In this document: positions 1 to 64,000 of the stretch, piece after piece
Numbering within the stretch: the stretch's first letter is position 1
Layout of the letters: each line of letters begins with the position of its first letter
Virus record (IMG/VR): IMGVR_UViG_3300028832_000110
Span: 1 to 64,000 of that record
Length of the DNA stretch: 64,000 nucleotides
Reading direction: 5' to 3' (one strand)
Origin: a virus
Taxonomy: Duplodnaviria > Caudoviricetes
The notes under the pieces: model-generated
Database searches by the model: none
What the model was told of the DNA's origin: nothing
What the model saw: the letters and a program-made list of their open reading frames with translations, nothing else
Translations under genes and position numbers: made by a program

Positions 1-1
1 G

Positions 2-163
2 CGGTATGAAAAGGACTTACAGCGATGGGCGAATAGGGCATGGCTATTCAGAAGCATTGACTTTGAGGAATATGAGCCGCGAAAAGGCTTCAAATGCAAA
101 GCCTACTTCAACGAAACATTATCCGTAAAATGTTATCATCTTGTCAGGTCATACCAACCTTGA
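2..163 (+). CDS. 3' end of a gene truncated by the window edge (possibly a phage radical-SAM-like protein)
   Basis: Open frame from nt 2 to TGA at 161-163 (RYEKDLQRWANRAWLFRSIDFEEYEPRKGFKCKAYF...); family assignment from memory only. Confidence 0.45.
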   Translation, partial: RYEKDLQRWANRAWLFRSIDFEEYEPRKGFKCKAYFNETLSVKCYHLVRSYQP

Positions 164-690
164 TCACTCTCCCAAAGCTCAGCGATGCGGCAAAAATCTC
201 CTGCCACAGCGGTTTCTATATTGTCATCGGGTAGATATTGAACCTCCCAAACTCTAAGATTCTCTGGAAAGAAATCCCGCGTTGAGGGCAGGATATTCAG
301 TTTCATGGTTTTTCCCGCGAATTTGCCGATATTCTGCCGCTTCAGCAATTCGTTGTTTAGCTGCTTGAACCAAACCATGTTTTCCTTTGTCTTCGGGGTA
401 CAGACAATTCCATCGCAGAGTTTGATAACATCGTCAATAGCCCAAAAATCGCATTTACTGGTTTCGACTAAGACCTTGCGCTCAATGCCAGTGGATTTTC
501 TCAGCATAAACAAAGCCTGCAAAAGCCTTTCGAGATTTTTCTTGAATGCGAACGGCTCACCGCCACATATAATTATCTCTTCATAATCGAAATTGGTGAC
601 AATGCCATCGGGAACGGTGTCATTCCCCACGACTTTATTAGGCCACTCGTCTTTGATGATACGGGTGACAAACAATCTAAGACTACTCAT
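136..690 (-). CDS. Radical-SAM-fold-like protein lacking the CxxxCxxC motif
   Basis: IIICGGEPF matches the radical SAM GGEP motif; no Cys triad upstream. Confidence 0.5.
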   Translation of the reverse strand: MSSLRLFVTRIIKDEWPNKVVGNDTVPDGIVTNFDYEEIIICGGEPFAFKKNLERLLQALFMLRKSTGIERKVLVETSKCDFWAIDDVIKLCDGIVCTPKTKENMVWFKQLNNELLKRQNIGKFAGKTMKLNILPSTRDFFPENLRVWEVQYLPDDNIETAVAGDFCRIAELWESDQGWYDLTR

Positions 691-707
691 ATTTTATTTG
701 GTGTTGG

Positions 708-1151
708 TTATTCGTACTCCAGTACCAGAGGCTTTCTTGTGTTCTCGAATACGAATTTCTGGAGTTGGTGAATATAGATGATATTCTCGTTGATCTGGAA
801 ACCACCTTCATCATGTCTGATGGTTGCTTTTACGAGCCGATACTGCTGATGGTCGATAATACTGACTACAACCTTGAAACCCTCGCAGGATTTCTCAAAG
901 ACATTATGGTCGATTTCCTTGAACTGGAAATGCTGCATGGATTCAGAGGAAATTCTTATGCCTCTGATGTCCTCAATCTTAGCCTCCCAAGGATCAGCCT
1001 CATTACCATTGAAATCAAGGTAGATGTCACCGTCCTCAAAAAGACAACTAACGTACATGGGGATGCTCTGGCGACCAAAAGCGTTTTCCTCAACGACCCA
1101 TGCGCCGATGAACAAATCCTGCAACTGCAATTTCTTAATGTTTTGCTTCAT
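708..1151 (-). CDS. Hypothetical phage protein (IGxWV...YIHQLQ family)
   Basis: 147-aa ORF; terminal motifs shared with four other ORFs in the window. Confidence 0.7.
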   Translation of the reverse strand: MKQNIKKLQLQDLFIGAWVVEENAFGRQSIPMYVSCLFEDGDIYLDFNGNEADPWEAKIEDIRGIRISSESMQHFQFKEIDHNVFEKSCEGFKVVVSIIDHQQYRLVKATIRHDEGGFQINENIIYIHQLQKFVFENTRKPLVLEYE

Positions 1152-1279
1152 ATCTTTTGCTTAGTAAAAGATGATACCGTAATCTGTGCGCTCTTTATAA
1201 ATACTGCCTGTTGGCCACCATTCACAGAAATACTGGCCACTACTAAAATTTTCCATAAAAATACCTACCTTCTAAATTG

Positions 1280-1624
1280 TTATTTCAGTTCGGAAATATC
1301 AACCTCATATCCTTTCTGAATATACTCGTCGCGGATGGAATTTGCTGTCTCAATGTCAGCACATTCCTTCAAATCCTTTACCTTCCCACCTCTGCTGATG
1401 GAAATCATAAAGTTAAATGGTTTCGGAGGCTCGTATTTCTTCGTCTTATTAGCAAGCATTAGCCAGAGATAGATGGTCTGAGGCTTGATGCCGTATTTCC
1501 TCCCCAACTTGTAAATACCTTCCTTGCCATAGACGTAAGCATTGATAACCTCCTGCTTAATCTTTTCGTCATAATGGTTGTAGGCGCGTTTGATGCGCTC
1601 ACCTATTTCGTCTCGCTTTCCCAT
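1280..1624 (-). CDS. Small helix-turn-helix DNA-binding protein
   Basis: YDEKIKQEVI...LGRKYGIKPQTIYLW HTH pattern. Confidence 0.65.
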   Translation of the reverse strand: MGKRDEIGERIKRAYNHYDEKIKQEVINAYVYGKEGIYKLGRKYGIKPQTIYLWLMLANKTKKYEPPKPFNFMISISRGGKVKDLKECADIETANSIRDEYIQKGYEVDISELK

Positions 1625-1836
1625 GACAACGTAATGTTAAGTTGCACAGGCTCGCTTTCCCACGTCAACGATGGTAGCGAGAGACCTAATCCCTCCAGAT
1701 GCGCAAGAGCAACCTGACCCTTTGCATCGTAATCGCCTTGCCACTGCTGCTTGGTGGTGTCGCGGGTTGGCTTCTGCTTATAAGCGCGATAACCGCCAGT
1801 AATCGTAGCTACGACCCAAATCAGATAATTATTCAT
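1603..1836 (-). CDS. Hypothetical protein
   Basis: 77-aa ORF packed in the operon. Confidence 0.55.
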   Translation of the reverse strand: MNNYLIWVVATITGGYRAYKQKPTRDTTKQQWQGDYDAKGQVALAHLEGLGLSLPSLTWESEPVQLNITLSWESETK

Positions 1837-1866
1837 AAGTCCTTTAGTTATTAATTAATTGTTATG

Positions 1867-2259
1867 CTATAAATCTTCGTCTTCATCAAAGGGGTTGACA
1901 CTGCGATCAACGGGAATATACCTTATTCCGTTCTCGCCAATGCAACTGCGTTTATCCAGAGCTTCCAACTCTTCTTTCAGCCTTTCCTCAAAGGAGTCCT
2001 CGCCGTCATCGCAGGCAACAAGCCAGTCTACTCGTTGTGTGTAGATGAATGTTTTCTCCAATGCGTATATGGCTTCCTCAAACCTTCTCAATGCAGATTC
2101 AGAGTATTCAGTACCAAAGCGTGACTCTGGATGTTGTCTCATATACCAATCCCATAGCCTTTCGGGAATGGGCTTACCGCTTTTCTGAATCTTTTCCTTG
2201 ATACTCTCAATGACATACTCAATCTGATTCTGCCAATACTCAAATGTGCCTCCACTCAT
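1867..2259 (-). CDS. Hypothetical phage protein
   Basis: 130-aa ORF (MSGGTFEY...RVDWLVACDDGE) with A-rich upstream region. Confidence 0.75.
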   Translation of the reverse strand: MSGGTFEYWQNQIEYVIESIKEKIQKSGKPIPERLWDWYMRQHPESRFGTEYSESALRRFEEAIYALEKTFIYTQRVDWLVACDDGEDSFEERLKEELEALDKRSCIGENGIRYIPVDRSVNPFDEDEDL

Positions 2260-2328
2260 ATCATACTATTTTTAATTAGAAAGCGCAGGAAAACTTAATC
2301 TCCTGCGCCCCACAAAACACCTACCTCG

Positions 2329-2877
2329 TTACTTTTTGAGGTCTGCGTCGGCTTGCTCTTTCTTAGCACGTTCCTCGGCTAAGTTGTCAAGATGCTTCTC
2401 GCGCTCCAGTACACCAAGGATGCGGGTCTTGTTGATGTCGGAAATCTCCCAATCAGCGGTAGAATCCTTATACACAACCTCCTTGATGGCTCGACGTGCG
2501 CCCTCGTCGGTTGTGGCTTGAATGAGGTGGAAATGGCTAACAGCCTTGGTCTTGGTACGGACACCGCCCTTGCGACTGCGTATCTCCACTTCCTCGGTGA
2601 TGATTACCTTCACCTTGAACCAAGTGTCGATCTCGGTGTTGTCGGCAAAGCAAATCTCACCATACTTAGGACGAACCATAGGAGAGAGAATCTTGATCTG
2701 GCGGTTGGCGCAGTTCATTTCCTTGCGGATGCGCTCTTCTGCCTGACCGAAATCAATAGCCTCAACTACATACTTTTCCTTAATCTCTTTCTGAACACCC
2801 TTTTCGTTAGTGGTGTTGTACGCAATGTTGGTTTCAATCCAATAGCCACTGCGATTTCTCAAATTTAATTCTGGCAT
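2329..2877 (-). CDS. DUF4494-like Bacteroidota protein
   Basis: KEKYVVEAIDFGQAEERI and WFKVKV...HLIQA patterns; followed by a GC hairpin at ~2283-2308. Confidence 0.7.
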   Translation of the reverse strand: MPELNLRNRSGYWIETNIAYNTTNEKGVQKEIKEKYVVEAIDFGQAEERIRKEMNCANRQIKILSPMVRPKYGEICFADNTEIDTWFKVKVIITEEVEIRSRKGGVRTKTKAVSHFHLIQATTDEGARRAIKEVVYKDSTADWEISDINKTRILGVLEREKHLDNLAEERAKKEQADADLKK

Positions 2878-2898
2878 AATTTTTTGAATTTAAGTGGG

Positions 2899-3162
2899 TT
2901 AATGATAACGTCTCTTACATTTGTTGTGTCTGAAGCGACGGGCATAAAGCCTACCGAAATCAGCGATCTCGTTGTTTGTGCCGTCAACATGGCTCGGCTG
3001 AAAATAGCCTTTCGGGGCTACCTTATAGCCGTTAAAAACCTTCTTTCCATTGACTATTTTGTAGTCTGGAATCAATGAGCGTTGCGGAGGCAGGATAGTG
3101 CGGACGTATCGCCCTTTCTTGTCTGTCTCTACGATGAAGTCATTTCTTTTTAATACTCCCAT
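2899..3162 (-). CDS. Hypothetical protein
   Basis: 87-aa ORF in operon. Confidence 0.6.
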   Translation of the reverse strand: MGVLKRNDFIVETDKKGRYVRTILPPQRSLIPDYKIVNGKKVFNGYKVAPKGYFQPSHVDGTNNEIADFGRLYARRFRHNKCKRRYH

Positions 3163-3186
3163 AAAATTTTATGTTTTAATTTTAAC

Positions 3187-3606
3187 TTATAAGTGAATTG
3201 TGTTCATTCGGAAAACGGTTTCAGCAACCGCGTAAATGATTGGTTGTGACATAAGCCATAGGTAAGTCAGCAACAATAACAACAACAATAAATCCAGGAG
3301 CCGTGACCGATGCCTGATGTCACAACGGACAAAACTCATTATCCCTCGTTTGTAGGGGCAGCAGAGTTTGTTTAGGACATCGTATTTATCAGCACCATAA
3401 GCAAGCATGATAATGCTCACACCAAGGTTTCTTGATGAATACGGCTCATATACGATTCTATATCTCCCAAGGTAGGAAATACAAAGCACCGAATACACAC
3501 TTGTCAGCACCCTATTGATAGCCGACTGCATACGCGGGCTATTTCTTTTCTTGTATTTTAGCTTCATTATTTTCTTTCTTTTTCCAACCGTTCTTTTCAT
3601 AGACAA
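3187..3606 (-). CDS. Hypothetical protein (true start probably ~3567)
   Basis: ORF fills the gap between neighbouring genes. Confidence 0.45.
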   Translation of the reverse strand: MSMKRTVGKRKKIMKLKYKKRNSPRMQSAINRVLTSVYSVLCISYLGRYRIVYEPYSSRNLGVSIIMLAYGADKYDVLNKLCCPYKRGIMSFVRCDIRHRSRLLDLLLLLLLLTYLWLMSQPIIYAVAETVFRMNTIHL

Positions 3607-3748
3607 AATCGCGGGCTTGCTCTTTCGTCGGGAAATCCTTCACGAAATCACCGAATGTAACACCGTTGCCTGCGTAATGGCATTGCCACACTCCCCATTG
3701 TCGGCGATGCGGAGCGTAGTAATACTGACCATCCTTAGTCATCTTCAT
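3539..3748 (-). CDS. Hypothetical protein
   Basis: 69-aa ORF overlapping its neighbours. Confidence 0.6.
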   Translation of the reverse strand: MKMTKDGQYYYAPHRRQWGVWQCHYAGNGVTFGDFVKDFPTKEQARDFVYEKNGWKKKENNEAKIQEKK

Positions 3749-4139
3749 CGTAAACTGTCGTGGTGTCGTTGGTGATGATATAGAGATTGGAGTCGTTGGT
3801 TAGGAAGAATTTCTTTCCCTCATAGAACTGCGTGTACTTCATAAGCTCATAACTGATGCTGTCACGCTGCATTTCTGCACCAACCCTTGCGGCTCGTTCA
3901 TTGGCGAACGTCAGCATCCAACCCACACACATCAATACAAGCAGAGTACCGATAATCAGCGAAGCCCATAATTCTCTCTTACAGAAAGCCTCTATCTGTT
4001 TGCCGACATAGACAAGCACACTGGCTATTCCTAACACGATGCAATAAAGGATTTTGAGAAATCCAGATAAGCATTTCTTTAGTCCGGCAACGAAGCATAC
4101 TCGCCACTGCCGCCAATCGCTAAACAATAAATCTTTCAT
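3735..4139 (-). CDS. Membrane protein
   Basis: Two hydrophobic segments. Confidence 0.65.
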   Translation of the reverse strand: MKDLLFSDWRQWRVCFVAGLKKCLSGFLKILYCIVLGIASVLVYVGKQIEAFCKRELWASLIIGTLLVLMCVGWMLTFANERAARVGAEMQRDSISYELMKYTQFYEGKKFFLTNDSNLYIITNDTTTVYDEDD

Positions 4140-4164
4140 AATTATTGGTTTTTAAGTAAATAAT

Positions 4165-5172
4165 TCAGAACAGAGAAAGTTGACCGTCTTCACAGCCAGT
4201 TTCTATGAATAGTTTTCGGAAGATATTGGATAGAACGTCAACGGTAATGCTGTTTCCTGCCATTGCGTATTGTCTGGTTCGACTGATACCTTTGCCGTTT
4301 TCATCCCTAAAATTCTGTATTTTGTCGATGTCGTCATCACTCACCCCCTGCAACCTAAAGCATTCCCTCTCCGTCAGTTTCCTAATTCTGAACCCGGGTT
4401 CTGCAACAAACTGATCGGTGTTTCCACCGCCACCGCTGCTGCAATGAATGGTGTTGGCGACATCGTTCAAATGCCTATCCGTAACCTCGCCAGTAACGCG
4501 GTCTCTGGTATAGCCGACAATCATAGGCTCTACCAATATATTGTCTTTCTCAGCGGTTGTAATGGTGTTGCTGATGCCGTCGTTGCGAGGCTCAAATGTT
4601 CTTACGTCGTTGCGCTGTAACTTCACTTTGCCTGCTTCATAGGCTTTGCGGATTTTCTTACCGAATTCCGTGCGCTTGGGAGCAAGCACCTGCGGCTCTA
4701 TGATTTTGGGCTGCATACCACCACCATCGGTATTCAGAATGGTGGGGCAGATTCCTTCAGCACTATATACACGTCCGGGCTGCTGATTCTTGAAATCACC
4801 GCTACCTTCGCGTATGCTTCCTATCTGCAATACCCTTGCCGTCTCTTCACTCATTTCTTCATCATCAAATTCTATCACTCCAGTTGCGGCATAGCTGCCG
4901 TCACGAAAGAAGTTCTGGAAACCGTTCTTAGCATATTGGGCTTTGAGGGTACGGCACAGACCTTCATCGTCTGGATTCAATGGTTTTACAACTCTCATAT
5001 CATCTACCGTTACCCAATACAAATTACTCGTATCTACTCTTGTGGTTATGGCGACGAAGCAATCATCAATGACGTTCTGGTTATAGAGGTCGATGCACTG
5101 ACCAACCTTATTAACCCTCCCGCTTTCAAGGATCGCTTTCATCCTCACGCCGCCGGTCAATGTATCTGCCAT
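4165..5172 (-). CDS. DNA (cytosine-5) methyltransferase, C-terminal subunit (several TRD-like modules plus motifs IX-X)
   Basis: RKLTERECFRLQG (motif IX), QYAMAGNSI (motif X); repeated TRD-like units with CRTL, CPTI, SNTI, ANTI. Confidence 0.85.
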   Translation of the reverse strand: MADTLTGGVRMKAILESGRVNKVGQCIDLYNQNVIDDCFVAITTRVDTSNLYWVTVDDMRVVKPLNPDDEGLCRTLKAQYAKNGFQNFFRDGSYAATGVIEFDDEEMSEETARVLQIGSIREGSGDFKNQQPGRVYSAEGICPTILNTDGGGMQPKIIEPQVLAPKRTEFGKKIRKAYEAGKVKLQRNDVRTFEPRNDGISNTITTAEKDNILVEPMIVGYTRDRVTGEVTDRHLNDVANTIHCSSGGGGNTDQFVAEPGFRIRKLTERECFRLQGVSDDDIDKIQNFRDENGKGISRTRQYAMAGNSITVDVLSNIFRKLFIETGCEDGQLSLF

Positions 5173-5298
5173 AAACTTTTACTCCAGTATGGGGATAGTG
5201 TGCTGTATTAATCATATTTACTGCACTCGCATATTTCTCGCTTGCAGTAATGGTTACAGAACAACCATCCTTCGTAGTGTTAATCGGCTCTAAGTCAT

Positions 5299-6111
5299 CT
5301 ACTCTCCAGAGTTGGGGGGGGTATTTCCTTCTACAACGAAGTTGTCATCAACACGATTGCCAGGAGCCGTGCGGATGGTAAAAGCAACGTCATCGCCAGT
5401 CTTAGGCGTGAAGTTATGACCGTGAGACTTATCGGCATCAACACGCATGAAGTATTGAAGCATCTTGTCACTGAGGTAATACTTTTCGTCAACGTTCTTT
5501 TCCAACACGTCTTTCAACCGCTTTTCCAGAGGAAACGGCCTTGGGAAGTTGAACACTGGCTCTGGCTCACCGTCTTTCTTCAGAATGGAGATCATGAATA
5601 TGCGCTCTCGGTTCTGAGGAACACCGAACTCCTTTGTGTTTAGCACCTTTGAGAAATTGCTATATCCCCATCGGCTCAATCTGAGCTGCCAACGGATAAA
5701 GTGCTTACGGTGCTTATCACTCAGCAAGCCCTTGACATTCTCGAATAAGATGTATCGCGGACGCTTGATTTCAATGGCACGGCTACATTCCCATAGTAAT
5801 GAACTCCTTGTGCCACTACCTTCCTCACCACTTTTACCAAGTCCTGCCGCCGAAAAGTCTTGGCATGGTGGACTCATTGTAAATAGGTCAAAATCAGGCA
5901 CTTCATTCCAGTTTATCTTCGATATATCGCCATAGTTTTTGTCGGCATATTCGGGGAAAACTGCGTTGTGGGCTTGTATGGCGAAGGTATCAATTTCCGA
6001 CCATCCAACGAGTATCGACGGCACACCTGCGCGGATAAGCCCCATCATCTGAGAATCGTAGCCAGAAAAGGAAGTGAAGACTTTCAAGGGGTTGTCTTTC
6101 GTATATTTCAT
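5299..6111 (-). CDS. DNA (cytosine-5) methyltransferase, N-terminal catalytic subunit (motifs I-VIII)
   Basis: FSG (I), SPPCQDFS (IV), ENVKGL (VI), QNRERIF (VIII); motifs IX-X absent. Confidence 0.9.
   Translation of the reverse strand: MKYTKDNPLKVFTSFSGYDSQMMGLIRAGVPSILVGWSEIDTFAIQAHNAVFPEYADKNYGDISKINWNEVPDFDLFTMSPPCQDFSAAGLGKSGEEGSGTRSSLLWECSRAIEIKRPRYILFENVKGLLSDKHRKHFIRWQLRLSRWGYSNFSKVLNTKEFGVPQNRERIFMISILKKDGEPEPVFNFPRPFPLEKRLKDVLEKNVDEKYYLSDKMLQYFMRVDADKSHGHNFTPKTGDDVAFTIRTAPGNRVDDNFVVEGNTPPNSGE
5314..5321 (-). repeat. C8 homopolymer (G8 on +) just before the stop of the MTase N-subunit
   Basis: gttggggggggta; one extra C opens a 62-aa TRD-like extension ending at TGA 5126-5128. Confidence 0.75.
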
Positions 6112-6151
6112 AACGTTACATTACTATGGTAATGTTACTTTCTGCCTCACA

Positions 6152-7195
6152 CTACACGAAAAGGTCTTGTGAGACGATAATCTTTTGCTCAATAATCTTT
6201 ATGTAATCGGGATTCAGTTCAAAGCCTAAGAAGTTCCTGCCATACTTTCTTGCAACCATAGCCGTTGTACCGCTACCCATGAACGGATCAAGCACGATGC
6301 CGTCTTTCGGACAGCCTGCGAGGATGCAAGGTCTTATCAACTCTTCTGGATATACGGCGAAGTGGCTAACCTTATCGGGCTTGGTATTCACCGACCAGAC
6401 ATCGCGCTTGTTGCGCATTGGATATTGCTTATCTGGCAGTCCATCGGCACGTCTTAGGTGCATGGTGTTGGGTGTCTGACCCTTATCCTGCAAGTTCTTA
6501 AACTGCCAACGCCTACCCTCATGCCTCGCCAAATCCTCACGCTTATGGTGTGGCATTATAGGAATAATGTATTTTTCACTGCCTTTGGTCGTAAGGTCTT
6601 TGCGTCCGTCGTAACTGACAGCAGGCTCTTGGATGGCTTCGTGGTCGAAGTAATACCTATTGCTCTTTGCCATGAGGAATATGTATTCATGGCATTTGGT
6701 AAGCCTATCCGTCACGCTCTCAGGCATGGCATTGGGCTTTTCCCAAATAATATCGTTACGAAGATAGAAGCCTACCTTGTCACGAAGGGCAAAAGCGGTC
6801 ATCCAAGGCACTCCGATAAGGTCTTTGTCTTTGCAAGTGGTAACGTATTTGTAACCAGTTCGATTGCCTACCGTACCGCGATTGCTCGACTGCTTATACT
6901 TTTTGGCGTTTTCGGGATAGTTAGCTGCTCCTTTTCCAGAACCCGCGTAACTATCAGCGATATTCAGCCATAGCGTACCCTCCGGCTTCAACACCCTATA
7001 TACCTCTGCAAACACCTCAGTAAGTTTAGCAACGTACTCAGCAGGCGATTGCTCCAGTCCTATCTGACCCTCAACATTGTAGTCTCTGAGTCCGAAGTAG
7101 GGAGGTGAAGTAACGCAACAGTCTATGCAGTTGTCGGGGAGTTTCCTCAATCCAGTAAGGCAGTCTTCGTTATATACCTTATTATATATATCCAT
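6152..7195 (-). CDS. DNA N4-cytosine/N6-adenine methyltransferase, beta class
   Basis: TSPPY catalytic motif precedes DPFMGSGTT SAM-binding motif. Confidence 0.9.
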   Translation of the reverse strand: MDIYNKVYNEDCLTGLRKLPDNCIDCCVTSPPYFGLRDYNVEGQIGLEQSPAEYVAKLTEVFAEVYRVLKPEGTLWLNIADSYAGSGKGAANYPENAKKYKQSSNRGTVGNRTGYKYVTTCKDKDLIGVPWMTAFALRDKVGFYLRNDIIWEKPNAMPESVTDRLTKCHEYIFLMAKSNRYYFDHEAIQEPAVSYDGRKDLTTKGSEKYIIPIMPHHKREDLARHEGRRWQFKNLQDKGQTPNTMHLRRADGLPDKQYPMRNKRDVWSVNTKPDKVSHFAVYPEELIRPCILAGCPKDGIVLDPFMGSGTTAMVARKYGRNFLGFELNPDYIKIIEQKIIVSQDLFV

Positions 7196-7217
7196 CGGCT
7201 ACATTATTCCTATAATG

Positions 7218-7526
7218 TTACTCACAACCCTTGTTTTCGACATGGGGATGCTTGCGCTTGTAATTCGGGTCTTTCTCTCTGCCTTTGACCTTATCAACCA
7301 CCATGGCCAACAATTCGTCAAAGTCATAGCCGTATATGCCTGCGATGTGGAAGAGCACACCCACCATATCAGCCAATTCGTCAACCTGGCTTTCTCTGTC
7401 CTCAAAGGCAAAGGCGTGAAGGAATTCGTCATATTCCTCGCGGAACTTGCGCAATCTCCGACTGAGATCGGTATCGAATTTCTTGTTGAAGTATTCGAGT
7501 ATTTCTTTCTTATCCATAAAATTCAA
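7218..7526 (-). CDS. MazG-like nucleotide pyrophosphohydrolase
   Basis: KFREEYDEF...DELADMVGV pattern. Confidence 0.65.
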   Translation of the reverse strand: MNFMDKKEILEYFNKKFDTDLSRRLRKFREEYDEFLHAFAFEDRESQVDELADMVGVLFHIAGIYGYDFDELLAMVVDKVKGREKDPNYKRKHPHVENKGCE

Positions 7527-8942
7527 CTAAAACGGCAATTCCCCTTGCGATGGTGTTGGCAATGGGTCTGCCTCGTTTTTTTCATCTTCTTTTTTGCTCT
7601 TACTTGTTATCTTGATTTCTCCGACCTTTTTCACCTCTCCCTCATAGTTGTAGAAATTTGTGGTGTTTTTGTCGAAACCAACGATGCAGGTAAATGTACC
7701 GATGTTTCTGCCTTTACCAAATATCAGCTCAGCGGTGTCTTGTGTCGGTACACTTGGGTATTCGTCATAGCCTTTGCCATATTCAGATGGTCTCCAGATC
7801 ATAATTGCGCAGTCGCAAGCCTCCAATATCTGACCCGATGCCCTGATTCTGCTGACGGTAGGCTTGGGGTCATTGATATTTCTCGCTAACTGAGAAAGGG
7901 CGACGATGCAAATCTGTAATTCCTTTGCCAGATTCTTCAACCTTCTGCAAACATAGCCAAGGAATTGCTCTTGATTTGTATTTTTGCCAGTAGCAGTAAG
8001 GATTTGCAGGTAGTCAATTCCTACGAGCTTAATCCCAAGTCTTTTTACGTTGGTTCTGATACTGGCTACGATGCTGTCAAAACTAACCGTAGATTCGTCA
8101 TCGAAATATATAGGCAGGTCATCGGTTTGCTTGATGGCTTGTGAAAACTCATTCATCTGCCAGTCACTCAATTTCTTGTATTGAATAACGCCGCTGCTGA
8201 TTTTCGCTTTTGGAGCAGCTATTCTCGCGGCAATCTGGGATGACTGCATTTCCATTGAGAAAAGCATTGACGGCACTCCATGAACAGCGGCATTAACCAT
8301 CATGCAGGTTAGCAGGGAGGTTTTACCTTGCGAAGATTCTGCTGCAATGACATCGAAATCTCCAGTCTGCAAACCGCCTTTATCGTCTATTTCCTTGAAG
8401 CCAGTAGGAATCATCGTATCAGACGTTCCTTCGTAATTGTCAATTACTCTTTGCTTCAGTTCTTTGTTGGCATCGCGGAGTGACTTTACTCTTTTCTTTT
8501 TCTCAGAACCTTCTTCGAGTACAGAGGATATTTCTTTTTGGATTTCCTCAAATGTAGATGTTGGATTCGTACCAAAATCCATGAGTTTCGTACCAAGGGC
8601 GAAATACCTTCGCCTCACATACATTTCTTCAACGACGGCAAAGGCATCTGCAAAAGCGGAAAGAATTGCCGTGCTTGACCATTCGGCAATCTCCCACATT
8701 TCAGGGTTGTTTACGTCTGGGTGCGAAAGTATATGATTTGATACCGTGACGATATTTGCTGATTCTCCGTTGTTGTGGAGGTCTATTATGATCCTAACAG
8801 TTCTCGCTATTTTGGGGTTGTAGAAGAAATATGGCTTGATTCTGTCGGCTACTGAGTAGTAGATTTCATCGCTACTTAGTAAGGCTCCAACGACGTGCAT
8901 TTCTGAATGCTCGTCATGCAAAGTCATTTTTACTTCTTGCAT
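7527..8942 (-). CDS. dnaB: Replicative DNA helicase
   Basis: Walker A AESSQGKT, FSMEM, IDYLQ, LSQLAR, KGRN. Confidence 0.93.
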   Translation of the reverse strand: MQEVKMTLHDEHSEMHVVGALLSSDEIYYSVADRIKPYFFYNPKIARTVRIIIDLHNNGESANIVTVSNHILSHPDVNNPEMWEIAEWSSTAILSAFADAFAVVEEMYVRRRYFALGTKLMDFGTNPTSTFEEIQKEISSVLEEGSEKKKRVKSLRDANKELKQRVIDNYEGTSDTMIPTGFKEIDDKGGLQTGDFDVIAAESSQGKTSLLTCMMVNAAVHGVPSMLFSMEMQSSQIAARIAAPKAKISSGVIQYKKLSDWQMNEFSQAIKQTDDLPIYFDDESTVSFDSIVASIRTNVKRLGIKLVGIDYLQILTATGKNTNQEQFLGYVCRRLKNLAKELQICIVALSQLARNINDPKPTVSRIRASGQILEACDCAIMIWRPSEYGKGYDEYPSVPTQDTAELIFGKGRNIGTFTCIVGFDKNTTNFYNYEGEVKKVGEIKITSKSKKEDEKNEADPLPTPSQGELPF

Positions 8943-8951
8943 AGATATGTT

Positions 8952-9797
8952 TTAGCGACCCTCATAAATTCTGATGAAATTATCGGGTTCAAAGATGTAG
9001 TCGAAATCTGCGGCAAATCCAGAACTTCCGTTCAGTCTTGGATTCTTAATAGCATTTTCTATGACCGTCTTTATTTTGTGGAAGTGAAGACAGTATGCTA
9101 TATTGAATAATATCCGGCGTTTCTCCGTCAATCCGTCTGGAATATTTACCTTGATGATTCCAGAACCATTGACCTTCATGTTATATCGCTCTACAAACTG
9201 AGGAAACAAATCTTTGTCCTCTACGAGCTTGGGATTGAAACTGCCAAACGGAACTGCGATGTTATGGGTATAGATTTTCTCATTCTCCCATGTCCTTTGA
9301 TTGAGGAATGTGCTGAATTGCTTTCTATACGATTCCTCTGTCAGAGCGACATAAGCGGGAACGAATTCAAAAATCTTCTGCCTATCTTCAAATGGTAGTT
9401 CACACCATTTCTTTACCAATGCTTTGGTGCGCCCTACCTTTTTACCGTACAATATCCATATCTCTTCAAACGATTCAAGTGCGTTATCAAATGCGTTAGA
9501 TTGTGCGTTAGTTCGTCTCTTAAAACCTCTGTAACTATCACATTTACTGAATGTTACAAAATTCTGTTTTGCGTTAGTTGCTGCGTTAGATTGTGCGTTG
9601 ATTAGAACTTTCTCACGCAATAGCTTCTGATGTATCGTTCTTACTTGTTGATATGGTACATTGGTGTTTCTGGATATGACTCTATCACTGAATTCAACAA
9701 TGCCGTAGTCATCGGCACTAAGCAATAACTGAATCATAACCAACTGCTCATTCGGTGTGAATCGCTCCAGAAAGGCGTTGGTTATCGTTATATCCAT
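8952..9797 (-). CDS. Putative replication initiator (lambda O-like role)
   Basis: Directly upstream of dnaB; N-terminal winged-helix-like region; internal iterons; C-terminal ADFDYIF...NFIRIYEG. Confidence 0.65.
   Translation of the reverse strand: MDITITNAFLERFTPNEQLVMIQLLLSADDYGIVEFSDRVISRNTNVPYQQVRTIHQKLLREKVLINAQSNAATNAKQNFVTFSKCDSYRGFKRRTNAQSNAFDNALESFEEIWILYGKKVGRTKALVKKWCELPFEDRQKIFEFVPAYVALTEESYRKQFSTFLNQRTWENEKIYTHNIAVPFGSFNPKLVEDKDLFPQFVERYNMKVNGSGIIKVNIPDGLTEKRRILFNIAYCLHFHKIKTVIENAIKNPRLNGSSGFAADFDYIFEPDNFIRIYEGR
9480..9600. repeat. Iteron array, putative replication origin
   Basis: TGCGTT(A/G) at 9480, 9492, 9504 and 9570, 9582, 9594 (12-bp period, two triplets 90 bp apart). 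Confidence 0.65.
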
Positions 9798-9812
9798 AAT
9801 CTATAATCTTAG

Positions 9813-10122
9813 TGGAGGTAAGCGGAGTCGAACCGCTGTCTTACTGACATCTTATAGAAACTTGTTACGTGCGTTGGGGCTGACCAGACATCATATCGGG
9901 CGAGCGTTCCACCACCTTGTTTGTTGTCTAACAAGGAAATCCATAAGCCGTGACCTTTATGTTCCTTCGCAAGTCACACGCGAGTGCGCTTACGCTGCTG
10001 CACGCAGAGAAGCGCAGGGAGTCATATTGACAACCTTTGCATTTATTTGTTTTGCTATTTCAAGGCATAACTGCCTGCACGATTTCTTACCTTCCGTCAG
10101 CAATCAAAACCAGAATACCCCC
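9813..10122 (-). ncRNA. ssrA: tmRNA, one-piece; tag (A)AKVVNMTPCASLRAAA*
   Basis: Acceptor GGGGGTA/TACCTCC-A with G3:U70; 5' GGGGGTATTCTGGTTTTGA; T-arm AGCGG-TTCGACT-CCGCT; tag frame 10040-9990 after ATAAAT, ending in Ala-Ala-Ala-TAA. Confidence 0.92.
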
Positions 10123-10145
10123 GAAAATAGAAGAGCCGTGCGAAC

Positions 10146-10694
10146 TTAATCACACGGCTCCTGGGATAAGTCATAGATTTCAAGTTCCTCATTGATATTT
10201 TCAGACTTTAGAATATTTTTATAAACATTCTTTGCCTGCTCTATTGTCAAGATTTGCTCTCCATCCTTTGTGGATAATATGCCAGTAGAAGTATTTAGTT
10301 CCAAGTGCTTGTGCAATCTCTTATGCGCTCTTCGTGATAGGACAAAGACGGAACGCGGAAAGTTGTAATTCCAATGATGACATTCCATCCCTTTTAAGTT
10401 GACACCAATGTCTCTTAAATCACGATGGATATTCCTTGCACTACCGCTTGAAGTCAAAGCCATCGTTCTGCTTGGTTTAGAGATATACCCAAGTCGTCTA
10501 TACTTTTCACGACCTCGAAGCCGTTCTTTATTCATATATGACTCATTCTGAGACATCTTCTCATAGTGATTGTGAACATCTTTTTTGGTACATTCCTTAC
10601 ACTTATTCAGATGTCCGTCTGGCATTCGAGGGTGAGCATAAAACTCAGACAAAGGCAAATCACGATTGCACTTAAAACATACTTTATGCTGCAT
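10146..10694 (-). CDS. Zn-finger / HNH-type endonuclease
   Basis: CFKC...CKEC and CHHWNY...HKRLH. Confidence 0.65.
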   Translation of the reverse strand: MQHKVCFKCNRDLPLSEFYAHPRMPDGHLNKCKECTKKDVHNHYEKMSQNESYMNKERLRGREKYRRLGYISKPSRTMALTSSGSARNIHRDLRDIGVNLKGMECHHWNYNFPRSVFVLSRRAHKRLHKHLELNTSTGILSTKDGEQILTIEQAKNVYKNILKSENINEELEIYDLSQEPCD

Positions 10695-10726
10695 ATTTGT
10701 AGGATTTAAGATGGGGCTTACAGACT

Positions 10727-11176
10727 TTAACGCCCATAAGCCCCATGATCAAAAGGGAGGTCATCCACGCTACCCTCTCCATCACCTTGCTCTTGCGCAG
10801 GAGGGAATGGGCTTGTGGCAGGTGCGGGTGCTGCCGCTTGTTGAGGTGGGTTCTGAGGCGCAGGTGCGGCGGCAGGGGCATGGGCGGCACTTTGTTGAGT
10901 GGGCTGACCATGAACAACGTTATAAGCCCTAATAGCATTATACCATTTGCCGTTGTATTCGCTTGCGTCTATGTCGAACTGGACGGTGATTTCCGCATTG
11001 ACCAAGATATTGAACTGCTTGATGCGGTCTTCACCAAACACCTCGAAGACCATCTTCTTAGGGTACTGACCGGGAATCTCGATGACGTATTGCTGCGTCA
11101 TCCAGTTATTGCCAGTCCTCGCAGATACTCCGCTTTTCGCAGGGAGTACAGCTATAACTTTACCAGATAGTTCCAT
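10727..11176 (-). CDS. Single-stranded DNA-binding protein (DUF3127-like)
   Basis: OB-fold-like N-terminus, Q/P/A linker, acidic DDLPF tail. Confidence 0.85.
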   Translation of the reverse strand: MELSGKVIAVLPAKSGVSARTGNNWMTQQYVIEIPGQYPKKMVFEVFGEDRIKQFNILVNAEITVQFDIDASEYNGKWYNAIRAYNVVHGQPTQQSAAHAPAAAPAPQNPPQQAAAPAPATSPFPPAQEQGDGEGSVDDLPFDHGAYGR

Positions 11177-11178
11177 GA

Positions 11179-12147
11179 TTATTCAACCTCTTCGGCTTCA
11201 TCAAAGCCGTCATTCTTTTTCTTGATACCATAGTTGGAATCAGCAGCAGCCATATTGTCAACACGGTTGAGGATTTCCAACGCTGCACGGGCTTTCTCAG
11301 ACATTTCGAGCTTCGGAATCTGCTTATAGGCACGGTTGATAAGTGTCTTCTTGCACATTTCCGTGAAATCCGTGTCCCAAGGCGATTGCTTGTCTTTTCC
11401 TACTGATGGGCTGCGTCTGCGGATGCCATCAATCTCGTCGAATGACATGGTATCGAATTGGGTTGTGCCATTGGGGTACTTGATAATATAGTAACCACCA
11501 AGAATATCCTTCTGATCGTGCTTACCCCAAGGATTAGGCTTGTGGATAATGTGAGCGTTTGTACCTTGCTCAATCTCAAAGGTATCGCCTTTGTAAACAA
11601 GATAAGCCTCAATATCGAGCACCAGACCCGTATTGATGGCGAAACTCTTCTTACCCATATACGATGACTGCATCTGAACCTTACCCTTATAAGGAACGAG
11701 GTAAGCCAGTTTGAGCGTTGGGTTCAACGTCATTCCAGTCAATACTACATTCTTCAATGCGTTCACGAAGTCATCTGGGAACTTCTGAGCACACGTAATA
11801 AGATAGGGATTGGCTAACATGGCTTGTGCTGCGAAGTTACACTCACGCTGCAAGTCTTGTATGCTCTTTCCGTTCTGGAGGAAAGTCTTGTATGGTGCGG
11901 TAAAGCAATTCTGCAAAGGCTTCAGTTGAGGTGGAAGACCCTGCGAAATCTTTACCAATCCTTCCTCACCACTGGCAGGTGCGGCAGCAGCGGCTTTGCC
12001 TTGCGTACCTGCACCACCATCATTAGCGGGCTGAGCTTGCGCCTGCCCTTGGCCGTCGTTGGCTACTTGTTGCTGACCATCGCCACCTTGACCCTGCCCT
12101 GCAAATGCGTCCTGCTGCTGGGCTTCATTTTTCTTTTGTTCTGCCAT
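11179..12147 (-). CDS. recT: RecT-family single-strand annealing protein
   Basis: LAYLVPYKG...SYMG and SPWDTDFTEMCKKT. Confidence 0.85.
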   Translation of the reverse strand: MAEQKKNEAQQQDAFAGQGQGGDGQQQVANDGQGQAQAQPANDGGAGTQGKAAAAAPASGEEGLVKISQGLPPQLKPLQNCFTAPYKTFLQNGKSIQDLQRECNFAAQAMLANPYLITCAQKFPDDFVNALKNVVLTGMTLNPTLKLAYLVPYKGKVQMQSSYMGKKSFAINTGLVLDIEAYLVYKGDTFEIEQGTNAHIIHKPNPWGKHDQKDILGGYYIIKYPNGTTQFDTMSFDEIDGIRRRSPSVGKDKQSPWDTDFTEMCKKTLINRAYKQIPKLEMSEKARAALEILNRVDNMAAADSNYGIKKKNDGFDEAEEVE

Positions 12148-12152
12148 AACTG

Positions 12153-13127
12153 TTATTCGTTTTTATTGTAAAACCTAAATTCCGTATTGAAGTTGGGAGC
12201 ATCAACGCTCATAATGCGATGACCTCTGAATCCCGGCTCAATGAAGATTTCAGCACCGCGATATTCTCCAGTCCGCTTGCACTCAATATATTGGTCAAGC
12301 AGTTTCTTGAATATCAAGGCACTCGGTCCCATGCTAACCATGTCATACTCTTTGTTGTATGAGTAAGCCCATTGTTCGGCACTTACCATGACAGCATCAT
12401 AAGGAGGTGTCTTTTGTTGGAAGACCCAATAGAAATCTTTCCACACCCCGCTTTGCTCATGTTCAAAGAACTGGTAGAATGCTGCGGAAATGCCATAGCC
12501 GAACTTCGTGATGGTTTTGGCAATGGCTCCTGGGTGAAGGTTTTCCAGAGACACGGTTTTCCAGTCCACGATTTTGCGCTTGGTTTCAACGTCTGGACGG
12601 AACTTGAATTTGCATCCCTCATATTCTACGAAATGGCTGACCTCTGACTGCCCCTGCTTCAAGATGGTCTTGACTTGCTTTGAGGTTTCTCCGCAATTTT
12701 CAAGCAGCTCAGTTACCATAGTCTTTACGAGACCAACGCGCTCTTCTGAAACAAACTCCCAATCAGGGTGCTCAGATTTCGCGGTTTCTAAAGCAGAAAT
12801 ATACTTCTGTGTATCTCTGCCATAGGGCTTTCCAGTTTTCTCGTTGACTGGAGCTTCAAACAAATGGTATTGTTTCGCAAACTCAGAGTCGTTTCCAAAA
12901 TTCAAGAGGCTTTCCATGTATGCGTGATACATAGAGCCGAATTCAAGAGCATCATCGCTGATGACAAATTCCTCTGGATGCTCCTTTTTATACTTTGCGT
13001 ATTTAGGAGATACGAGGAAATCTTTGATCTGAGTGGATGAAAGATACTGATCGTAGCCCTCTCCACGATGATAGGTTTCGTTGTCGAGTCCTATAATGAT
13101 AGGCTCTGCTACAAAATTATTCTCCAT
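12153..13127 (-). CDS. RecE / exonuclease VIII-like PD-(D/E)XK nuclease
   Basis: YH...LSST, FGSMYH, KFRPD...DWKT; adjacent to recT. Confidence 0.8.
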   Translation of the reverse strand: MENNFVAEPIIIGLDNETYHRGEGYDQYLSSTQIKDFLVSPKYAKYKKEHPEEFVISDDALEFGSMYHAYMESLLNFGNDSEFAKQYHLFEAPVNEKTGKPYGRDTQKYISALETAKSEHPDWEFVSEERVGLVKTMVTELLENCGETSKQVKTILKQGQSEVSHFVEYEGCKFKFRPDVETKRKIVDWKTVSLENLHPGAIAKTITKFGYGISAAFYQFFEHEQSGVWKDFYWVFQQKTPPYDAVMVSAEQWAYSYNKEYDMVSMGPSALIFKKLLDQYIECKRTGEYRGAEIFIEPGFRGHRIMSVDAPNFNTEFRFYNKNE

Positions 13128-13350
13128 TATTATTTTGATTTTGTTGGTCGTTTTCTGCAATGCCAAAACTAAAGGAATTGAGCATTTTGTGGAATATCAG
13201 CTTTTTGTCGGTGATTAGTTGGTTGATTTCCTGCTTCGTCTTTTCCTCAACGGCCTTGGAAACCTCGCTCCACGTCGCATTGGTTGGCTCAATCTTATCC
13301 TCTCGCTTCTTATCCGTTATTTCTCTGATTATTTCCAGTACGTCTATCAT
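13117..13350 (-). CDS. Hypothetical protein
   Basis: 77-aa ORF overlapping the next start. Confidence 0.6.
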   Translation of the reverse strand: MIDVLEIIREITDKKREDKIEPTNATWSEVSKAVEEKTKQEINQLITDKKLIFHKMLNSFSFGIAENDQQNQNNNGE

Positions 13351-13456
13351 AGAAGAAAAAATAAAAATGTTCTGCCTAATTTCACAACCAAGCAGAACGC
13401 AGTTCCAAATTATAACTATTCAACAAGTTATTTACGAATGAATATCAGTATATGGA

Positions 13457-14002
13457 TTACAGATTCTTTCTTCTTGCATACTCAGCGATAAGTAGCGAGT
13501 CACACTTGTTATCGTCGAGCTTTCTGCATCTTTCATTCTTTCTGAGGTCAACGCTTGGGAAAATGCGTCTGGCTGCATTGAAAGATGTTGGCTTTGGATC
13601 AACCGCCTTATAACTCTTCTGATATTTAACACCAGTATCTTTGTCGGTCATTGTGCGGTTCTTAGTGACGTATATTTCGTCCTGATGAATCCATATCTCT
13701 TTCTGCCAATCCTTTGGAGGCACAAGGATATAAGGTATTTCGTTGGCAATGAGCAATCCCTTCAACGTGCCGAAGATTTCTCCGAAACTAAACGTAGAGC
13801 CTGCGCTGCTGCCAAATATGGCATGAACTTGCTCCATGCAGGCAACGACCTCCCATGACCTCTTTTTTATATCCTTGATGATTCTGCCAAGACTGAGATC
13901 GTCATTTTCCTCAATGGAATAGAATTCTTTATCGCCATTGGGGAAAAGGACTGTGATAAAGCCTATGCTTCCGGGGTCAATCCCGATGTAAGTTTTTTCC
14001 AT
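13457..14002 (-). CDS. RuvC-like Holliday junction resolvase
   Basis: YIGIDPG, MEQV, PKDWQK, DSLLIA. Confidence 0.85.
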   Translation of the reverse strand: MEKTYIGIDPGSIGFITVLFPNGDKEFYSIEENDDLSLGRIIKDIKKRSWEVVACMEQVHAIFGSSAGSTFSFGEIFGTLKGLLIANEIPYILVPPKDWQKEIWIHQDEIYVTKNRTMTDKDTGVKYQKSYKAVDPKPTSFNAARRIFPSVDLRKNERCRKLDDNKCDSLLIAEYARRKNL

Positions 14003-14015
14003 ATCCTAATTGTAT

Positions 14016-14180
14016 TTATTCAATTATCTGTTTCAGCAATTCCCTACACTTCTCAAACAACGCCACTTTTCCGTGACACCAATTATCGGTACAGGTATTG
14101 TAACCTGCCACCCATGCCTCTTCAACGGTGGCATTCGGATGCTTTTTCAGCCATTCCTGCATCTGCTCTTTGTAACTCAT
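14016..14180 (-). CDS. Hypothetical protein
   Basis: 54-aa ORF starting MSYKEQ. Confidence 0.55.
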   Translation of the reverse strand: MSYKEQMQEWLKKHPNATVEEAWVAGYNTCTDNWCHGKVALFEKCRELLKQIIE

Positions 14181-14192
14181 AGATTCAACTGA

Positions 14193-14227
14193 TAAAAAAA
14201 CCTCCCTACCCATCGCGGGCAAGGAGG
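14193..14227 (-). terminator. Intrinsic terminator after the tRNA/ncRNA cluster
   Basis: CCTCCTTGCCC-GCGAT-GGGTAGGGAGG followed by T7 on the minus strand. Confidence 0.7.
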
Positions 14228-14301
14228 CAAACAAACTACTTAAAAACTAATCTACTAAAACAAATCTTATATCATTATGACTCACAACATTCAGAAAAAC
14301 C

Positions 14302-14501
14302 CGCTACCGAAATAACCAACCGCCCCACCGCCGTATTGCGATGGGGCGCATAACAATAATTTATTCCAAGCCGTCAAAAAAGAGTTTCAAAGGAAAAGCC
14401 TCAACAACGTCTCGAAAGTCGAGTAGGATAACAAGCACCTCGGCTTTCACCGATTGCACGTCTATCTCCGTTGCAAGGCTCTGTCACGTTCTACGGTAGC
14501 G
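14302..14501 (-). ncRNA. Putative structured RNA E1 (200 nt), following tRNA-Ser
   Basis: Ends pair (CGCTACCG/CGGTAGCG); internal hairpins include TCGGT-GAAA-GCCGA and CGCCCCATCGC/GCGGTGGGGCG; no ORF in the track. Confidence 0.5.
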
Positions 14502-14520
14502 AAACATAACAACGTGCTTG

Positions 14521-14605
14521 CGGAGAGTGAAGGATTTGAACCTCCGATACGTTTCCGTATGCCTCGTTAGCAGTGAGGTGCTTTCGACCACTCAGCCAAC
14601 TCTCC
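14521..14605 (-). tRNA. tRNA-Ser(GCT)
   Basis: Cloverleaf, anticodon loop CT-GCT-AA, long variable arm, GGTTCAAATCC. Confidence 0.95.
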
Positions 14606-14615
14606 AGAATAATAG

Positions 14616-14688
14616 TTGCGGAAGCAGGACTCGAACCTGCGACCTTTAGGATATGAGCCTAACGCGCTACCAACTGCGCCATTCCGCG
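14616..14688 (-). tRNA. tRNA-Met(CAT) with initiator-like C1:A72 mismatch
   Basis: TTAGG-CTCATAT-CCTAA anticodon arm; GGTTCGAGTCC. Confidence 0.93.
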
Positions 14689-14758
14689 ATTTGCCAGTCC
14701 TCTCATACTGGCTTTGACGTTTATTCTTTTTAGTGTCAACGTCTAATACACTGTGTGC

Positions 14759-14957
14759 GTCGGCGACCACCACTGCAAGGGTATGCCGATACCCCTAATG
14801 TCTCGTAGCCTCGTAAGAAAGGAGCGACCTCTGTCCTCGTAACCTTCCCAAATCGGGGGAACCGGGCAAATTCCAATAGGGAAAGCCTATAAACAACAAA
14901 GGCCGTACATACGCTGCTGTGGCAAACTGATAGCGGACATACTGAGTAGCCGCCGAC
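14759..14957 (-). ncRNA. Putative structured RNA E2 (199 nt), following tRNA-Gln
   Basis: 12-bp closing stem GTCGGCGGCTAC/GTGGTCGCCGAC with G:U pairs on the minus strand; several internal hairpins. Confidence 0.55.
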
Positions 14958-14989
14958 ATCTTCGCTTATGGAAAGTCAGAAGAATTATG

Positions 14990-15060
14990 CAAGCCTATGA
15001 GGACTCGAACCCCAACTAACAGAACCAAAACCTGTTGTGCTACCATTACACCATAAGCCT
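14990..15060 (-). tRNA. tRNA-Gln(TTG)
   Basis: ACAGG-TTTTGGT-TCTGT anticodon arm; GGTTCGAGTCC. Confidence 0.9.
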
Positions 15061-15102
15061 ATGAATGTGCAGTGATCATGCGCTACCACGTTCTTTCGCT
15101 CC

Positions 15103-15313
15103 GGCATTCTACATTTCAGCCACCCCCAAGTTCTTAGGTGGTTTATAATGCAATATTTTCGATTCGTATGAGAAAAAAGGTACTAAAGCCATCGCTTATA
15201 TTCGGACATACCGAACTACACACCATTATGATACCCATAATTTATATATATGGCATGAAAAGAAAAATCATAGAAAGCCACCGACCTTCTCAGGCAGGTG
15301 GAGTAGAATTGCC
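15103..15313 (-). ncRNA. Putative structured RNA E3 (211 nt), following tRNA-Trp
   Basis: Closing stem GGCA(A)TTCTAC/GTAGAATGCC; at least four internal hairpins. Confidence 0.5.
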
Positions 15314-15340
15314 TATGTTCACAAAAAATCCTTATGTGGT

Positions 15341-15416
15341 TGGCGCGAACTGAAGGAATCGAACCCCCGACATTCGGTTTTGGAGACCGATGTTCTACCA
15401 ACTGAACTAAGTCCGC
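15341..15416 (-). tRNA. tRNA-Trp(CCA) with encoded 3' CCA
   Basis: TCGGT-CTCCAAA-ACCGA anticodon arm; GGTTCGATTCC. Confidence 0.95.
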
Positions 15417-15800
15417 ATAGAACCCGCGCCACAACTTAATGAGGCGCAGGCTTATATAGAGTATGCCTATTCCAAAGAACAGGCAATAAGTTCTTTCAAA
15501 CCATATTAGCCTTTCATTACGTTTTTATGCCTCAGCCCTCTGTGACCTCCGCTTTAGAAGAGCAACTTACCTCTCCAACCCATTTAGGCTATTCACTTCT
15601 TAGGCTATGCCGTCAGTTTTCGCCAGACGTATGGGCTACGTCAGTGGAACACCTGAGTAAGTCCTTCTTCTCATTCCCTTAGTTGGGATCAGCAGCAGAA
15701 ACACGTTCTGTCTGAGTATTCCGAAACGGGTAACACGTACCTCATGTCTTGCAGGATAACCCTGCATGGCAAACCACCGTTGCCAGATATAGCGTAAATG

Positions 15801-15959
15801 CTATTGTCTCTGAAGCCATTCGTCGATTTTGCTCTGGAAAAAGAACAGCCGACCCGCTGGCTTTGAACACGGAAGACCTTGCTTAATATAGCGAAGTAGA
15901 GTTGGATAACTCACTCCCAGATATTCGCAGGTCTGATGACCGTTCATTGGTTTCTCCAT
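15801..15959 (-). CDS. Excisionase/Cro-like HTH protein, 52 aa (below the ORF-track cutoff)
   Basis: MEKPMNGHQTCEYLGVSYPTLLRYIKQGLPCSKPAGRLFFFQSKIDEWLQRQ, HTH_17-like; divergent from the repressor. Confidence 0.8.
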   Translation of the reverse strand: MEKPMNGHQTCEYLGVSYPTLLRYIKQGLPCSKPAGRLFFFQSKIDEWLQRQ

Positions 15960-15989
15960 AATCGTATTCTTTTTAGTTTAATATTGATA

Positions 15990-16319
15990 CCTATTCCGTT
16001 TGCAAATGTTAAAAATGCACTCAAAGGCTATCATTCTCTATTATTTTCTCAATAATTTCATTGATATTCCAATTTTTTTTCGTACTTTTGCAGCAGAAAT
16101 CTCTAACATTGTGAAATGGCAGGATTTTCTCTACTGATTTTCCGACTGGTTTGGAATTCGGTTGCAAAGATAATAGATTTTTCTCTAATTTGATAGAGAT
16201 TGATAATAAAAATGTATTTTTTTTAATTGCTTTTATCATTCTGAAACGGAAATTTAGATTGATAATGTAGCAATATAATGTAACAGTTCCAATATTAATT
16301 AATTTAAATTCAACAAGTT
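15990..16319. promoter_or_regulatory. Lysis/lysogeny switch region with divergent promoters and operator
   Basis: TAnnTTTG boxes (TACTTTTG on + at 16083; TATCTTTG on - at 16165-16172); operator TAGATTTTTCTCTA at 16174-16187; several TCTCTA half-sites. Confidence 0.65.
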
Positions 16320-17075
16320 ATGGGTTCGCAATTAGTACAGATTAAGGGAAAAGCAGATGAAGTTCCGAGGGAATCTTCATTGATGCGTTTGCTCCAGTTA
16401 AAGGAGGTGTACTTGGATCGTCATCCCAGAATGACAACCAAGGACTTTGAAAAAGCGTGTGGTGTTTCCAATGGCTACTTCAACACCAGAGTCAAGGGCG
16501 AGAAAAAGCCGATGGAAATGCGGAATGTCAGCCACAAACTATTAAAGTCTATGGCTGAAAATCTCAATGACCCTACGATTAACTGGCAGTGGGTAGAGGA
16601 TGGCATAGGCGAAATGTTTTTCTCTGAGGAAGACGTTGAAGCCATTGCAATAGCCAAAGACCCAAGCCGGGGAGTGCCATACTACGACGTGGATTTCTTG
16701 GGCGGCTTCGATGAAATGTGGAATGACCAGACAACAACGCCTACATACTACATCAACTTGCAGCCGTATAATAAGAAAGGTAATCTATGGTGTAACATTA
16801 CCGGCGATTCCATGTCACCGAGAATCAACAGCGGCGACAAAATCTGCTTGCAGCCTTTGGAAAGAGGCGTTGAGGACATCGTGTATGGTGAAATCTACGG
16901 CATCATTACAACTGGAGGTCTCAGAACTATAAAGTGGGTTGTGCGCTCAGAGAATGAGAATTGCATCCGCTTAGTTCCAGAGAACAAAGAACCTCGCTAC
17001 GGCGACTATCAGGACTTTAGAATTGAAGATGTATTCAAGGTATTTAAAGTATTAGGAGCTGTGCGCACTTTCTGA
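16320..17075 (+). CDS. CI/LexA-like repressor (HTH plus S24 peptidase)
   Basis: FEKACGVSNGYF HTH; ITGDSMSP (catalytic Ser) and RTIKW (catalytic Lys). Confidence 0.9.
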   Translation: MGSQLVQIKGKADEVPRESSLMRLLQLKEVYLDRHPRMTTKDFEKACGVSNGYFNTRVKGEKKPMEMRNVSHKLLKSMAENLNDPTINWQWVEDGIGEMFFSEEDVEAIAIAKDPSRGVPYYDVDFLGGFDEMWNDQTTTPTYYINLQPYNKKGNLWCNITGDSMSPRINSGDKICLQPLERGVEDIVYGEIYGIITTGGLRTIKWVVRSENENCIRLVPENKEPRYGDYQDFRIEDVFKVFKVLGAVRTF

Positions 17076-17076
17076 T

Positions 17077-17360
17077 TTTGCACTCAATTTGCACCCAAAC
17101 ATTGTTAAACCCTAATAAATAGTGGCAAAAGGTGATCCCAAACGGATCACTTAGGGGAGGTAGCCAATCCTCCCCATTTTAAAAGAAAAGTTCCTATTTA
17201 TAACGGTTTCACAAGTGTTTTGGGCGTAGAAGCGGTCTTCGCCCGTGAATCAAAAGTTATCAGTAAATATCAGTTTTTATCAGTTTTGTGCTACCAAAAT
17301 CTGATTCGGTATCACAAATTGAATAAGACGGTATCACAAAAACGGGTTTGGTATCACAAA
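17077..17360. mobile_element. Putative attP site
   Basis: Lies between repressor and integrase; core GTGATCC-CAAAC-GGATCAC (17132-17150) resembles a tRNA 3' end; GGTATCACAAA x3; TATCAGT x3 at 10-bp period; TTTGCACYCAA x2. Confidence 0.7.
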
Positions 17361-17383
17361 ATGAAACTTAAAAAATAGGAATT

Positions 17384-18598
17384 ATGGACTCTGAGAAAAA
17401 AAGATGTTTTGGCGCAAAGACAAAATCACCGAATGTTCGCGCCATCTATGACCGCCAGAACAAAACCGTAATTAGCAGGTCAAAGGGCGGTAAGTTGAAG
17501 CGGGATAACAATATCCTCGCTCCAGTAAGCATTGAAGTGTACTATGATAGGCAGAGGCTCTACCTCCCTACTGGCATTAAGATAACGCCTAACCAATGGA
17601 ACGAGCGCGACAGCCTTGTTATCAGGCATCAAAACTCAATATCGCTGAACAATATCATTCTCCAGATCAAGACCAACGTACTGGACTATGCGCATGACTG
17701 CGTTAAGGCAGGAATCAGTTTTAGCATAGAAGGATTGAAGGATAGGCTCAACAAGAATGAGCAGGCAAGGAATGGCAGTTTCATTGATTTCTTCTATGAG
17801 AGGCTGATGAATAAGCCCATATCCCCAGGAACCAGAAAAGGCTACATGACAGTGTATAATGCCTTGGTGGAATGGGGAAAGATAAAGAAATTCTCTGATG
17901 TGACGTTGCAGAATGTTATCCTATGGGATGAAGTCGCTCACTCCAAGGCCGTAAAGGCTGACTTCACCGAAAACCTCCACAAACGCCTCAGAGCCATTAT
18001 CAATGACGCGGTGAAATTCGGATATGTAGCCGCTAACCCCTATGACGAATTCCATTACAAGCGCGACATGAGCATCAAGCACGATTTCCTCACAGCCGAC
18101 GAACTTGATAGGTTCTGCGCCGTAAAGCTATTGGATAAGGCATTGGTAAGGGCAAGGGATTTGTTTATTTTCCAGTCATATACGGGCATGAGTTACTGCG
18201 ATGCCATGCAGTTCGACCTCGCTCTCTGCAACAGAGACAACGGCAAAATCCGCTACACATCAAAGCGCACGAAGACTGGAGAGACGTTTTTGATTACGCT
18301 GCTGAAACCTGCGTTGGCGGTTCTGGAACGCAATGGCATGGAAGTGCCGCGTATCGACGAGCATATATACAATAGGTCGTTAAAGACTATCTGCCAACTC
18401 GCGGAAATACCAAAATCCCTATCCAGTCATTGCGGGAGAGTCACTTGGGCTTCTACGATAGCATTGGGGCATCAAGTACCGCTGAAGGTGTTGCAGGTTA
18501 CTATGGGGCATTCATCGGTACGCCAGACCGAACTATATGCCAAACTCCAACAAATCCACGTTGATGACTGCCTCGACGAACTTGATGACGCACTATAA
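17384..18598 (+). CDS. int: Tyrosine recombinase / integrase
   Basis: Arm-binding N-terminus (YLPTGIKITPNQW); RDLFIFQSYTG, HCGR, MGH, catalytic Tyr in TELYAK. Confidence 0.93.
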   Translation: MDSEKKRCFGAKTKSPNVRAIYDRQNKTVISRSKGGKLKRDNNILAPVSIEVYYDRQRLYLPTGIKITPNQWNERDSLVIRHQNSISLNNIILQIKTNVLDYAHDCVKAGISFSIEGLKDRLNKNEQARNGSFIDFFYERLMNKPISPGTRKGYMTVYNALVEWGKIKKFSDVTLQNVILWDEVAHSKAVKADFTENLHKRLRAIINDAVKFGYVAANPYDEFHYKRDMSIKHDFLTADELDRFCAVKLLDKALVRARDLFIFQSYTGMSYCDAMQFDLALCNRDNGKIRYTSKRTKTGETFLITLLKPALAVLERNGMEVPRIDEHIYNRSLKTICQLAEIPKSLSSHCGRVTWASTIALGHQVPLKVLQVTMGHSSVRQTELYAKLQQIHVDDCLDELDDAL

Positions 18599-18611
18599 TA
18601 TATAATAAGGT

Positions 18612-18644
18612 AGAGGGAACTGGAGCAATCCAATTCCCTCTTTT
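18612..18644 (+). terminator. Terminator after the integrase
   Basis: AGAGGGAA...TTCCCTCT hairpin followed by TTT. Confidence 0.6.
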
Positions 18645-18920
18645 CGCAGAGCGCAGATAGGACACGGTTATTCGCGCTCCGATACTCAATGTACCTATAC
18701 ATGAGCGTGATCACTGATTGACTGGCTCAGTAACCGAAACCTCGATAAACTCCTACGAAGTAGAAGCTCTGCAAGAATCGCATTTCTACGATTCCGTTAC
18801 TCCTTCACCTGCATGGGCGACGAGCTTTATGGCTTTCCGTATTTTCGGGTAAGGTAGTGCAAAACACAGCCCAATACCCACAAAACGGCTATAATGACAT
18901 ATTCCATGCGGCAAAGGTAG

Positions 18921-19307
18921 TCATTTATTCTGATTCTGCCATGCCTTTACCTGCAATTCTTCACCATAGCACATGAAATACATATTCTGTAACTGGTGGA
19001 GATAGTCAATTTTGAATATGGCGGTGCTGAAGCAAACGAGGTTGCTGTCAACGCCTGAATCATAGATGAAATCGAACTTGTTGTCTTCGTCCATTTCGAT
19101 AAGTTCCATATCTTCACTGCTTATCTTAATTGGTTCGACCTCACGGCTCCTGGCATACCTCTCATGCCCGGGCTCAGAGCAATAGCCTATTTTGTGTTGG
19201 GTAATGCCGTTGACCTTAACGATTTTGCCTCCTACGCTAACGTAATTGCCTATGCGTAATTCTCTTGTATTCATAGCCTTATTTTTCGTCTTTTTTAGGA
19301 AGTCCAA
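18921..19307 (-). CDS. Hypothetical protein (IGxYV...YLHQLQN family; likely start ~19274)
   Basis: Shared terminal motifs. Confidence 0.7.
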   Translation of the reverse strand: MDFLKKTKNKAMNTRELRIGNYVSVGGKIVKVNGITQHKIGYCSEPGHERYARSREVEPIKISSEDMELIEMDEDNKFDFIYDSGVDSNLVCFSTAIFKIDYLHQLQNMYFMCYGEELQVKAWQNQNK

Positions 19308-19620
19308 ACTGGTAGCTTAACATTTCTGGAATGTCATTGAAATCCTTTATATAGCCCTCAAAGGCGGTTTCCCACTCACATACGGAGATAAGAAACACCT
19401 CAATCTTGATCTGCTGACCCTGCTGATTTGGAACAAATACCCAGATACGGAATCTGCCACTCCAAAAACTATCACCGAACGGCTTTGTCAGACTTTGGAA
19501 TTCCTCTATCTCCCAGATACCGATATTGTTTCCGTGACCCTTATACTTAAAGGCAGGGAAGTTTTCTTCGAGTATCTTAGATACATTGTTTCTTATGATT
19601 TCGTATTCGTGCATAGCCAT
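19279..19620 (-). CDS. Hypothetical protein
   Basis: 113-aa ORF in a tightly packed operon. Confidence 0.65.
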   Translation of the reverse strand: MAMHEYEIIRNNVSKILEENFPAFKYKGHGNNIGIWEIEEFQSLTKPFGDSFWSGRFRIWVFVPNQQGQQIKIEVFLISVCEWETAFEGYIKDFNDIPEMLSYQFGLPKKDEK

Positions 19621-19621
19621 A

Positions 19622-20248
19622 TCATTGCAGTGTTTTCAAATAATCCTCTACTTGGTCGAGTGCAGCGTCAAAGCAAATGGCGCGGGCATGGAAATCAATA
19701 TTGGGGTTGATGACACTATGCACCTTTGCCGTATAGGGGTTCAGGTCATCGCAGTCATTGTAATAGAGGTCAAGCGAGAATTCGCCTATGACCTCCTTCT
19801 GAGACATAATCTCTTTTACTCTTTGGTCGATAGTTTTAAGCATATTATTTCGATTGTCGTTAATTATGTAATTCCAGTTGTTTCGCGGCTGCAACTCACC
19901 AAATCGCATATCGCGCTTCTGAAACTCAATGAGCCTCTGAACGGCATCGGCATACTCTTTTGTGTTATATAGCGACGATATGATGTAGTCAATGCCGTCT
20001 TTTTGCCATTCCCTATCCAATAGACTTTCATTGATGTAACCTGTGTATGGCAGTCCGTCACTATTGAGAACAGGGGCAATAATCTTCTGACGGAAATAGC
20101 CCTGATTATAATAGGGGCAGATATAGATGACGGCGTTCCGTCTATCCATAGCACGAAGCCATTCCGGATTATCCAAGTCGCACGACGGATATGTAACGTC
20201 ATATCTTGTCAGCAGCGGTGGTGTAATGACTATCTTCAGCATAATCAA
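19622..20248 (-). CDS. Hypothetical protein
   Basis: 208-aa ORF. Confidence 0.65.
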   Translation of the reverse strand: MIMLKIVITPPLLTRYDVTYPSCDLDNPEWLRAMDRRNAVIYICPYYNQGYFRQKIIAPVLNSDGLPYTGYINESLLDREWQKDGIDYIISSLYNTKEYADAVQRLIEFQKRDMRFGELQPRNNWNYIINDNRNNMLKTIDQRVKEIMSQKEVIGEFSLDLYYNDCDDLNPYTAKVHSVINPNIDFHARAICFDAALDQVEDYLKTLQ

Positions 20249-20595
20249 TATTTATTGGGAAAATTTTCGCGTATCAGCCTCTTTTTGTCGGTGTCAGTGA
20301 GTTTCGACCAACATTCCTTGCAGAAATCCATTTCTCCGCATATATCACCACCGTAAACGGCGATGCCGAATTCTTTGAGATTTTCCATATCGACATTGTT
20401 GTCAATATCCCAAGGAAAAATAATCGGTTTTTTGCAGTTATGACACCTGCATTTGCATTTTTCGACGATTTTTGCGAATTTGATGGCAAAATTGAATCCA
20501 GAGCCATAATAGGCACGGTTGTTGATGCCGACACTGGCAGTCGCTTTTTCCTTCACTGCCATTATTTCCTTTGGTGTTAGGTCTTTTATCTGCAT
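20245..20595 (-). CDS. Hypothetical Cys-rich (possible Zn-binding) protein
   Basis: CHNC...CKEC. Confidence 0.65.
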   Translation of the reverse strand: MQIKDLTPKEIMAVKEKATASVGINNRAYYGSGFNFAIKFAKIVEKCKCRCHNCKKPIIFPWDIDNNVDMENLKEFGIAVYGGDICGEMDFCKECWSKLTDTDKKRLIRENFPNKY

Positions 20596-20966
20596 AGCCT
20601 ATTTCGTTTTGAATAATTATTCGTTTTGCAAAATCGCGTTCCTCGCGCACGTTATTACGTTATTCTTTTTTTATTTTCGATTTCGTTGTTCATGCTACGG
20701 GAGAGGAAGCGAGAAGAGAGGGTTTGCCCTACCCACTGGATAACTCCAATGGTGGCCTCTCAGAAGATTATGCTGACGGTGTTTGTCGCTTCGTCTTCGG
20801 CAGTTAAGAGGATAAATCTCTCACTTGCTGACTGGCTTTTCAGAATTGTCTCTGCCGCACTCGCATCCAGTCTTAGGTCTTGCGATTTCCCTTGTGCTTT
20901 CCCGCTTGGTAAAATGTTGGTCGCGGTGTTTCGTTGCCGTCTCTGCCAACAAGTAGGATAACGCAT

Positions 20967-21379
20967 AAAAGCGAGACCCCACAAAAGCGGGAAGTCTTTC
21001 GCAGGGTCTCTAATATCTTGTGCCGAAGCCATGATACTCATTGGGATTGCATCGCTTCCCGACGATTGCGCTGCAAATATAAGCATTTAATTCCATATAA
21101 TAGATATTTCTCTAATGCCTTTAACTAATCTTTAACATACTGATACAGAGCCTATTTACAAAGTAAATAGACCTCAGATAGTTACATTATCCCTTTTAAG
21201 AGTTATTAAAGTTTTCTATCAAAATAGATAATTCTCGATTATTATGCTTATATTTGCACCCAGAATCGAAAATAGTCCGTTTGGTGGAACTCACGGATAA
21301 TAGTAATAAAGACATTGAGGGGATTGGATGAAGTTGTAGAGTTCCACAATATACAACGGATTCCTTTCACCTCATTTTT
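20967..21379. promoter_or_regulatory. Divergent promoters with structured leaders and operators
   Basis: TATATTTGCA on both strands (21074-21081 on -, 21249-21256 on +); operators at 21101-21114 and 21225-21238. Confidence 0.7.
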
Positions 21380-21396
21380 ATTTAATTAAAGGTATT

Positions 21397-22221
21397 ATGG
21401 ATAAAAAGACTACTACCAAGTTTAGGAGCTTCCTCAACAGCAGGGGTGCAGGCACGATGTTCTTTGGATTCTACAAAGAGTACCGCCTTGAAGATAACCC
21501 CGAAGACGTAAACGAGTATCTGAACCTCGTTCCGGCTAAACACGCTATTGCATGGTCGATGGATTATGAGAAAATCCACAACCCCCAATTCGGAGCAAAG
21601 TATTGGAATGACCTTGATCAGAAGTGGAAACTGCTTCTTGATGACAAGCGTAGTGATTTCACGGTTCCTGGCATTGACAAGGCAATGCGTGAGATTAAGA
21701 AAGAGGAAAAGGCAGCAGCGCAGACCAAAGCCACTGCCTCAGTATCAGCCCCTACTCCCAAGCCCAAAGAAACCAGAGTTGTAGAAAACGACTGGTCGGG
21801 TATGATGGACTTGGTAGAAGTCAAGACCAATGCCACGAGAAAGAGCAACTGGCAGCAGCCAGACGAAAACGAAGTACGCCTCACCACGAAGAAAAACCGT
21901 AATTGCATGGTCTTCAATTCAGAGGTCTCTAAGATTTGCGATGACAACAATTTCGATTCAATGTCAATCAATGTTGACCGCATCACCAATGAACTGGTTT
22001 TGGTATTCGGTGTTGGCTTCGATTTCAATGTCAGAATGTATAGTGCTGACACGAAGGTTGTTCAACACAAGGCATTAGGCGATTATCTGAAGAAATACAT
22101 CGGCATAGAATTCGACCCTGAGAAAGCATATTTCATCAAGGTTGCTAAGAGGGTCTGGAACAAATCCCACACCCGCTACGCCATTGTCCTCTCGCAGAAA
22201 TACACAACCAAAGACTTTTAG
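21397..22221 (+). CDS. Hypothetical protein, first gene of the rightward operon
   Basis: 274-aa ORF. Confidence 0.75.
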   Translation: MDKKTTTKFRSFLNSRGAGTMFFGFYKEYRLEDNPEDVNEYLNLVPAKHAIAWSMDYEKIHNPQFGAKYWNDLDQKWKLLLDDKRSDFTVPGIDKAMREIKKEEKAAAQTKATASVSAPTPKPKETRVVENDWSGMMDLVEVKTNATRKSNWQQPDENEVRLTTKKNRNCMVFNSEVSKICDDNNFDSMSINVDRITNELVLVFGVGFDFNVRMYSADTKVVQHKALGDYLKKYIGIEFDPEKAYFIKVAKRVWNKSHTRYAIVLSQKYTTKDF

Positions 22222-22224
22222 GCT

Positions 22225-22521
22225 ATGAGGATCAAGACTTACGGCACGGAGTACATCGTTTATTTCAAAAGAGGTGGCGATGTGCAGGTGGTTGAGATAA
22301 TCGAAGCCACTGGCGACAAAGAAGTAAAGGGTTTGTTCTTTGACACGTTCAAAGGACGCACATACAACGAAAACCCCAAGGCTTCATTCGTAAGCGTAGT
22401 CATCAAGTCCGTTGACAAGGTGAAAAAAGAGTCTAAGGTAGTGTTAAAGAACCGCGTCTATAATCTCAGCCCCCGCAATGCCCGCATTGAACTGGAGAAT
22501 GCAATAAGAATGACACAATGA
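22225..22521 (+). CDS. Hypothetical protein
   Basis: Coupled ORF. Confidence 0.65.
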   Translation: MRIKTYGTEYIVYFKRGGDVQVVEIIEATGDKEVKGLFFDTFKGRTYNENPKASFVSVVIKSVDKVKKESKVVLKNRVYNLSPRNARIELENAIRMTQ

Positions 22522-23114
22522 GCAAAGCCATCACATCACTTACCATAGAGCAGATTATGAACGGACTCGCCCACATCGACACGTTCAATCTCAGGCGCAA
22601 CGTCGTTGTTCCCAATGTGAGTTGGGGTTTGCTCAATTATGAGGCTGACTTTGTGAGCTTGTCAAAATCTGGCTATCTTACTGAGGTAGAGATTAAGAGG
22701 TCATGGCAGGATTTCCAGAAAGACTTTGAGAAAAAGCACCACCATGACGATCCCAGAGTCAGCTATTTCTACTACTGCGTTCCAAAGTCGATTAAGGAAA
22801 AAGTCATGGATGCCCTTTACATCTTTGAGAAAACTGACAACAGGTTTCGACCTTACATTATTACTGGAATCAAAGAAGGTGTTCCAATCAATGCCGGACT
22901 TATCATCTACGACAACCATGACTGGCAGGGTAATGAATGTGAGTGGATAAACATAGAATTCGTCACAAGTGCAGGCAGGAGAAAAGCCGCAAGAAAACTC
23001 ACGGATAAGGAGCAACTAAAACTTGCTCATTTGGGCTGCATGAGAATATGGGATTTATACGAAAAAATTTCTAAGTTACAGCAATACGATTTATTTAATT
23101 CAAAACAAAGGTAA
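22518..23114 (+). CDS. PD-(D/E)XK nuclease-like protein (MmcB-like)
   Basis: YEADF...EVEIKRSWQDF. Confidence 0.65.
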   Translation: MSKAITSLTIEQIMNGLAHIDTFNLRRNVVVPNVSWGLLNYEADFVSLSKSGYLTEVEIKRSWQDFQKDFEKKHHHDDPRVSYFYYCVPKSIKEKVMDALYIFEKTDNRFRPYIITGIKEGVPINAGLIIYDNHDWQGNECEWINIEFVTSAGRRKAARKLTDKEQLKLAHLGCMRIWDLYEKISKLQQYDLFNSKQR

Positions 23115-23116
23115 TT

Positions 23117-23365
23117 ATGAACAAAGCAGAAATTCAACAGAAAATTGCCAACGTCATCGTTGACAGAATGTGTGAGAAACCAGAGAACGTAAAATCTGAG
23201 TCAAGATTCCGCGAGGATTTAGGCATGGATAGCCTTGATGTCGTGGAGTTGACAATGGAAGCGGAGAAAGAATTCAAGATCACTATCTCCGACCAAGAGA
23301 CTTATGATCTCACTACGGTTGAAAGCCTCGTAAACGTCGTTGACTCAAAACTCAATGGCAAATGA
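23117..23365 (+). CDS. acpP: Acyl carrier protein
   Basis: 82 aa, acidic; DLGMDSLDVVEL phosphopantetheine site; EKEFKITISD. Confidence 0.9.
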   Translation: MNKAEIQQKIANVIVDRMCEKPENVKSESRFREDLGMDSLDVVELTMEAEKEFKITISDQETYDLTTVESLVNVVDSKLNGK

Positions 23366-23886
23366 TCACAGCGGTTGTGACACTCAGCAAGAAATTCTTC
23401 GGCACTCACCCCAAAGCGGGTGAGCCGACGGATTTCAGGGATAAGGTACTGGAATACCGCAAAATCCATACCTGCCGCGCCAACTACGACTATTGGAAAA
23501 AGAAATTCGATAGAATGAAGGAGGTTGGCGGCGTACTGAGTCTGAGGCAGTGGAGTGGCAAACCCTATGGCAAAGGCACTACGATGGAACTGGTAAGGGA
23601 TATTCCCTCAGATGTCTGCGGTGTGCAGCAGCTAAAGGTTGCTCTGACAAAATTTCCGAGAGAAGTTGAAGAGAAATATCGGGTTCCTGGCACTGACTTC
23701 TACATGGTGGCTATGGTTGACGGCAAATATGTTGACCTCGAAACCCTTGCTCATAATGACGGTCTTGAAGTTGAGGACTATATGAACTGGTTCCTGCCTG
23801 CGTTCAAATTAGGACGTAAAGGAGAAAGACCGTTATTCTCTATGCGTATTTTCGCCGTAATACAATTCACTAACTTCCGCTACTGA
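23362..23886 (+). CDS. Hypothetical protein (possibly ASCH/PUA-like)
   Basis: KIHTCR, LRQWSGKPY, LAHNDGL...WF. Confidence 0.6.
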   Translation: MITAVVTLSKKFFGTHPKAGEPTDFRDKVLEYRKIHTCRANYDYWKKKFDRMKEVGGVLSLRQWSGKPYGKGTTMELVRDIPSDVCGVQQLKVALTKFPREVEEKYRVPGTDFYMVAMVDGKYVDLETLAHNDGLEVEDYMNWFLPAFKLGRKGERPLFSMRIFAVIQFTNFRY

Positions 23887-23888
23887 AA

Positions 23889-24320
23889 ATGAACGAGAAA
23901 AAGAAGGTATATATAAGTGGAAAAATGCGATACCTCGACGAAGAGGAATCGCGTCGCCTATTTCTGGAAGCTCAGAGGAAGTTTGAGTCTGAGGGATATG
24001 AGGTTGTCAATCCTTGGGATTTGGAGGAAGAGAAGAAAGCCCAGTGTAAGGATTGGGGCGATTTCATTCTCTTTGACCTCCCCATTCTCAAAACCTGCGA
24101 CAAAATCTATATGCTGAAGAATTGGTATGATAGTTGGGGCGCACGTACCGAACACGATTATGCCAAAGGCAACGGCATAGAGGTTGTGTATCAGAGTCTC
24201 GATGACATTCCAGAGACGAAGCAAAGGAAAATCAGCGATGACTACCATCGTTTCCTCTATCACGAAGCCCTTCAGCAGAATTGTACGCAGGATGATATAA
24301 AGGCAATTATTGGCGTATGA
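23889..24320 (+). CDS. DUF4406 / nucleoside deoxyribosyltransferase-like protein
   Basis: VYISGKM, VVNP, CDKIYMLKNWYDSWGARTE. Confidence 0.75.
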   Translation: MNEKKKVYISGKMRYLDEEESRRLFLEAQRKFESEGYEVVNPWDLEEEKKAQCKDWGDFILFDLPILKTCDKIYMLKNWYDSWGARTEHDYAKGNGIEVVYQSLDDIPETKQRKISDDYHRFLYHEALQQNCTQDDIKAIIGV

Positions 24321-24781
24321 TGGAAACGATTCTATGTCCTAATCCCAAAAACTTCCAACTTTATCATGGCGGTATTCCGGCGATGTGCTCTTGTTGTTGG
24401 TTGGCAGGAAAGTGTGCATACGAAGATTATGTAAGGAAATTGCAGATGGGAAAAATCGAAAAAAGAAAACTCTGCCTTGGTACAGATGGCAGGCTTTATA
24501 ATATGATAGAATCGAAAGACGGTGTTCGTTCGGTTGATGTGACAGACGAAGTTGCAAAGACTTTGTTGAAGAGTGTTCTGAAAGATAATTTACGCCTGAA
24601 AGAGAATACTGGCAAAGAGAATGCTATCATTCTGAATGGCGTGAGATACAATCTCGTAGAGCCAGACGTTGAGAGTTGCAGTAATTGTGATTTGGATAAG
24701 TTCTGTGACAAGTTCAAAGATGCTCTCTGCAACATATTTACCGATGGCAATCATGGTAAGATTTTCAAAAAACAAGAATAA
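24317..24781 (+). CDS. Hypothetical Cys-rich protein
   Basis: Coupled ORF. Confidence 0.6.
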   Translation: MMETILCPNPKNFQLYHGGIPAMCSCCWLAGKCAYEDYVRKLQMGKIEKRKLCLGTDGRLYNMIESKDGVRSVDVTDEVAKTLLKSVLKDNLRLKENTGKENAIILNGVRYNLVEPDVESCSNCDLDKFCDKFKDALCNIFTDGNHGKIFKKQE

Positions 24782-24782
24782 G

Positions 24783-25601
24783 ATGGGAACTGTACTTAAA
24801 CTTCCAAAGGGTGCTGCTATGGAATATGCCAAGCACTCAGTAAGCATTTATCGCAGATGCAGTAATCAATGTCTGTACTGCTATCTGGATAAGGGGCAGG
24901 GTTGTACTACCCTTGGCCATGGTAAGCCAGAACTGCGTACCTGCTTCAAAGACGAAGAGGCTGCAATCTCCAAGTTCAACAAAGAACTACTGAAGGATCG
25001 GGAGCAGCTAATCAAAGACGGAGGCGTGTTTTTCTGTTTCATTACAGACCCATGCCTGCCTGAAACCATCAATGCCACTATGCGTTGCGCCCAAATCGCT
25101 ATGCGTGAGGGTGTGCCAGTAACCATTCTGACAAAGATGACGGATTGGGTTTATAACACCATGTATCAGAACAACATACTGGAGCATGGTAGGCGTACTG
25201 GCTTGTTGTGTGTTGGCTTCACCCTTACTGGACGTGATGACCAGGAGCCGTTTGCCTCTCCAAACATTGAGCGCATTAAAGCCATGAAGATTATTCACGA
25301 CGAATGGCACATTAAGACCTTCGCCTCCATTGAGCCAATCATTCAGTTCAATAAGTCAATGGCTATGATCAAAGAGACATTGGCTTTCTGCGACCTCTAT
25401 AAGATTGGCTTGATGTCGAAGTGTGGCAAAGACTACTATAAAGAAGATGACTTGCAGAAGTTTGTTGCAGGTCTGGCTACGATTTACGACCAGAACGGCA
25501 CTAAGATGTATATCAAGGAGAGCATTCGCAAAAGAATGGATAACCCTATCATCGGTGCTATCAGTGTCAGCAGCGACTACAATATCTTTACTGATTCATA
25601 G
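24783..25601 (+). CDS. Radical SAM protein (spore-photoproduct-lyase-like family)
   Basis: CSNQCLYC; FITDP, ILTK, SIEPI. Confidence 0.85.
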   Translation: MGTVLKLPKGAAMEYAKHSVSIYRRCSNQCLYCYLDKGQGCTTLGHGKPELRTCFKDEEAAISKFNKELLKDREQLIKDGGVFFCFITDPCLPETINATMRCAQIAMREGVPVTILTKMTDWVYNTMYQNNILEHGRRTGLLCVGFTLTGRDDQEPFASPNIERIKAMKIIHDEWHIKTFASIEPIIQFNKSMAMIKETLAFCDLYKIGLMSKCGKDYYKEDDLQKFVAGLATIYDQNGTKMYIKESIRKRMDNPIIGAISVSSDYNIFTDS

Positions 25602-25603
25602 AT

Positions 25604-25777
25604 ATGGATAAAAAGACTTTGTTAGCAGTGTTTCAGCAGAAAATGTCCGTTGACGAAACGGTTTTTGAGTCTGCAAAGCGCACGGATGATTATAGCAGGT
25701 GCATTGAGCAGAAATCAAAACTCGAAGTCTGGCACTCAGTAATAGATATAATGGAACGAGCAATTAAAGAAGATTGA
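25604..25777 (+). CDS. Small hypothetical protein (57 aa, not in the ORF track)
   Basis: MDKKTLLAVF...AIKED fills the operon gap exactly. Confidence 0.55.
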   Translation: MDKKTLLAVFQQKMSVDETVFESAKRTDDYSRCIEQKSKLEVWHSVIDIMERAIKED

Positions 25778-25779
25778 CT

Positions 25780-26226
25780 ATGGTAGTGGATGAAATGGTT
25801 AGCTTTGAAGCGGCAAAACTGCTGAAGCAGATTGGATTCGATGTGCCATGCAGCAGGTTCTACGATACCGAGACCGATGATCCAGATATGGAATGGACTA
25901 TCAATCTCTGGAATCATGGCGCGATGCAGCGTAATTCCAACCTCCTAAATACCGAATATGCCTGCTGTACTCAGCAAATGGCATTGCGGTTTCTAAGAGA
26001 GGAATACCATTTCCATATAGAAATCAGATTCACCAACATTCAGATATTCGACAATAAGATGGTTATTCCCAAATACTACGGCATAATCTACAACCTCGAT
26101 ACTGGACGTTGGATTTGGGAATCTACTCTGGTAAGAGAATATATCATCGGTTTCGACACCTTTGAAGAGGCTGTTGATTTTATGATAAAGAAGTGCATCG
26201 AAAAATTTGTTCTAAAAAAACAATGA
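25780..26226 (+). CDS. Hypothetical phage protein
   Basis: VSFEAAKLLKQIGFD...FLRE...TFEEA. Confidence 0.7.
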   Translation: MVVDEMVSFEAAKLLKQIGFDVPCSRFYDTETDDPDMEWTINLWNHGAMQRNSNLLNTEYACCTQQMALRFLREEYHFHIEIRFTNIQIFDNKMVIPKYYGIIYNLDTGRWIWESTLVREYIIGFDTFEEAVDFMIKKCIEKFVLKKQ

Positions 26227-26227
26227 T

Positions 26228-26686
26228 ATGGATAAAAGACTGGAATTGATTGATGAAGTGATTGCCCTTAATAACAAGGAAATCGCCCGCATGAATAAGA
26301 CCGCCTCAGAAAGCAGGCAGAAAATGAATATCACAGACCGCAAGAAATTAAGCAGTCTGAAATTCATCAATGACGATTTGGGAAAAATAAAGTTCAAAAT
26401 CGTTCAGACCTTGGTGGTAACTTCTGATGGCATAAATATCAAGATCATCGGTGAAGAAAAACTGAATGAAAGAATCGAAGAGTATAAGGCAATGTTTCCA
26501 GAGACCTATCTGACTCTGGAGAAAGTCAAAGAAGCTCTTTGGGATGATTACAAGCGAAATGGTGGCAACACTGGATTGTTTGGACTCTCTGTAAGCCCTG
26601 AGTGGGAAGATAAGTGTTATAGTTTTGAATTCAGAGGCGATGACGATATAATCACCTACGAATTCATGGGAATGTATAAGTGCTGA
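26228..26686 (+). CDS. Hypothetical protein
   Basis: Coupled ORF. Confidence 0.65.
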   Translation: MDKRLELIDEVIALNNKEIARMNKTASESRQKMNITDRKKLSSLKFINDDLGKIKFKIVQTLVVTSDGINIKIIGEEKLNERIEEYKAMFPETYLTLEKVKEALWDDYKRNGGNTGLFGLSVSPEWEDKCYSFEFRGDDDIITYEFMGMYKC

Positions 26687-26689
26687 GTT

Positions 26690-27124
26690 ATGAGAAAGAT
26701 TAAATTCAGAGCAAAAGACCTCACCACAAAAGAATGGGTTTGTGGCGATTTGCATACATTATGCGACCAACCACATATTCATACAGAAGTGACGGCTTAT
26801 CCATTTGCAGGAAAACGCAGTTTCGTTGACCAAGACACCATTGGTCAATTCACTGGATATACCGACATGAAGGGAAAGGAAATCTATGAAGGTGATATTG
26901 TCATCAAGCATCGTTATTCTGAGGATCAGCAGTTGGTTTGCCGTTGGATGGAGCGATTCGCCTGCTTTGGATTCTACGAGAATGTAGAATATGGTGAAGT
27001 TTACTACTTAAACAGAAGGGATTGCAAGGAAACAGTTGAAGTCATCGGAAATGTCTATGATAATCCAGATATGTATCATGGCAACGAAGATGGTACTGAG
27101 GATTACTACAACAAAGATAAGTAA
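26690..27124 (+). CDS. YopX-family protein
   Basis: MRKIKFRA, GQFTG...EIYEGDIV, EVIGNVYDNP. Confidence 0.85.
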   Translation: MRKIKFRAKDLTTKEWVCGDLHTLCDQPHIHTEVTAYPFAGKRSFVDQDTIGQFTGYTDMKGKEIYEGDIVIKHRYSEDQQLVCRWMERFACFGFYENVEYGEVYYLNRRDCKETVEVIGNVYDNPDMYHGNEDGTEDYYNKDK

Positions 27125-27129
27125 TTGTT

Positions 27130-27639
27130 ATGGCAGACTTAATCTTTACCCCTCGTCGCCTGCATCCGGGCGACATCGTTAGAACCGAAGACAGAAAAAA
27201 GTTCTTTCGTGTATCTGGCACAGACAAAGACTTCGTTTATCTGGAGAATAACGATGAACGCAGATACTACCCCTGCGTCTATCCCATCAAACTCCAAGAC
27301 ACGAACGCGATGGAAGCCCTTGGTTTCTTGGTTGCCAAAACACATAGTGACATTCACAAACGCTGTCTAAGGAGATATAGCATCGGCAGAGGCGATTATA
27401 GGATGCTGATGAATGAAATGGAAATGGGGTATTTCCGCGTCAAAGTCCTAAACGTCTCTGAATATCAGAAAGAGAGTGAAGTACCTGCTAAGACCTTCTA
27501 CTATCTCAACGAGGTTCAGCAGTATTTCTACGAGCGTACTGGAGGGCAGGAGTTATATCTTGAAATTCCAGAATCTCTTGGCTTTGAGTTAGAGACCGTG
27601 CATTATTGGGATAATGAAGGTAGAAGCGTAGTCGTATGA
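27130..27639 (+). CDS. Hypothetical protein (family paralog)
   Basis: LHPGDIV...YLNEVQQYF...TG. Confidence 0.65.
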   Translation: MADLIFTPRRLHPGDIVRTEDRKKFFRVSGTDKDFVYLENNDERRYYPCVYPIKLQDTNAMEALGFLVAKTHSDIHKRCLRRYSIGRGDYRMLMNEMEMGYFRVKVLNVSEYQKESEVPAKTFYYLNEVQQYFYERTGGQELYLEIPESLGFELETVHYWDNEGRSVVV

Positions 27640-28082
27640 GAAATGTCAGAGAACTTAGCATCGGCAGCATTGTATGGGTAGCCCAACCAGACGGCAGGGA
27701 ATGGCTCTGTGAGGTCATCGCCATCTATGAAAAGGTGGTGAAGGTTAGGGTTCTGCATTCATCTACTGGAGAGCCGTCTGTCATCGGAAGAGAACAGGCG
27801 TTTCCAAATGGCAGAATCAACGCCCTAACTATCATGGAGCATAATCTGAAAGAAATCGGCTTCATTGAGTCCGACGAAAGATCGTGGAAACTGATGTACT
27901 ATTTCGGCGACATGAGGTTGTACTGGAAATATGACAAGAAAAAGCGTTATAGTACCTTCAAGTTCAAGCCTGACTTCACTCAGAAGCAGTGGGTAAGGAT
28001 AGAATGCGCGTATGTGCATTCGCTTCAGAATATCATGCGCTTTCTCACTGGAGGCGAATTAGAATTCAAATACAATGGATAA
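27636..28082 (+). CDS. Hypothetical protein (family paralog)
   Basis: LSIGSIV...YVHSLQN...TGGEL. Confidence 0.7.
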   Translation: MRNVRELSIGSIVWVAQPDGREWLCEVIAIYEKVVKVRVLHSSTGEPSVIGREQAFPNGRINALTIMEHNLKEIGFIESDERSWKLMYYFGDMRLYWKYDKKKRYSTFKFKPDFTQKQWVRIECAYVHSLQNIMRFLTGGELEFKYNG

Positions 28083-28524
28083 TATGGAAAAAGACGATTT
28101 GGCGATTATCATTCAGCAAATAATTGCAAGGTGCAATGGCGCAGTATTTGAATTGAATCTGATAAAGATGAATGCTGAGTCAGATCGGGAAAAATATACC
28201 TGCGAAAGAATGTGGCATATTCTCGACGAAATCAGAACCATTGCCAAAGACGGGTATGATCCTCGCACAAGTAACGACAAAATTCCGTGTAAGGAGTTGA
28301 TAGACCTCTCTAATGAGTATGAGAATGAAAGACGAAACAAATTGAGTATTTCGGAACTGATTTTCTTTAACTCACATGATTGCAGGCGCGATTTCCGTGC
28401 AGGATTCAGAAAGGCAATATTGGAAATTGAGCACCAGTATTCAATGGCCGTGCTCCATCGTTATGCTTTTCCTTGGCTACACCTTTGCAATTATATGGAT
28501 AAAATGTTAGGCAGAAAGAAATAG
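28075..28524 (+). CDS. Hypothetical protein
   Basis: Coupled ORF. Confidence 0.6.
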   Translation: MDNMEKDDLAIIIQQIIARCNGAVFELNLIKMNAESDREKYTCERMWHILDEIRTIAKDGYDPRTSNDKIPCKELIDLSNEYENERRNKLSISELIFFNSHDCRRDFRAGFRKAILEIEHQYSMAVLHRYAFPWLHLCNYMDKMLGRKK

Positions 28525-28527
28525 CGT

Positions 28528-28899
28528 ATGAAGACAATAACATTACCACTTGAAGAATATAACGAACTCCTTCAAGACCAGAATGATAAAAAGAAGCTGA
28601 TGGAGGAACTGGAGGCTGATGCAAAAGATAGAGGCTTCTTTGTTCAGTACATTACACAATGTTGGGAAAAGAAAGACCCCTCTGGATGGTTTAAAGGTTA
28701 CGATTATATCAGAGAGAAAAATACTTTGAATATAGTTTCCAAAGACAAAGTGTTGGCTGATGCACAAAAGGAAATCGACAGACTTACGAAGCTCAGCGAG
28801 GAACTTTCAGAGAAAAACGCCATCCTTTCCAACGAGAACAATGAACTTAAACTCAGAGGTTTCTTTGCTTTACTATTTAAAAAAGGAATAAAAAAATAA
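28528..28899 (+). CDS. Hypothetical coiled-coil protein
   Basis: Coupled ORF. Confidence 0.65.
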   Translation: MKTITLPLEEYNELLQDQNDKKKLMEELEADAKDRGFFVQYITQCWEKKDPSGWFKGYDYIREKNTLNIVSKDKVLADAQKEIDRLTKLSEELSEKNAILSNENNELKLRGFFALLFKKGIKK

Positions 28900-29027
28900 G
28901 GTATGAAGGCAAAAGAAGAAAACAAAAAGGAATGTATGTATTCCAAAGACCATTACACCGACAAAGATAGAGCCGTTCTTTGCGATGGCTGTGAAATCGA
29001 ATGTAAGTTCAATAAAAAAGATAGCGT

Positions 29028-30035
29028 ATGATAGAGCAAATAAAAGAGAAAATTCTGGCGATCATCGAAAATCATCGTAAACTCCAGAATAATGTCAAAT
29101 CATTCAACCCTGATTTGGCAATGGGATTGCAGGCATTGATAGACGAAGATAACTATATACTCTCAGCTATCAACTCCATGCCAAAATCTGAAAGCGATGT
29201 CTGGCATAACGGAAAAGATAGATCACCATTTGCAGGTAAAGAAATTCTCGTTAGAAGGGGTGACAAAAACTACTATGGCAAATATATCGGTGGTGCTCGT
29301 CGATTTGTTTGTGCTGAAATACGCCTTACCGATGATACAGCAGAAACGTATGCAATAATCAATTATATGTCAGACGATGACAAGTGGGCGTATCTTGATG
29401 ACTTGATCACTTATGACCCAATTTTTAAAGAGCCTCGATTCAAATACAACGAGAAGGGTTATAGTCGATTTGAAAACAAATCGATAGAATTTCGTAATAA
29501 CACACCTTTGATTTCTGTAAATTACAGACAAGGAAAAGGTATTGAAGTTATTAAGCGTTATGCCTACGAATTGCTACAAATCGCTAAAGAAAGTATTATG
29601 GAAGAGCCTGCAAGCAGAGTGTGGCATGATGCAACTGAAGAAAAGCCTATGAACGGAAGTAGGGTTTTAACTGTTCAAAAGGATAATTGCCTGCCCTCAC
29701 TCTGTTTTTATGATAGTGCAAAAGATGTCTATGGTATTTCTCATACATCGCAGAATTTGTCTGTATATCCTTCAAAATGGGCATACGTTGATGACCTACT
29801 CAATCTTACTCACTTGGTGACTAAGAAAAGTGACCAAGAAGAAATTCTTATTCTGAAAGACCAGATAGAATCTTGTCATGCTGCAATGAAATGTAAAGAC
29901 GAATTGTTGGAGATAAAACAAAAGCAGCTAATGGATAAGATGTGTGAATGGCTAAAAAAGAATTTTAATATGCCAAATGACTTTGAGAATCATTTCCGTA
30001 AAGCAATGGAGGAAAAATATGAATGTGGCGTTTGA
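29028..30035 (+). CDS. Hypothetical protein with two DUF551-like modules
   Basis: VWH...P...KWAY(L/V)DDL occurs twice. Confidence 0.65.
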   Translation: MIEQIKEKILAIIENHRKLQNNVKSFNPDLAMGLQALIDEDNYILSAINSMPKSESDVWHNGKDRSPFAGKEILVRRGDKNYYGKYIGGARRFVCAEIRLTDDTAETYAIINYMSDDDKWAYLDDLITYDPIFKEPRFKYNEKGYSRFENKSIEFRNNTPLISVNYRQGKGIEVIKRYAYELLQIAKESIMEEPASRVWHDATEEKPMNGSRVLTVQKDNCLPSLCFYDSAKDVYGISHTSQNLSVYPSKWAYVDDLLNLTHLVTKKSDQEEILILKDQIESCHAAMKCKDELLEIKQKQLMDKMCEWLKKNFNMPNDFENHFRKAMEEKYECGV

Positions 30036-30297
30036 AGAGTTTGCAGATAAGCATTATAGGGAGTATGTGCGCTGTGGCAGATTAATACTTTCCGAATTTG
30101 CAGAGGGTAGCGTTAAACACTATCTTAACACGATATGGCATACTGCTGACGAGAAGCCGCGTGACGGAGTAAGAACCGTAATGTGTACCGACGGAAAGGC
30201 AATGTGGATGGCGATGTCCCATGAGTGTGGCATGGAATCTACACATTGGGCTTACATTGAAGATTTGATTCCAGATAACTTAATAGTAAAAGAATAG
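30019..30297 (+). CDS. DUF551-like hypothetical protein
   Basis: WHTADEKP...HWAYIEDLIP. Confidence 0.65.
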   Translation: MNVAFEEFADKHYREYVRCGRLILSEFAEGSVKHYLNTIWHTADEKPRDGVRTVMCTDGKAMWMAMSHECGMESTHWAYIEDLIPDNLIVKE

Positions 30298-30302
30298 AAG
30301 CA

Positions 30303-30548
30303 ATGACGATAGACTGGTATAATATATTCATGTACGGCTACTATTACCCGACACTTATAGTTGCGATCATCTACTTAATAGATTTGTATCGAACTATAAA
30401 GAAGGGGAAGGAAAAGTATTACTCAAAGCGGATTAACAGGGCTTTTGTTCTGTTTATCCCCATATTTAATCTTATGATTCTCCTTATCTATATATGGATA
30501 GCGTTAGATTATATCATGGATTATGCGATGTCATTACGAAAACGTTGA
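30303..30548 (+). CDS. Small membrane protein
   Basis: Two hydrophobic helices. Confidence 0.55.
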   Translation: MTIDWYNIFMYGYYYPTLIVAIIYLIDLYRTIKKGKEKYYSKRINRAFVLFIPIFNLMILLIYIWIALDYIMDYAMSLRKR

Positions 30549-30846
30549 AGGTGTGGGGAAGGTTCTGATCCCCGGGTGTATGGCAGTAGCCGTTACTGGC
30601 GACATTGATAGATGCACCTGCCATCCCACTTCTTTTGCCTCTTTTGAGCGAGAGAAATATCAGAAGGAAGTCGAACGTCTGAAAAAGATTATAAAGGACT
30701 TGGAGCAAGAAAACGAATATTATGCCAACCTGCTTGAAAGCAACGGCGTGACAATAAAATATAAAGAGAATGAAGTGGAGAAAATACAAGAAGAAATTCA
30801 AGAAGGAAGCCCTGCCAAAATTGAAAGGCTCGATAATCGGCATTGA
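30523..30846 (+). CDS. Hypothetical protein
   Basis: KVLIPGC...CTC followed by a coiled coil. Confidence 0.6.
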   Translation: MRCHYENVEGVGKVLIPGCMAVAVTGDIDRCTCHPTSFASFEREKYQKEVERLKKIIKDLEQENEYYANLLESNGVTIKYKENEVEKIQEEIQEGSPAKIERLDNRH

Positions 30847-31072
30847 TGCGGTTTGGGGAATCCCGATGAAAATCAAGACCGTAAAGCTCGTTAAAGTTGG
30901 CGGTCATCACATCATGCAGGAATATTCCGTTGAGCCTTGCGACAAACAGATGTGGGAAGATGCTCAGAAAAAGATTGATTTCTACGAAAAAGAAATGATA
31001 AGGATGAACGGATTATCTTTGACATTTAACGTACCCAAGCCCGTGCCACTTGATAAAATATTTGGATTATAA
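30770..31072 (+). CDS. Hypothetical protein
   Basis: ORF in operon. Confidence 0.55.
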   Translation: MKWRKYKKKFKKEALPKLKGSIIGIDAVWGIPMKIKTVKLVKVGGHHIMQEYSVEPCDKQMWEDAQKKIDFYEKEMIRMNGLSLTFNVPKPVPLDKIFGL

Positions 31073-31083
31073 CACTATATATT

Positions 31084-31320
31084 ATGGACGAAGTTATTAT
31101 TTATATCATTGCGGTCTATGTTCTGGGAATGTTCTGGAACATATTTATGATGTGGAAATGGCGTAAAAATAGTTATTGCTCTGGCATCGGGGATTACGTT
31201 GCCTGCGCAATCTTTATTCTCTCTTCTTGGTTGTTCTGGTTGGTTTGCGGCGGCTCCTGGGCTTTCTATTTTATTATAAAGGTTTGGGTATGGTTAGTAA
31301 AGAAGATTTCGAGAGAATAG
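31084..31320 (+). CDS. Small membrane protein
   Basis: Hydrophobic. Confidence 0.55.
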   Translation: MDEVIIYIIAVYVLGMFWNIFMMWKWRKNSYCSGIGDYVACAIFILSSWLFWLVCGGSWAFYFIIKVWVWLVKKISRE

Positions 31321-31775
31321 ACGAAGAGTATGCGAAACGTAACCTGAAAGCAGCGGATGAAGCGTTTGGCGCACCAAAGATGTATGTCAGAGCCAACGTA
31401 ATAGACCAAAAATTTCCATTGCTGACTCAACAAGAAATTGAAAGCATAAGTTTCAGATTTCTTAAACACCCATTTCGCATGAGAAAAAAAGACGCAAGAA
31501 AACTGGAGGAATTGCTGATTGAGCACCAACCTTCACGGGAGTCTCAGATTTTTGCAAATCACATTTTCCCCTCTACTCTAACGCCAAAGCCAGAAGATAA
31601 TTGGTTATACGGACAATTTTATAAGGATATGGTTAAAGAAAAGCAAAGAGACAAAATCCTCTTCAAATTCGGAGAGTTTGTCGGTCAGTTGTCGAAGGAA
31701 GAAAAAGTTTCCTTCACAGACATCGTGAATGTATTACTGGAGTTTATTGAAAACAACATCACTAAAAAGAAGTAG
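31290..31775 (+). CDS. Hypothetical protein
   Basis: Likely start MVSKED. Confidence 0.55.
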   Translation: MVSKEDFERIDEEYAKRNLKAADEAFGAPKMYVRANVIDQKFPLLTQQEIESISFRFLKHPFRMRKKDARKLEELLIEHQPSRESQIFANHIFPSTLTPKPEDNWLYGQFYKDMVKEKQRDKILFKFGEFVGQLSKEEKVSFTDIVNVLLEFIENNITKKK

Positions 31776-31776
31776 T

Positions 31777-32241
31777 ATGACAGAGCGAGATTTTATGATC
31801 GGAGATTGGGTTCATTTCGTTACCTACTTTTGTGGCGAATACATAGACACCTATGGACGCATTGTAGGAATAAACCCGATGGAAGGTTCCGTGAAGCCAA
31901 CGACATTCAATATAGAATATTGCAAAGACGGAAAGAGAATTGCCTACATTGGTTGTAGCGTTCGCAGTATTAAGCCAATTCCCATGAATGCTGATATTCT
32001 TAGAAAAAATGGATTCATGCTGTCACGTAATCTGAAACGATATGAATACACAGAATACAAAGATGATGGCTGCGACAAATGCACTGTTCATCTTGACCAG
32101 AAAGACAATCCGTTCCTAATTCAAGTTGAAAAAGTTACAGAATGGTCAAAGGTAGAAAAAGTCAATATCCGTAGTACATTTGTGCATATCCTTCAGCACT
32201 CACTGAAATTGTGTGGAATTCTAAAAAACATAGAATTATGA
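31777..32241 (+). CDS. Hypothetical protein (family paralog)
   Basis: FMIGDWV...FVHILQH. Confidence 0.7.
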   Translation: MTERDFMIGDWVHFVTYFCGEYIDTYGRIVGINPMEGSVKPTTFNIEYCKDGKRIAYIGCSVRSIKPIPMNADILRKNGFMLSRNLKRYEYTEYKDDGCDKCTVHLDQKDNPFLIQVEKVTEWSKVEKVNIRSTFVHILQHSLKLCGILKNIEL

Positions 32242-32411
32242 AGGAAAAAGGAGTGATATTCACATTCCTTGGTGATCGCAAGAATCTGAGAGGAAGATAT
32301 AGGAATGGAAGTTGCATTAAAACTCCAAAAGGATATTTCACGTTCCTTTGGGGAGTATGGCATAGACATATCAATACAGAAGATTTAAAATGGGGTGAAA
32401 TTAAAAAGTAA
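32238..32411 (+). CDS. Small hypothetical protein
   Basis: ATGA overlap with the upstream stop. Confidence 0.5.
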   Translation: MKEKGVIFTFLGDRKNLRGRYRNGSCIKTPKGYFTFLWGVWHRHINTEDLKWGEIKK

Positions 32412-32419
32412 AAATTAAG

Positions 32420-32698
32420 ATGCAGAAAGGTGTTATTTATTGGGGTGAATTAAACGAAGACCTCAACGATGTGCTTCCAAAAGTAATTGAGGAAGCGAAT
32501 GAAACAAACAAAACTATCTGTTTGCAATGGAATGGCGTAGTTGTAAAGGTTATGCCAAGAACTTCGGTTCAATACTGTCTGAATATGTACGAGGAAGAGC
32601 AGAAAAAACAATCCGTTTATTATGACTTCATTCACGGCAAAATTGTTTCCTGCGAGGGTCTGGGTAAGAAAATCGCTAATTTTTTAATGGAATTATGA
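32420..32698 (+). CDS. Hypothetical protein
   Basis: Coupled ORF. Confidence 0.6.
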   Translation: MQKGVIYWGELNEDLNDVLPKVIEEANETNKTICLQWNGVVVKVMPRTSVQYCLNMYEEEQKKQSVYYDFIHGKIVSCEGLGKKIANFLMEL

Positions 32699-33198
32699 AA
32701 AAGGTATATCAGAGAATAGATGACCCAAGACACGGGGATTGCTATAAATGCGTCATCGCAAGCATCCTCGACTTAGACTACGAAGACGTTCCTCATTTCG
32801 TGGAAATGGGAGAGGACTGGCTTATTGAAGCTCAGAAATTCTTCCGCGAACACGGCTACGATTATTCTGGAAAGGAATTGTATAATCCAAAAATCGCATT
32901 CCTCGAAAATCCGACATGGAATGTCTGGGAAAATGTGTGGCCTGCTGACCATTGTACTTTTAACGCTCTGACACCAGACATGGGAATCAACGGCTTGTTT
33001 ATGGCAGGTGTTTACTCACCGAAATACACCAATCCGAATGAGCATCCCATCGACCACCTTCATAGCGTACTCTGTGACATCAATTTCAATATTGTGTTCG
33101 ATCCACAGCCCGAATATGAGAAAGTGGTGAATTATCCATACTCCAGACTCATAGGCTATAACGGCATTCGCTCGATTGACGTAATCAAAAAACTATAA
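32695..33198 (+). CDS. Putative papain-fold (C39-like) cysteine peptidase
   Basis: Q...GDCYKCVIASIL, LHSV, VFDP give a Cys-His-Asp order. Confidence 0.5.
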   Translation: MKKVYQRIDDPRHGDCYKCVIASILDLDYEDVPHFVEMGEDWLIEAQKFFREHGYDYSGKELYNPKIAFLENPTWNVWENVWPADHCTFNALTPDMGINGLFMAGVYSPKYTNPNEHPIDHLHSVLCDINFNIVFDPQPEYEKVVNYPYSRLIGYNGIRSIDVIKKL

Positions 33199-33202
33199 AA
33201 CG

Positions 33203-33481
33203 ATGAAAAGACGAATTTTAAAATTTCAGATCAAAACCTACGGCGAGACCACGATAGAAGTCAGTGGCATAGGAAAAATCCTTTATGTAGGTGTGCAACG
33301 CGGCAATCCATTTGTATGGGTTGAAGTAAATGAATACATTCTCCAGAAAGAAACCAAGAGAATTCGAGTATTCCATACTGGTGAAGACATTCCAGAGGAA
33401 TTGCATAACAAGACAAAGTACATCGGCACTTTCTTGCTCGATGAAGGTAGTTATGTAGGTCATGCCTACCAAATATTGTAG
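33203..33481 (+). CDS. Hypothetical phage protein
   Basis: VGVQRG...W...TG...YIGT...VGH. Confidence 0.65.
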   Translation: MKRRILKFQIKTYGETTIEVSGIGKILYVGVQRGNPFVWVEVNEYILQKETKRIRVFHTGEDIPEELHNKTKYIGTFLLDEGSYVGHAYQIL

Positions 33482-33486
33482 CAGGT

Positions 33487-33720
33487 ATGAAGGTAGAGAA
33501 TTTGGAAACGGCTGAAAGGTTCGCCAAAAAACGCAGAACCTTGTCAGAGGTAGGCAAACTACTGGAATCCCACCCAAGTAGTGCTGAAGTAATTGTGAGG
33601 GTAAATTTCGGTAGCAAAGTCAAAGAGGCATCTATCCAAAACGACACCTTCAATGCCCTCATGTATAAACTGGTTGAGAGTGAGATTGAGAATATTGACC
33701 AATTCGTAAAACAACTATAA
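33487..33720 (+). CDS. Hypothetical protein
   Basis: ORF in operon. Confidence 0.6.
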   Translation: MKVENLETAERFAKKRRTLSEVGKLLESHPSSAEVIVRVNFGSKVKEASIQNDTFNALMYKLVESEIENIDQFVKQL

Positions 33721-33731
33721 TATAATAAGGT

Positions 33732-34070
33732 ATGACTGATGCAGATTTAAAGAGTGAACTCGAAAGACTGGAAAAAACATACAATTTCGAGTCTCAACAA
33801 CTCAGAGAGAAGTTCAGAAAACAGCAACAAGCCCTTCGTGATAAGTGGGCGAAAGAAAACGCTCGTTTCAAAATCGGCGACATAATCAAAGCCGATGATA
33901 AAATCATTGAGGTGGAAAGAATACGAGGCTGTTTTGAATCGTTCTATAAGAATCCTTACGTTATGTATTTTGGCAAAATTCTTACCAAGGCATTAAAGCC
34001 AAGGAAGGATGAAAGTCGTACATCGACCTATGATGATGGCAGAGAAATAATCAAACTCAAATCAATATAA
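33732..34070 (+). CDS. Hypothetical protein
   Basis: ORF in operon. Confidence 0.65.
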   Translation: MTDADLKSELERLEKTYNFESQQLREKFRKQQQALRDKWAKENARFKIGDIIKADDKIIEVERIRGCFESFYKNPYVMYFGKILTKALKPRKDESRTSTYDDGREIIKLKSI

Positions 34071-34076
34071 TAAGGT

Positions 34077-34679
34077 ATGTATATAAGCAATAAAGACGTT
34101 ATCAACGCAGTGGCAGGAGTTATTTATGCCATGCACCCCTACCACAATCCTGAGAATATCGACGATATTATTGAGGCGATTGAAAAAGCATGGAAAGAAC
34201 GTGTTCCAGAAAAAGAGAAGAAAAATACGTTCAAGTTGGTTGATTTCGGAGAATGGGTAGAACTAAAAGCAGTTCTACATGAAATCCTCTGGAATGTAGA
34301 AGCGTTTAAGCAACTGAATATTTCCCGTAAGCTCAAAGACAAAGGCGTAAAGGATGCAGATGACAAACGCAATCAAGGATTCAGAGTTTCGGACAGATAT
34401 TCGGTGGAAACTGAGGACAGTAGATATTCTGACTTCATAGACCTCGACGCTTGCTTGCAGAATATTATTCGCCAGATAAGCGTACTCAAAGAATCCGATG
34501 AAGACTGCTTCCTCTGCAAGTATGCAGAAAGCTATGGCAGCATGAAGCCCGGGGATGAACGTTGTGCCAACTGCCTTTGCAATCCCCAAATAAAATTCCT
34601 CAGAGAGCCGCATCCGATGTCGCTAAAACCTCGAAAAGACTGGACGCAGGAAGAAATAGAGAAATACGATCTACACTAA
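34077..34679 (+). CDS. Hypothetical protein, last gene of the rightward operon
   Basis: 200-aa ORF followed by a terminator. Confidence 0.7.
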   Translation: MYISNKDVINAVAGVIYAMHPYHNPENIDDIIEAIEKAWKERVPEKEKKNTFKLVDFGEWVELKAVLHEILWNVEAFKQLNISRKLKDKGVKDADDKRNQGFRVSDRYSVETEDSRYSDFIDLDACLQNIIRQISVLKESDEDCFLCKYAESYGSMKPGDERCANCLCNPQIKFLREPHPMSLKPRKDWTQEEIEKYDLH

Positions 34680-34716
34680 AAGAAAAGGCGGCTGTCCTCG
34701 CGGATGGTCGCCTTCA
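34678..34716. terminator. Terminator between convergent operons
   Basis: AAGGCGGCTGTCC-TCGC-GGATGGTCGCCTT flanked by an A-tract. Confidence 0.75.
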
Positions 34717-34805
34717 TTGACTACAAAAACTAACGTATAAACAAAATTCCATTGAGAAAATGAGAAATTTTCCTTTCTTTTCCACTAATTTCCCTTAAAA
34801 GAAAA

Positions 34806-35357
34806 TCAGAGATTAAATCCAACGCCAAATCCAATACCAGGTTGAACGCCTGCGGGAGTCAGATATAAACCGCCCTGAAAACCAAACGTCCATCGTTTCT
34901 TTTTCGTAATGGTAGTTGTTATGTTGTTGGTTATGATCTTATGACGCACAAATATACTATCCAGATTGGCATGATAACCACTTACATAAGCCACGTAGCA
35001 ACTATCCTCATATCGCTTCTGCGTAATTGGAATTTCATAGGTGGAATCGGTCTCAGTGATTTCGCCGTCATTATTTATATCGGGAATAGAATCGGAATTA
35101 ACCCCATTTTCTGAGATTAATTCCAATTTTGGGCGAGAATGCGGCTTTTTTACGCTGATTTTTTTCACACTATCCTCACTTACTGGCTTCGGAGCAATGA
35201 AACTATCAACCTTATTTTCGGTTTTAGTTTCTGTTGTGGTCTCTACTTTCTCCACTGGCTCAGTTTTGGCATCCCTATACTGCTTGTAATTGAAGAATAG
35301 GGAAATGCCAAGACCAACCACAAGAAAAAGTATCACATAGAATTCTTTCTTTTTCAT
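34806..35357 (-). CDS. Putative lysis accessory / spanin-like membrane protein
   Basis: N-terminal TM helix, C-terminal beta strands (GIGFGVGFNL); downstream of the endolysin. Confidence 0.55.
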   Translation of the reverse strand: MKKKEFYVILFLVVGLGISLFFNYKQYRDAKTEPVEKVETTTETKTENKVDSFIAPKPVSEDSVKKISVKKPHSRPKLELISENGVNSDSIPDINNDGEITETDSTYEIPITQKRYEDSCYVAYVSGYHANLDSIFVRHKIITNNITTTITKKKRWTFGFQGGLYLTPAGVQPGIGFGVGFNL

Positions 35358-35360
35358 ATC

Positions 35361-35816
35361 CTAAGAGTTTTGAACGTCTGCATACTCCGTAATGGCATTG
35401 AAACACGGGCATTCCTTGATGCGCTCCCAAGGATCGACAATGCCGTTATGGTTTTTGTCGGGAGAAATATCCCGATGACCCATGATTTTGGCATTGGGGT
35501 ATCTTTGGTGCAACTCCATAAGGAGTTTTCTCAGCTCAGCCTTTTGTGCATCGGTACGGTTGTCGATGCCATTGGGGTGCTGCTTGTCAATGCCGCCAAT
35601 CCATGCCACATTGATGGACGTGGAATTATAGCCCTTCACTCCGTTACTAACATAGTCTTCGTGGAGAATCTGCGTTCTCTTGCCGTCTTTGTCAATAAGA
35701 TAGTGATAACCGGGATAATGCCAACCCTTTTTGCGGAATTCCGCAAGAATAGATTGCACGGATGCGTTGATGCTGCTTGCCGTGCAATGTACGAAAATTC
35801 TCTTAATGTCTCTCAT
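35361..35816 (-). CDS. Endolysin, N-acetylmuramoyl-L-alanine amidase (Amidase_2, T7-lysozyme-like)
   Basis: FVHCTA, GYHYLI, GHRD, KECPCF. Confidence 0.92.
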   Translation of the reverse strand: MRDIKRIFVHCTASSINASVQSILAEFRKKGWHYPGYHYLIDKDGKRTQILHEDYVSNGVKGYNSTSINVAWIGGIDKQHPNGIDNRTDAQKAELRKLLMELHQRYPNAKIMGHRDISPDKNHNGIVDPWERIKECPCFNAITEYADVQNS

Positions 35817-35869
35817 ATCGCTATTTACTTTTAATTAATTCGACAAAATTTTCTTCCCCACAAATACCT

Positions 35870-36469
35870 TTAGAAATCGTCGTGATCGAGGATGGTGTTA
35901 TTTTCACCAGAATTTCCTCTGTGCCGTCTGTGGTGCGGTTCATCGGATTTTTCTCCGAGGCTTTCTACGGCATCGCCAATCTCAACGCTTTTGATGCGGA
36001 TAATTCGGCCAAGGAACTTGACGAATAATCTCCAACCATCAACCATGCTGATTTCGGCTTCCATTTTAACGTAGGCGATGTGTCCGATAATTGATGCTAT
36101 CTCACACGCACAACCGATACCAAGGCCAAGGGCAGCAGTCCATACATGGCTGCAAATATCCATAGGCTCAGTGATCGCAAGTCCTATCAAAGCACCGACA
36201 ACGAGATAGGTCATGTAGTCTACGAGCTTGTTGGTAGTACGCCTGCCTGCTCTCGACTTATGCCACTTATGTTTTTCCATTCCGGCTTTGTCACCTTTTT
36301 CCTTCGCCTTTTCATATTTCATGCTGCTTTCGGAATATCCCCACCACAAATCAGCGAGGATTAATGCGACGGAACAGAGAATCATATAGCGCAAGTCATA
36401 GACCACGCCCATCAGTTCAGTGCCAATAGCACCCCATACAACGGCTCTGGGGCCAAGATTCGCTTCCAT
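35870..36469 (-). CDS. Holin (toxin-secretion/phage-lysis type)
   Basis: TM helices; ADLWWG...SRAGRRTTNKLVDY...EIASI; upstream of the endolysin. Confidence 0.75.
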   Translation of the reverse strand: MEANLGPRAVVWGAIGTELMGVVYDLRYMILCSVALILADLWWGYSESSMKYEKAKEKGDKAGMEKHKWHKSRAGRRTTNKLVDYMTYLVVGALIGLAITEPMDICSHVWTAALGLGIGCACEIASIIGHIAYVKMEAEISMVDGWRLFVKFLGRIIRIKSVEIGDAVESLGEKSDEPHHRRHRGNSGENNTILDHDDF

Positions 36470-36472
36470 AAC

Positions 36473-36997
36473 TTAAATAATCTTTGAAGAGTGAATAAGA
36501 AGTGAGGTGACAATGGTAATGTAGCAAATAGCCTCTGCAATAAACACACCTTTTCCGTTAATGAACTTGGGTATGATGCAGTTCTTACCAAGTATGCCAA
36601 CACAAACAGCCATCAAGATACCCATCACACCCCATAGTGCCAGGCACCAAGGGCAAATGAGCAAAACGCATAGCTGAGAGAATATTCCTGCCGAGATACC
36701 AAGCACATTGTGGGCTTTGTTGCTCTCGTTTTTTACGAGAGGCATAGCACCGACGAACAATACGCTTGTTGCAAAGGCATGGGCTATCACGCCAAAGTTC
36801 TCTGGAATAATCTCAAAGAGTGCGGGAGTGAGCGTATATGTAGCCGCCCATATCCATACCGTCCATAACCATTTTCCCTGCTTTGGCAGATAATAGACCA
36901 TAGACGATACGCTATCCGGCAACTCCTTATGCGTCCAAATGGCAGCCCCCGTATAGAGGGCTACCAAAAGGATGGATATTAGTAATAGGATAATCAT
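36473..36997 (-). CDS. Multi-pass membrane protein
   Basis: About five hydrophobic segments. Confidence 0.7.
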   Translation of the reverse strand: MIILLLISILLVALYTGAAIWTHKELPDSVSSMVYYLPKQGKWLWTVWIWAATYTLTPALFEIIPENFGVIAHAFATSVLFVGAMPLVKNESNKAHNVLGISAGIFSQLCVLLICPWCLALWGVMGILMAVCVGILGKNCIIPKFINGKGVFIAEAICYITIVTSLLIHSSKII

Positions 36998-37027
36998 AAC
37001 TTTCGGTCTTTATCCAACATATTACAA

Positions 37028-37570
37028 TTATTCCTCACCGCCATTAGGGGTCTCGTAAACACTGAAATCAATGTTATCCTTGACCTCCCAACCTTCCTGA
37101 TAGCAGGACTCGATGTAAGCCAGACCGCCGAGATAGAACTGAACCAGTTCCTCGAAAGACTGGAAGACCTCATAGATGGCCTTCTCGTCGCTGTCCTCAG
37201 AAATCTTGTATTTCATCGGGAACTTTACGAGGTTCGGGTACTCCTTGGCCGCATCGTGCTTTGCCTTGAAGTTGTTCTGATTCTCCTTTGAGAGCCAGAC
37301 CTTGACAGTCTTACCCTCATCGTCGCCGTGAAGGATAGTCCACTCATAGCCGTTGAGAATCTTTTCATCAGTGCAGGCATCAATGTCGGCAATGATAGCT
37401 TTCTTGATCTCGCTGAAGCTAAGATGTGAACGCTGCTTTTTGTAGACGTAGACCTCAATCCACTCTGCCATGTCGTTACTAACTTCTTTGTAGTTGTAAC
37501 CGATGATAATGCGGCTTGCATCCTCTTTGAGGTATGCGAAATCCGACTTCAAACCATTTACCTTGTTCAT
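37028..37570 (-). CDS. Putative tail-fibre-associated protein (DUF4376-like)
   Basis: WLSKENQNNF...YQEGWEVK; position in the late operon. Confidence 0.5.
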   Translation of the reverse strand: MNKVNGLKSDFAYLKEDASRIIIGYNYKEVSNDMAEWIEVYVYKKQRSHLSFSEIKKAIIADIDACTDEKILNGYEWTILHGDDEGKTVKVWLSKENQNNFKAKHDAAKEYPNLVKFPMKYKISEDSDEKAIYEVFQSFEELVQFYLGGLAYIESCYQEGWEVKDNIDFSVYETPNGGEE

Positions 37571-37583
37571 AATAATTACTATT

Positions 37584-38774
37584 TTAAATTGTTAATAAAA
37601 AGGGTTTATCCATTTTCAATAATCCTCTCTCAAACGGTGCTACCTTCAACATCTTCTCATTCAAGAATAGGCTACACCTTATGTTGTATGAAGAGTAATG
37701 CCCCAATGTGCCGAGGAAGGAATTGATGGAACGGTACGTTGATTCCACGTCATCAAAATCCAGTCTGCTCATGCTGACCTTGGTACGGTATAAGGTGGCA
37801 TTCGATATATAGCTTCTGAATGGCTTGATGAAAGCACCGAGAAATTCAGCACCGATACCAACCTCCCTAATCTGCAACTTTCCCATGTGTAGATTTACTT
37901 CAAGTATTTCGTTTAGGAATTCCCTAATCTTAGGCACACTCTCCAATAGCTTCTTTTTGTCATGGCAGACAATGTACGAGTCATCAACGTATCTGCCGAA
38001 ATGCTTGAACTTCAGCACTCTCTTAACGAATTGGTCATAGACGTTGAGATAGACATTGCTGAACAACTGGCTTGTGAGGTTTCCGATTGGCAAACCACAA
38101 CCCTCATTCGTCCAAAATAGGCTCTTGTTTCTGTCAAGGCCATCCCAATCCTCCTTTTTGCCTACGACACGGCATTTCTTAGTGGGATCAAGCATGATGA
38201 TTTCCTTCGTCAGCCACAATACGAAATCTATATCCAGATATTCGCCCCAAGTCTGCTTGGTATCTACGCATACTCTGTGACTGCGCATTTTCTCGATGGT
38301 TTTTGTGGCAATATCCAGAAGGAATACTCTTTTGATGTGCATGAAATAGCCTCGAACATCAAGGCTCATAACATAGCACTTTCGCTGATAGTTTCGGCTT
38401 TCGCTCAATATATGGTGTCTCAGTCTCTCAATACCATAATGCGTACCGCGTCCGGGGATGCAGGAATAGCTGTCGGCAATAAATGTATGCTCAAAAAGCA
38501 CATGGGTATAGTTGTAGTAAAGGTGATGCACTACTCTGTCACGGAATTGTGCTGCAAAGACCTCTCGCTTCATCGGACGTTCAACGATGAAACAAGAAGA
38601 GGGTTCTGGCTGATACCTACGAGCCAACAAATCGTCTGCAAGGCTTTCGAGATTCTTCATCAGATTTTTCTCAAAGGTCTTGACGTATGGCTTATTGGAC
38701 TTATGCTGCTTTGCACACAAAAACGCTGCGTACAAATCTAACATCAAAGCCTTTTTAGTAAGTACATATTCCAT
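37584..38774 (-). CDS. DGR reverse transcriptase
   Basis: FRDRVVHH, GLPIGNLTSQLFSNVYL (DGR-type motif), RYVDD; directly downstream of the TR. Confidence 0.95.
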   Translation of the reverse strand: MEYVLTKKALMLDLYAAFLCAKQHKSNKPYVKTFEKNLMKNLESLADDLLARRYQPEPSSCFIVERPMKREVFAAQFRDRVVHHLYYNYTHVLFEHTFIADSYSCIPGRGTHYGIERLRHHILSESRNYQRKCYVMSLDVRGYFMHIKRVFLLDIATKTIEKMRSHRVCVDTKQTWGEYLDIDFVLWLTKEIIMLDPTKKCRVVGKKEDWDGLDRNKSLFWTNEGCGLPIGNLTSQLFSNVYLNVYDQFVKRVLKFKHFGRYVDDSYIVCHDKKKLLESVPKIREFLNEILEVNLHMGKLQIREVGIGAEFLGAFIKPFRSYISNATLYRTKVSMSRLDFDDVESTYRSINSFLGTLGHYSSYNIRCSLFLNEKMLKVAPFERGLLKMDKPFLLTI

Positions 38775-38821
38775 ACTATCCTCTATTTAGTTGTTTTCTT
38801 CCCTGCTGTTGGCAATAATTG

Positions 38822-39010
38822 CTGAACCGGGCGCACAGAAAAACCGTTGAACCGATTGTTGTTGTTCTGCGGATTGACATCAGACGCATTGAAGTTCAAG
38901 TTGCGACCATTCGTTGAGGAATTCAACGTAGATGCCCAATAGTTGCCGTTCGACCCACGATTGTTCAACGTCGTACCATTGTAGTTGCCGGACGCGGGGA
39001 AGAAAACAAC
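38822..39010 (-). repeat. DGR template repeat (TR), 189 bp
   Basis: Gap-free alignment to the VR; rich in AAC codons; 19 of 20 mismatches at TR adenines. Confidence 0.96.
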
Positions 39011-39195
39011 TAAAAACTCCACAAATACGGTTACTACCTAACACGAATGCAGAAAAGAATCGTCAGACACGAAGCCAATCTGCTTCTTTCATTTTTCCCG
39101 CGAGACAGAAGCCTCGTAGGACGAGTAACCTATGTAATTATTCTGAACAGCACCAAATCAAAGAACGCCTTTTCGACTTGCGAAAGGTCTGTATT

Positions 39196-39774
39196 TTATA
39201 GTAAGGCAGCAGCCTGCGCTTTCATCTTGCTAATAAACTCCTTGTCTTGAATCGGAGTCGTAGCTTCAGCAGGATATGAGATTATCTGCGACACTATTGA
39301 GAATAGTCCGCTGCGACCCAAAGCCTGCGCCTGCTGCTGTTGCTCGTCTTTCTTTTTCTTGTCTTTGCCCTCCTTTTCAGGACAACTTGCTTTCCATGTC
39401 TGGAACATCAAATCAAGGGTCTCGAAATCAGAGCCGAGGCTACTGGCATCGACATCAACGTAGAAATTCTCAGATTCAGAGCCTTCGTTGCCGAGTACGT
39501 CATAGTCGGGAATATATTTGCTCAGACTTTCTACTGGAAATCCTATCATAACATATTCGCCATCCTTCATCTTGTATCGGTTTGCGGAAAGCATCTTCTG
39601 ATCTCCACGCTGTTTCTGGAATTCCTCAGTGCAGACAATTTGCTTGATTAACCAAGCACTCCATTCGTAGGCGTGAATGAATTTACCTTCTTTGTGAAGG
39701 AAAACCCTACCCCATTTTTCGGAGTCTTGTCTGTCAGCCTCAATGGGCATTATTTCTGTTAGTTTCATATCCAA
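39196..39774 (-). CDS. DGR accessory protein, MutS-domain-I-like (MSL type)
   Basis: Sits between target and TR; FLHKEGKFIHAYEWSAW and MIGFP resemble the MutS N-terminal domain. Confidence 0.65.
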   Translation of the reverse strand: MDMKLTEIMPIEADRQDSEKWGRVFLHKEGKFIHAYEWSAWLIKQIVCTEEFQKQRGDQKMLSANRYKMKDGEYVMIGFPVESLSKYIPDYDVLGNEGSESENFYVDVDASSLGSDFETLDLMFQTWKASCPEKEGKDKKKKDEQQQQAQALGRSGLFSIVSQIISYPAEATTPIQDKEFISKMKAQAAALL

Positions 39775-39809
39775 TTTTTTTGAGAATTAAATTATTGATT
39801 TTATTATAT

Positions 39810-39874
39810 CCAACCACCCCTCTCCGTTTCGCGTAGCCGCTTGTGGGCGGCTGCTTCACTTCGTGGGTGGTTGG
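39810..39874. other. Hairpin/cruciform downstream of VR and IMH
   Basis: Inner AGCCGC-TTGTGG-GCGGCT nested inside outer CCAACCACCC/GGGTGGTTGG. Confidence 0.7.
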
Positions 39875-39891
39875 GTTGAGAGGGTAAATAA

Positions 39892-40923
39892 TTACTGAAC
39901 CGGGCGCACAGAAAAACCGAGGAACCGATTGTGATTGTACTGCGGATAGACATCAGACGCATTGAAGCACAAGTAGCGACCATTCGTAGAGGAACTCAAC
40001 GTAGACGCCCAATAGCTGCCGTACGACCCACGATCGTACAACGTCGAACCATAGTAGCCGCCGGACGCGGGGAAGAAAACAACCTTACCATTGATCTTTG
40101 ACGTGAATACGCGACCTGCAACACCAGAGCCTTGATAATCCGAAACCCATTCGCAGTTACAGTTATCATACAGCTCTTGGAACTCAGCAGAAGTAGGCAT
40201 ACGCCAAGGCGCTTTACAATTAGCACGGGCGGCATCCTGCGAGGGAGCGATATTGCCGTTAAGGGCGGCTCCTGGGGTGGAGGCATAGGGACCGTCGTTT
40301 GAAGAGCCGAAGTCGTAACCTGAACCCTCTGGATGGCCTTCGGTATTTCCCCAAGAGAAATACGAACCCCAACCCGTAGGCGAATCGGCGAAGCCGTTGG
40401 CCTTGGTGACATCAATGTTACGAGTAGCCCACTTCAAGCCAGAGGGCAGTCCGAGGTCTACCCAAAGTGCATCGGGTGAGTCGCTTTCCTCCAATCCCGA
40501 CATATTGACCACGTTGAAACGTGTGCCGTCGTACTGGAGCATAACGGTTGTGCGAGGGCGTATAACGCCGGGCTGCAAGGCAGCACCATTGACGTAAATA
40601 TCCTTTGCACCAGTGTTATTTACGTTCAGAGTAGCATTCACTACGTTTACGGCATTGTTGAAGAATACGGTTACGAGTCCATTCTTCAAGAGAATGAAGT
40701 CCGTAATAGCAACAACCTTTGCCGCTGTTGTAGCAGCCGTTGAGCAAGTGCCGTAGCCGACACCTGCCTTTGCCATGTCCTGCATAAGTTGCTGTGCAGG
40801 CCACTGTCCTGCGGGTGTGCCGTCATTGTCGAAGAGCATGACCTTCTGCGTTGCGCTTGGGGCTGCTGATGGCAATGAGGCTAATACCGCTTTCAGAGTT
40901 ACCAGAATATCTTCCGAAGTCAT
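39892..40923 (-). CDS. DGR target, putative receptor-binding protein with C-type-lectin/FGE-like C-terminal domain
   Basis: VDLGLPSGLKWATRN, WRMPT..EF.EL, FFPASG...YW...GFSVRPV. Confidence 0.9.
   Translation of the reverse strand: MTSEDILVTLKAVLASLPSAAPSATQKVMLFDNDGTPAGQWPAQQLMQDMAKAGVGYGTCSTAATTAAKVVAITDFILLKNGLVTVFFNNAVNVVNATLNVNNTGAKDIYVNGAALQPGVIRPRTTVMLQYDGTRFNVVNMSGLEESDSPDALWVDLGLPSGLKWATRNIDVTKANGFADSPTGWGSYFSWGNTEGHPEGSGYDFGSSNDGPYASTPGAALNGNIAPSQDAARANCKAPWRMPTSAEFQELYDNCNCEWVSDYQGSGVAGRVFTSKINGKVVFFPASGGYYGSTLYDRGSYGSYWASTLSSSTNGRYLCFNASDVYPQYNHNRFLGFSVRPVQ
39895..40083 (-). repeat. DGR variable repeat (VR)
   Basis: 3' end of the target gene; adenine-specific divergence from the TR. 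Confidence 0.96.
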
Positions 40924-40959
40924 AATTACAATATTTTAAGTTGTTAATTGAATTGTATC

Positions 40960-41493
40960 TTATCCGCGAACGACCACCGTCTTATTCATCAGATTTGCAA
41001 CGGCTTGCAAGAGGTCTGTAACCGAATAGGCGACATTCCCAACCATGTACTGATCTGATTTCTTTACGGCATCGGACGCATTTGAGCGGATTGTCGAGAG
41101 GTCTGCAATAGTGTCCTGCTTGTTACCGAGAGAGGCATTAATCTGTGCTACCCAATATTCTATTGAGGCATCTGTGAACACCTCCCAATCGGAGTTGAGC
41201 GTAGAATCTGAAACAACAAAGGCAATCTTGCCGTTTATCGTATGCACGACGAAAGCACCATTATTCGTTGTCAGCGTTACGGGGAAATTGCTCGTAGCCT
41301 TCTTTGAACGATACAGCACACCGTTAATGCCAATGACAGCATTCTTGACAAACGTACTCGACGGTGTAAGCGAGTTGACATTTACAGGGTGCAGAAATTC
41401 CATCGAAAGTTCAGTCGAAAAACTCTCCTTGAACTCAAGAAGTTCCTGCGCTCTGATGATTCTCTCTGGGTTTGTAAGTTGTATCTCTGCCAT
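40960..41493 (-). CDS. Putative tail fibre component
   Basis: Late operon; N-terminus paralogous to that of 41590-42381. Confidence 0.6.
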   Translation of the reverse strand: MAEIQLTNPERIIRAQELLEFKESFSTELSMEFLHPVNVNSLTPSSTFVKNAVIGINGVLYRSKKATSNFPVTLTTNNGAFVVHTINGKIAFVVSDSTLNSDWEVFTDASIEYWVAQINASLGNKQDTIADLSTIRSNASDAVKKSDQYMVGNVAYSVTDLLQAVANLMNKTVVVRG

Positions 41494-41589
41494 AATCTCT
41501 TATCTTCTTTTAAGTTGTTTTTTCTAATCAGTTTCTTTGGTAAAGGCATGAGGGCTTTTTTACTTGCCCTCACGCCTTGTAGAAAGCGA

Positions 41590-42381
41590 TTACTCAGAAG
41601 GGAACATTTCTGCAATGTCCTCAGAGGTGGCATAGGCAACACCGTCCAGCTTCTCTTTGTCAGCAGCAGAAAGCAGACCTGCCTGACCGCCAACGCCAGA
41701 TGTAGAAGGAGTCGCGCTTTGCACGGTCTTCTTGTGCGGAGTGATGACACCCTGCGCGTTCTGGGTGATGCTGTCGATGAAGGTCAGACCGCTACCGTCG
41801 GCTGTTGGGTCTTGAACGGCACTCTGAACGGTCTTGTAACCACTCAGATCAATCTTCACCGAGTAGGCGTTGAACTTATAGGCAACGGTCTTCTCGTAGT
41901 AGCCTGCGCTGCTGATGTCAGCACCTGCCTCCGGCTGATTGTCGAGAGCAGTACCGTTGGCATCGGCATAGTAGGTCTTACCCTCCACAGCCGTTTCGTC
42001 CACTGTTGCAACGTAAACGTCAATAGCGACAACACCAACGTCAGTTCCGGCCTTAACCGTCTCACCTGCGCCCTCAACCCAATCGCTTGTGGTTGTGGCA
42101 TCGGAGGTAAGGTTGTAGACCTTGCCGAGATTACCTTCAACGAGCAGTGCCGATGTCAGCTCATTAGCGGCTTTGTTGCCACCGGGCTTGTAAACGGCAG
42201 AGATTTCGCTACTGATCTTGGTCAGCAGCTCAGCGAGAGCATCTTCTACGGTAGAAGCGTTCAGACCTTGGATAGCCTCAATGGCCTTGCTCTGGAGAAT
42301 AGCCTCCAAATAGCCTTTGAACTCCAGAAGTTCGGCAGCGCGAATAATGCGCTCTGGATTTGTCAGATTAATGTTTGCCAT
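41590..42381 (-). CDS. Putative tail fibre component
   Basis: AGLLSAADKEKLDG fibre-type motif. Confidence 0.65.
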   Translation of the reverse strand: MANINLTNPERIIRAAELLEFKGYLEAILQSKAIEAIQGLNASTVEDALAELLTKISSEISAVYKPGGNKAANELTSALLVEGNLGKVYNLTSDATTTSDWVEGAGETVKAGTDVGVVAIDVYVATVDETAVEGKTYYADANGTALDNQPEAGADISSAGYYEKTVAYKFNAYSVKIDLSGYKTVQSAVQDPTADGSGLTFIDSITQNAQGVITPHKKTVQSATPSTSGVGGQAGLLSAADKEKLDGVAYATSEDIAEMFPSE

Positions 42382-42449
42382 AATCTACTAAAATTTTAAG
42401 TTGTTAATAAAAAAGTGAAATATTGGTTGTGGATTTCTCCACGTCCATT

Positions 42450-42701
42450 TTAGGGTTGTTGATCCGGGAACATTTCAGCGATGTCGGACTGCGATGCAAA
42501 TGAATCGGGATTTATGTCCTCGATTTCGATGCTTCCGTCTTTGATTGCGTCGGAGTCGATGCTGTCATGCTCTGGGATTCCACCATTCGGGAAGACAAAG
42601 AGCTTATCCCAAATTTCAAGGCTCAGAAGATGGAGTTTTCCATCCCTTTCCTCAAAGTGGTATTTTACGCCACCGTTGATGTAGATTTTTTCTTTAGCCA
42701 T
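42450..42701 (-). CDS. Small putative virion protein
   Basis: C-terminus paralogous to that of 41590-42381. Confidence 0.6.
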   Translation of the reverse strand: MAKEKIYINGGVKYHFEERDGKLHLLSLEIWDKLFVFPNGGIPEHDSIDSDAIKDGSIEIEDINPDSFASQSDIAEMFPDQQP

Positions 42702-42722
42702 AATTCTTATTTTTTTATTGTT

Positions 42723-45700
42723 CTACAATGATTTTCCTGCGGCTTGAAGAATCGCACTGAGTTTCTTTCTGTTGATATACAATGTCTTAAATCCTTTATT
42801 AGTTCCATTTGAATCAATACATTGCAGATTGAAGTAGTAAATTGGATCAATCAACGTATCATCGTCAGCAGGATTCGTGCATAGGTTCAGATACCAAACA
42901 TTGCCATAGCCATTTTCATAGCCAATACCACCGACACTTGTTGAAGGATAAGATGAATCCCAATAGAACGCACGTACAGGATTGTATGCGTTTTTTGTGT
43001 AGTAACTATAAGTAGTTCCATCTTTCGACCTATTGAAATCACTATCCTGCATTACATTATATCCGCGATAGTCAAGTTCATCTACCGTTTCGCCATTAAG
43101 CATATTTGATAGCTTAGTAATAATACCAGATGTAGTACGACCAGTTGTTACAACAATACCGCCACCAGAATACACATCAGAATCTCTAAGTTTTGTACTT
43201 GCACTATAACCTGTCTTGATAATCTTTTCATTATACTTTTGAGCATCAGCTATACTTGCGCAATAACTACCCTCAAAATATGCTCCTGCAACAATTTTTG
43301 CCAAGTATTTATAAAGACTACCATTAACAAGGTCATTTGTAAGCTGATTCTTAAACATATAGAGATACAGCATTACAATTTCAGAATCAGTTAGTGATGT
43401 GCAATCCTCAGAACCAGCATCTACGTTATAGAACTTCAACGTCATTGATTCTGCCTGAGATTGGGTGTACTTAATTCCCTCCGGGCCAAGGTTATACAAA
43501 AACTTTCCGTCTTTATCGTAATAGTTCAATATTGCTAACCCATCAGAATTTACACCCATAACAATGTTCGGAAAACTAAATGCACCATAGAAGCTAATAA
43601 TTCCATTATCAATAATAATTTTAGAATTTGAACCAAGGCTCATAATAGCCCCTCTGATATGTGCGTCACTCTGATATGTCTGACCTGTACGAAGGTCAAC
43701 TGCATAATTAGGAATGAATCGGGCATCGGCAGGTTCTATTTCTACTGAAACTATGTGACCTTCCTCTCCATCTTCATTTGTTGCAGCACGTAAGTTCCAA
43801 TTATTGCTTGTACTACCAAGAGTTATAGTTTTGGTAAGTACAACGGCTTCCTCACTCGTTGTTCCTGCAATATAGTATTCATCCTGCGTATTATCTCCAT
43901 TGAATAGACGGACGTGTACCGTATCACTGGCATTTACATAGGCAGTAATCTTAAATGTATAAGTTCCTGCTGTCAGACGGAAATTGTCTGTTATCTTAGT
44001 CCATGCTGTTGTGTAAGCCTTATCAACATCAGGCGCAATAACGGTAAGGTTGAATGGGTCATAGCCCCAAGGATATGCAGGATCGAAGTATGTATATGCA
44101 GCACGTCCATCATATTCGTCAGGACTTTCCACCGTACCACCATAGTAAGTACCATCAATATAACCATGAACTGACAACAACCAGTCGCCCGAAATGATAG
44201 CAGAACCGAAACGTGCAAAGTTCTTTACAAAGATAGCCTCAGTGAGAACCATTCCGAAGTTTTCTATCTTTCTCCACTTAGAAGATGTGCTATCAGAAGG
44301 AATATCACTACTTGTTGCAGAATCGGCATTGAGATACCACCATTCAGTACCATAATAGACAACAGGACATAATGTAGTAGTGCGACTATAAGGTGCTTTT
44401 GCGGGGAACTCTCCTGCGATATAATACATACGCCCCGGATCACCCTTGATACTCGAACCATTCTTTCCATTGGTAGTAATCTGTATGCTTTCACTGGCAA
44501 CGACTTTGCCACCAATAGTAAGATTCACGACAAAGGCTGATTCATCTGAGAAACCAGTACCATTGTAGTACTTGGTGGCAAACGTGTTACCACTAACAAT
44601 AAATCCTTCGCTAATACTATTAACATCTGGTACATTGTCTTGACTCTCAATTCCAGAACTATTTATATCAAGGAAGTACATCGAAAGTTCACTGCGACTT
44701 AATTCAGTGTAAGCACTTGTTGTACTGCCAAAAGTCTTTGTAACCTTACCCTTTATATTTACATAGATTGTATCTGTATTGGGGTCTCGATAGAAAGTGC
44801 TTCCTGCAAGTGAAATCTGATAAGTAATGGCAACTTCACCATCCTTTACACTTAATGCTCCGTTGGCAACGTAGACTCCAAGTTCAACTGGAACGGCTGG
44901 CTCTGCCATATTATTCATTCTGGTAATGCCATTGCCCTTACCGAGATTCTTATATCCGATGAAGAGGAATGGATAACGATTTGAACCAGTATAAGGGATT
45001 TCTCCCATTCCGAAGGTTTGTAGCTTATATATGAGTGAGTTGTTCCAACCAATAGCATCATAAGAAACAAGGCAGACAAAAACATTATCACCAAGACTAT
45101 TAAGTTTGGTTATTAAGTTGCTAATACCAGTACTTCCATCATACGTGTCATACACAACAGCACTATCTACAACCGCAAGAGTTTGGCGGTTAAGCGTTAC
45201 AAGGCATAATCCTCTGCTCTGAGTTGCAAGGTTGTTGCCCCCATTAACTCTTATCTCGCTATTGACAACATTAGTACCCGCACTATCTTTGTTAAAAGCA
45301 GAGCCTTTTAGATAGATGTATTGTGCATCGTCGCCTTTATCACCATTCTCTACGAGTTTGGTTGCCGAACTCCATTCAGACGCATTGATGGTGTCGGTGT
45401 TGGTATTGCTAACGGCAGTTGCATGGCGAACCCAACACGGCTTACCATTACTATTAGGAATCTGTGTACTCCAACCATTCAAAGTGCCACTAAGCGCACC
45501 AGTAGAGAATGTATATGTGCAACCATTTGAGGGTTTGTCGTTGCTACCAATACCATCATCCCTCTTATAGATGACAACTGGAGCACTATTCATACCATCG
45601 GCAACGTACTCCACTGGAGTTGACCACTCGTTAGCAGAGATTTCGTCGGTATCGGTGGTACTCCTTGCAGTAGCCATTATCACATACAACTTAGTTCCTG

Positions 45701-46460
45701 CTTCTGCTGCGGGTATCGTCTGACTCCAACTATTGAATCCAGAACCACTAAGCGCACCAGTAGAGAATGTGTAGGTAAGTTTGTCAGTAGGACGGTCTGA
45801 GTCTGTAAGGGCTGTGGCAGAACGTCTATAAAGAGGTACAACGGCAGAGTTGACACCATCCTCAATCATCTTAACGGCATTGCCGCTACTATCTCCACTC
45901 CACTCAGAACTATTAATAGTATCGGTGGTTGTGTTACTAACAGCGGTAGCTTGACGTACCCAAAGCGGATTGCCGTCGGTTGCAGGGATCGTCTTTGACC
46001 ATCCGTTAAGCGTACCAGAAAGTGAGCCGTCGGCAAATGTATAGACAACGCCATTAGCGGGTCTGTCACTATTATTCGGCTGTGTGGCACTACGCTTATA
46101 GATAAGTACGGTAGCACTATTCATACCATCGGCAACGTACTCCACTGGAGTTGACCACTCGTTAGCAGAGATTTCGTCGTATAAGTCCTTACTACGTGCC
46201 GTGGCCATAGTGACATATAGTTTCGTTCCAGAAGAAACGGCAGGCATGGTCTGGCTCCATTCATTGAAGCCAGTGCCAGTGAGATTATTCGTTGCAAATG
46301 AATAAGTCAACGTTCCATTCGGACGGTCACTATTCGTCAACGGCGTAGCAGAACGGCGATAAAGGGGAACTACGCAAGTGTTGTAGCCGTCAACCCCATT
46401 GTTGCCGTCCTCTCCGTCATTGACGGTGGTCATGCTTATCGGTGCGCAAATGATACCCAT
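42723..46460 (-). CDS. Large tail fibre/spike with four ~88-aa repeats and an ILEI/PANDER-like domain
   Basis: Repeated Y(K/R)RS...RP...YTF...WS..IP...EWS units; RGLCLVTLN...YDTY...LVSYDA. Confidence 0.75.
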   Translation of the reverse strand: MGIICAPISMTTVNDGEDGNNGVDGYNTCVVPLYRRSATPLTNSDRPNGTLTYSFATNNLTGTGFNEWSQTMPAVSSGTKLYVTMATARSKDLYDEISANEWSTPVEYVADGMNSATVLIYKRSATQPNNSDRPANGVVYTFADGSLSGTLNGWSKTIPATDGNPLWVRQATAVSNTTTDTINSSEWSGDSSGNAVKMIEDGVNSAVVPLYRRSATALTDSDRPTDKLTYTFSTGALSGSGFNSWSQTIPAAEAGTKLYVIMATARSTTDTDEISANEWSTPVEYVADGMNSAPVVIYKRDDGIGSNDKPSNGCTYTFSTGALSGTLNGWSTQIPNSNGKPCWVRHATAVSNTNTDTINASEWSSATKLVENGDKGDDAQYIYLKGSAFNKDSAGTNVVNSEIRVNGGNNLATQSRGLCLVTLNRQTLAVVDSAVVYDTYDGSTGISNLITKLNSLGDNVFVCLVSYDAIGWNNSLIYKLQTFGMGEIPYTGSNRYPFLFIGYKNLGKGNGITRMNNMAEPAVPVELGVYVANGALSVKDGEVAITYQISLAGSTFYRDPNTDTIYVNIKGKVTKTFGSTTSAYTELSRSELSMYFLDINSSGIESQDNVPDVNSISEGFIVSGNTFATKYYNGTGFSDESAFVVNLTIGGKVVASESIQITTNGKNGSSIKGDPGRMYYIAGEFPAKAPYSRTTTLCPVVYYGTEWWYLNADSATSSDIPSDSTSSKWRKIENFGMVLTEAIFVKNFARFGSAIISGDWLLSVHGYIDGTYYGGTVESPDEYDGRAAYTYFDPAYPWGYDPFNLTVIAPDVDKAYTTAWTKITDNFRLTAGTYTFKITAYVNASDTVHVRLFNGDNTQDEYYIAGTTSEEAVVLTKTITLGSTSNNWNLRAATNEDGEEGHIVSVEIEPADARFIPNYAVDLRTGQTYQSDAHIRGAIMSLGSNSKIIIDNGIISFYGAFSFPNIVMGVNSDGLAILNYYDKDGKFLYNLGPEGIKYTQSQAESMTLKFYNVDAGSEDCTSLTDSEIVMLYLYMFKNQLTNDLVNGSLYKYLAKIVAGAYFEGSYCASIADAQKYNEKIIKTGYSASTKLRDSDVYSGGGIVVTTGRTTSGIITKLSNMLNGETVDELDYRGYNVMQDSDFNRSKDGTTYSYYTKNAYNPVRAFYWDSSYPSTSVGGIGYENGYGNVWYLNLCTNPADDDTLIDPIYYFNLQCIDSNGTNKGFKTLYINRKKLSAILQAAGKSL
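45582..46179. repeat. Exact 67-bp direct repeat (45582-45648 and 46113-46179) inside the fibre gene
   Basis: Identical copies; a second exact 26-bp pair at 45487-45512 and 45745-45770. Confidence 0.85.
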
Positions 46461-46469
46461 ATATTCTCT

Positions 46470-47693
46470 TTAAATAGTTGCTCTTACGATACCACTGATA
46501 TTCTTTCCTGCATTGTGAATGTCGGCAAAGCAGCAGGTAAAACCGCCTCGCGTCCATGCCTGACCGCTACCAGTCTTGCTAATGTCACACCATCCATCAC
46601 TCCACTTTCCCGCTACGTTCAAAGGCGAACCAGACTCAGAAGTGAAGTCGCTTGATGTCATAGCCGAACCGTTGGCTTTCTTTGGCATGAACTCAAATTT
46701 CTTGACAGTCTTGATGTCTTCGGCATCGGTGTTGGTGGCAATGAATATATCCCACGTCACCTTCTGACCTTTGTGAAGCGAGACTGGAGCACCATTGATT
46801 TTTGCCGATGTGCCTCCGAGCGTGTAGTAGACATACATTACCTGCTCGTCGCCTTGGTCATCAATAGTCTCAGTAATCGTCAACACGTCATTCCACTGCG
46901 TCGCATCGTTTTCATCCTTGACTTGGAAGGTACAGGTAACGGTGGCAATATCCAACACACCGCTTTCGTCGTCGCCGCTGACATGGAGAATGTCGTTGGT
47001 CTTACCAGTGCCAGACGATGACATATAGATTGGGTCATTGGGATTGGTGGAGGTAACGGTAGTGCCGTTGAACTTCCACACGCACTTGTATTCGCTGACT
47101 CCGACACCTGCTGAATATAGGTTGGCAACACAACGTATGCTTTGGTCATCGGAAAGGATGACACTGCCATCTGGGAAGTCAATGCCTCCGAAATATCCAT
47201 TGCTCGAAACCTCGCCCAACTGAACGGTAACACCTGCTGAGAAAGGAATAGGATCGCCAGACATTTCGACATTTCCATCAATGCGGATAACGTCATTGTT
47301 CAATGCACCTGCCAAAGCCAGGTTATACACTATCTTCAATGCAGGCATCGAAATTCCATTCCATGTCGCCGTTGTGCGTTGGAACAATGAGTGTGTTCCA
47401 GATTTGGCATTGGTGGAATAACCTTCGCTGTCAAATGTAATTTCCGTATTATTCCAGTACCATTTGACGGCATTTTGTGTCTCAGCACTCCATCCAGTAG
47501 GTGCAATAGGAGTTGCACCATCAAGAAGGGTAAGGTAGATAGTTGGGCCTGCGCCTGCTGACCAATCTGGAGAAAAAGTTCCATTCTCCTTGTTGTAGCC
47601 TTGCGATAAAGACTTATTGGCTACCAGTGAGCCGTGAATAGTCGTACCATCGTCGATAGACGACATGAATATTTGATTACTTACATATCCCAT
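46470..47693 (-). CDS. Tail/baseplate structural protein (Ig-like)
   Basis: 407 aa, beta-rich, in the tail module. Confidence 0.6.
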   Translation of the reverse strand: MGYVSNQIFMSSIDDGTTIHGSLVANKSLSQGYNKENGTFSPDWSAGAGPTIYLTLLDGATPIAPTGWSAETQNAVKWYWNNTEITFDSEGYSTNAKSGTHSLFQRTTATWNGISMPALKIVYNLALAGALNNDVIRIDGNVEMSGDPIPFSAGVTVQLGEVSSNGYFGGIDFPDGSVILSDDQSIRCVANLYSAGVGVSEYKCVWKFNGTTVTSTNPNDPIYMSSSGTGKTNDILHVSGDDESGVLDIATVTCTFQVKDENDATQWNDVLTITETIDDQGDEQVMYVYYTLGGTSAKINGAPVSLHKGQKVTWDIFIATNTDAEDIKTVKKFEFMPKKANGSAMTSSDFTSESGSPLNVAGKWSDGWCDISKTGSGQAWTRGGFTCCFADIHNAGKNISGIVRATI

Positions 47694-47696
47694 AGC

Positions 47697-47993
47697 TTAT
47701 TCCTCCGTATTATTTTCTGTTACACTTTCGGGGTTATTTTCTTTCTTGATACCGCCACTACCGCCAATCTCATGTCCGTTTCTGGCAATAAGTTCTTTGG
47801 CTGTGGCAGCAGCGATTTCTACAACATCTGGCTCACGCACGTCAATTTGTTTGAGCTGACCGCTATTGATAGCACTTCTGATGTCGGACTCAGACAACAC
47901 GTATCTTTCGCCCTCGATTTTATAGCGGCATTGTGTGAGGCTGCATTTGCCTGCGATTTCCGCACTGACTGAATAGTGTTTATTCGTTCTCAT
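47697..47993 (-). CDS. Hypothetical protein
   Basis: ORF in the tail operon. Confidence 0.6.
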   Translation of the reverse strand: MRTNKHYSVSAEIAGKCSLTQCRYKIEGERYVLSESDIRSAINSGQLKQIDVREPDVVEIAAATAKELIARNGHEIGGSGGIKKENNPESVTENNTEE

Positions 47994-48003
47994 ATCTCAC
48001 CAA

Positions 48004-49191
48004 TTAGAATTTACGTCCAGTTACGATTTTACCGCTATGCGTCACAACCTTACCGCCATGAGTTACGGCAACCATAGCACCGAGAATCTTTCCCTCTGGC
48101 ACAACGTTTACTGGATATTGGTTGCCTATAACCTCGCTTTCTGGAATTGTGATAGAAGCACCAGTGCCAAGGTATCGGCTAATTTTTACTCCAGTATCTG
48201 GATTGATTTTCTCCAGAGTCCATTCCGTGACAATTCTCTCGTTGGCAATTTCTTCTGGAATGTCAAAGCCGTTTTGACGATAAAGAACTTTATAAGTGTG
48301 ACTCACCATGTCTGCGCGGGCTGTGTCGCCATTAATGCTATAAGCGCGTCCGCGAAGTCGGCGCGTATCCCAAGAAACGTTTGCCCTTGCCTTTACGAAT
48401 GGAACATTGGGTGCTGTGGCAGTAGTAGAGTCTGCCATCTTAACATATAGTTCAATGCCATCCGATTCATAGTCGGCATTGAGCGTGATGGTACTACCGT
48501 TGCTGCTAAGACTCACCAAAGCCAAAAGCGGGTTGTTACTGTCATCAACGGCAACGAGACTGCCATTATAGAGATAGTACCAGAAGAATTTGCAGGTACT
48601 TGATACATCGTCACCGCCTTGCATGGCTTTTGCCGTAAACGACACAATAGGCGATATGTTGGAAAGTGGTCGCCAGTAAATGCGATCACCAGTTGCATTG
48701 CCGTTATACAAGCCGCTTATCTTGATTGAGTATGCGGATTCTGCCACGTCATCGGTTGTGACGGTCACTGATTCTTCTATGGTTTCGGGTGATCCTTTGC
48801 GGCTGTCTATGTAAGTCACTGAGCAACGAAGGGTAAGACCATTGCCATAGGGAACGTTCTTACGCATTATCAATGAGCCGTCTGCACCAACAGAGAAATC
48901 GGCAGAGGTATCGTCGGCAGTATAAGCCGTAGTAGTGCCGTTCTTATCCGTGACATACCAAGTCACTGAGGAATAGGTGGGCTTATACGTCTGCTTGCTG
49001 TCTGGGTCGTAAACAGATACGTCAGGACGTAAGATAAGGGGAGTAATCTCGTGATCGGGTTCATAGGCTTGCTCCGTTCTGTAATAGAATTGGCGCAAAC
49101 CGATATTTCCTACGTCAACGAGACTAATCGTCGCGTTTAACGGCGTGAAGAGGGTGCTTACCCCAAGTCCTTGTGATTTTACTTTCTTCAT
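48004..49191 (-). CDS. Tail/baseplate structural protein (Ig-like)
   Basis: 395 aa, in the tail module. Confidence 0.6.
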   Translation of the reverse strand: MKKVKSQGLGVSTLFTPLNATISLVDVGNIGLRQFYYRTEQAYEPDHEITPLILRPDVSVYDPDSKQTYKPTYSSVTWYVTDKNGTTTAYTADDTSADFSVGADGSLIMRKNVPYGNGLTLRCSVTYIDSRKGSPETIEESVTVTTDDVAESAYSIKISGLYNGNATGDRIYWRPLSNISPIVSFTAKAMQGGDDVSSTCKFFWYYLYNGSLVAVDDSNNPLLALVSLSSNGSTITLNADYESDGIELYVKMADSTTATAPNVPFVKARANVSWDTRRLRGRAYSINGDTARADMVSHTYKVLYRQNGFDIPEEIANERIVTEWTLEKINPDTGVKISRYLGTGASITIPESEVIGNQYPVNVVPEGKILGAMVAVTHGGKVVTHSGKIVTGRKF

Positions 49192-49197
49192 ATCTCG

Positions 49198-52100
49198 TTA
49201 AAATGTTATTTCTGCACTTATTTCCGTATCTATGTTGGCAGCATAAGCCAAACATTCAAATTTAGCAGGATTTTGAGCACTCCAACCAGTAGGCATATCA
49301 GCAGCCGTAATGGTGATATTGCGTTGCTTATGCGTCTGACCCCATGCCTTGTCTTCAGTACCGTCAGCAAGGTATCGCTTCCACTGCCATGAAGTCACTT
49401 TGCTCGAAATGTCTTCCATGCCCCAAATAACCTTTGGAACAATGGGGATATTGATATTTGTCTTTCGGGTAGTGATGTATTCACCGTATGGCGTTCCATC
49501 TGGGCGATAGAATTTCAGACTGAATGTAGTGTTTCCACTTATGATTTGCCAGTCCGTACAACCGAATGTCGGCTCCTGGGTTGTTCCGTCAACAAGACAT
49601 TCCCATAAAATGCCATAGTTCCAGACACGGCTAATCTCCAAATCCACCTTAAACTCCAACATCATCTTCTTATGCAAATCCGCGTCAGACAAAGAAGAAT
49701 ATGCGGGATCGTCACGATATTGCCTCCACGTAGCTTTCGTGTAGGTTTTGAAGTGATATGGGTCAAAGATTTGCTGACCATTGTAATCAGTAGTTGGCTG
49801 TGGAACGGTACTATCAGGAGCAACCCACTGACCTCTATCCTCTTTGACAACCTTCGCAGGATAATTTGCATTGTGCTGATGGTCGTAGAATACGGTGTTG
49901 ACGTACAGCGACGGCATATTGACATTCCAAATCGGTTTACCTTGCGCATCGTGTGGAAGGTTGGCTAAGTCTGGCAATATACCAAGACAAAGAGCATAGT
50001 TGTTATCGTCGATAATGGGCTTGTCTACGTTCCAGAAGAAACTCAGTCTCTTATCGGTTGTAGATAATACCCATGACTGCTGCCTACCCAACTGGCTCTG
50101 CTTAACGGAATCGCTATAAGAAGTCGGATCATCGCCATTCTCCAAACCATCGGCGACATTGCCGTGCCTTGTCAGAGTGACAATTTTCTCATAGCCATCT
50201 GGGAATAGTTCATAGTCTTCAAGCAATGCAGCCGTGTAATCCTCGTCAATCTCAGTACCGAGGAATGTGAAGTTTTTGGCTCCTGGCACTATTGGGTCGC
50301 CATTCAGCTTAACACCATTATAAGGAGCAACCTTTATAGTGTTGTTTTCAAGGTCTACGCTTATGACTTTCACATAGCAAGTAAAGTATGTGCCATGATC
50401 AAGTAAGTCGTTTATCTTTGCATAGAGAATATCACCGGGATAGAAAGGCGTATGGTCGTTATCATGCTCTTTGTGCATTGTCAAAACCAAACGCTGACCT
50501 CCATCTGAGAAATCAACGCGCTCTGTGGTGTCACCCTCAGTAAAGGAATAATCACTTTCCATCAACTGCAAGCGGTTGATGATAAGTTCCATGACGCGAA
50601 GGAATCCACGAACATTCATGCCATCGGCCTCAATGAGTCCTTCTTTGGCATTCATGTAGATACCAGTTCCGTCCAAGAAACCAGAACGCGCACCTTCACT
50701 CTTCAGCTCATTGGAGAAAATCAGATTCTTTACTTTCAGCAAGTCCTCTACATTCAGAGTACCCTTTACCAATCCTCTAACAATGAGATCAATGAAGTCC
50801 GCTGTACCGTCTGGGGCAACAGAAGCTCCTTTGTCTTTATCGCTTCCTTCCAATGGGTGCTCACGGTAGAATTCACCAAACCATGCTGCATACAAAGACT
50901 TCAATCCCTTTTCAAAAGTGATACGTCCTGCTGCAATATCGTCTGTTAGTCTCGAAATAAAGTATTCAGAGCCATATTGTCTGATGAACCCCTTTATTTG
51001 TGCTACGCTATATCCACCACCTCCACCAAACACATAGGAAGAAAGACTATTCACCTGCTGCTGAACACGCTGCAACATACCCACCTGCTTGTCATTCCTC
51101 AGAACGATTTCATAGGTCGGTATGCCCTTATTGCCATTCTCCTTAATAGTAATATTATCAATGAATACGCTACCGTCAACATTCAAGTCCTCGTCATTGA
51201 AGAGCATGAGCATACCAGCTTTCAACGTGTCATGCAGACTGATAACCGTTGCAGGTGAATTCATCGCTCTCTCATGCTGACGCGCCATAAATATTTCATC
51301 TATCTTTGGCAGATAGGTGAAGCGGGTGTAGTTATTATTCAATAGCCAGTATATTGACTTGCGAAGCATCTTAACGCTTGCAGCCCATATATAGCTGCTG
51401 TCAGAAATGTCAATATCCAGAAGCACAAAATGGTCGCCAGTGCGAATCTGGTATGCTTCATTGGCTCTTGCAGCCTCACCTCTTGCGGCATGGCTTGAAT
51501 ATGGGAACCAGAGGTCAAGGGCTTCATCATGGCAACGGTCAACATTGAGAATCCATCCCGTACCATCTGCCACAACGCTCTTTACATTGAAATTCCTTGC
51601 ACCGCAATAGCCGTCTTTCATTGAGATAGTAAGGCTACCGCTGTTATCAACCGCTGATTCAAGGTCAAAGCCTATGTCTTTGAGTTTGATCTTGAACGGC
51701 TCAATTTCGTCCTCTCCGACAAAAACGCCATTGTCCTGAATGACATCTGCACCGCGAACTTCATCAATACGTTCCTCAGACGATGTGCCATAGACATCGC
51801 CAACGGTCATACCTTCGATGCTTGGGTACACCTCCTGCAAGCCGTTATCGTCGTTTTCCTCATTGAATTGGATATTACCTTCTTTGATGCCTATCAAATC
51901 GGCATTGCCACTGACGATATAGGGTTTGAGGCGTTCATTGGAGAAACGGATAATATGCTCACCCTCTATGCTCATAAAGGCATCACCCCATGCGTCGGAT
52001 GGTGTCTTTCTGATATAGACATAGGTGATACCCTCCGCAATAACGGTCTTACACAACTCAGCTAACGAATACTTTGGAAATCCCGGTAGCATTAGCATAT

Positions 52101-53340
52101 TAACAGCCATGTTATTGGGAACAAACACCGTCGAATAGTCTGTATGATCTACTGGCCACCTCTGGAAACTGATGCCCTCGCTGACAATAACGCTGTTTTT
52201 GCCATTGATGGCATTGAGGAATGCGATGGCTTTGTCACGGTCTGGCTCTTCAAAGTCGCGTGTGCCATACCATACCTGCACCCTATACTCTTTGAGGGTA
52301 GTGGTTTCAAAAAGTTCAAAGAATCCAGTAACGGTTACGCCTCCGCACGTCAACTTCAACACATATCTTGGGTTTTCGTCCGTTCCGGGCGATGACTTCG
52401 AGCGTCGAGTATAATACTCGTAGTCAGTGATGTCGGGGATGAAGTGCATTGAAATAGTCGGCGACACACTTGTTGTAACCGTAATCGTAGAATTCAGTAT
52501 GCAGGTCTTACCAAGTTCTGCATAGTAACGAAGAGGAAGATTCTTGTCAGAACCATAAGCAAACAATTTCGTTACTACTTGTTGGTCGTTTTCTGCCTTG
52601 CGTTCAATGGCATAGAGTCCTTTGTTTTTTCCGTATCTGAAAACGTGGTCAACAGGTATGCCCTCGCCGCCAACGATTAAAGCGCGTCCTTTTGTGATGA
52701 AATTCAGTCCGAAATTATTCTTGATGAATTCAAGGGCTGTGCTTACATTGATTTTGTCAACGGCGATATTGACGTTAAATTTCTCGTTTTCTACGGCAGC
52801 AGTAGGATTGCTATGGTCTGTGCCGAAAATCTGCTCCCACAACGAGCTTGCAGCAGCCTTTTTCGTGGGATTGGTGTTATAACGCTGCAAGGTTCTATTG
52901 TAGTTGGGAGTAACCAACAGCCACTCACCGTTATAGCGGTCAATATTTGCCTGCAACCTATCTACGAGGTCATCAACGGTCTCGCAGTAGAAAGAGAATG
53001 TAGGGAGGTTGGTGTAGTGGATATTGTTGTCATACAACACAACGTCAAGGAATCTGACCTCAGACAATTCGGCTGAACGTGCGGATAACTTGACATTCTC
53101 GTACTTGAATGCCTCACCATAACTACCCTTTCTCGCCTGTTTCAATGCAGAGGGAAGGTTGTATATGCAATAGATTTCGTCGCGGTAGATAAGGAAATCA
53201 CCTATCTCCAGTTCAATGGGATTGGGAGAGGTAATCTTAACCATGACATATTCCTCACCCATCCATATATCGTGATACTCCAGATCACTGGCGATATACT
53301 TCTCAACGCCTGACTTGTCAAATATCGTCCACTTTTCCAT
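49198..53340 (-). CDS. Tail tip / baseplate hub (Tal-like) protein
   Basis: 1380 aa; FRYGKNKGLY...VTKLFAYGS..NLP; follows the Dit-like gene. Confidence 0.75.
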   Translation of the reverse strand: MEKWTIFDKSGVEKYIASDLEYHDIWMGEEYVMVKITSPNPIELEIGDFLIYRDEIYCIYNLPSALKQARKGSYGEAFKYENVKLSARSAELSEVRFLDVVLYDNNIHYTNLPTFSFYCETVDDLVDRLQANIDRYNGEWLLVTPNYNRTLQRYNTNPTKKAAASSLWEQIFGTDHSNPTAAVENEKFNVNIAVDKINVSTALEFIKNNFGLNFITKGRALIVGGEGIPVDHVFRYGKNKGLYAIERKAENDQQVVTKLFAYGSDKNLPLRYYAELGKTCILNSTITVTTSVSPTISMHFIPDITDYEYYTRRSKSSPGTDENPRYVLKLTCGGVTVTGFFELFETTTLKEYRVQVWYGTRDFEEPDRDKAIAFLNAINGKNSVIVSEGISFQRWPVDHTDYSTVFVPNNMAVNMLMLPGFPKYSLAELCKTVIAEGITYVYIRKTPSDAWGDAFMSIEGEHIIRFSNERLKPYIVSGNADLIGIKEGNIQFNEENDDNGLQEVYPSIEGMTVGDVYGTSSEERIDEVRGADVIQDNGVFVGEDEIEPFKIKLKDIGFDLESAVDNSGSLTISMKDGYCGARNFNVKSVVADGTGWILNVDRCHDEALDLWFPYSSHAARGEAARANEAYQIRTGDHFVLLDIDISDSSYIWAASVKMLRKSIYWLLNNNYTRFTYLPKIDEIFMARQHERAMNSPATVISLHDTLKAGMLMLFNDEDLNVDGSVFIDNITIKENGNKGIPTYEIVLRNDKQVGMLQRVQQQVNSLSSYVFGGGGGYSVAQIKGFIRQYGSEYFISRLTDDIAAGRITFEKGLKSLYAAWFGEFYREHPLEGSDKDKGASVAPDGTADFIDLIVRGLVKGTLNVEDLLKVKNLIFSNELKSEGARSGFLDGTGIYMNAKEGLIEADGMNVRGFLRVMELIINRLQLMESDYSFTEGDTTERVDFSDGGQRLVLTMHKEHDNDHTPFYPGDILYAKINDLLDHGTYFTCYVKVISVDLENNTIKVAPYNGVKLNGDPIVPGAKNFTFLGTEIDEDYTAALLEDYELFPDGYEKIVTLTRHGNVADGLENGDDPTSYSDSVKQSQLGRQQSWVLSTTDKRLSFFWNVDKPIIDDNNYALCLGILPDLANLPHDAQGKPIWNVNMPSLYVNTVFYDHQHNANYPAKVVKEDRGQWVAPDSTVPQPTTDYNGQQIFDPYHFKTYTKATWRQYRDDPAYSSLSDADLHKKMMLEFKVDLEISRVWNYGILWECLVDGTTQEPTFGCTDWQIISGNTTFSLKFYRPDGTPYGEYITTRKTNINIPIVPKVIWGMEDISSKVTSWQWKRYLADGTEDKAWGQTHKQRNITITAADMPTGWSAQNPAKFECLAYAANIDTEISAEITF

Positions 53341-53352
53341 AGCATCCAGAGT

Positions 53353-53865
53353 TTACGATACAACATTGAAGTCTTCATCAAGACAAGTCACGGGGTCGGT
53401 AACGCGGAAAGTCGAGGAAAAGTCAGCAATGGAATTGGGATTGATGTCATCATAGAAGAAAAGTCCGTCATCAATTTCCTTGACATATAAGCCCCTGCGC
53501 CCGATTTTCGTATATTCGTCGTAAACAGCAAGAAATACACCAGTTTCAGTGCCACGACAATCAGAGATATAGTTGATGAAATTGCGGAGGTCTGAAGACA
53601 TATTCTCTTCAATTCCATCATACAAGAAGGTCACTTTCAGATCGTATGCCTGAAACCTCAATCCATCCTTTGACATGAATACGTCCTCACCGTCTTCGTC
53701 ATGCCAGTCGCGTGATGGCAGTTCTTTTGACTTGGGGAGGTGCTTGAATGGTAGTTCCTGACAAAGAATGTGATAAGTTTCATATACGTCAACAATCTCG
53801 CCTACATTCTCGTAGTCGGTTCCGTCATACGTTTGCTTCTGTATAAGAATCTTCTTTGGTTCCAT
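53353..53865 (-). CDS. Distal tail (Dit-like) protein
   Basis: KELPSRDWHDEDGED...FRVTDP; position after the tape measure gene. Confidence 0.6.
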   Translation of the reverse strand: MEPKKILIQKQTYDGTDYENVGEIVDVYETYHILCQELPFKHLPKSKELPSRDWHDEDGEDVFMSKDGLRFQAYDLKVTFLYDGIEENMSSDLRNFINYISDCRGTETGVFLAVYDEYTKIGRRGLYVKEIDDGLFFYDDINPNSIADFSSTFRVTDPVTCLDEDFNVVS

Positions 53866-53881
53866 CGCATAAACTTTGCGG

Positions 53882-53996
53882 CAAATTTAGTAAAACATCT
53901 TTACAATTAATAGAGAAAAATCTATATTATAATCAAAAAATATTATTAATATCTATTTTTAATACCAATGTTAAAGATTTTTTCGTAAGTTTGCAG
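53882..53996. promoter_or_regulatory. Divergent promoters and operator inside the tail module
   Basis: TAAATTTG on - (53882-53889); TAAGTTTG on + (~53986); TAGAGAAAAATCTA at 53911-53924. Confidence 0.6.
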
Positions 53997-54011
53997 CAAA
54001 AATAAGAGGGT

Positions 54012-54530
54012 ATGGAAATAGAAAAACTGAATAATGCTTTGCGTAACGACGCGATTTCCTTCGGTCTGTGTCAGCAGTGGCAGGGCGATTGGAAAAACGA
54101 CTGGAATAAAGAGAAAATGGTGGATAAGTTTTTTGAGGGCATGGATTTCTGCCTGAAATACCGCTATCCAACCAACCAATTCATCAAGGATAATTTCGAC
54201 TTGGAATTCAGACGCGAAAGCAACGTCCTCGTCGATGACAAATATTCTCTATTGAATCCTGCCCGGGCTTTGGTCTGTGGAAATTCCACATCTACCATGC
54301 GCTTCAATGCCAGGAACCAAGGCTTGATATATGTGCGTGACAGCTCAGACATAAAAATATTAGCCAGTGGAAACGCCTTTGTTCTGGTTCATGTATTAGA
54401 CGATGCCTGCGTTCGCGTCGAACAGAAGGATAAGGCGAAGGTGGTAATTATCAATCATTCCCAAGACTCAGTAATCATAGCAGATTCTGATGTTAAGGTA
54501 AGGGAAGAATTGGACTGGCTGAAGAAATAA
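54012..54530 (+). CDS. Hypothetical protein, oppositely oriented inside the tail module
   Basis: 172 aa; own promoter and terminator; repetitive beta-strand C-terminal half. Confidence 0.75.
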   Translation: MEIEKLNNALRNDAISFGLCQQWQGDWKNDWNKEKMVDKFFEGMDFCLKYRYPTNQFIKDNFDLEFRRESNVLVDDKYSLLNPARALVCGNSTSTMRFNARNQGLIYVRDSSDIKILASGNAFVLVHVLDDACVRVEQKDKAKVVIINHSQDSVIIADSDVKVREELDWLKK

Positions 54531-54623
54531 GGTTTTTTCATAGTAATAAATAATTGTTTTAGGTTAGTAGTAATATTTATAGTTTTAGGTTTTTTCAGCA
54601 ACATTATAATTTTAATGTTACAG

Positions 54624-54670
54624 AAAAAAAAAGGAAGCGGAAATTCGTGAGAACTACCGCTTCTTTTTTA
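54624..54670. terminator. Bidirectional terminator
   Basis: A9-GGAAGCGG...CCGCTTC-T6. Confidence 0.75.
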
Positions 54671-54688
54671 CAATTATTCCAGAACGTG

Positions 54689-57600
54689 TTATTGCACCTT
54701 TATTCCGTCAACACCGTTAGCGAACCTATCAAGTCTGTTGCTGATATTCTCTATCATGCCGTAGATTTTTCCAGTCTCGCTAAACATCACCGCCAAAGCA
54801 GCCACATTCTTATCAATACTGCGCAAGGTTGTATTAACAGAAGTAACCTGCTGCATATACGCTCCCCAATACTCAGACACGAACTGAGTCAGAAGCATTC
54901 TATTAACAGCAACGTCAGCTCTGATGGCATTGATATAGCTTGCCAATAGGTCTGCTGTTTCCTCGGTAATGCTCTTGATAGAGCCACTGAGCGAACTTGT
55001 TTCTTTATTCTTGATGGAAAGTCCGGCTTGATTGACACCCTCTTCAAAGGCTTGGAGGAATTGCTGACCTGCCTTGATAGCCTGCTCACCTTCACCACCC
55101 TTACCAAAGAACTGAGAAATAACATTAGTTACTTGCTTTGCGCTCTTTTCGGGGTTGTCAATGTCGAATATGCCTCCAGTCCATGTGCCATCGGCATTCT
55201 TTACGCCGAATATCTTTGCCTGCAACCTATCCATGATAGGCTCAATTATAGCAAGTTGCATCATCTTACTTGCAAGGCTGCGAAGAATATCCTCAACGGC
55301 ATTCTTATAGGCTTTCGCCATATCCGTACCATTCTCGAAAGCAGTAGCGAGGGCATCGGTAAGCTGTTGCGCCCATCCTTTGAGGTCAATACCCCACAAC
55401 TCGTTTGCAAGGTCTAAGGCGAAGTAATGAATCTGATCGTCTAATTCGGCAATCTTACCTTTGTATTCCTCCAATGCAGAATCCGAACTATCCTTCTTAT
55501 CATATTCGGCATTATACATTTCCATGTACCTCTCTCTCTCGGAACGGAGATTTGCAAGTTGCTGCTTATAGCCAGTACCATCACCATTCTCTTGGTAGTA
55601 GTGATACATGGCTTCCTCGGCAGGGGAATTGAATCCTCTACCATATCTACTGCCCTTCAATATTGCACCCAAAAGACCAGTTTGCTTATTTGCAAAATCT
55701 ACATTTTCTTGATGGTAGTATTGGGAAGAATACGACTGGCGGTTATTACCAGTATCGTAACCAAGGGTTCTTTCTCTTGCTTTGAGGATCAATGCCGTGT
55801 TATTCTCGATTTTCGTAACCTCGGCTTTCAGTTCCTCAATCTTCTCTTGCAGTCCTTTGTCTGGATTAAACAAGTCAGAGAGTCCGAAGTCGAGTCCGAA
55901 GAGTCCACCGATACCGTCAATGGCACTTGCAACAATGTTACCCGCACCCTTCACCACTGAGCCGATGATTTGCGGGATATTGGAGATAACGGCTTCGATG
56001 ACGGAGGCAATCTTGTTAAGAAGTCCGTCGATAAAGCCCACTGGATCATCACCAAGCGTATCTATAATCTGTAATATCGCGCCGACAACGCCTCCGATAC
56101 TCTTTCCTGCCTCACCGAACAGTTGACCGACATTCTTAGCGAGTTCGCCATCACCCTTGATGACTTTTACGATATTGCCGATACCAAGCACAAGCCCTGA
56201 CAAAGAGCCTTGTGTAAATTGACCAAGTGCGGTAGAGAAATTATCCAGACCATCGGCAATATCATCACTCTTCTTTTTGAGATTTTGACCGCTTTGGTTT
56301 ACATTGGACTGATTCTCGCTTACTTCTTTATCAGCCTGCTTTTTCTTCTTAGTGGCTTCCTCCTTACGCTTTTTGGCATCGTCTTTCTCAGCCTTTGTCT
56401 TAGCATTGAGATAATCTTCCTCGGCCTTAGTTTCCTCGGCAGTGGCTTGCTGCAACCGCTTCATGCTATCAACAAGTGCGGCTACGTTCTTTACAAAGAT
56501 TTCCTTGGCCGTCATCACATCACCCCAAGCCCCTACATTAAACGGGCTTGTTGCGGTCTGAGAAGCACCACTAACCTTATTCTGCAAGTCAATATACTGC
56601 TGTTGCTGACTTGGGGTTAGCTTCTTGAAGTCCTCACCATTGATGATAGCGGATAACTGACGGTCAAGTTCCCTTGCCGTGCCTTTGAGCACATTTCCGA
56701 CAATGCCGAAAGCCTGATCAATCTGAGTGCTGTTGACAATAGCTTCCATATTCTCCACTTTCCTCTGGTTCTCAGCCTGAGTCTTGCGGGTGTTATATTC
56801 GGGTTGACCAATCTTACCGATTCTCTTCAACGTATTCAAATGCGTAATGGTAGCCAGATACTCGCTATTGATTTTGGCTATCTTGTCTTTCAATGAGCGA
56901 GAGTCCACAACCATCTTTGCATAGGCAGTGATAGCATCATTCTTTACGGTAATCTGTATCTCACGCCATTTCTCCATAGCGTTGACGATACCCTCTATCT
57001 GCTGCTGATAGCCTTGCAATGCCTTACGATATGAATCCTCGTCGGCAAAGTCTATACGGTTAAGGGTTGGCATAGCAGCCGTAACCATATCCTTTATCTG
57101 CGTATTAGACATGGAGGTGTCGAAGGTTATCTTATCCAGAATATTGGATTGCTTCAGAACGTCCTCTATCTCGCTACGAACGGCATCGGCTTGTGTACGG
57201 AAGACGTGTTCACCGCCAATATCTGCGAGGCTTGCAGCAAGCATCCTATCACCAGTGGTTTCGACAACGGACTTGTATATATCCCAACGCTTTGTCAGAT
57301 CGTCGAGTTGCTTTGCCATCTGCGAAGCCCAACGTTCTGAGGCGCGAGTGAGAGAATCGTAGTTGATGTCGGTAAGGAGGGATTCGGCTTGACGCAAAAC
57401 CCTAAGTGCCTGCTCACCGTTATTGAACTTTTTCTGCCCCCTCTGCTCCTTATAACGTGCAAGGGCATCGCGGCGTATCTGGTCGATGTATTGGGCGTAC
57501 TCGGCAATGTTGTTGACATCAATATCCATTCTCAACTTGATATTGGGGTCTTTGCGCCATTCGTCGAAAATATCACCGTATTTCTCTACGACCTCATTGA

Positions 57601-60600
57601 TAGCGGCTTCGTGACCAACCTTTTTCTCCCACTTATCATACCAGTCGTAGGCTTCTTTGAGGATGCGGATTCTTTCATCCCACCTCTTAGCAAATTCATC
57701 GTGATAGGATTTTGAGCCTCCCTTATTCTTGTTTTTGTCGGAGAGGTCAATACCCTCGGCTTTGGCGTAGGCTTCATAACCTTCCATAGCCACCATATTC
57801 TTATAGTGGCTCCTGGCTTCATCGAAACTGATTCCTGCGCTCTTCTCAAAGCCGGAGAAATCAAAGATGTGGTTGTCTTTGGTTACGTCAACGCCAAACT
57901 TTTCCTTCATATATTTGGCAAAGGACTCGGCACTACCGCCTTGGAAATCTGCCTTTACCTTAATATGCAGGGCATTGGTGGCGATTTCATCCTTCAACTC
58001 CTTATATTTCTTCTTTGACTTGTCAACCCAATCCGTGAAGGTCTCACAACTCTTGATAAGGGAGTTAAAGGTGGTATCACCTAACTTATGCTTGTTTCCT
58101 GCAAGTTCCTGCCACAATTCCTGATACGGACTCTTTGACTTCAAAGCCTCATTGAAAGCAGACTCGAAAATCCTCGGCGTGTCTTTAATGAGGTTTTGCA
58201 GGGCTTGATTCCAGAGCCAGTTCTGTGAAGACAAATCGGAGGTAAGGGCGCGAAGTGCATCCTGCACCTTCTCGTCGGTAAACTGAGAGTTTTCGTCAAC
58301 GACTGCACCAAGGGCTTCTTTGGCTTTTGCGCCCAAGTTCTTTAGGATAAGCTGATTGATGACGGCATCGAACTCGCTGCTCTGACCCAGACTATTCAAC
58401 AATATGCTGTTGATGACTTGGGATTGAGCGGCGGGATCAGTCATTTTCTCCTGCTCAAACAACTTATTCATCCAGTCATTGAGGGCATAGCCGAAGACAT
58501 CTGACTGCATATCCTTCGGCAGTTTCGCAATCTCTTGATTGAACTTGTTTTGCAAGCCCTGAACGATAATCGGAACTTGGTCTTCCATATCCTGCTTTGC
58601 CTCACGAAGTGCTTTCTCTGAGGTGAAAGCAGCCCAAATGGTCTTTGGCAGGGTGTTCTCACCTGCAACTGAGCCATTCTTGAACGTGAGTTTAGGCATA
58701 AAGCTGTTGTCATCGCCTCCAGTATTAGGCAGGCTCTTCAGCCAACGTCTGAATATGGCATCGCGGTCTTTTACGATGTCAAGTCCGTATTTCTCTGCCA
58801 TTTCCTTGAAAATGGCTTCATTCTCTTGGAAGAAATTACGCAGCTCTTCCTTGTTGACATTGGTAAGGGCTGTCATATTCTCACTTAGGGCATCGGCATA
58901 GTCTTTGGCATTAGTGCCGAATTCTTGGCTATGCAATGCTCCAGTCCAGAATCCTTCGCCATGTCTCTCGCCACTGGCATCGGTAAATGCCGTTCCCCAA
59001 CCACCAGTCTTTGCGTTGAGGTCTGCAAGGAAACTCTGGTGACTGCCAACGATATTCTTAGCGGTTTCCATAGCAGCAACCTTCTTTGCTGCTTCTACGG
59101 CTTGATCGGCTTGCTTATCGAATTTCTCTATGTCAAAGAGGTCGCCTTTATACATAGGTGACATATCCTGAATCTTTTCCATAAAGGCATCAAGCACTTG
59201 GTTCACACCGTGAGCCTCAATAGCCGCTTTGTCGATGTCGAAGAGTACACCACCTCTGCTGACACTACCGCCTGCGCTCTGTTTGTAGATGTCTTTATAG
59301 TTGTCGAGGAAATCCGTGAGTGCCGATGCGTCTTGCCTTGCGGCTTCACCAGTGGACGTAGCCAGATCGTCAATCTTCTGCCTTGCCTCCTGCGAATGCG
59401 ATACCAATGCCATGATACCAGTGACGGCGGCAAATATCCACGTCATAGGATTGGTGGCCATGGCAATCATCGTGGCTTTCATTTCTGCTGCAAGCATACG
59501 AAGACTGAGCTGAACACGAAGCATGGTGCGGTTGTAGGCAGACATAGAGTTGATTTCCTTGATAGTGGCGGCATTAACGCCTGCACTTGCAAGAATCTGT
59601 GCTCTCGCGGCCTTGGAGAGATTATTTCTGAGGGCTATCTGCATCTTTTGTGTGGCGGTAAGTTCCTTGCTCGATGCAATTTCCTTAACCTGCGATGCCA
59701 ACAAACCCTTTGCGCCATAGCTGCTGCTACCCAACTCATAGCGGGTCTTGCCGTTGATGGGAGATTGGTATCTCCACATATTATTGACAGCACCGACTTG
59801 GCTTCTCTGGAACGATTCTTTCTGAACCTGCGCCATCAAAGCACCGTATGTTGCCAATGCCTGCTTACCCATAATGCCATTGTATGCGAGCATAGCAACC
59901 TTAGCTGCTCCTAAGCCCCATACGACATCCATTATAATATTATAATAGGTGCGCCAATTCTCGGTAACATCATTTATGACATCTACGCTTGTGGTAAGGA
60001 AACCGTGATTTGCCTTACCCATTTCCGACATCATAATGTTGTAGTTGTTGCGGAGGTTACGCAGTTTACCACCAAGGGTTTCAAACTGGCGTATCTGCAT
60101 ATTGTAGAACTGACCACCTTCCTTATCCAATCCCAATATCACGTTCTGCACGTCCTCAAAAGGAATGTCGCGCTTACGCATACGACCATATAGGCTCTTA
60201 CGTGTGACGCGCTCCATGACCTTACCCTGCTTTGCGGCTTCATCGGCTTGGTTGTTGTAATACTTGACAAGTTCGCCCATGAGGTCGATACCTGCTGTCT
60301 CAAACTGGCGGTTCTGAATACCAGAGAGATAGCCGTAAGCCTTGACGTGACCGAATGCAAGAATAAGGCGTTGAACGTCAACGCTAAGTCCTGCACCAAT
60401 ATCGGTAAGGGCTTTCATGGTGTCGTACAACTGAGGCGTGTCGATGTTGAATGCAGCCAACTGTCTGGTTGACTTGATAAGGTCTTGGAAGGTATAAGGC
60501 GACATCTGCGACAAATCTCTGATCTGTCCGTAGAGCTGTTGGGCTGTGGCTGCACTACCGATGATAACCTCCAACGATTTCTGTTGAAGTTCAAGTTCAC

Positions 60601-62041
60601 CAGTGATGTTAGCCATTTCCTTCACGAATTGCTGTGCGCCATAGACACTGAGGTACTGCATCATCATACCCCTCAGATCACTTAGGACTTGGGATTGGTG
60701 CTGTCCGGCATTGATGCTTTGACGGATGGCTTGTGCCAAACGCTCTTCCTCATTGGAGAGCTGACGTACTGCCGATGCAGTGGAAGAGGCAGTACCCTGC
60801 GTCTTCTGCATTTCAGCGTTCCAACGCTCCTGCTCCTTAATGAGATTGACAAGAATATCCTTCGCAATCTTGAAGTCAGCAGTATTGAGGTAGTCGCTTG
60901 CGCTCATACCCTTAAAACTGCCAGTAGTGGAGATAATATCCAACTCAGCCTTGAACCGCTTCATCAACTCAATCTGCTCACGCAATTTGGTGGTGTCACC
61001 TCCGAATTCGTTGCCGACCTTCATAGCGGCGTTGGCATTGTGGAGAATTTTGTCAAGTTCATAGACGGCATATTTCGCACGTTCTACGCTCTTGATGGTA
61101 TTGGTAAGGGCATTGACACCAGTATCGCCTCCAGTAAGGTTCAACGAGGACATGGTTGCGCGGACATTGCGGATGACCTCGCCTAATCCCGTCATAAAAT
61201 TCCGCATTCCCTCGTCTTGGGAAATTGTGAGGTGGAATTTCTTGAAATTCGCGTCAAGAATTTCCATTGCATCAGCAGCCTTTTTTATTCTCTCAGAAAA
61301 TGCGCTGAAATTATCGTGTTGGATGGCTTTCTTTACGGCGTTGATTTCTGAAACGACATTGCCGATGCTCTCCATGACGATGGATGCAACGGCTCTGACC
61401 TGCTGCTGAAAAATCTTCAATGTCGAACTGTCATTGCCGACATTGTATAATTGGTCAAACATTCGCATGACACGCGAAATCTCCGTCTGAGCCTCTGCGC
61501 TGAAATTCTTCATGCCGCCTTTTTTCTCCATGGCCGACTGGAATTTCAGCATTTCGGCAGTCAGTTCCTTCATATATCCAGTCATGGACTGAATATTTAC
61601 GTTTGGAACTTCGGAGAAAGCAGAGTTGAGCGCGGTGCCCATTTTCTGGATGCGATTAAAGATGTCGGAACTATGCCCCGTTTGCAGAGACAGATTCTCG
61701 TTCTTTAATTTCTCGATGGCCGCAGACAGCTCACGCATCTGCTGTAAAGCCGACTGAAAAGCGGGAATGTCACCTGCGTTCTGTTTCGAGAACAGACTTT
61801 CGGTAACATTTTTCACGCTTTTCACCTGCTCCATAAAAGTGGATAGGTCTGGCAACTTGAACGTGAAGCCGTTATTATCATGCCCTAACCGATTCAAGAG
61901 CTGATTCAGTTCTGGAACACCCTTAACGTCAATCGTCACGGTTTTACCCGACAACTGATTGAGCCTACTAACAATGGAATTTAATTCAGAGTTTTTCGCC
62001 TCCTTAATTCCTATCTCAAAAGCTAATGCGTTTAGTGCCAT
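54689..62041 (-). CDS. Tail tape measure protein
   Basis: 2450 aa, helical; tape-measure domain SPYTFQDL...LAAF...G.V.A.G.L. Confidence 0.92.
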   Translation of the reverse strand: MALNALAFEIGIKEAKNSELNSIVSRLNQLSGKTVTIDVKGVPELNQLLNRLGHDNNGFTFKLPDLSTFMEQVKSVKNVTESLFSKQNAGDIPAFQSALQQMRELSAAIEKLKNENLSLQTGHSSDIFNRIQKMGTALNSAFSEVPNVNIQSMTGYMKELTAEMLKFQSAMEKKGGMKNFSAEAQTEISRVMRMFDQLYNVGNDSSTLKIFQQQVRAVASIVMESIGNVVSEINAVKKAIQHDNFSAFSERIKKAADAMEILDANFKKFHLTISQDEGMRNFMTGLGEVIRNVRATMSSLNLTGGDTGVNALTNTIKSVERAKYAVYELDKILHNANAAMKVGNEFGGDTTKLREQIELMKRFKAELDIISTTGSFKGMSASDYLNTADFKIAKDILVNLIKEQERWNAEMQKTQGTASSTASAVRQLSNEEERLAQAIRQSINAGQHQSQVLSDLRGMMMQYLSVYGAQQFVKEMANITGELELQQKSLEVIIGSAATAQQLYGQIRDLSQMSPYTFQDLIKSTRQLAAFNIDTPQLYDTMKALTDIGAGLSVDVQRLILAFGHVKAYGYLSGIQNRQFETAGIDLMGELVKYYNNQADEAAKQGKVMERVTRKSLYGRMRKRDIPFEDVQNVILGLDKEGGQFYNMQIRQFETLGGKLRNLRNNYNIMMSEMGKANHGFLTTSVDVINDVTENWRTYYNIIMDVVWGLGAAKVAMLAYNGIMGKQALATYGALMAQVQKESFQRSQVGAVNNMWRYQSPINGKTRYELGSSSYGAKGLLASQVKEIASSKELTATQKMQIALRNNLSKAARAQILASAGVNAATIKEINSMSAYNRTMLRVQLSLRMLAAEMKATMIAMATNPMTWIFAAVTGIMALVSHSQEARQKIDDLATSTGEAARQDASALTDFLDNYKDIYKQSAGGSVSRGGVLFDIDKAAIEAHGVNQVLDAFMEKIQDMSPMYKGDLFDIEKFDKQADQAVEAAKKVAAMETAKNIVGSHQSFLADLNAKTGGWGTAFTDASGERHGEGFWTGALHSQEFGTNAKDYADALSENMTALTNVNKEELRNFFQENEAIFKEMAEKYGLDIVKDRDAIFRRWLKSLPNTGGDDNSFMPKLTFKNGSVAGENTLPKTIWAAFTSEKALREAKQDMEDQVPIIVQGLQNKFNQEIAKLPKDMQSDVFGYALNDWMNKLFEQEKMTDPAAQSQVINSILLNSLGQSSEFDAVINQLILKNLGAKAKEALGAVVDENSQFTDEKVQDALRALTSDLSSQNWLWNQALQNLIKDTPRIFESAFNEALKSKSPYQELWQELAGNKHKLGDTTFNSLIKSCETFTDWVDKSKKKYKELKDEIATNALHIKVKADFQGGSAESFAKYMKEKFGVDVTKDNHIFDFSGFEKSAGISFDEARSHYKNMVAMEGYEAYAKAEGIDLSDKNKNKGGSKSYHDEFAKRWDERIRILKEAYDWYDKWEKKVGHEAAINEVVEKYGDIFDEWRKDPNIKLRMDIDVNNIAEYAQYIDQIRRDALARYKEQRGQKKFNNGEQALRVLRQAESLLTDINYDSLTRASERWASQMAKQLDDLTKRWDIYKSVVETTGDRMLAASLADIGGEHVFRTQADAVRSEIEDVLKQSNILDKITFDTSMSNTQIKDMVTAAMPTLNRIDFADEDSYRKALQGYQQQIEGIVNAMEKWREIQITVKNDAITAYAKMVVDSRSLKDKIAKINSEYLATITHLNTLKRIGKIGQPEYNTRKTQAENQRKVENMEAIVNSTQIDQAFGIVGNVLKGTARELDRQLSAIINGEDFKKLTPSQQQQYIDLQNKVSGASQTATSPFNVGAWGDVMTAKEIFVKNVAALVDSMKRLQQATAEETKAEEDYLNAKTKAEKDDAKKRKEEATKKKKQADKEVSENQSNVNQSGQNLKKKSDDIADGLDNFSTALGQFTQGSLSGLVLGIGNIVKVIKGDGELAKNVGQLFGEAGKSIGGVVGAILQIIDTLGDDPVGFIDGLLNKIASVIEAVISNIPQIIGSVVKGAGNIVASAIDGIGGLFGLDFGLSDLFNPDKGLQEKIEELKAEVTKIENNTALILKARERTLGYDTGNNRQSYSSQYYHQENVDFANKQTGLLGAILKGSRYGRGFNSPAEEAMYHYYQENGDGTGYKQQLANLRSERERYMEMYNAEYDKKDSSDSALEEYKGKIAELDDQIHYFALDLANELWGIDLKGWAQQLTDALATAFENGTDMAKAYKNAVEDILRSLASKMMQLAIIEPIMDRLQAKIFGVKNADGTWTGGIFDIDNPEKSAKQVTNVISQFFGKGGEGEQAIKAGQQFLQAFEEGVNQAGLSIKNKETSSLSGSIKSITEETADLLASYINAIRADVAVNRMLLTQFVSEYWGAYMQQVTSVNTTLRSIDKNVAALAVMFSETGKIYGMIENISNRLDRFANGVDGIKVQ

Positions 62042-62053
62042 ATCCTTAATTTT

Positions 62054-62347
62054 TTATTCAGTTTCTTCTTGATTCACTGGAATTTTCTCTCCAGTGGCGA
62101 GGAAATGCTTCATGTCGAATTTCCTGCGCTTTTTACGCTCTTTCCACTTCTCTACCGACCTCTTCAGTTTTTCTTCGTCTGGAATGTAGCCGGATTCACC
62201 TGGCTTTTTACCATCATTCTTGTCACGCTTTTTATAGCAGGTAAACGGCGCATCAATTTCTATCAGTTCGATTTGCGCTGCTGTATGACCCCAATAATAT
62301 TCGTACATCTGAACCCTTATCAAACCGAAGAAAAAATAGCGCGGCAT
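62054..62347 (-). CDS. Tail assembly chaperone, gpT-like part (reached by -1 frameshift)
   Basis: -1 frame open from the A9 run at 62508-62500 into this ORF; upstream of the tape measure gene. Confidence 0.75.
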   Translation of the reverse strand: MPRYFFFGLIRVQMYEYYWGHTAAQIELIEIDAPFTCYKKRDKNDGKKPGESGYIPDEEKLKRSVEKWKERKKRRKFDMKHFLATGEKIPVNQEETE

Positions 62348-62904
62348 TACGAGCCATTGTCTTTGTTTTCGGTCTGAGAAAGCCGCTCCGTAGCGAGTTC
62401 TTGAAGGGTAGCTTCGGCTTCCTTCGCTGTCATCTGTATCAGCGTACCCTTTGCCCCTATCAGCAATGTGGTACTGTTGAAGAATTGTACCAGCGGAACT
62501 TTTTTTTTACCTGTGGTGAGGATTTCAAGCAACTGCATATTGTCGTATTGTCTGACATAGTAGAACCAACGCCAGAGAAACCAGTATTTGAACTTCAATT
62601 TCCAATACCCGTTCAGCAGGTAAATCGCTGCTGCCTTGCAAGCCAACTTGTTATCATCCAGAATTTCGTCAAGTACGTCACTGCCAGTAGTCTTCGAGTC
62701 TTCGGGCTTGTCAACGTCCTTTTTCCTCAGAAGCAGGCGTGACAGCTTCACCAACTGACCGTTTTTCAGCCAATACATCTTATACTTCTTTTTCGTGCGT
62801 AAAATGCCGACCTCAGTAGGATCGTCGTTTATCATCGACAAATATTCCCGCTGTGCGTCTTCGCTCGGCTGATTCAGTTTAGGCTCTTCATCAATTTTTT
62901 CCAT
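62347..62904 (-). CDS. Tail assembly chaperone, gpG-like
   Basis: Between tail tube and tape measure genes; contains GGT AAA AAA AAA GTT. Confidence 0.75.
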   Translation of the reverse strand: MEKIDEEPKLNQPSEDAQREYLSMINDDPTEVGILRTKKKYKMYWLKNGQLVKLSRLLLRKKDVDKPEDSKTTGSDVLDEILDDNKLACKAAAIYLLNGYWKLKFKYWFLWRWFYYVRQYDNMQLLEILTTGKKKVPLVQFFNSTTLLIGAKGTLIQMTAKEAEATLQELATERLSQTENKDNGS

Positions 62905-63025
62905 ATTCTACCTTTTGTTTAATTCTCTGTTTTTAATTGGAAAAAGGGCGGCAGCGGCATATAACCGTCACCGCCCCTCAGAAAGTAGGTATTTTGTGGA
63001 AAAGAAATTTTCTCCAAAAACCAGA

Positions 63026-63610
63026 TTATGCACTCTGCAATTCTACGACTGCCAGAGCATCGACAGCAGCACCCTCTTGGATAGAACCAGTGAGAGTAAC
63101 GCACAGAGGCTTGTTTGAGCCGTCGAATACAACGCTTGCCATGAGCTTTGCCTTCTTTACGAAGAAAGCGTTGGTCTCGGTATCGTCGAGGGCGAAGAGA
63201 CCAAGAATAACGGCCTTGCGGAGTCCGCTGAAGGTCTTACCCTTGAAGGTCTTGCCATTGAATACCGTACCAGAACCAGAAACGGTGAGGTCGGAAGCGG
63301 TGAAGCCACAGTAATCAAGAATGTCGGTGTCGTGGCAGGGGATTTCAATGGTGATCTCGGTATCGCCGGGAGTCATCTTAGAAGTCCAGAACACGCCAAG
63401 ACCGTGAATCTTGAAGCCGTCAGTGGTAGGAGTACCCTCATTGTAGCTGAAGCCAGAGTCCTCAGAACAGGGGAACTCACACATCTTGCTCTCGTCAAGA
63501 GTTGCGGCATAAGCACCTTCACTCTCGGTAGTGGCGAAACCACCTTTCATCGCAAACAGCGAGGAAATACCAGTAAGCACATGGGCTTGAAGTTGACTTT
63601 TCGTTTTCAT
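63026..63610 (-). CDS. Major tail (tube) protein
   Basis: 194 aa; canonical position; followed by a hairpin at ~62946-62977. Confidence 0.7.
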   Translation of the reverse strand: MKTKSQLQAHVLTGISSLFAMKGGFATTESEGAYAATLDESKMCEFPCSEDSGFSYNEGTPTTDGFKIHGLGVFWTSKMTPGDTEITIEIPCHDTDILDYCGFTASDLTVSGSGTVFNGKTFKGKTFSGLRKAVILGLFALDDTETNAFFVKKAKLMASVVFDGSNKPLCVTLTGSIQEGAAVDALAVVELQSA

Positions 63611-63623
63611 ATCGCTAAACTTT

Positions 63624-63998
63624 TTAAGAATTTATAAATGCGTTTGCTTTAGTTTTAAGAACAAACGTGATAGATGTGACGTGGAATCCGTTTTTGTCAT
63701 AACCCCCATGCAGAATAGAGGGCTTCGTGGCACTGATATGCTCTGCGTTATACGGAAATCCCTTCTTTACAGAATAGGCGAGACCAGTCTGAGCCTGCAA
63801 GTTGAGCGTGGTGTTGCTCTTAGCCTTGCAATAGACGTAGAGAATGCCGCGAGTATGCAATGCAAAATCCATGTTTCCCGCTGCGTAGTCTTTGACCTCG
63901 GCAGGCAGCTCGATGGTAATGAATCGCTTCATCGTATCGGCGGTCTTGTCTGGACGGTTGCCTAAGAAAATCTCGGTCTTGCGGTCAACATAGTTAGC
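63624..63998 (-). CDS. Putative tail terminator/completion protein (5'-truncated)
   Basis: Frame open to the window end; upstream of the tail tube gene. Confidence 0.55.
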   Translation of the reverse strand, partial: ANYVDRKTEIFLGNRPDKTADTMKRFITIELPAEVKDYAAGNMDFALHTRGILYVYCKAKSNTTLNLQAQTGLAYSVKKGFPYNAEHISATKPSILHGGYDKNGFHVTSITFVLKTKANAFINS

Positions 63999-64000
63999 CG

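Follow-up and report, generated by a model that had tools for sequence, protein, structure and literature searches.

A probable multi-TRD cytosine-C5 DNA methyltransferase in two subunits, encoded by a temperate rumen phage, with putative poly-C and inversion switches

Our results point to a natural two-subunit multi-TRD C5 methyltransferase in a temperate rumen phage, subject both to slippage at a poly-C tract and to inversion of a DNA segment, a reading to which we assign a probability of roughly 0.7. The locus lies in a window of 64,000 nucleotides (the whole stretch of DNA analyzed) from a genome of 107,405 bp (Table 1). Three known ideas, namely, the split C5 enzyme, tandem modules, and two kinds of contingency switch, would be combined here in one phage enzyme, and natural alleles were found for each switch state. 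By such means, the set of DNA sequences that get marked probably differs within the phage population. In bacterial pathogens, phase variation of methyltransferases has been studied extensively as an epigenetic switch acting at the population level, and the textbook view of phage methyltransferases is one of fixed self-protection.

Table 1. Features of the methyltransferase locus, with positions in the window
Feature	Position	Strand	Remarks
ORF1, alpha (catalytic) subunit	5299..6111	-	270 aa in C8 state; motifs I-VIII
ORF2, beta subunit	4165..5172	-	335 aa; 5 tandem TRD-like modules, then motifs IX-X
C8 tract (G8 on + strand)	5314..5321	-	frame switch between ORF1 and the putative hidden module; read directly
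Hidden TRD module (TRD0), putative	5126..5320	-	64 open codons in the -1 frame, then TGA 5128-5126
Upstream inversion site ACATTACTATGGTAATGT (+ strand)	6118..6135	.	7 nt before ORF1 ATG
Downstream inversion site, inside ORF1 at codons S-L-L-W-E-C	5785..5802	.	spacer CCATAG
Putative invertible segment of ORF1, sites included	5785-6135		holds start codon and motifs I-IV
Neighboring N6/N4 DNA methyltransferase, 347 aa	6152..7195	-	PF01555, E = 1e-54
Inversion sites of the N6/N4 methyltransferase gene	7201-7218 and 6553-6570		spacers TTCCTA and TAGGAA

A predicted C5 methyltransferase divided between two genes

The catalytic half is readily recognized. Specifically, ORF1 matches PF00145 (E = 5.5e-48, profile positions 7-221) and TIGR00675 (E = 4.6e-46) in profile searches, and its motifs can be read directly as FSGYDSQ, SPPCQD (PPC at residues 81-83), FENVKG (ENV), and PQNRERIF (QNRER). 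The C-terminus of ORF2, a protein that also matches TIGR00675, covers PF00145 positions 269-322 (E = 2.1e-8), with RIRKLTERECFRLQG as motif IX and GNSITVDV as motif X. The first-pass annotation, made from the letters of the DNA, had assigned motifs I-VIII (6111-5299) and IX-X (5172-4165) to separate ORFs, and the two ranges of profile positions agree with it. By its PF00145 and TIGR00675 matches, the locus is a predicted cytosine-C5 DNA methyltransferase with its motif set spread over two polypeptides. ORF1 further bears a conserved TRD-like tail (HGHNF...AFTIR...RVDDN), the residues of which are nearly invariant across 50 catalytic-only homologues.

Half-enzymes are the norm in this family, and single intact ORFs are not the rule among the homologues. 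Among the 120 homologues that best match ORF1 (57-81% identity), 102 lack motifs IX-X, and among the 120 that best match ORF2, 88 lack motifs I-VIII. In the closest relative, the two genes are linked through a TAATG stop/start overlap; such overlaps form the gene junctions TAGTAATG in L113 (80% identical) and ATGGCTGA in L121 (81% identical). Of the 15 members listed in the 90% cluster around ORF2, 11 are likewise separate proteins of 335 aa, the other four comprising two 325-aa products with a later start, an 85-aa fragment, and one without a recorded length. These patterns lend support to the earlier proposal of a two-subunit enzyme, and they characterize the split as natural and conserved across the family, not accidental.

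The opposite reading, in which the split is an artefact and a pair of mutually compensating homopolymer errors (one in C8, the other in the A4/T3 run near 5180-5173) has interrupted a single 650-aa gene, was considered and rejected. ORF1 and ORF2 do share a reading frame, so that one added base at C8 and one base removed near 5180-5130 would give a single open frame; by translation, only the gap module lies in the -1 frame. Against this stand the recurrence of the 270-aa and 335-aa products on many contigs (JGI, ENA, and Logan), the C9 alleles, which stop at the same TGA with ORF2 still separate, the conservation in L118 and L048 of the overlap between module and ORF2 (with the ATG upstream of the stop), and the split being the family norm, and we consider such an artefact very improbable. 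The in-frame TAA that had been reported before the ORF2 ATG was read in the sequence at 5181-5179, two codons ahead of that ATG. The frame identity of ORF1 and ORF2 had passed without comment in the first-pass annotation. Reading TAG as a sense codon was likewise tried and rejected, a TAA being met 21 codons later.

Having set the single-gene artefact aside, we return to the two-subunit enzyme. A structural model of ORF1 with ORF2 residues 190-335 scored 0.86, versus 0.00 for the best of three controls, although the two are halves of a known fold, so the score may reflect likeness to solved single-chain enzymes. Of 80 solved complexes, 58 attain the mark used for such complex models, as do 2 of 110 mismatched pairs; the ORF1-ORF2 runs share at least 67% of contacts, with a partner pLDDT of at least 56. 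The modeling supports binding of ORF1 to ORF2, with the caveat of a halved known fold applying. In the arrangement we propose, alpha would supply catalytic motifs I-VIII with the proximal part of the variable region, beta would supply five tandem recognition modules with motifs IX-X, and together they would rebuild the usual C5 fold, as in M.AquI.

M.AquI of Agmenellum quadruplicatum is a two-polypeptide C5 methyltransferase (Karreman & de Waard 1990, as summarized in PMC3404938). According to that summary, its larger subunit carries motifs I-VIII and the proximal part of the variable region, the distal part being left to its smaller subunit together with motifs IX-X. The rumen phage locus resembles it in dividing motifs I-VIII and IX-X over adjacent genes. 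It differs in that the genes belong to a phage, that beta bears five tandem modules, and that alpha has a predicted tract-dependent extra module.

Recognition modules and the poly-C tract

In a module alignment, ORF2 comprises five modules and the hidden module forms a sixth; all six share a T-[LI] (or I-T) core and a hydrophobic-E terminus. ORF2 residues 110-321 share 31% identity with the M.SPRI gene (tblastn), and the earlier description of about five TRD-like modules of SPR type holds, with five or six in tandem. Bacillus phages encode the multispecific C5 methyltransferases M.SPRI, M.Phi3TI, M.Rho11sI, and M.H2I (Wilke 1988; Gunthert & Reiners 1987; Lange 1991; cited in PMC8936443). Like them, the predicted enzyme places tandem TRDs between motifs VIII and IX and presumably serves in self-protection from host restriction. 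Unlike it, the Bacillus phage enzymes are single polypeptides from phages of another host phylum, and no repeat tract or inversion has been described for them. The predicted enzyme would work like the SPR/phi3T type and is not counted as a member, as it comprises two ORFs and not a single polypeptide.

The 126-bp gap between ORF1 and ORF2, for which coding character had been claimed, has a sole open frame, which is the one reached by adding one C at the C8 tract. With eight cytosines (5321-5314), ORF1 stops at 5299; with nine, translation reproduces the predicted 62-aa extension, including the peptide quoted in the first-pass annotation, and the product, 270 aa long in the C8 state, reaches 328 aa before stopping at TGA 5128-5126. 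That peptide, said to parallel an ORF2 module, is present exactly; its similarity to the ORF2 modules is weak (~30% over 44-53 aa, pairwise E = 0.005). Further, a 23-nt DNA repeat (4872-4894 and 5176-5198, 74% identical) joins the ends of the two modules that had been compared. TRD0 has no ATG, GTG, or TTG ahead of its core and overlaps the ORF2 start by 47 nt. It has homologues in L046, L048, L118, and L010 (45-52% identity), and the ORF1 frame upstream of the tract (VVEGN) can be aligned to L118 at its in-frame junction (VLEDM...ITPQW).

Tract lengths in near-identical phages were deduced from protein sequences at least 90% identical to ORF1. In this cluster, the C8 form (270 aa, ending NTPPNSGE) occurs on 17 contigs, the C9 form (328 aa, ending NTPPQLW...DESDP) on nine, and a C11 form (271 aa, ending NTPPPNSGE) on one. 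P0125 carries the exact hidden peptide of the window fused to ORF1, and the tract state is its sole difference from P0130; P0126 and P0134 carry the hidden peptide with about nine substitutions and without a stop. V50 and I50 backgrounds were each seen in both the C8 and the C9 forms. More broadly, the corresponding codon position in relatives is occupied by C9, C6, or C3AC5. The differences are between assemblies, and they denote polymorphism, as distinct from a within-lineage switching rate. A scan of viral contigs for the exact 26-nt pattern that runs up to and includes the tract's first C gave no match, and a distant blastn search of an annotated phage collection gave a 71-nt match only.

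The coexistence of the predicted C9 and C11 products with the C8 form in near-identical natural phages favors slipped-strand switching, as had been suggested, and the possibility that C8 is an assembly error is not borne out, C8 being found on at least 17 contigs from several sources. Nowhere else does the genome have a G/C run of at least 7, and one run of 8 or more in 107 kb is close to the chance expectation (~0.9). Taken with its alleles, it is a repeat that sets the reading frame of a predicted coding segment and is length-variable among near-identical phages. Slippage would alter its length such that C9 fuses TRD0 to the alpha end, while C8, C10, and C11 leave TRD0 untranslated; TRD0 would add one methylation specificity.

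It is also conceivable, though unlikely, that TRD0 is a dispensable remnant, with neutral tract differences and with sites methylated independently of tract length. TRD0 does appear dispensable, because the closest relatives do without it (L113, L121, and the 263-aa alleles, the latter on at least 28 contigs), so near-identical phages lacking TRD0 are many. Its own start codon, kept in L046 and L048, has been lost, and its site on alpha, away from motif IX, is unusual. A remnant, however, sits poorly with 64 codons that have stayed open, with a second allele (P0126 and P0134) that is still open after ~9 amino-acid changes, with homology to expressed-looking modules of L046, L048, and L118, and with the in-frame C9 form on nine contigs; the placement on alpha also has a counterpart in M.AquI's larger subunit, which likewise bears part of the variable region in the summary of PMC3404938. 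A further alternative, which is unlikely and compatible with the main explanation, is that the C8 allele itself yields the extended product via -1 ribosomal frameshifting or transcriptional slippage, giving both alpha forms in one cell. The run C CCC CCC has the X XXY YYZ form of a slippery sequence, and -1 is the frame of the module, but the RNA downstream of the tract shows no stable structure supporting ribosomal -1 slippage (z = -0.5, no better than shuffled sequence), and genomic C9 alleles exist, so a DNA-level switch suffices.

In searches of solved structures, ORF2 residues 62-105 match the cytosine-specific methyltransferase chains 3lx6 and 3me5 at E = 0.04-0.06, which is too weak to predict specificity, and a sequence search with the 328-aa form aligned the catalytic part only, giving no hint of a TRD0 target.

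Inversion sites at three methyltransferase genes

The genome holds three inverted pairs of 18-bp sites of the form ACATTA-N6-TAATGT, with exactly complementary spacers within each pair. One pair brackets the 5' third of ORF1, another the 5' part of the neighboring N6 methyltransferase gene, and the last a third methyltransferase gene. At ORF1, the CCATAG spacer (5785-5802) is the exact complement of the spacer at 6118-6135, and spacers co-vary within pairs in eight relatives (L002, L008, L009, L010, L011, L013, L113, and L121). Flipped copies were found in P0054, L121, L002, and L010. Specifically, in P0054 (98% identical), the + strand ORF at 5968-6132 is fused to ORF1 at the junction of LLW and EC, and L121 (81% identical) is flipped at the same breakpoint. 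For the N6/N4 methyltransferase, P0156 and P0164 are flipped-state products and L010 is flipped; flipped ORF1 and N6 methyltransferase segments both exist in near-identical phages.

By its inverted repeats and by the occurrence of both orientations in nature, the ORF1 segment qualifies as an inverton. Inversion between 5785-5802 and 6118-6135 would turn the start codon and motifs I-IV around, thereby switching the whole enzyme off. Among 20 more distant relatives, neither the same inversion sites nor any 14-nt inverted repeat was found around the start, and the predicted C5 flip switch is confined to a close clade.

The genome encodes two tyrosine recombinases and no serine recombinase. One of them, of 314 aa (genome 100550-101494), is conserved in the phages of L002 (80%) and L010 (49%), but its homologues also occur in more distant relatives without these inversion sites. 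From its presence and its conservation, we infer that this 314-aa recombinase may perform the inversion. Scans for sigma-70 promoters and terminators were uninformative. The inversion switch over the 5' third of ORF1 had been overlooked in the first-pass annotation.

Parallels and possible consequences

Bacterial methyltransferase genes include contingency loci based on simple sequence repeats, the phasevarions (Srikhanta 2010, cited in PMC9881135; PMC7383803). As in those systems, an intragenic homopolymer here sets the reading frame, and tract lengths vary between near-identical genomes. Phasevarions toggle entire bacterial enzymes of Type III or Type I, whereas the tract described herein would govern the presence of one recognition module in a phage C5 enzyme that is Type II-like and otherwise intact. 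The inversion sites, in turn, recall invertons of the partial intergenic and intragenic kinds in gut Bacteroidales (Chanin et al., PMC10028968), as well as the programmed inversions that alter genes (PMC9881135): one short repeat arm lies shortly upstream of the start and the other within the gene, both orientations are natural, and a tyrosine recombinase is the likely enzyme. Unlike the Bacteroidales invertons, those of the rumen phage are phage-borne and involve three methyltransferase genes with common 6-bp arms and gene-specific 6-bp spacers; the word "methyltransferase" is absent from the text of PMC10028968. In our literature search, no account turned up of a phage C5 methyltransferase that has multiple TRDs and is switched by a repeat tract or by inversion.

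A layered, combinatorial switchboard of DNA methylation is a further proposal, one that we regard as about as likely as not. One recombinase, acting through shared 6-bp arms and gene-specific 6-bp spacers, would flip three methyltransferase front ends independently, and poly-C slippage would add or remove a module, such that a lineage continually yields progeny with differing methylation patterns. We infer an anti-restriction role for the methyltransferase, and the switches would hedge between hosts in which methylation blocks the restriction enzymes and hosts in which methylated DNA is their target. If the modules give distinct specificities, phage populations would diversify their methylation patterns at random. 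Were that so, it would bear on host range and on the arms race that phages wage against restriction of Types II and IV, as well as on how phage and prophage methylomes are read in metagenomes, and the modules could offer natural plug-in recognition units for engineering C5 methyltransferases.

Related TRD arrays are rich in repeats of the same general kind. G/C runs and dinucleotide repeats occur in them at 1.2 per kb, versus 0.18 per kb in their flanks (p = 7e-18); 29 of the 70 tracts keep the frame and 38 break it, and a single TRD array of the relatives holds up to 14 slippery tracts.

Two-gene architecture of the C5 methyltransferase

Our comparisons confirmed the observations behind the first-pass annotation, and its reading of the locus as a split, switchable C5 methyltransferase with multiple TRD-like modules is supported, as a predicted function, by sequence and natural variation. 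The virus record spans 107,405 bp and is 99% complete (CheckV), the window being its first 64 kb. As had been proposed, motifs I-VIII and IX-X fall on separate ORFs, matched by different parts of the PF00145 profile: ORF1 encodes the catalytic subunit, alpha, and ORF2 the module-bearing subunit, beta. Next to the locus, the predicted membrane protein holds a position that is conserved in the related locus L002 and apparently also in L010 and L113.

Features of the methyltransferase region and its inverted site pairs
Feature	Position	Strand	Remarks
DnaB-like helicase	8942-7527	minus
MazG-like gene	7526-7218	minus
N6/N4 DNA methyltransferase	7195-6152	minus	next to C5 locus
C5 methyltransferase locus	6111-4165	minus
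ORF1, 270 aa	6111-5299	minus	PF00145 profile positions 7-221
Homopolymer run C8	5321-5314	coding strand	read from sequence
ORF2, 335 aa	5172-4165	minus	PF00145 positions 269-322, at C-terminus
Small membrane protein (predicted), 134 aa	4139-3735	minus	no Pfam match; directly after methyltransferase locus
Site pair	5785 + 6118		flanks ORF1 start codon and motifs I-IV
Site pair	6553 (6553-6570) + 7201 (7201-7218)		flanks start and first ~210 codons of N6 methyltransferase
Site pair	genome 106474 + 107231		genome G000 106474-107248 = L193 7474-8248, outside window; spacers TGGAAG, CTTCCA
Third methyltransferase, 250 aa, DPPY motif	genome 107243-106491		wholly between third site pair
Tyrosine recombinase, 314 aa	genome 100550-101494		candidate invertase

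Homologue comparison indicates that the two-gene split is natural, as half-enzymes predominate on both sides. Specifically, motifs IX-X are missing from 102 of the 120 best ORF1 homologues (57-81% identity), these being mostly 255-280 aa long, with several clusters of more than 100 members, and motifs I-VIII are missing from 88 of the 120 best ORF2 homologues. In L113 (80% identity), the nearest of the relatives on long contigs, ORF1 ends in TAG TAA and the ORF2 ATG lies within TAATG, while the corresponding junction in L121 reads ATGGCTGA. Of the 15 members listed for the ORF2 90% cluster (proteins at least 90% identical), 11 have it as a separate 335-aa protein; the others are two 325-aa forms with a later start (one read, one judged by length), an 85-aa fragment and a member without recorded length. 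At its C-terminus, alpha carries an almost unvarying TRD-like stretch, HGHNF...AFT[IV]R...RVDDN, and the proximal variable region therefore sits on alpha, just as it is carried by M.AquI's larger subunit (PMC3404938).

Structure prediction supports binding between the two products. ORF1 modelled with ORF2 residues 190-335 scored 0.86, against 0.00 for the best of three controls, and passed a mark that 58 of 80 solved complexes had reached, compared with 2 of 110 mismatched pairs; because the modelled chains are halves of a known fold, this pass may reflect fold likeness only. Runs shared at least 67% of contacts, with a partner pLDDT of at least 56, and the contacts brought motif X to motif I, the arrangement of single-chain enzymes.

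The C tract and the hidden module

The C8 run lies on the coding strand where it had been claimed. ORF1 and ORF2 have a common frame, in which the gap between them contains six stops; three-frame translation found the gap open in the -1 frame only, beginning shortly before the tract and ending at the TGA at 5128-5126. One added C would therefore lengthen ORF1 from 270 to 328 aa, in agreement with the proposal that it opens the gap as coding, and this C9 extension would overlap the ORF2 ATG by 47 nt, leaving ORF2 separate. The estimate of about five TRD-like modules in ORF2 proved accurate: five were counted, each centred on a T-[LI] (or I-T) core, and the gap encodes a sixth (TRD0). No ATG, GTG or TTG precedes the TRD0 core, which is thus reachable from ORF1 only. 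The glycine runs of ORF2 in the window use the codons GGT GGT GGT and GGT GGC GGT GGA, so that its five modules would be locked on and TRD0 alone switchable.

Forms of the ORF1 product, counted from the 15 listed of the 27 members of its 90% cluster; tract lengths are deduced from protein sequences
Length	C-terminal end	Implied state	Proteins	Contigs
270 aa	NTPPNSGE	C8	P0001, P0122, P0129, P0130	17, among members listed
328 aa	NTPPQLW...DESDP	C9	P0125, P0126, P0134	9, among members listed
271 aa	NTPPPNSGE	C11	P0131	1, among members listed
263 aa	DDNFVKEDG	module absent		at least 28
268 aa	DDNFVKVCKQEENE	different junction	P0124	5, among members listed

The slipped-strand switching that had been suggested is supported at the protein level by products implying C8, C9 and C11 in this cluster, from which we infer that the C tract is a real polymorphic switch. 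The hidden peptide of the window is present unchanged in P0125; in P0126 and P0134 it has about nine substitutions but is still uninterrupted by stops. Further, P0130 (C8) and P0125 (C9) show no other difference, and the V50 and I50 backgrounds (residue-50 variants of ORF1) each occur with both tract states, implying more than one tract change, or recombination. At the matching codon position, T-P-P-(Q/R)-x-W, where the homologous module starts, a C run is present in relatives too: C9 in L048 and L123, where it shares the frame of the ATG belonging to the module, C6 in L118, as an in-frame fusion to the preceding module, and C3AC5 in L046, with a (TC)n tract in its place in L002 and L010. In the alignment upstream of the tract, the window's ORF1 frame (VVEGN) corresponds to the in-frame junction of L118, and the in-frame state thus looks ancestral. 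At C8, ORF1 stops 127 nt upstream of the ORF2 ATG, whereas module-less relatives couple both genes tightly, so tract state may also alter beta translation.

Segment inversion and a proposed mechanism

A second switch, beyond the tract of the first-pass annotation, is inversion. The genome contains three inverted pairs of an 18-bp site, ACATTA-N6-TAATGT, the spacers within each pair being exact complements, so that three methyltransferase genes share one site family; the pattern occurs five times in the window at up to one mismatch, against 0.22 expected. In eight relatives, the spacers of a pair are unlike those of the window yet still match each other. In the flipped P0054 (98% identical), the antisense ORF at 5968-6132 is joined to ORF1 at LLW|EC; the inversion in L121 (81% identical) takes in codons 1-111 and shares this breakpoint, and in L002 and L010 it spans codons 1-69, between sites of their own. 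Flipped N6 gene products (P0156 and P0164, 164 aa) come from near-identical phages, and this segment was assembled flipped in L010. Matched sizes of the longest contigs suggest that C5-on/N6-flipped and C5-flipped/N6-on both occur. The genome encodes two recombinases of the tyrosine type and none of the serine type; the 314-aa enzyme is a tentative candidate for the invertase, since it is conserved in relatives with these sites and also in those lacking them. Extra copies of the site (window 116-133 and 54601-54618; genome 80881-80898 and 81249-81266) have no clear partner or have AT-only spacers.

Natural sequence variants show two genes, with TRD0 attached to alpha or not according to tract length, and production of alpha possible or not according to segment orientation; each state occurs in nature. 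Alpha and beta would together form the active enzyme, with one target per module and one more from TRD0. Its purpose would be to shield phage DNA from restriction, and the protection would vary randomly, since methylation is an advantage against Type II enzymes but a liability against methylation-dependent ones. The locus is split like M.AquI and has tandem TRDs like the multispecific Bacillus phage enzymes, although those are single polypeptides; its C tract recalls the repeat tracts of bacterial phasevarions, and inversion of the ORF1 5' segment is comparable to the partial intergenic invertons of Bacteroidales. We found no paper combining a split, tandem TRDs, a repeat tract and inversion in a phage.

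Slippery tracts across the family

Across 27 related loci, G/C runs of at least 7 plus dinucleotide repeats numbered 63 in methyltransferase/TRD arrays and 27 in flanks (1.2 versus 0.18 per kb; binomial p = 7e-18). A 3.5-kb stretch of L052 contains 14 tracts, and many of these encode the GGG right after the TRD core. Among 70 family tracts, 29 are in frame and 38 frame-breaking, a split close to that expected of freely drifting three-state switches.

Several relatives show further arrangements. L121 has a G10 tract (2263-2272) and a frame break in the N-terminal module of ORF2; in close relatives, tract gating can therefore extend to the beta subunit itself. In L002 (3570-4650) and L010 (2300-3700), every TRD is a separate mini-ORF ending in (V/I)YETE-stop and overlapping the next start (ATGAAACAGAAT) within a 20-26-nt direct repeat, mostly with a +1 frame shift at the junction, and long (TC)n and C8-C10 tracts mark the module starts. 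Finally, the catalytic subunit is interrupted by ~960 nt in some relatives (L052/L133, 3729-4037 and 5001-5567), and one homologue, P0046, matches the intein/Hint families PF07591, PF13403 and PF14890, which together suggest an intein in alpha.

Follow-up and report, generated by a model that had tools for sequence, protein, structure and literature searches.

A variable array of tRNA genes and three families of structured RNAs beside the immunity region of a temperate rumen phage

Phages T4 (species 1 and 2, rnaC/rnaD) and T5 (RNA1/RNA2) carry small RNAs inside their tRNA clusters; these RNAs are stable and presumably excised from the precursors that also yield the tRNAs. To our knowledge, structured RNAs that travel with phage tRNAs have remained unexplained since these examples, and the phage tRNA genes themselves are regarded as a means of countering depletion of tRNAs in the host and defences that cut tRNA. 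The c4 RNA of P1 and the CI RNA of P4 are tRNA-shaped immunity RNAs processed by RNase P, and Rfam includes the C4 antisense RNA family. The large RNAs GOLLD and ROOL (about 580-800 nt), also members of Rfam, often lie beside tRNAs in phages or prophages, ROOL being known from rumen samples. Y RNAs (YrlA/YrlB) are bound by the protein Ro60/Rsr, and YrlA has the motif GNCGAAN0-1G in its stem and a tRNA-like T-arm (Chen et al., 2014; PMC4201824).

The locus described here lies in a stretch of 64,000 nucleotides (the window, meaning the whole stretch of DNA that was analysed), which is the first 64 kb of a 107-kb contig representing a single virus, 99% complete by CheckV. The stretch was recovered in DNA and RNA runs, the source of the samples being cattle and sheep gut. 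A repressor and an integrase are transcribed away from the array, and the order on the minus strand is the HTH_17 gene, a leader, the tRNA array, a small ORF (ATG 14180), a RuvC-like resolvase, an exonuclease, RecT, an HNH endonuclease, a tmRNA (10122-9812), a replication initiator and DnaB. The features on the upstream side of the array are:

17384-18598, plus strand: integrase
16320-17075, plus strand: repressor with a Peptidase_S24 domain
15959-15801, minus strand: HTH_17 protein of 52 aa
15499-15669, minus strand: structured, non-coding 'U' leader between the HTH_17 gene and the array, kept in 8 relatives

In the leader, 13 of the 35 predicted pairs covary. Because the array is placed downstream of the divergent repressor/integrase pair and the HTH_17 gene, and upstream of the recombination and replication genes, it stands at the head of the early operon in a temperate phage, beside the immunity region. 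We think it probable that small-RNA genes are arranged in this immunity-proximal early region as a mosaic array of cassettes. The array consists of four tRNAs and three unrelated families of structured non-coding RNA, namely A (rod-like, ~160-200 nt), B (~120-165 nt) and C (~125 nt), with several hairpins of other kinds:

15341-15416, minus strand: tRNA-Trp (CCA), by ARAGORN and the Rfam tRNA model (68.3 bits)
15257-15301, minus strand: terminator-like hairpin with a U-rich tail, by terminator scan; the 5' part of E3
15063-15226, minus strand: family B RNA with a cloverleaf-like four-helix fold, by the match of model R1 and covariation
14989-15060, minus strand: tRNA-Gln (UUG), by ARAGORN and Rfam
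14759-14957, minus strand: family A RNA (E2), a long helix between the 5' and 3' parts, interrupted by internal loops and topped by a variable region
14615-14688, minus strand: tRNA-Met (CAU), by ARAGORN and Rfam
14520-14605, minus strand: tRNA-Ser (GCU), by ARAGORN and Rfam
14394-14519, minus strand: family C RNA, the 5' two-thirds of E1, by comparison of folds in four homologues
14321-14348, minus strand: border ('backbone') hairpin with the invariant loop AAUMCG; the 3' hairpin of E1
14200-14228, minus strand: intrinsic-terminator-like hairpin with T7, by terminator scan, directly before the small ORF

The names E1, E2 and E3 come from a first-pass annotation which had drawn three equivalent end-paired units of about 200 nt in the spacers between the tRNAs. 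Its tRNA order on the minus strand (Trp, Gln, Met, Ser) agrees with ARAGORN and Rfam, the three terminal inverted repeats are present in the sequence, and the elements have, as it stated, no evident primary-sequence similarity to each other. Its view of the spacers as encoding structured RNAs is supported; these RNAs are conserved, and the spacers are neither junk nor genes for proteins. The equivalence of the three units had to be given up: in E3 and in E1, a terminator-like or regulatory hairpin had been drawn together with a separate RNA.

Like the T4 and T5 RNAs, families A, B and C are genes for structured RNAs other than tRNAs amid phage tRNA genes. Unlike the case of T4 and T5, the phage is temperate, the array stands beside the immunity region and three unrelated families are shuffled among close relatives; nor is there sequence similarity, as a blastn search (word size 11) of 14200-15600 against 50,697 GenBank phage records returned matches to tRNA genes only. 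The paper on T4 SegB is silent on the stable RNAs of T4, and full-text searches turned up no account of RNAs of this kind in phages of Bacteroidota or of the rumen. With GOLLD and ROOL the array shares the rumen origin and the phage-borne structured RNAs adjoining tRNA genes; however, its RNAs have 120-200 nt, and nothing in the array apart from the tRNAs matched Rfam.

Family A is represented in five lineages that share one design, with complementary 9-10-nt words at both ends and two conserved inner segments. In the RNAalifold consensus, the first ~45 nt pair with the last ~50 nt in a long interrupted helix, and the middle varies in sequence and length, the whole element having 158-200 nt. 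A covariance model (R2) trained on four of the lineages, with that of the window left out, gave a single match in the 64-kb window, at 14962-14754 (31.9 bits, E 4e-6). Ten sequences were aligned on the model, and 91.4% of the cells were paired, against 32-58% when the partners were slid by 1-3 columns, and 15 pairs had changed on both sides, with exchanges of C-G to U-A and C-G to G-C in the closing helix; on four of five measures, none of 500 shuffles equalled the observed values. The match of R2 and the covariation agree with the borders originally drawn for E2, which is alone among the three elements in this respect. The word ACAGCA is confined to the E2 copy of the window and not conserved across family A.

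In the spacer between tRNA-Trp and tRNA-Gln, the first 115 nt hold a hairpin/U-run module (15301-15257; a 5-bp outer stem pairing 15301-15297 with 15282-15278, then a U-rich run) followed by an A+T-rich box. The conserved RNA of this spacer is found at 15226-15063, and the borders 15313-15103 given earlier for E3 join the terminator-like module with two-thirds of this other RNA; the stem that was thought to close E3 has no counterpart among the homologues of its 5' part. A covariance model (R1) trained without the window sequences gave 15226-15063 as its single match in both the 64-kb window and the whole 107-kb genome (42.3 bits, E 5e-10), the copy of the window being divergent (42 bits against 83-130 for the other full-length members). 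From 5' to 3', family B begins with its terminal helix of 7 bp. Then come a hairpin of 3 bp whose loop is invariant, a 7-bp helix that opens into a conserved single strand and a variable insert, and a hairpin of 5 bp whose 6-nt loop is conserved; the segment that follows the 7-bp helix reads YUUACAWUUAC, and the CAGCA core is absent. In the window, helix P1 pairs 15221-15215 with 15073-15067, and six bases separate it from tRNA-Gln. Across 12 sequences, 93.9% of the cells were paired (34-51% with slid partners), 13 pairs had changed on both sides, and none of 500 shuffles equalled the observed values on any measure.

All strong members of family B are situated in tRNA arrays. The 3' border of the model match falls 0-6 nt ahead of a tRNA in the window (Gln) and in relatives L009, L031/L053 and L067 (Ser), and in L008 the RNA starts immediately 3' of tRNA-Gln. 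Weak matches of R1 in L012, L046 and L051, which have no tRNAs nearby, were set aside. Family B is itself not recognised as a tRNA: its loops are not D- or T-loops, and neither ARAGORN nor the Rfam tRNA model matched it. A D-arm-like word occurs in the family.

The element E1 is composed of two separate conserved elements, family C and the border hairpin, with a U-rich linker, and not of one end-paired unit as first described, since in the three other sequences homologous to the 5' domain its 8-bp terminal stem has nothing to pair with on the 3' side. Family C has a conserved leader immediately 3' of tRNA-Ser, then a three-way-junction domain (14481-14394), and ends U-rich; its homologues in L009, L031 and L033 start immediately after tRNA-Ser or tRNA-Met. 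A MAFFT alignment left the helices unaligned, and the family was compared by single-sequence folds: all four sequences, folded separately, adopt the same junction, with four different sequences in the inner closing stem. With four distinct members found, C is the least secure of the three families.

The border hairpin (14348-14321) is kept in 12 distinct relatives regardless of the content of the array; 6 of its 10 pairs covary, and many are G-U pairs on the minus strand. It is the only one of its kind in the 107-kb genome, where the loop word occurs twice more, in coding sequence and stemless. The terminator that had been placed after E1 is present as a motif, a hairpin and T7 at 14228-14200, and relatives have hairpins at the same position with different stem sequences (by eye).

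In agreement with the first reading, there is no conserved ORF in these RNAs, the longest ATG ORFs in the sense direction being inconsistent among members of families A and B (13-55 aa). The folding energies proved ambiguous: E1, E2 and E3 do fold below their dinucleotide shuffles (z = -2.9, -2.4 and -4.4 for the three elements), but coding windows reach similar values (twenty 200-nt windows on the same strand; mean -0.75, sd 1.5, minimum -3.75). As the z-scores of the elements are within the spread of these coding windows, folding energy was not used as evidence. Family B of the window has no excess folding energy (z = -0.06), and there is an asymmetry between the strands for E2 (z -2.4 vs -0.5) and for family C (z -3.0 vs -0.8). 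Searches with Rfam 15 at the gathering score gave tRNA and tmRNA only in the window and 13 related loci; even at E<=10, nothing relevant appeared, whether the query was the array, one of the strong members of family B or a member of family A, in line with the first-pass annotation, which had not recognised E1, E2 and E3 as a named family.

The shapes of the RNAs recall the Y RNAs. Family A has a basal helix, conserved and formed from both RNA ends, below a variable upper part, family B has a tRNA-like outline with a 7-bp terminal helix, and bacterial Y RNAs mimic tRNAs and can be substrates of RNase P (PMC4201824). The RNAs might be partners of a Ro60 (Rsr) protein, either encoded by the host or Ro60-like and encoded by a phage, and hosts of this phylum can have Ro60, as a control run found a TROVE protein in Bacteroides thetaiotaomicron. 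However, genes for TROVE (PF05731) and DUF2828 (PF11443) proteins are absent from the 99%-complete 107-kb genome, no Rfam model of a Y RNA or of YrlA matched, and the YrlA motif GNCGAAN0-1G is absent from all six family A members and from 9 of 10 family B members. The consensus folds of families A and B contain no T-loop-like hairpin or canonical T-arm. Among 151 bacterial genomes from the order of the host of a related prophage, a sample that cannot show absence, R2 found no family A homologue and R1 gave one match at the level of chance (E 0.009). On this evidence, a Y-RNA-like partnership with Ro60 seems very improbable.

The RNA data are assembled contigs from four metatranscriptome runs of four studies, and since contigs are blind to strand, level and true ends, they are read here as presence in RNA libraries, with a faint indication of where ends may lie. 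Three studies yielded short contigs confined to E2 (14771-14958, 14805-14945, 14757-14834 and 14760-14941), and in one of these contigs the Illumina adapter starts directly after 14958, which is compatible with RNA fragments that end at 14957, where the closing helix begins. Family B is covered by a single contig (15070-15251) that starts ~30 nt upstream of P1. Two contigs span tRNA-Ser and family C (14366-14588 and 14418-14589), from which neither a common transcript nor cleavage is provable, and a further one covers 14314-14496. Upstream of the array, contigs of three runs span the HTH_17 gene and the 'U' leader and stop at 15508-15512. Stretches without cover (such as 14006-14207, or E2 in run X15) and contig depth are not read as silence or level. 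For families B and C the cover is thin.

These contigs bear on whether the spacers may be simply cis-acting punctuation of a tRNA operon, made of terminators, promoters and processing or insulating helices, with no function as free RNAs. Terminator-like hairpins with U-runs are indeed found at 15301-15257, after family C and at 14228-14200, and family C, which ends in a G+C-rich stem followed by U's, could be an elaborate terminator. The hairpin type of 15301-15257, with its U-run, recurs 3' of tRNAs in L027, L002, L008 and L006 with other stem sequences (by eye). Moreover, -10-like boxes are seen directly upstream of many closing helices (by eye), one of them flagged by a scan at 15256-15228. 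Against such a purely cis-acting role, families A and B preserve folds of several helices and long, invariant unpaired segments, well in excess of what a terminator or spacer requires, RNA libraries of three studies contain contigs confined to E2, and the members vary in their position relative to different tRNAs. We hold this explanation to be unlikely for the array.

Forty-four loci were collected by means of the adjacent resolvase. The whole array is present in L007 and L017 with 96-99% identity, and E1 in L028 with 99%. Other relatives, whose resolvases are 77-87% identical, have nonetheless different sets of tRNAs and of families A, B and C, and some close relatives are without one or more of the three families. 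The tRNA arrays of the relatives read Trp-Met-Gln, an odd tRNA then Ser, Met-Ser, Ser-Met, Lys-Ser, Ile-Met, or a single Ser, Met or Lys, such that Trp, Gln, Met, Ser, Lys and Ile are the tRNAs seen among the arrays; the spacers have only short blocks in common. Because the arrays vary and their spacers share short blocks, we take the locus as a mosaic hot spot with a conserved border on either side, the upstream one being the leader (~15669-15499) and the downstream one comprising the hairpin 14348-14321, an A+T-rich block and the terminator-like hairpin 14228-14200. Between these borders, the RNA genes are exchanged like cassettes among close relatives. Some relatives carry degenerate tRNAs. 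In exact-motif scans of IMG/VR, families A and C were found in this rumen phage clade only, and family B gained a few further members in tRNA arrays.

A locus so mosaic, with short shared blocks, degenerate tRNAs in relatives and a D-arm-like word in family B, could also be taken for an accumulation of decayed tRNA genes or recombination scars without function. Compensatory changes keep the helices of families A, B and C, though, the tRNA model has no match on A or B even at E<=10, and E2 is covered by RNA-library contigs confined to it; we give functionless decay hardly any credence.

The location of the array, between the repressor/early promoter and the conserved terminator before the recombination and replication genes, raises another comparison. 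As in P1/P7 c4 and P4 CI, small structured RNAs are found in the immunity region of a temperate phage, and family B is cloverleaf-like with a 7-bp terminal helix. The RNAs might then be antisense RNAs of the immunity type that would pair with the same early transcript and stop the lytic genes. Unlike those RNAs, they have no homology to the described ones, no Rfam family matched, and they are dispensable in close relatives, where one or more families are missing, which would be unexpected of a core immunity function. When six members of family B and five of family A were compared with their own loci in crude duplex scans, long gapped duplexes appeared, but no target recurred among the 11 members. 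An antisense function in immunity appears improbable to us.

In our preferred reading, that of a cassette array of small-RNA genes, each RNA would most likely be made as a short unit with its neighbouring tRNA. One end would be set by tRNA-processing enzymes, through RNase P cleavage at the 5' end of a tRNA that follows directly or through 3' trimming after an upstream tRNA, and the other by a promoter or a terminator-like hairpin. A cut by RNase P at the tRNA 5' end would free an A or B RNA with a short tail beyond its closing helix, and the closing helix would shield the ends such that the RNAs may persist as stable species. Members of families A and B that abut tRNA 5' ends fit a release by RNase P. 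The proposal in the first-pass annotation that the tRNAs guide processing is thus plausible as regards 3' ends, family B ending 0-6 nt and family A 4 nt before tRNAs, but it may not extend to all 5' ends, some of which may be transcription starts and not products of tRNA 3' trimming, given the -10-like boxes upstream of closing helices. The distance of family A from tRNA-Met is 4 nt in L005 and L006 and 70 nt in the window, and RNase P therefore cannot directly set the 3' end of E2 there.

As to what the RNAs do, a patchy and shuffled distribution among near-identical phages is a pattern typical of accessory, host-interaction cargo. Families A, B and C may be accessory RNAs acting in trans on the host, for example by binding proteins or enzymes, alongside the phage tRNAs. 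The first-pass annotation had suggested that they might serve as decoys for defence nucleases, protein sponges or antisense regulators. A bolder extension, which we put forward as a speculative and rather doubtful possibility, is that family B is a tRNA mimic and that the trans-acting cassettes together with the tRNAs form an RNA-only module for counter-defence or host takeover under arms-race selection. In that case, B, whose 7-bp terminal and 5-bp helices resemble an acceptor/T minihelix, would be handled by RNase P and would bind, or divert, host enzymes that act on tRNAs or defence nucleases that cut them.

The locus supplies three compact RNA families that are absent from Rfam and have defined folds, and these are candidates for new Rfam families. 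It also offers natural presence/absence variants among near-identical phages together with cover in RNA libraries, and as the phage is temperate, lysogens could be compared directly. Whether structured RNAs that travel with phage tRNAs are passengers of tRNA processing or active players becomes testable here, and so does the idea that accessory modules made only of RNA may be exchanged among phages in the way of protein anti-defence genes.

A terminator-like hairpin type recurs across the arrays of this phage clade, in the window at 15257-15301 (minus strand) and in the spacers of the related phage loci L027, L002, L008, L009, L033 and L036. The stems vary from one hairpin to another, the loop word (UUGNGAAAGU-like) is common to them, and hairpins of this type punctuate the clade's arrays. 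The variable array itself lies between a conserved leader and a distal border made of two conserved hairpins, next to which a small ORF begins:

15499-15669, minus strand: conserved non-coding leader of about 170 nt, after the HTH_17 gene and before the tRNA array
14321-14348, minus strand: border hairpin 1, its AAUMCG loop invariant and its stem covarying across 12 relatives
14200-14228, minus strand: border hairpin 2, terminator-like with T7
14180-14016, minus strand: small conserved ORF, its ATG about 20 nt past border hairpin 2

The leader is highly conserved in at least 8 relatives, covariation was found in 13 of its 35 predicted pairs, and a search of Rfam gave no match to it. It is covered by RNA-library contigs from 3 studies, with contig ends at 15508-15512, although such assemblies show neither strand, level nor true ends. 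Because terminator-like hairpins come after the leader, a candidate role in antitermination or attenuation is conceivable. The small ORF at the other border had no Pfam or PHROG match.

Among the tRNAs of the window, tRNA-Met (14615-14688, minus strand), read by eye, is mismatched at C1-A72, the top position of its acceptor stem, a feature it shares with bacterial initiator tRNAs. Unusual tRNA genes were also observed in the arrays of three relatives:

L035, 1821-1929, plus strand: tRNA-model match of 109 nt, with an insertion within the anticodon region
L009, 3608-3682, plus strand: tRNA with an 8-nt anticodon loop (ARAGORN, 'gcac')
L010, 5300-5384, plus strand: degenerate, weak tRNA-Ser-like copy

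Two further RNAs matched known families:

9812-10122, minus strand: phage-encoded tmRNA (Rfam, 76.7 bits)
L002, 299-372, minus strand: Bacteroidetes FopS sRNA (59.9 bits, above the gathering score)

The tmRNA lies within the replication operon, encodes its own tag and is also found in L008 and L027. The FopS match, in a related phage contig, is consistent with a Bacteroidota host.
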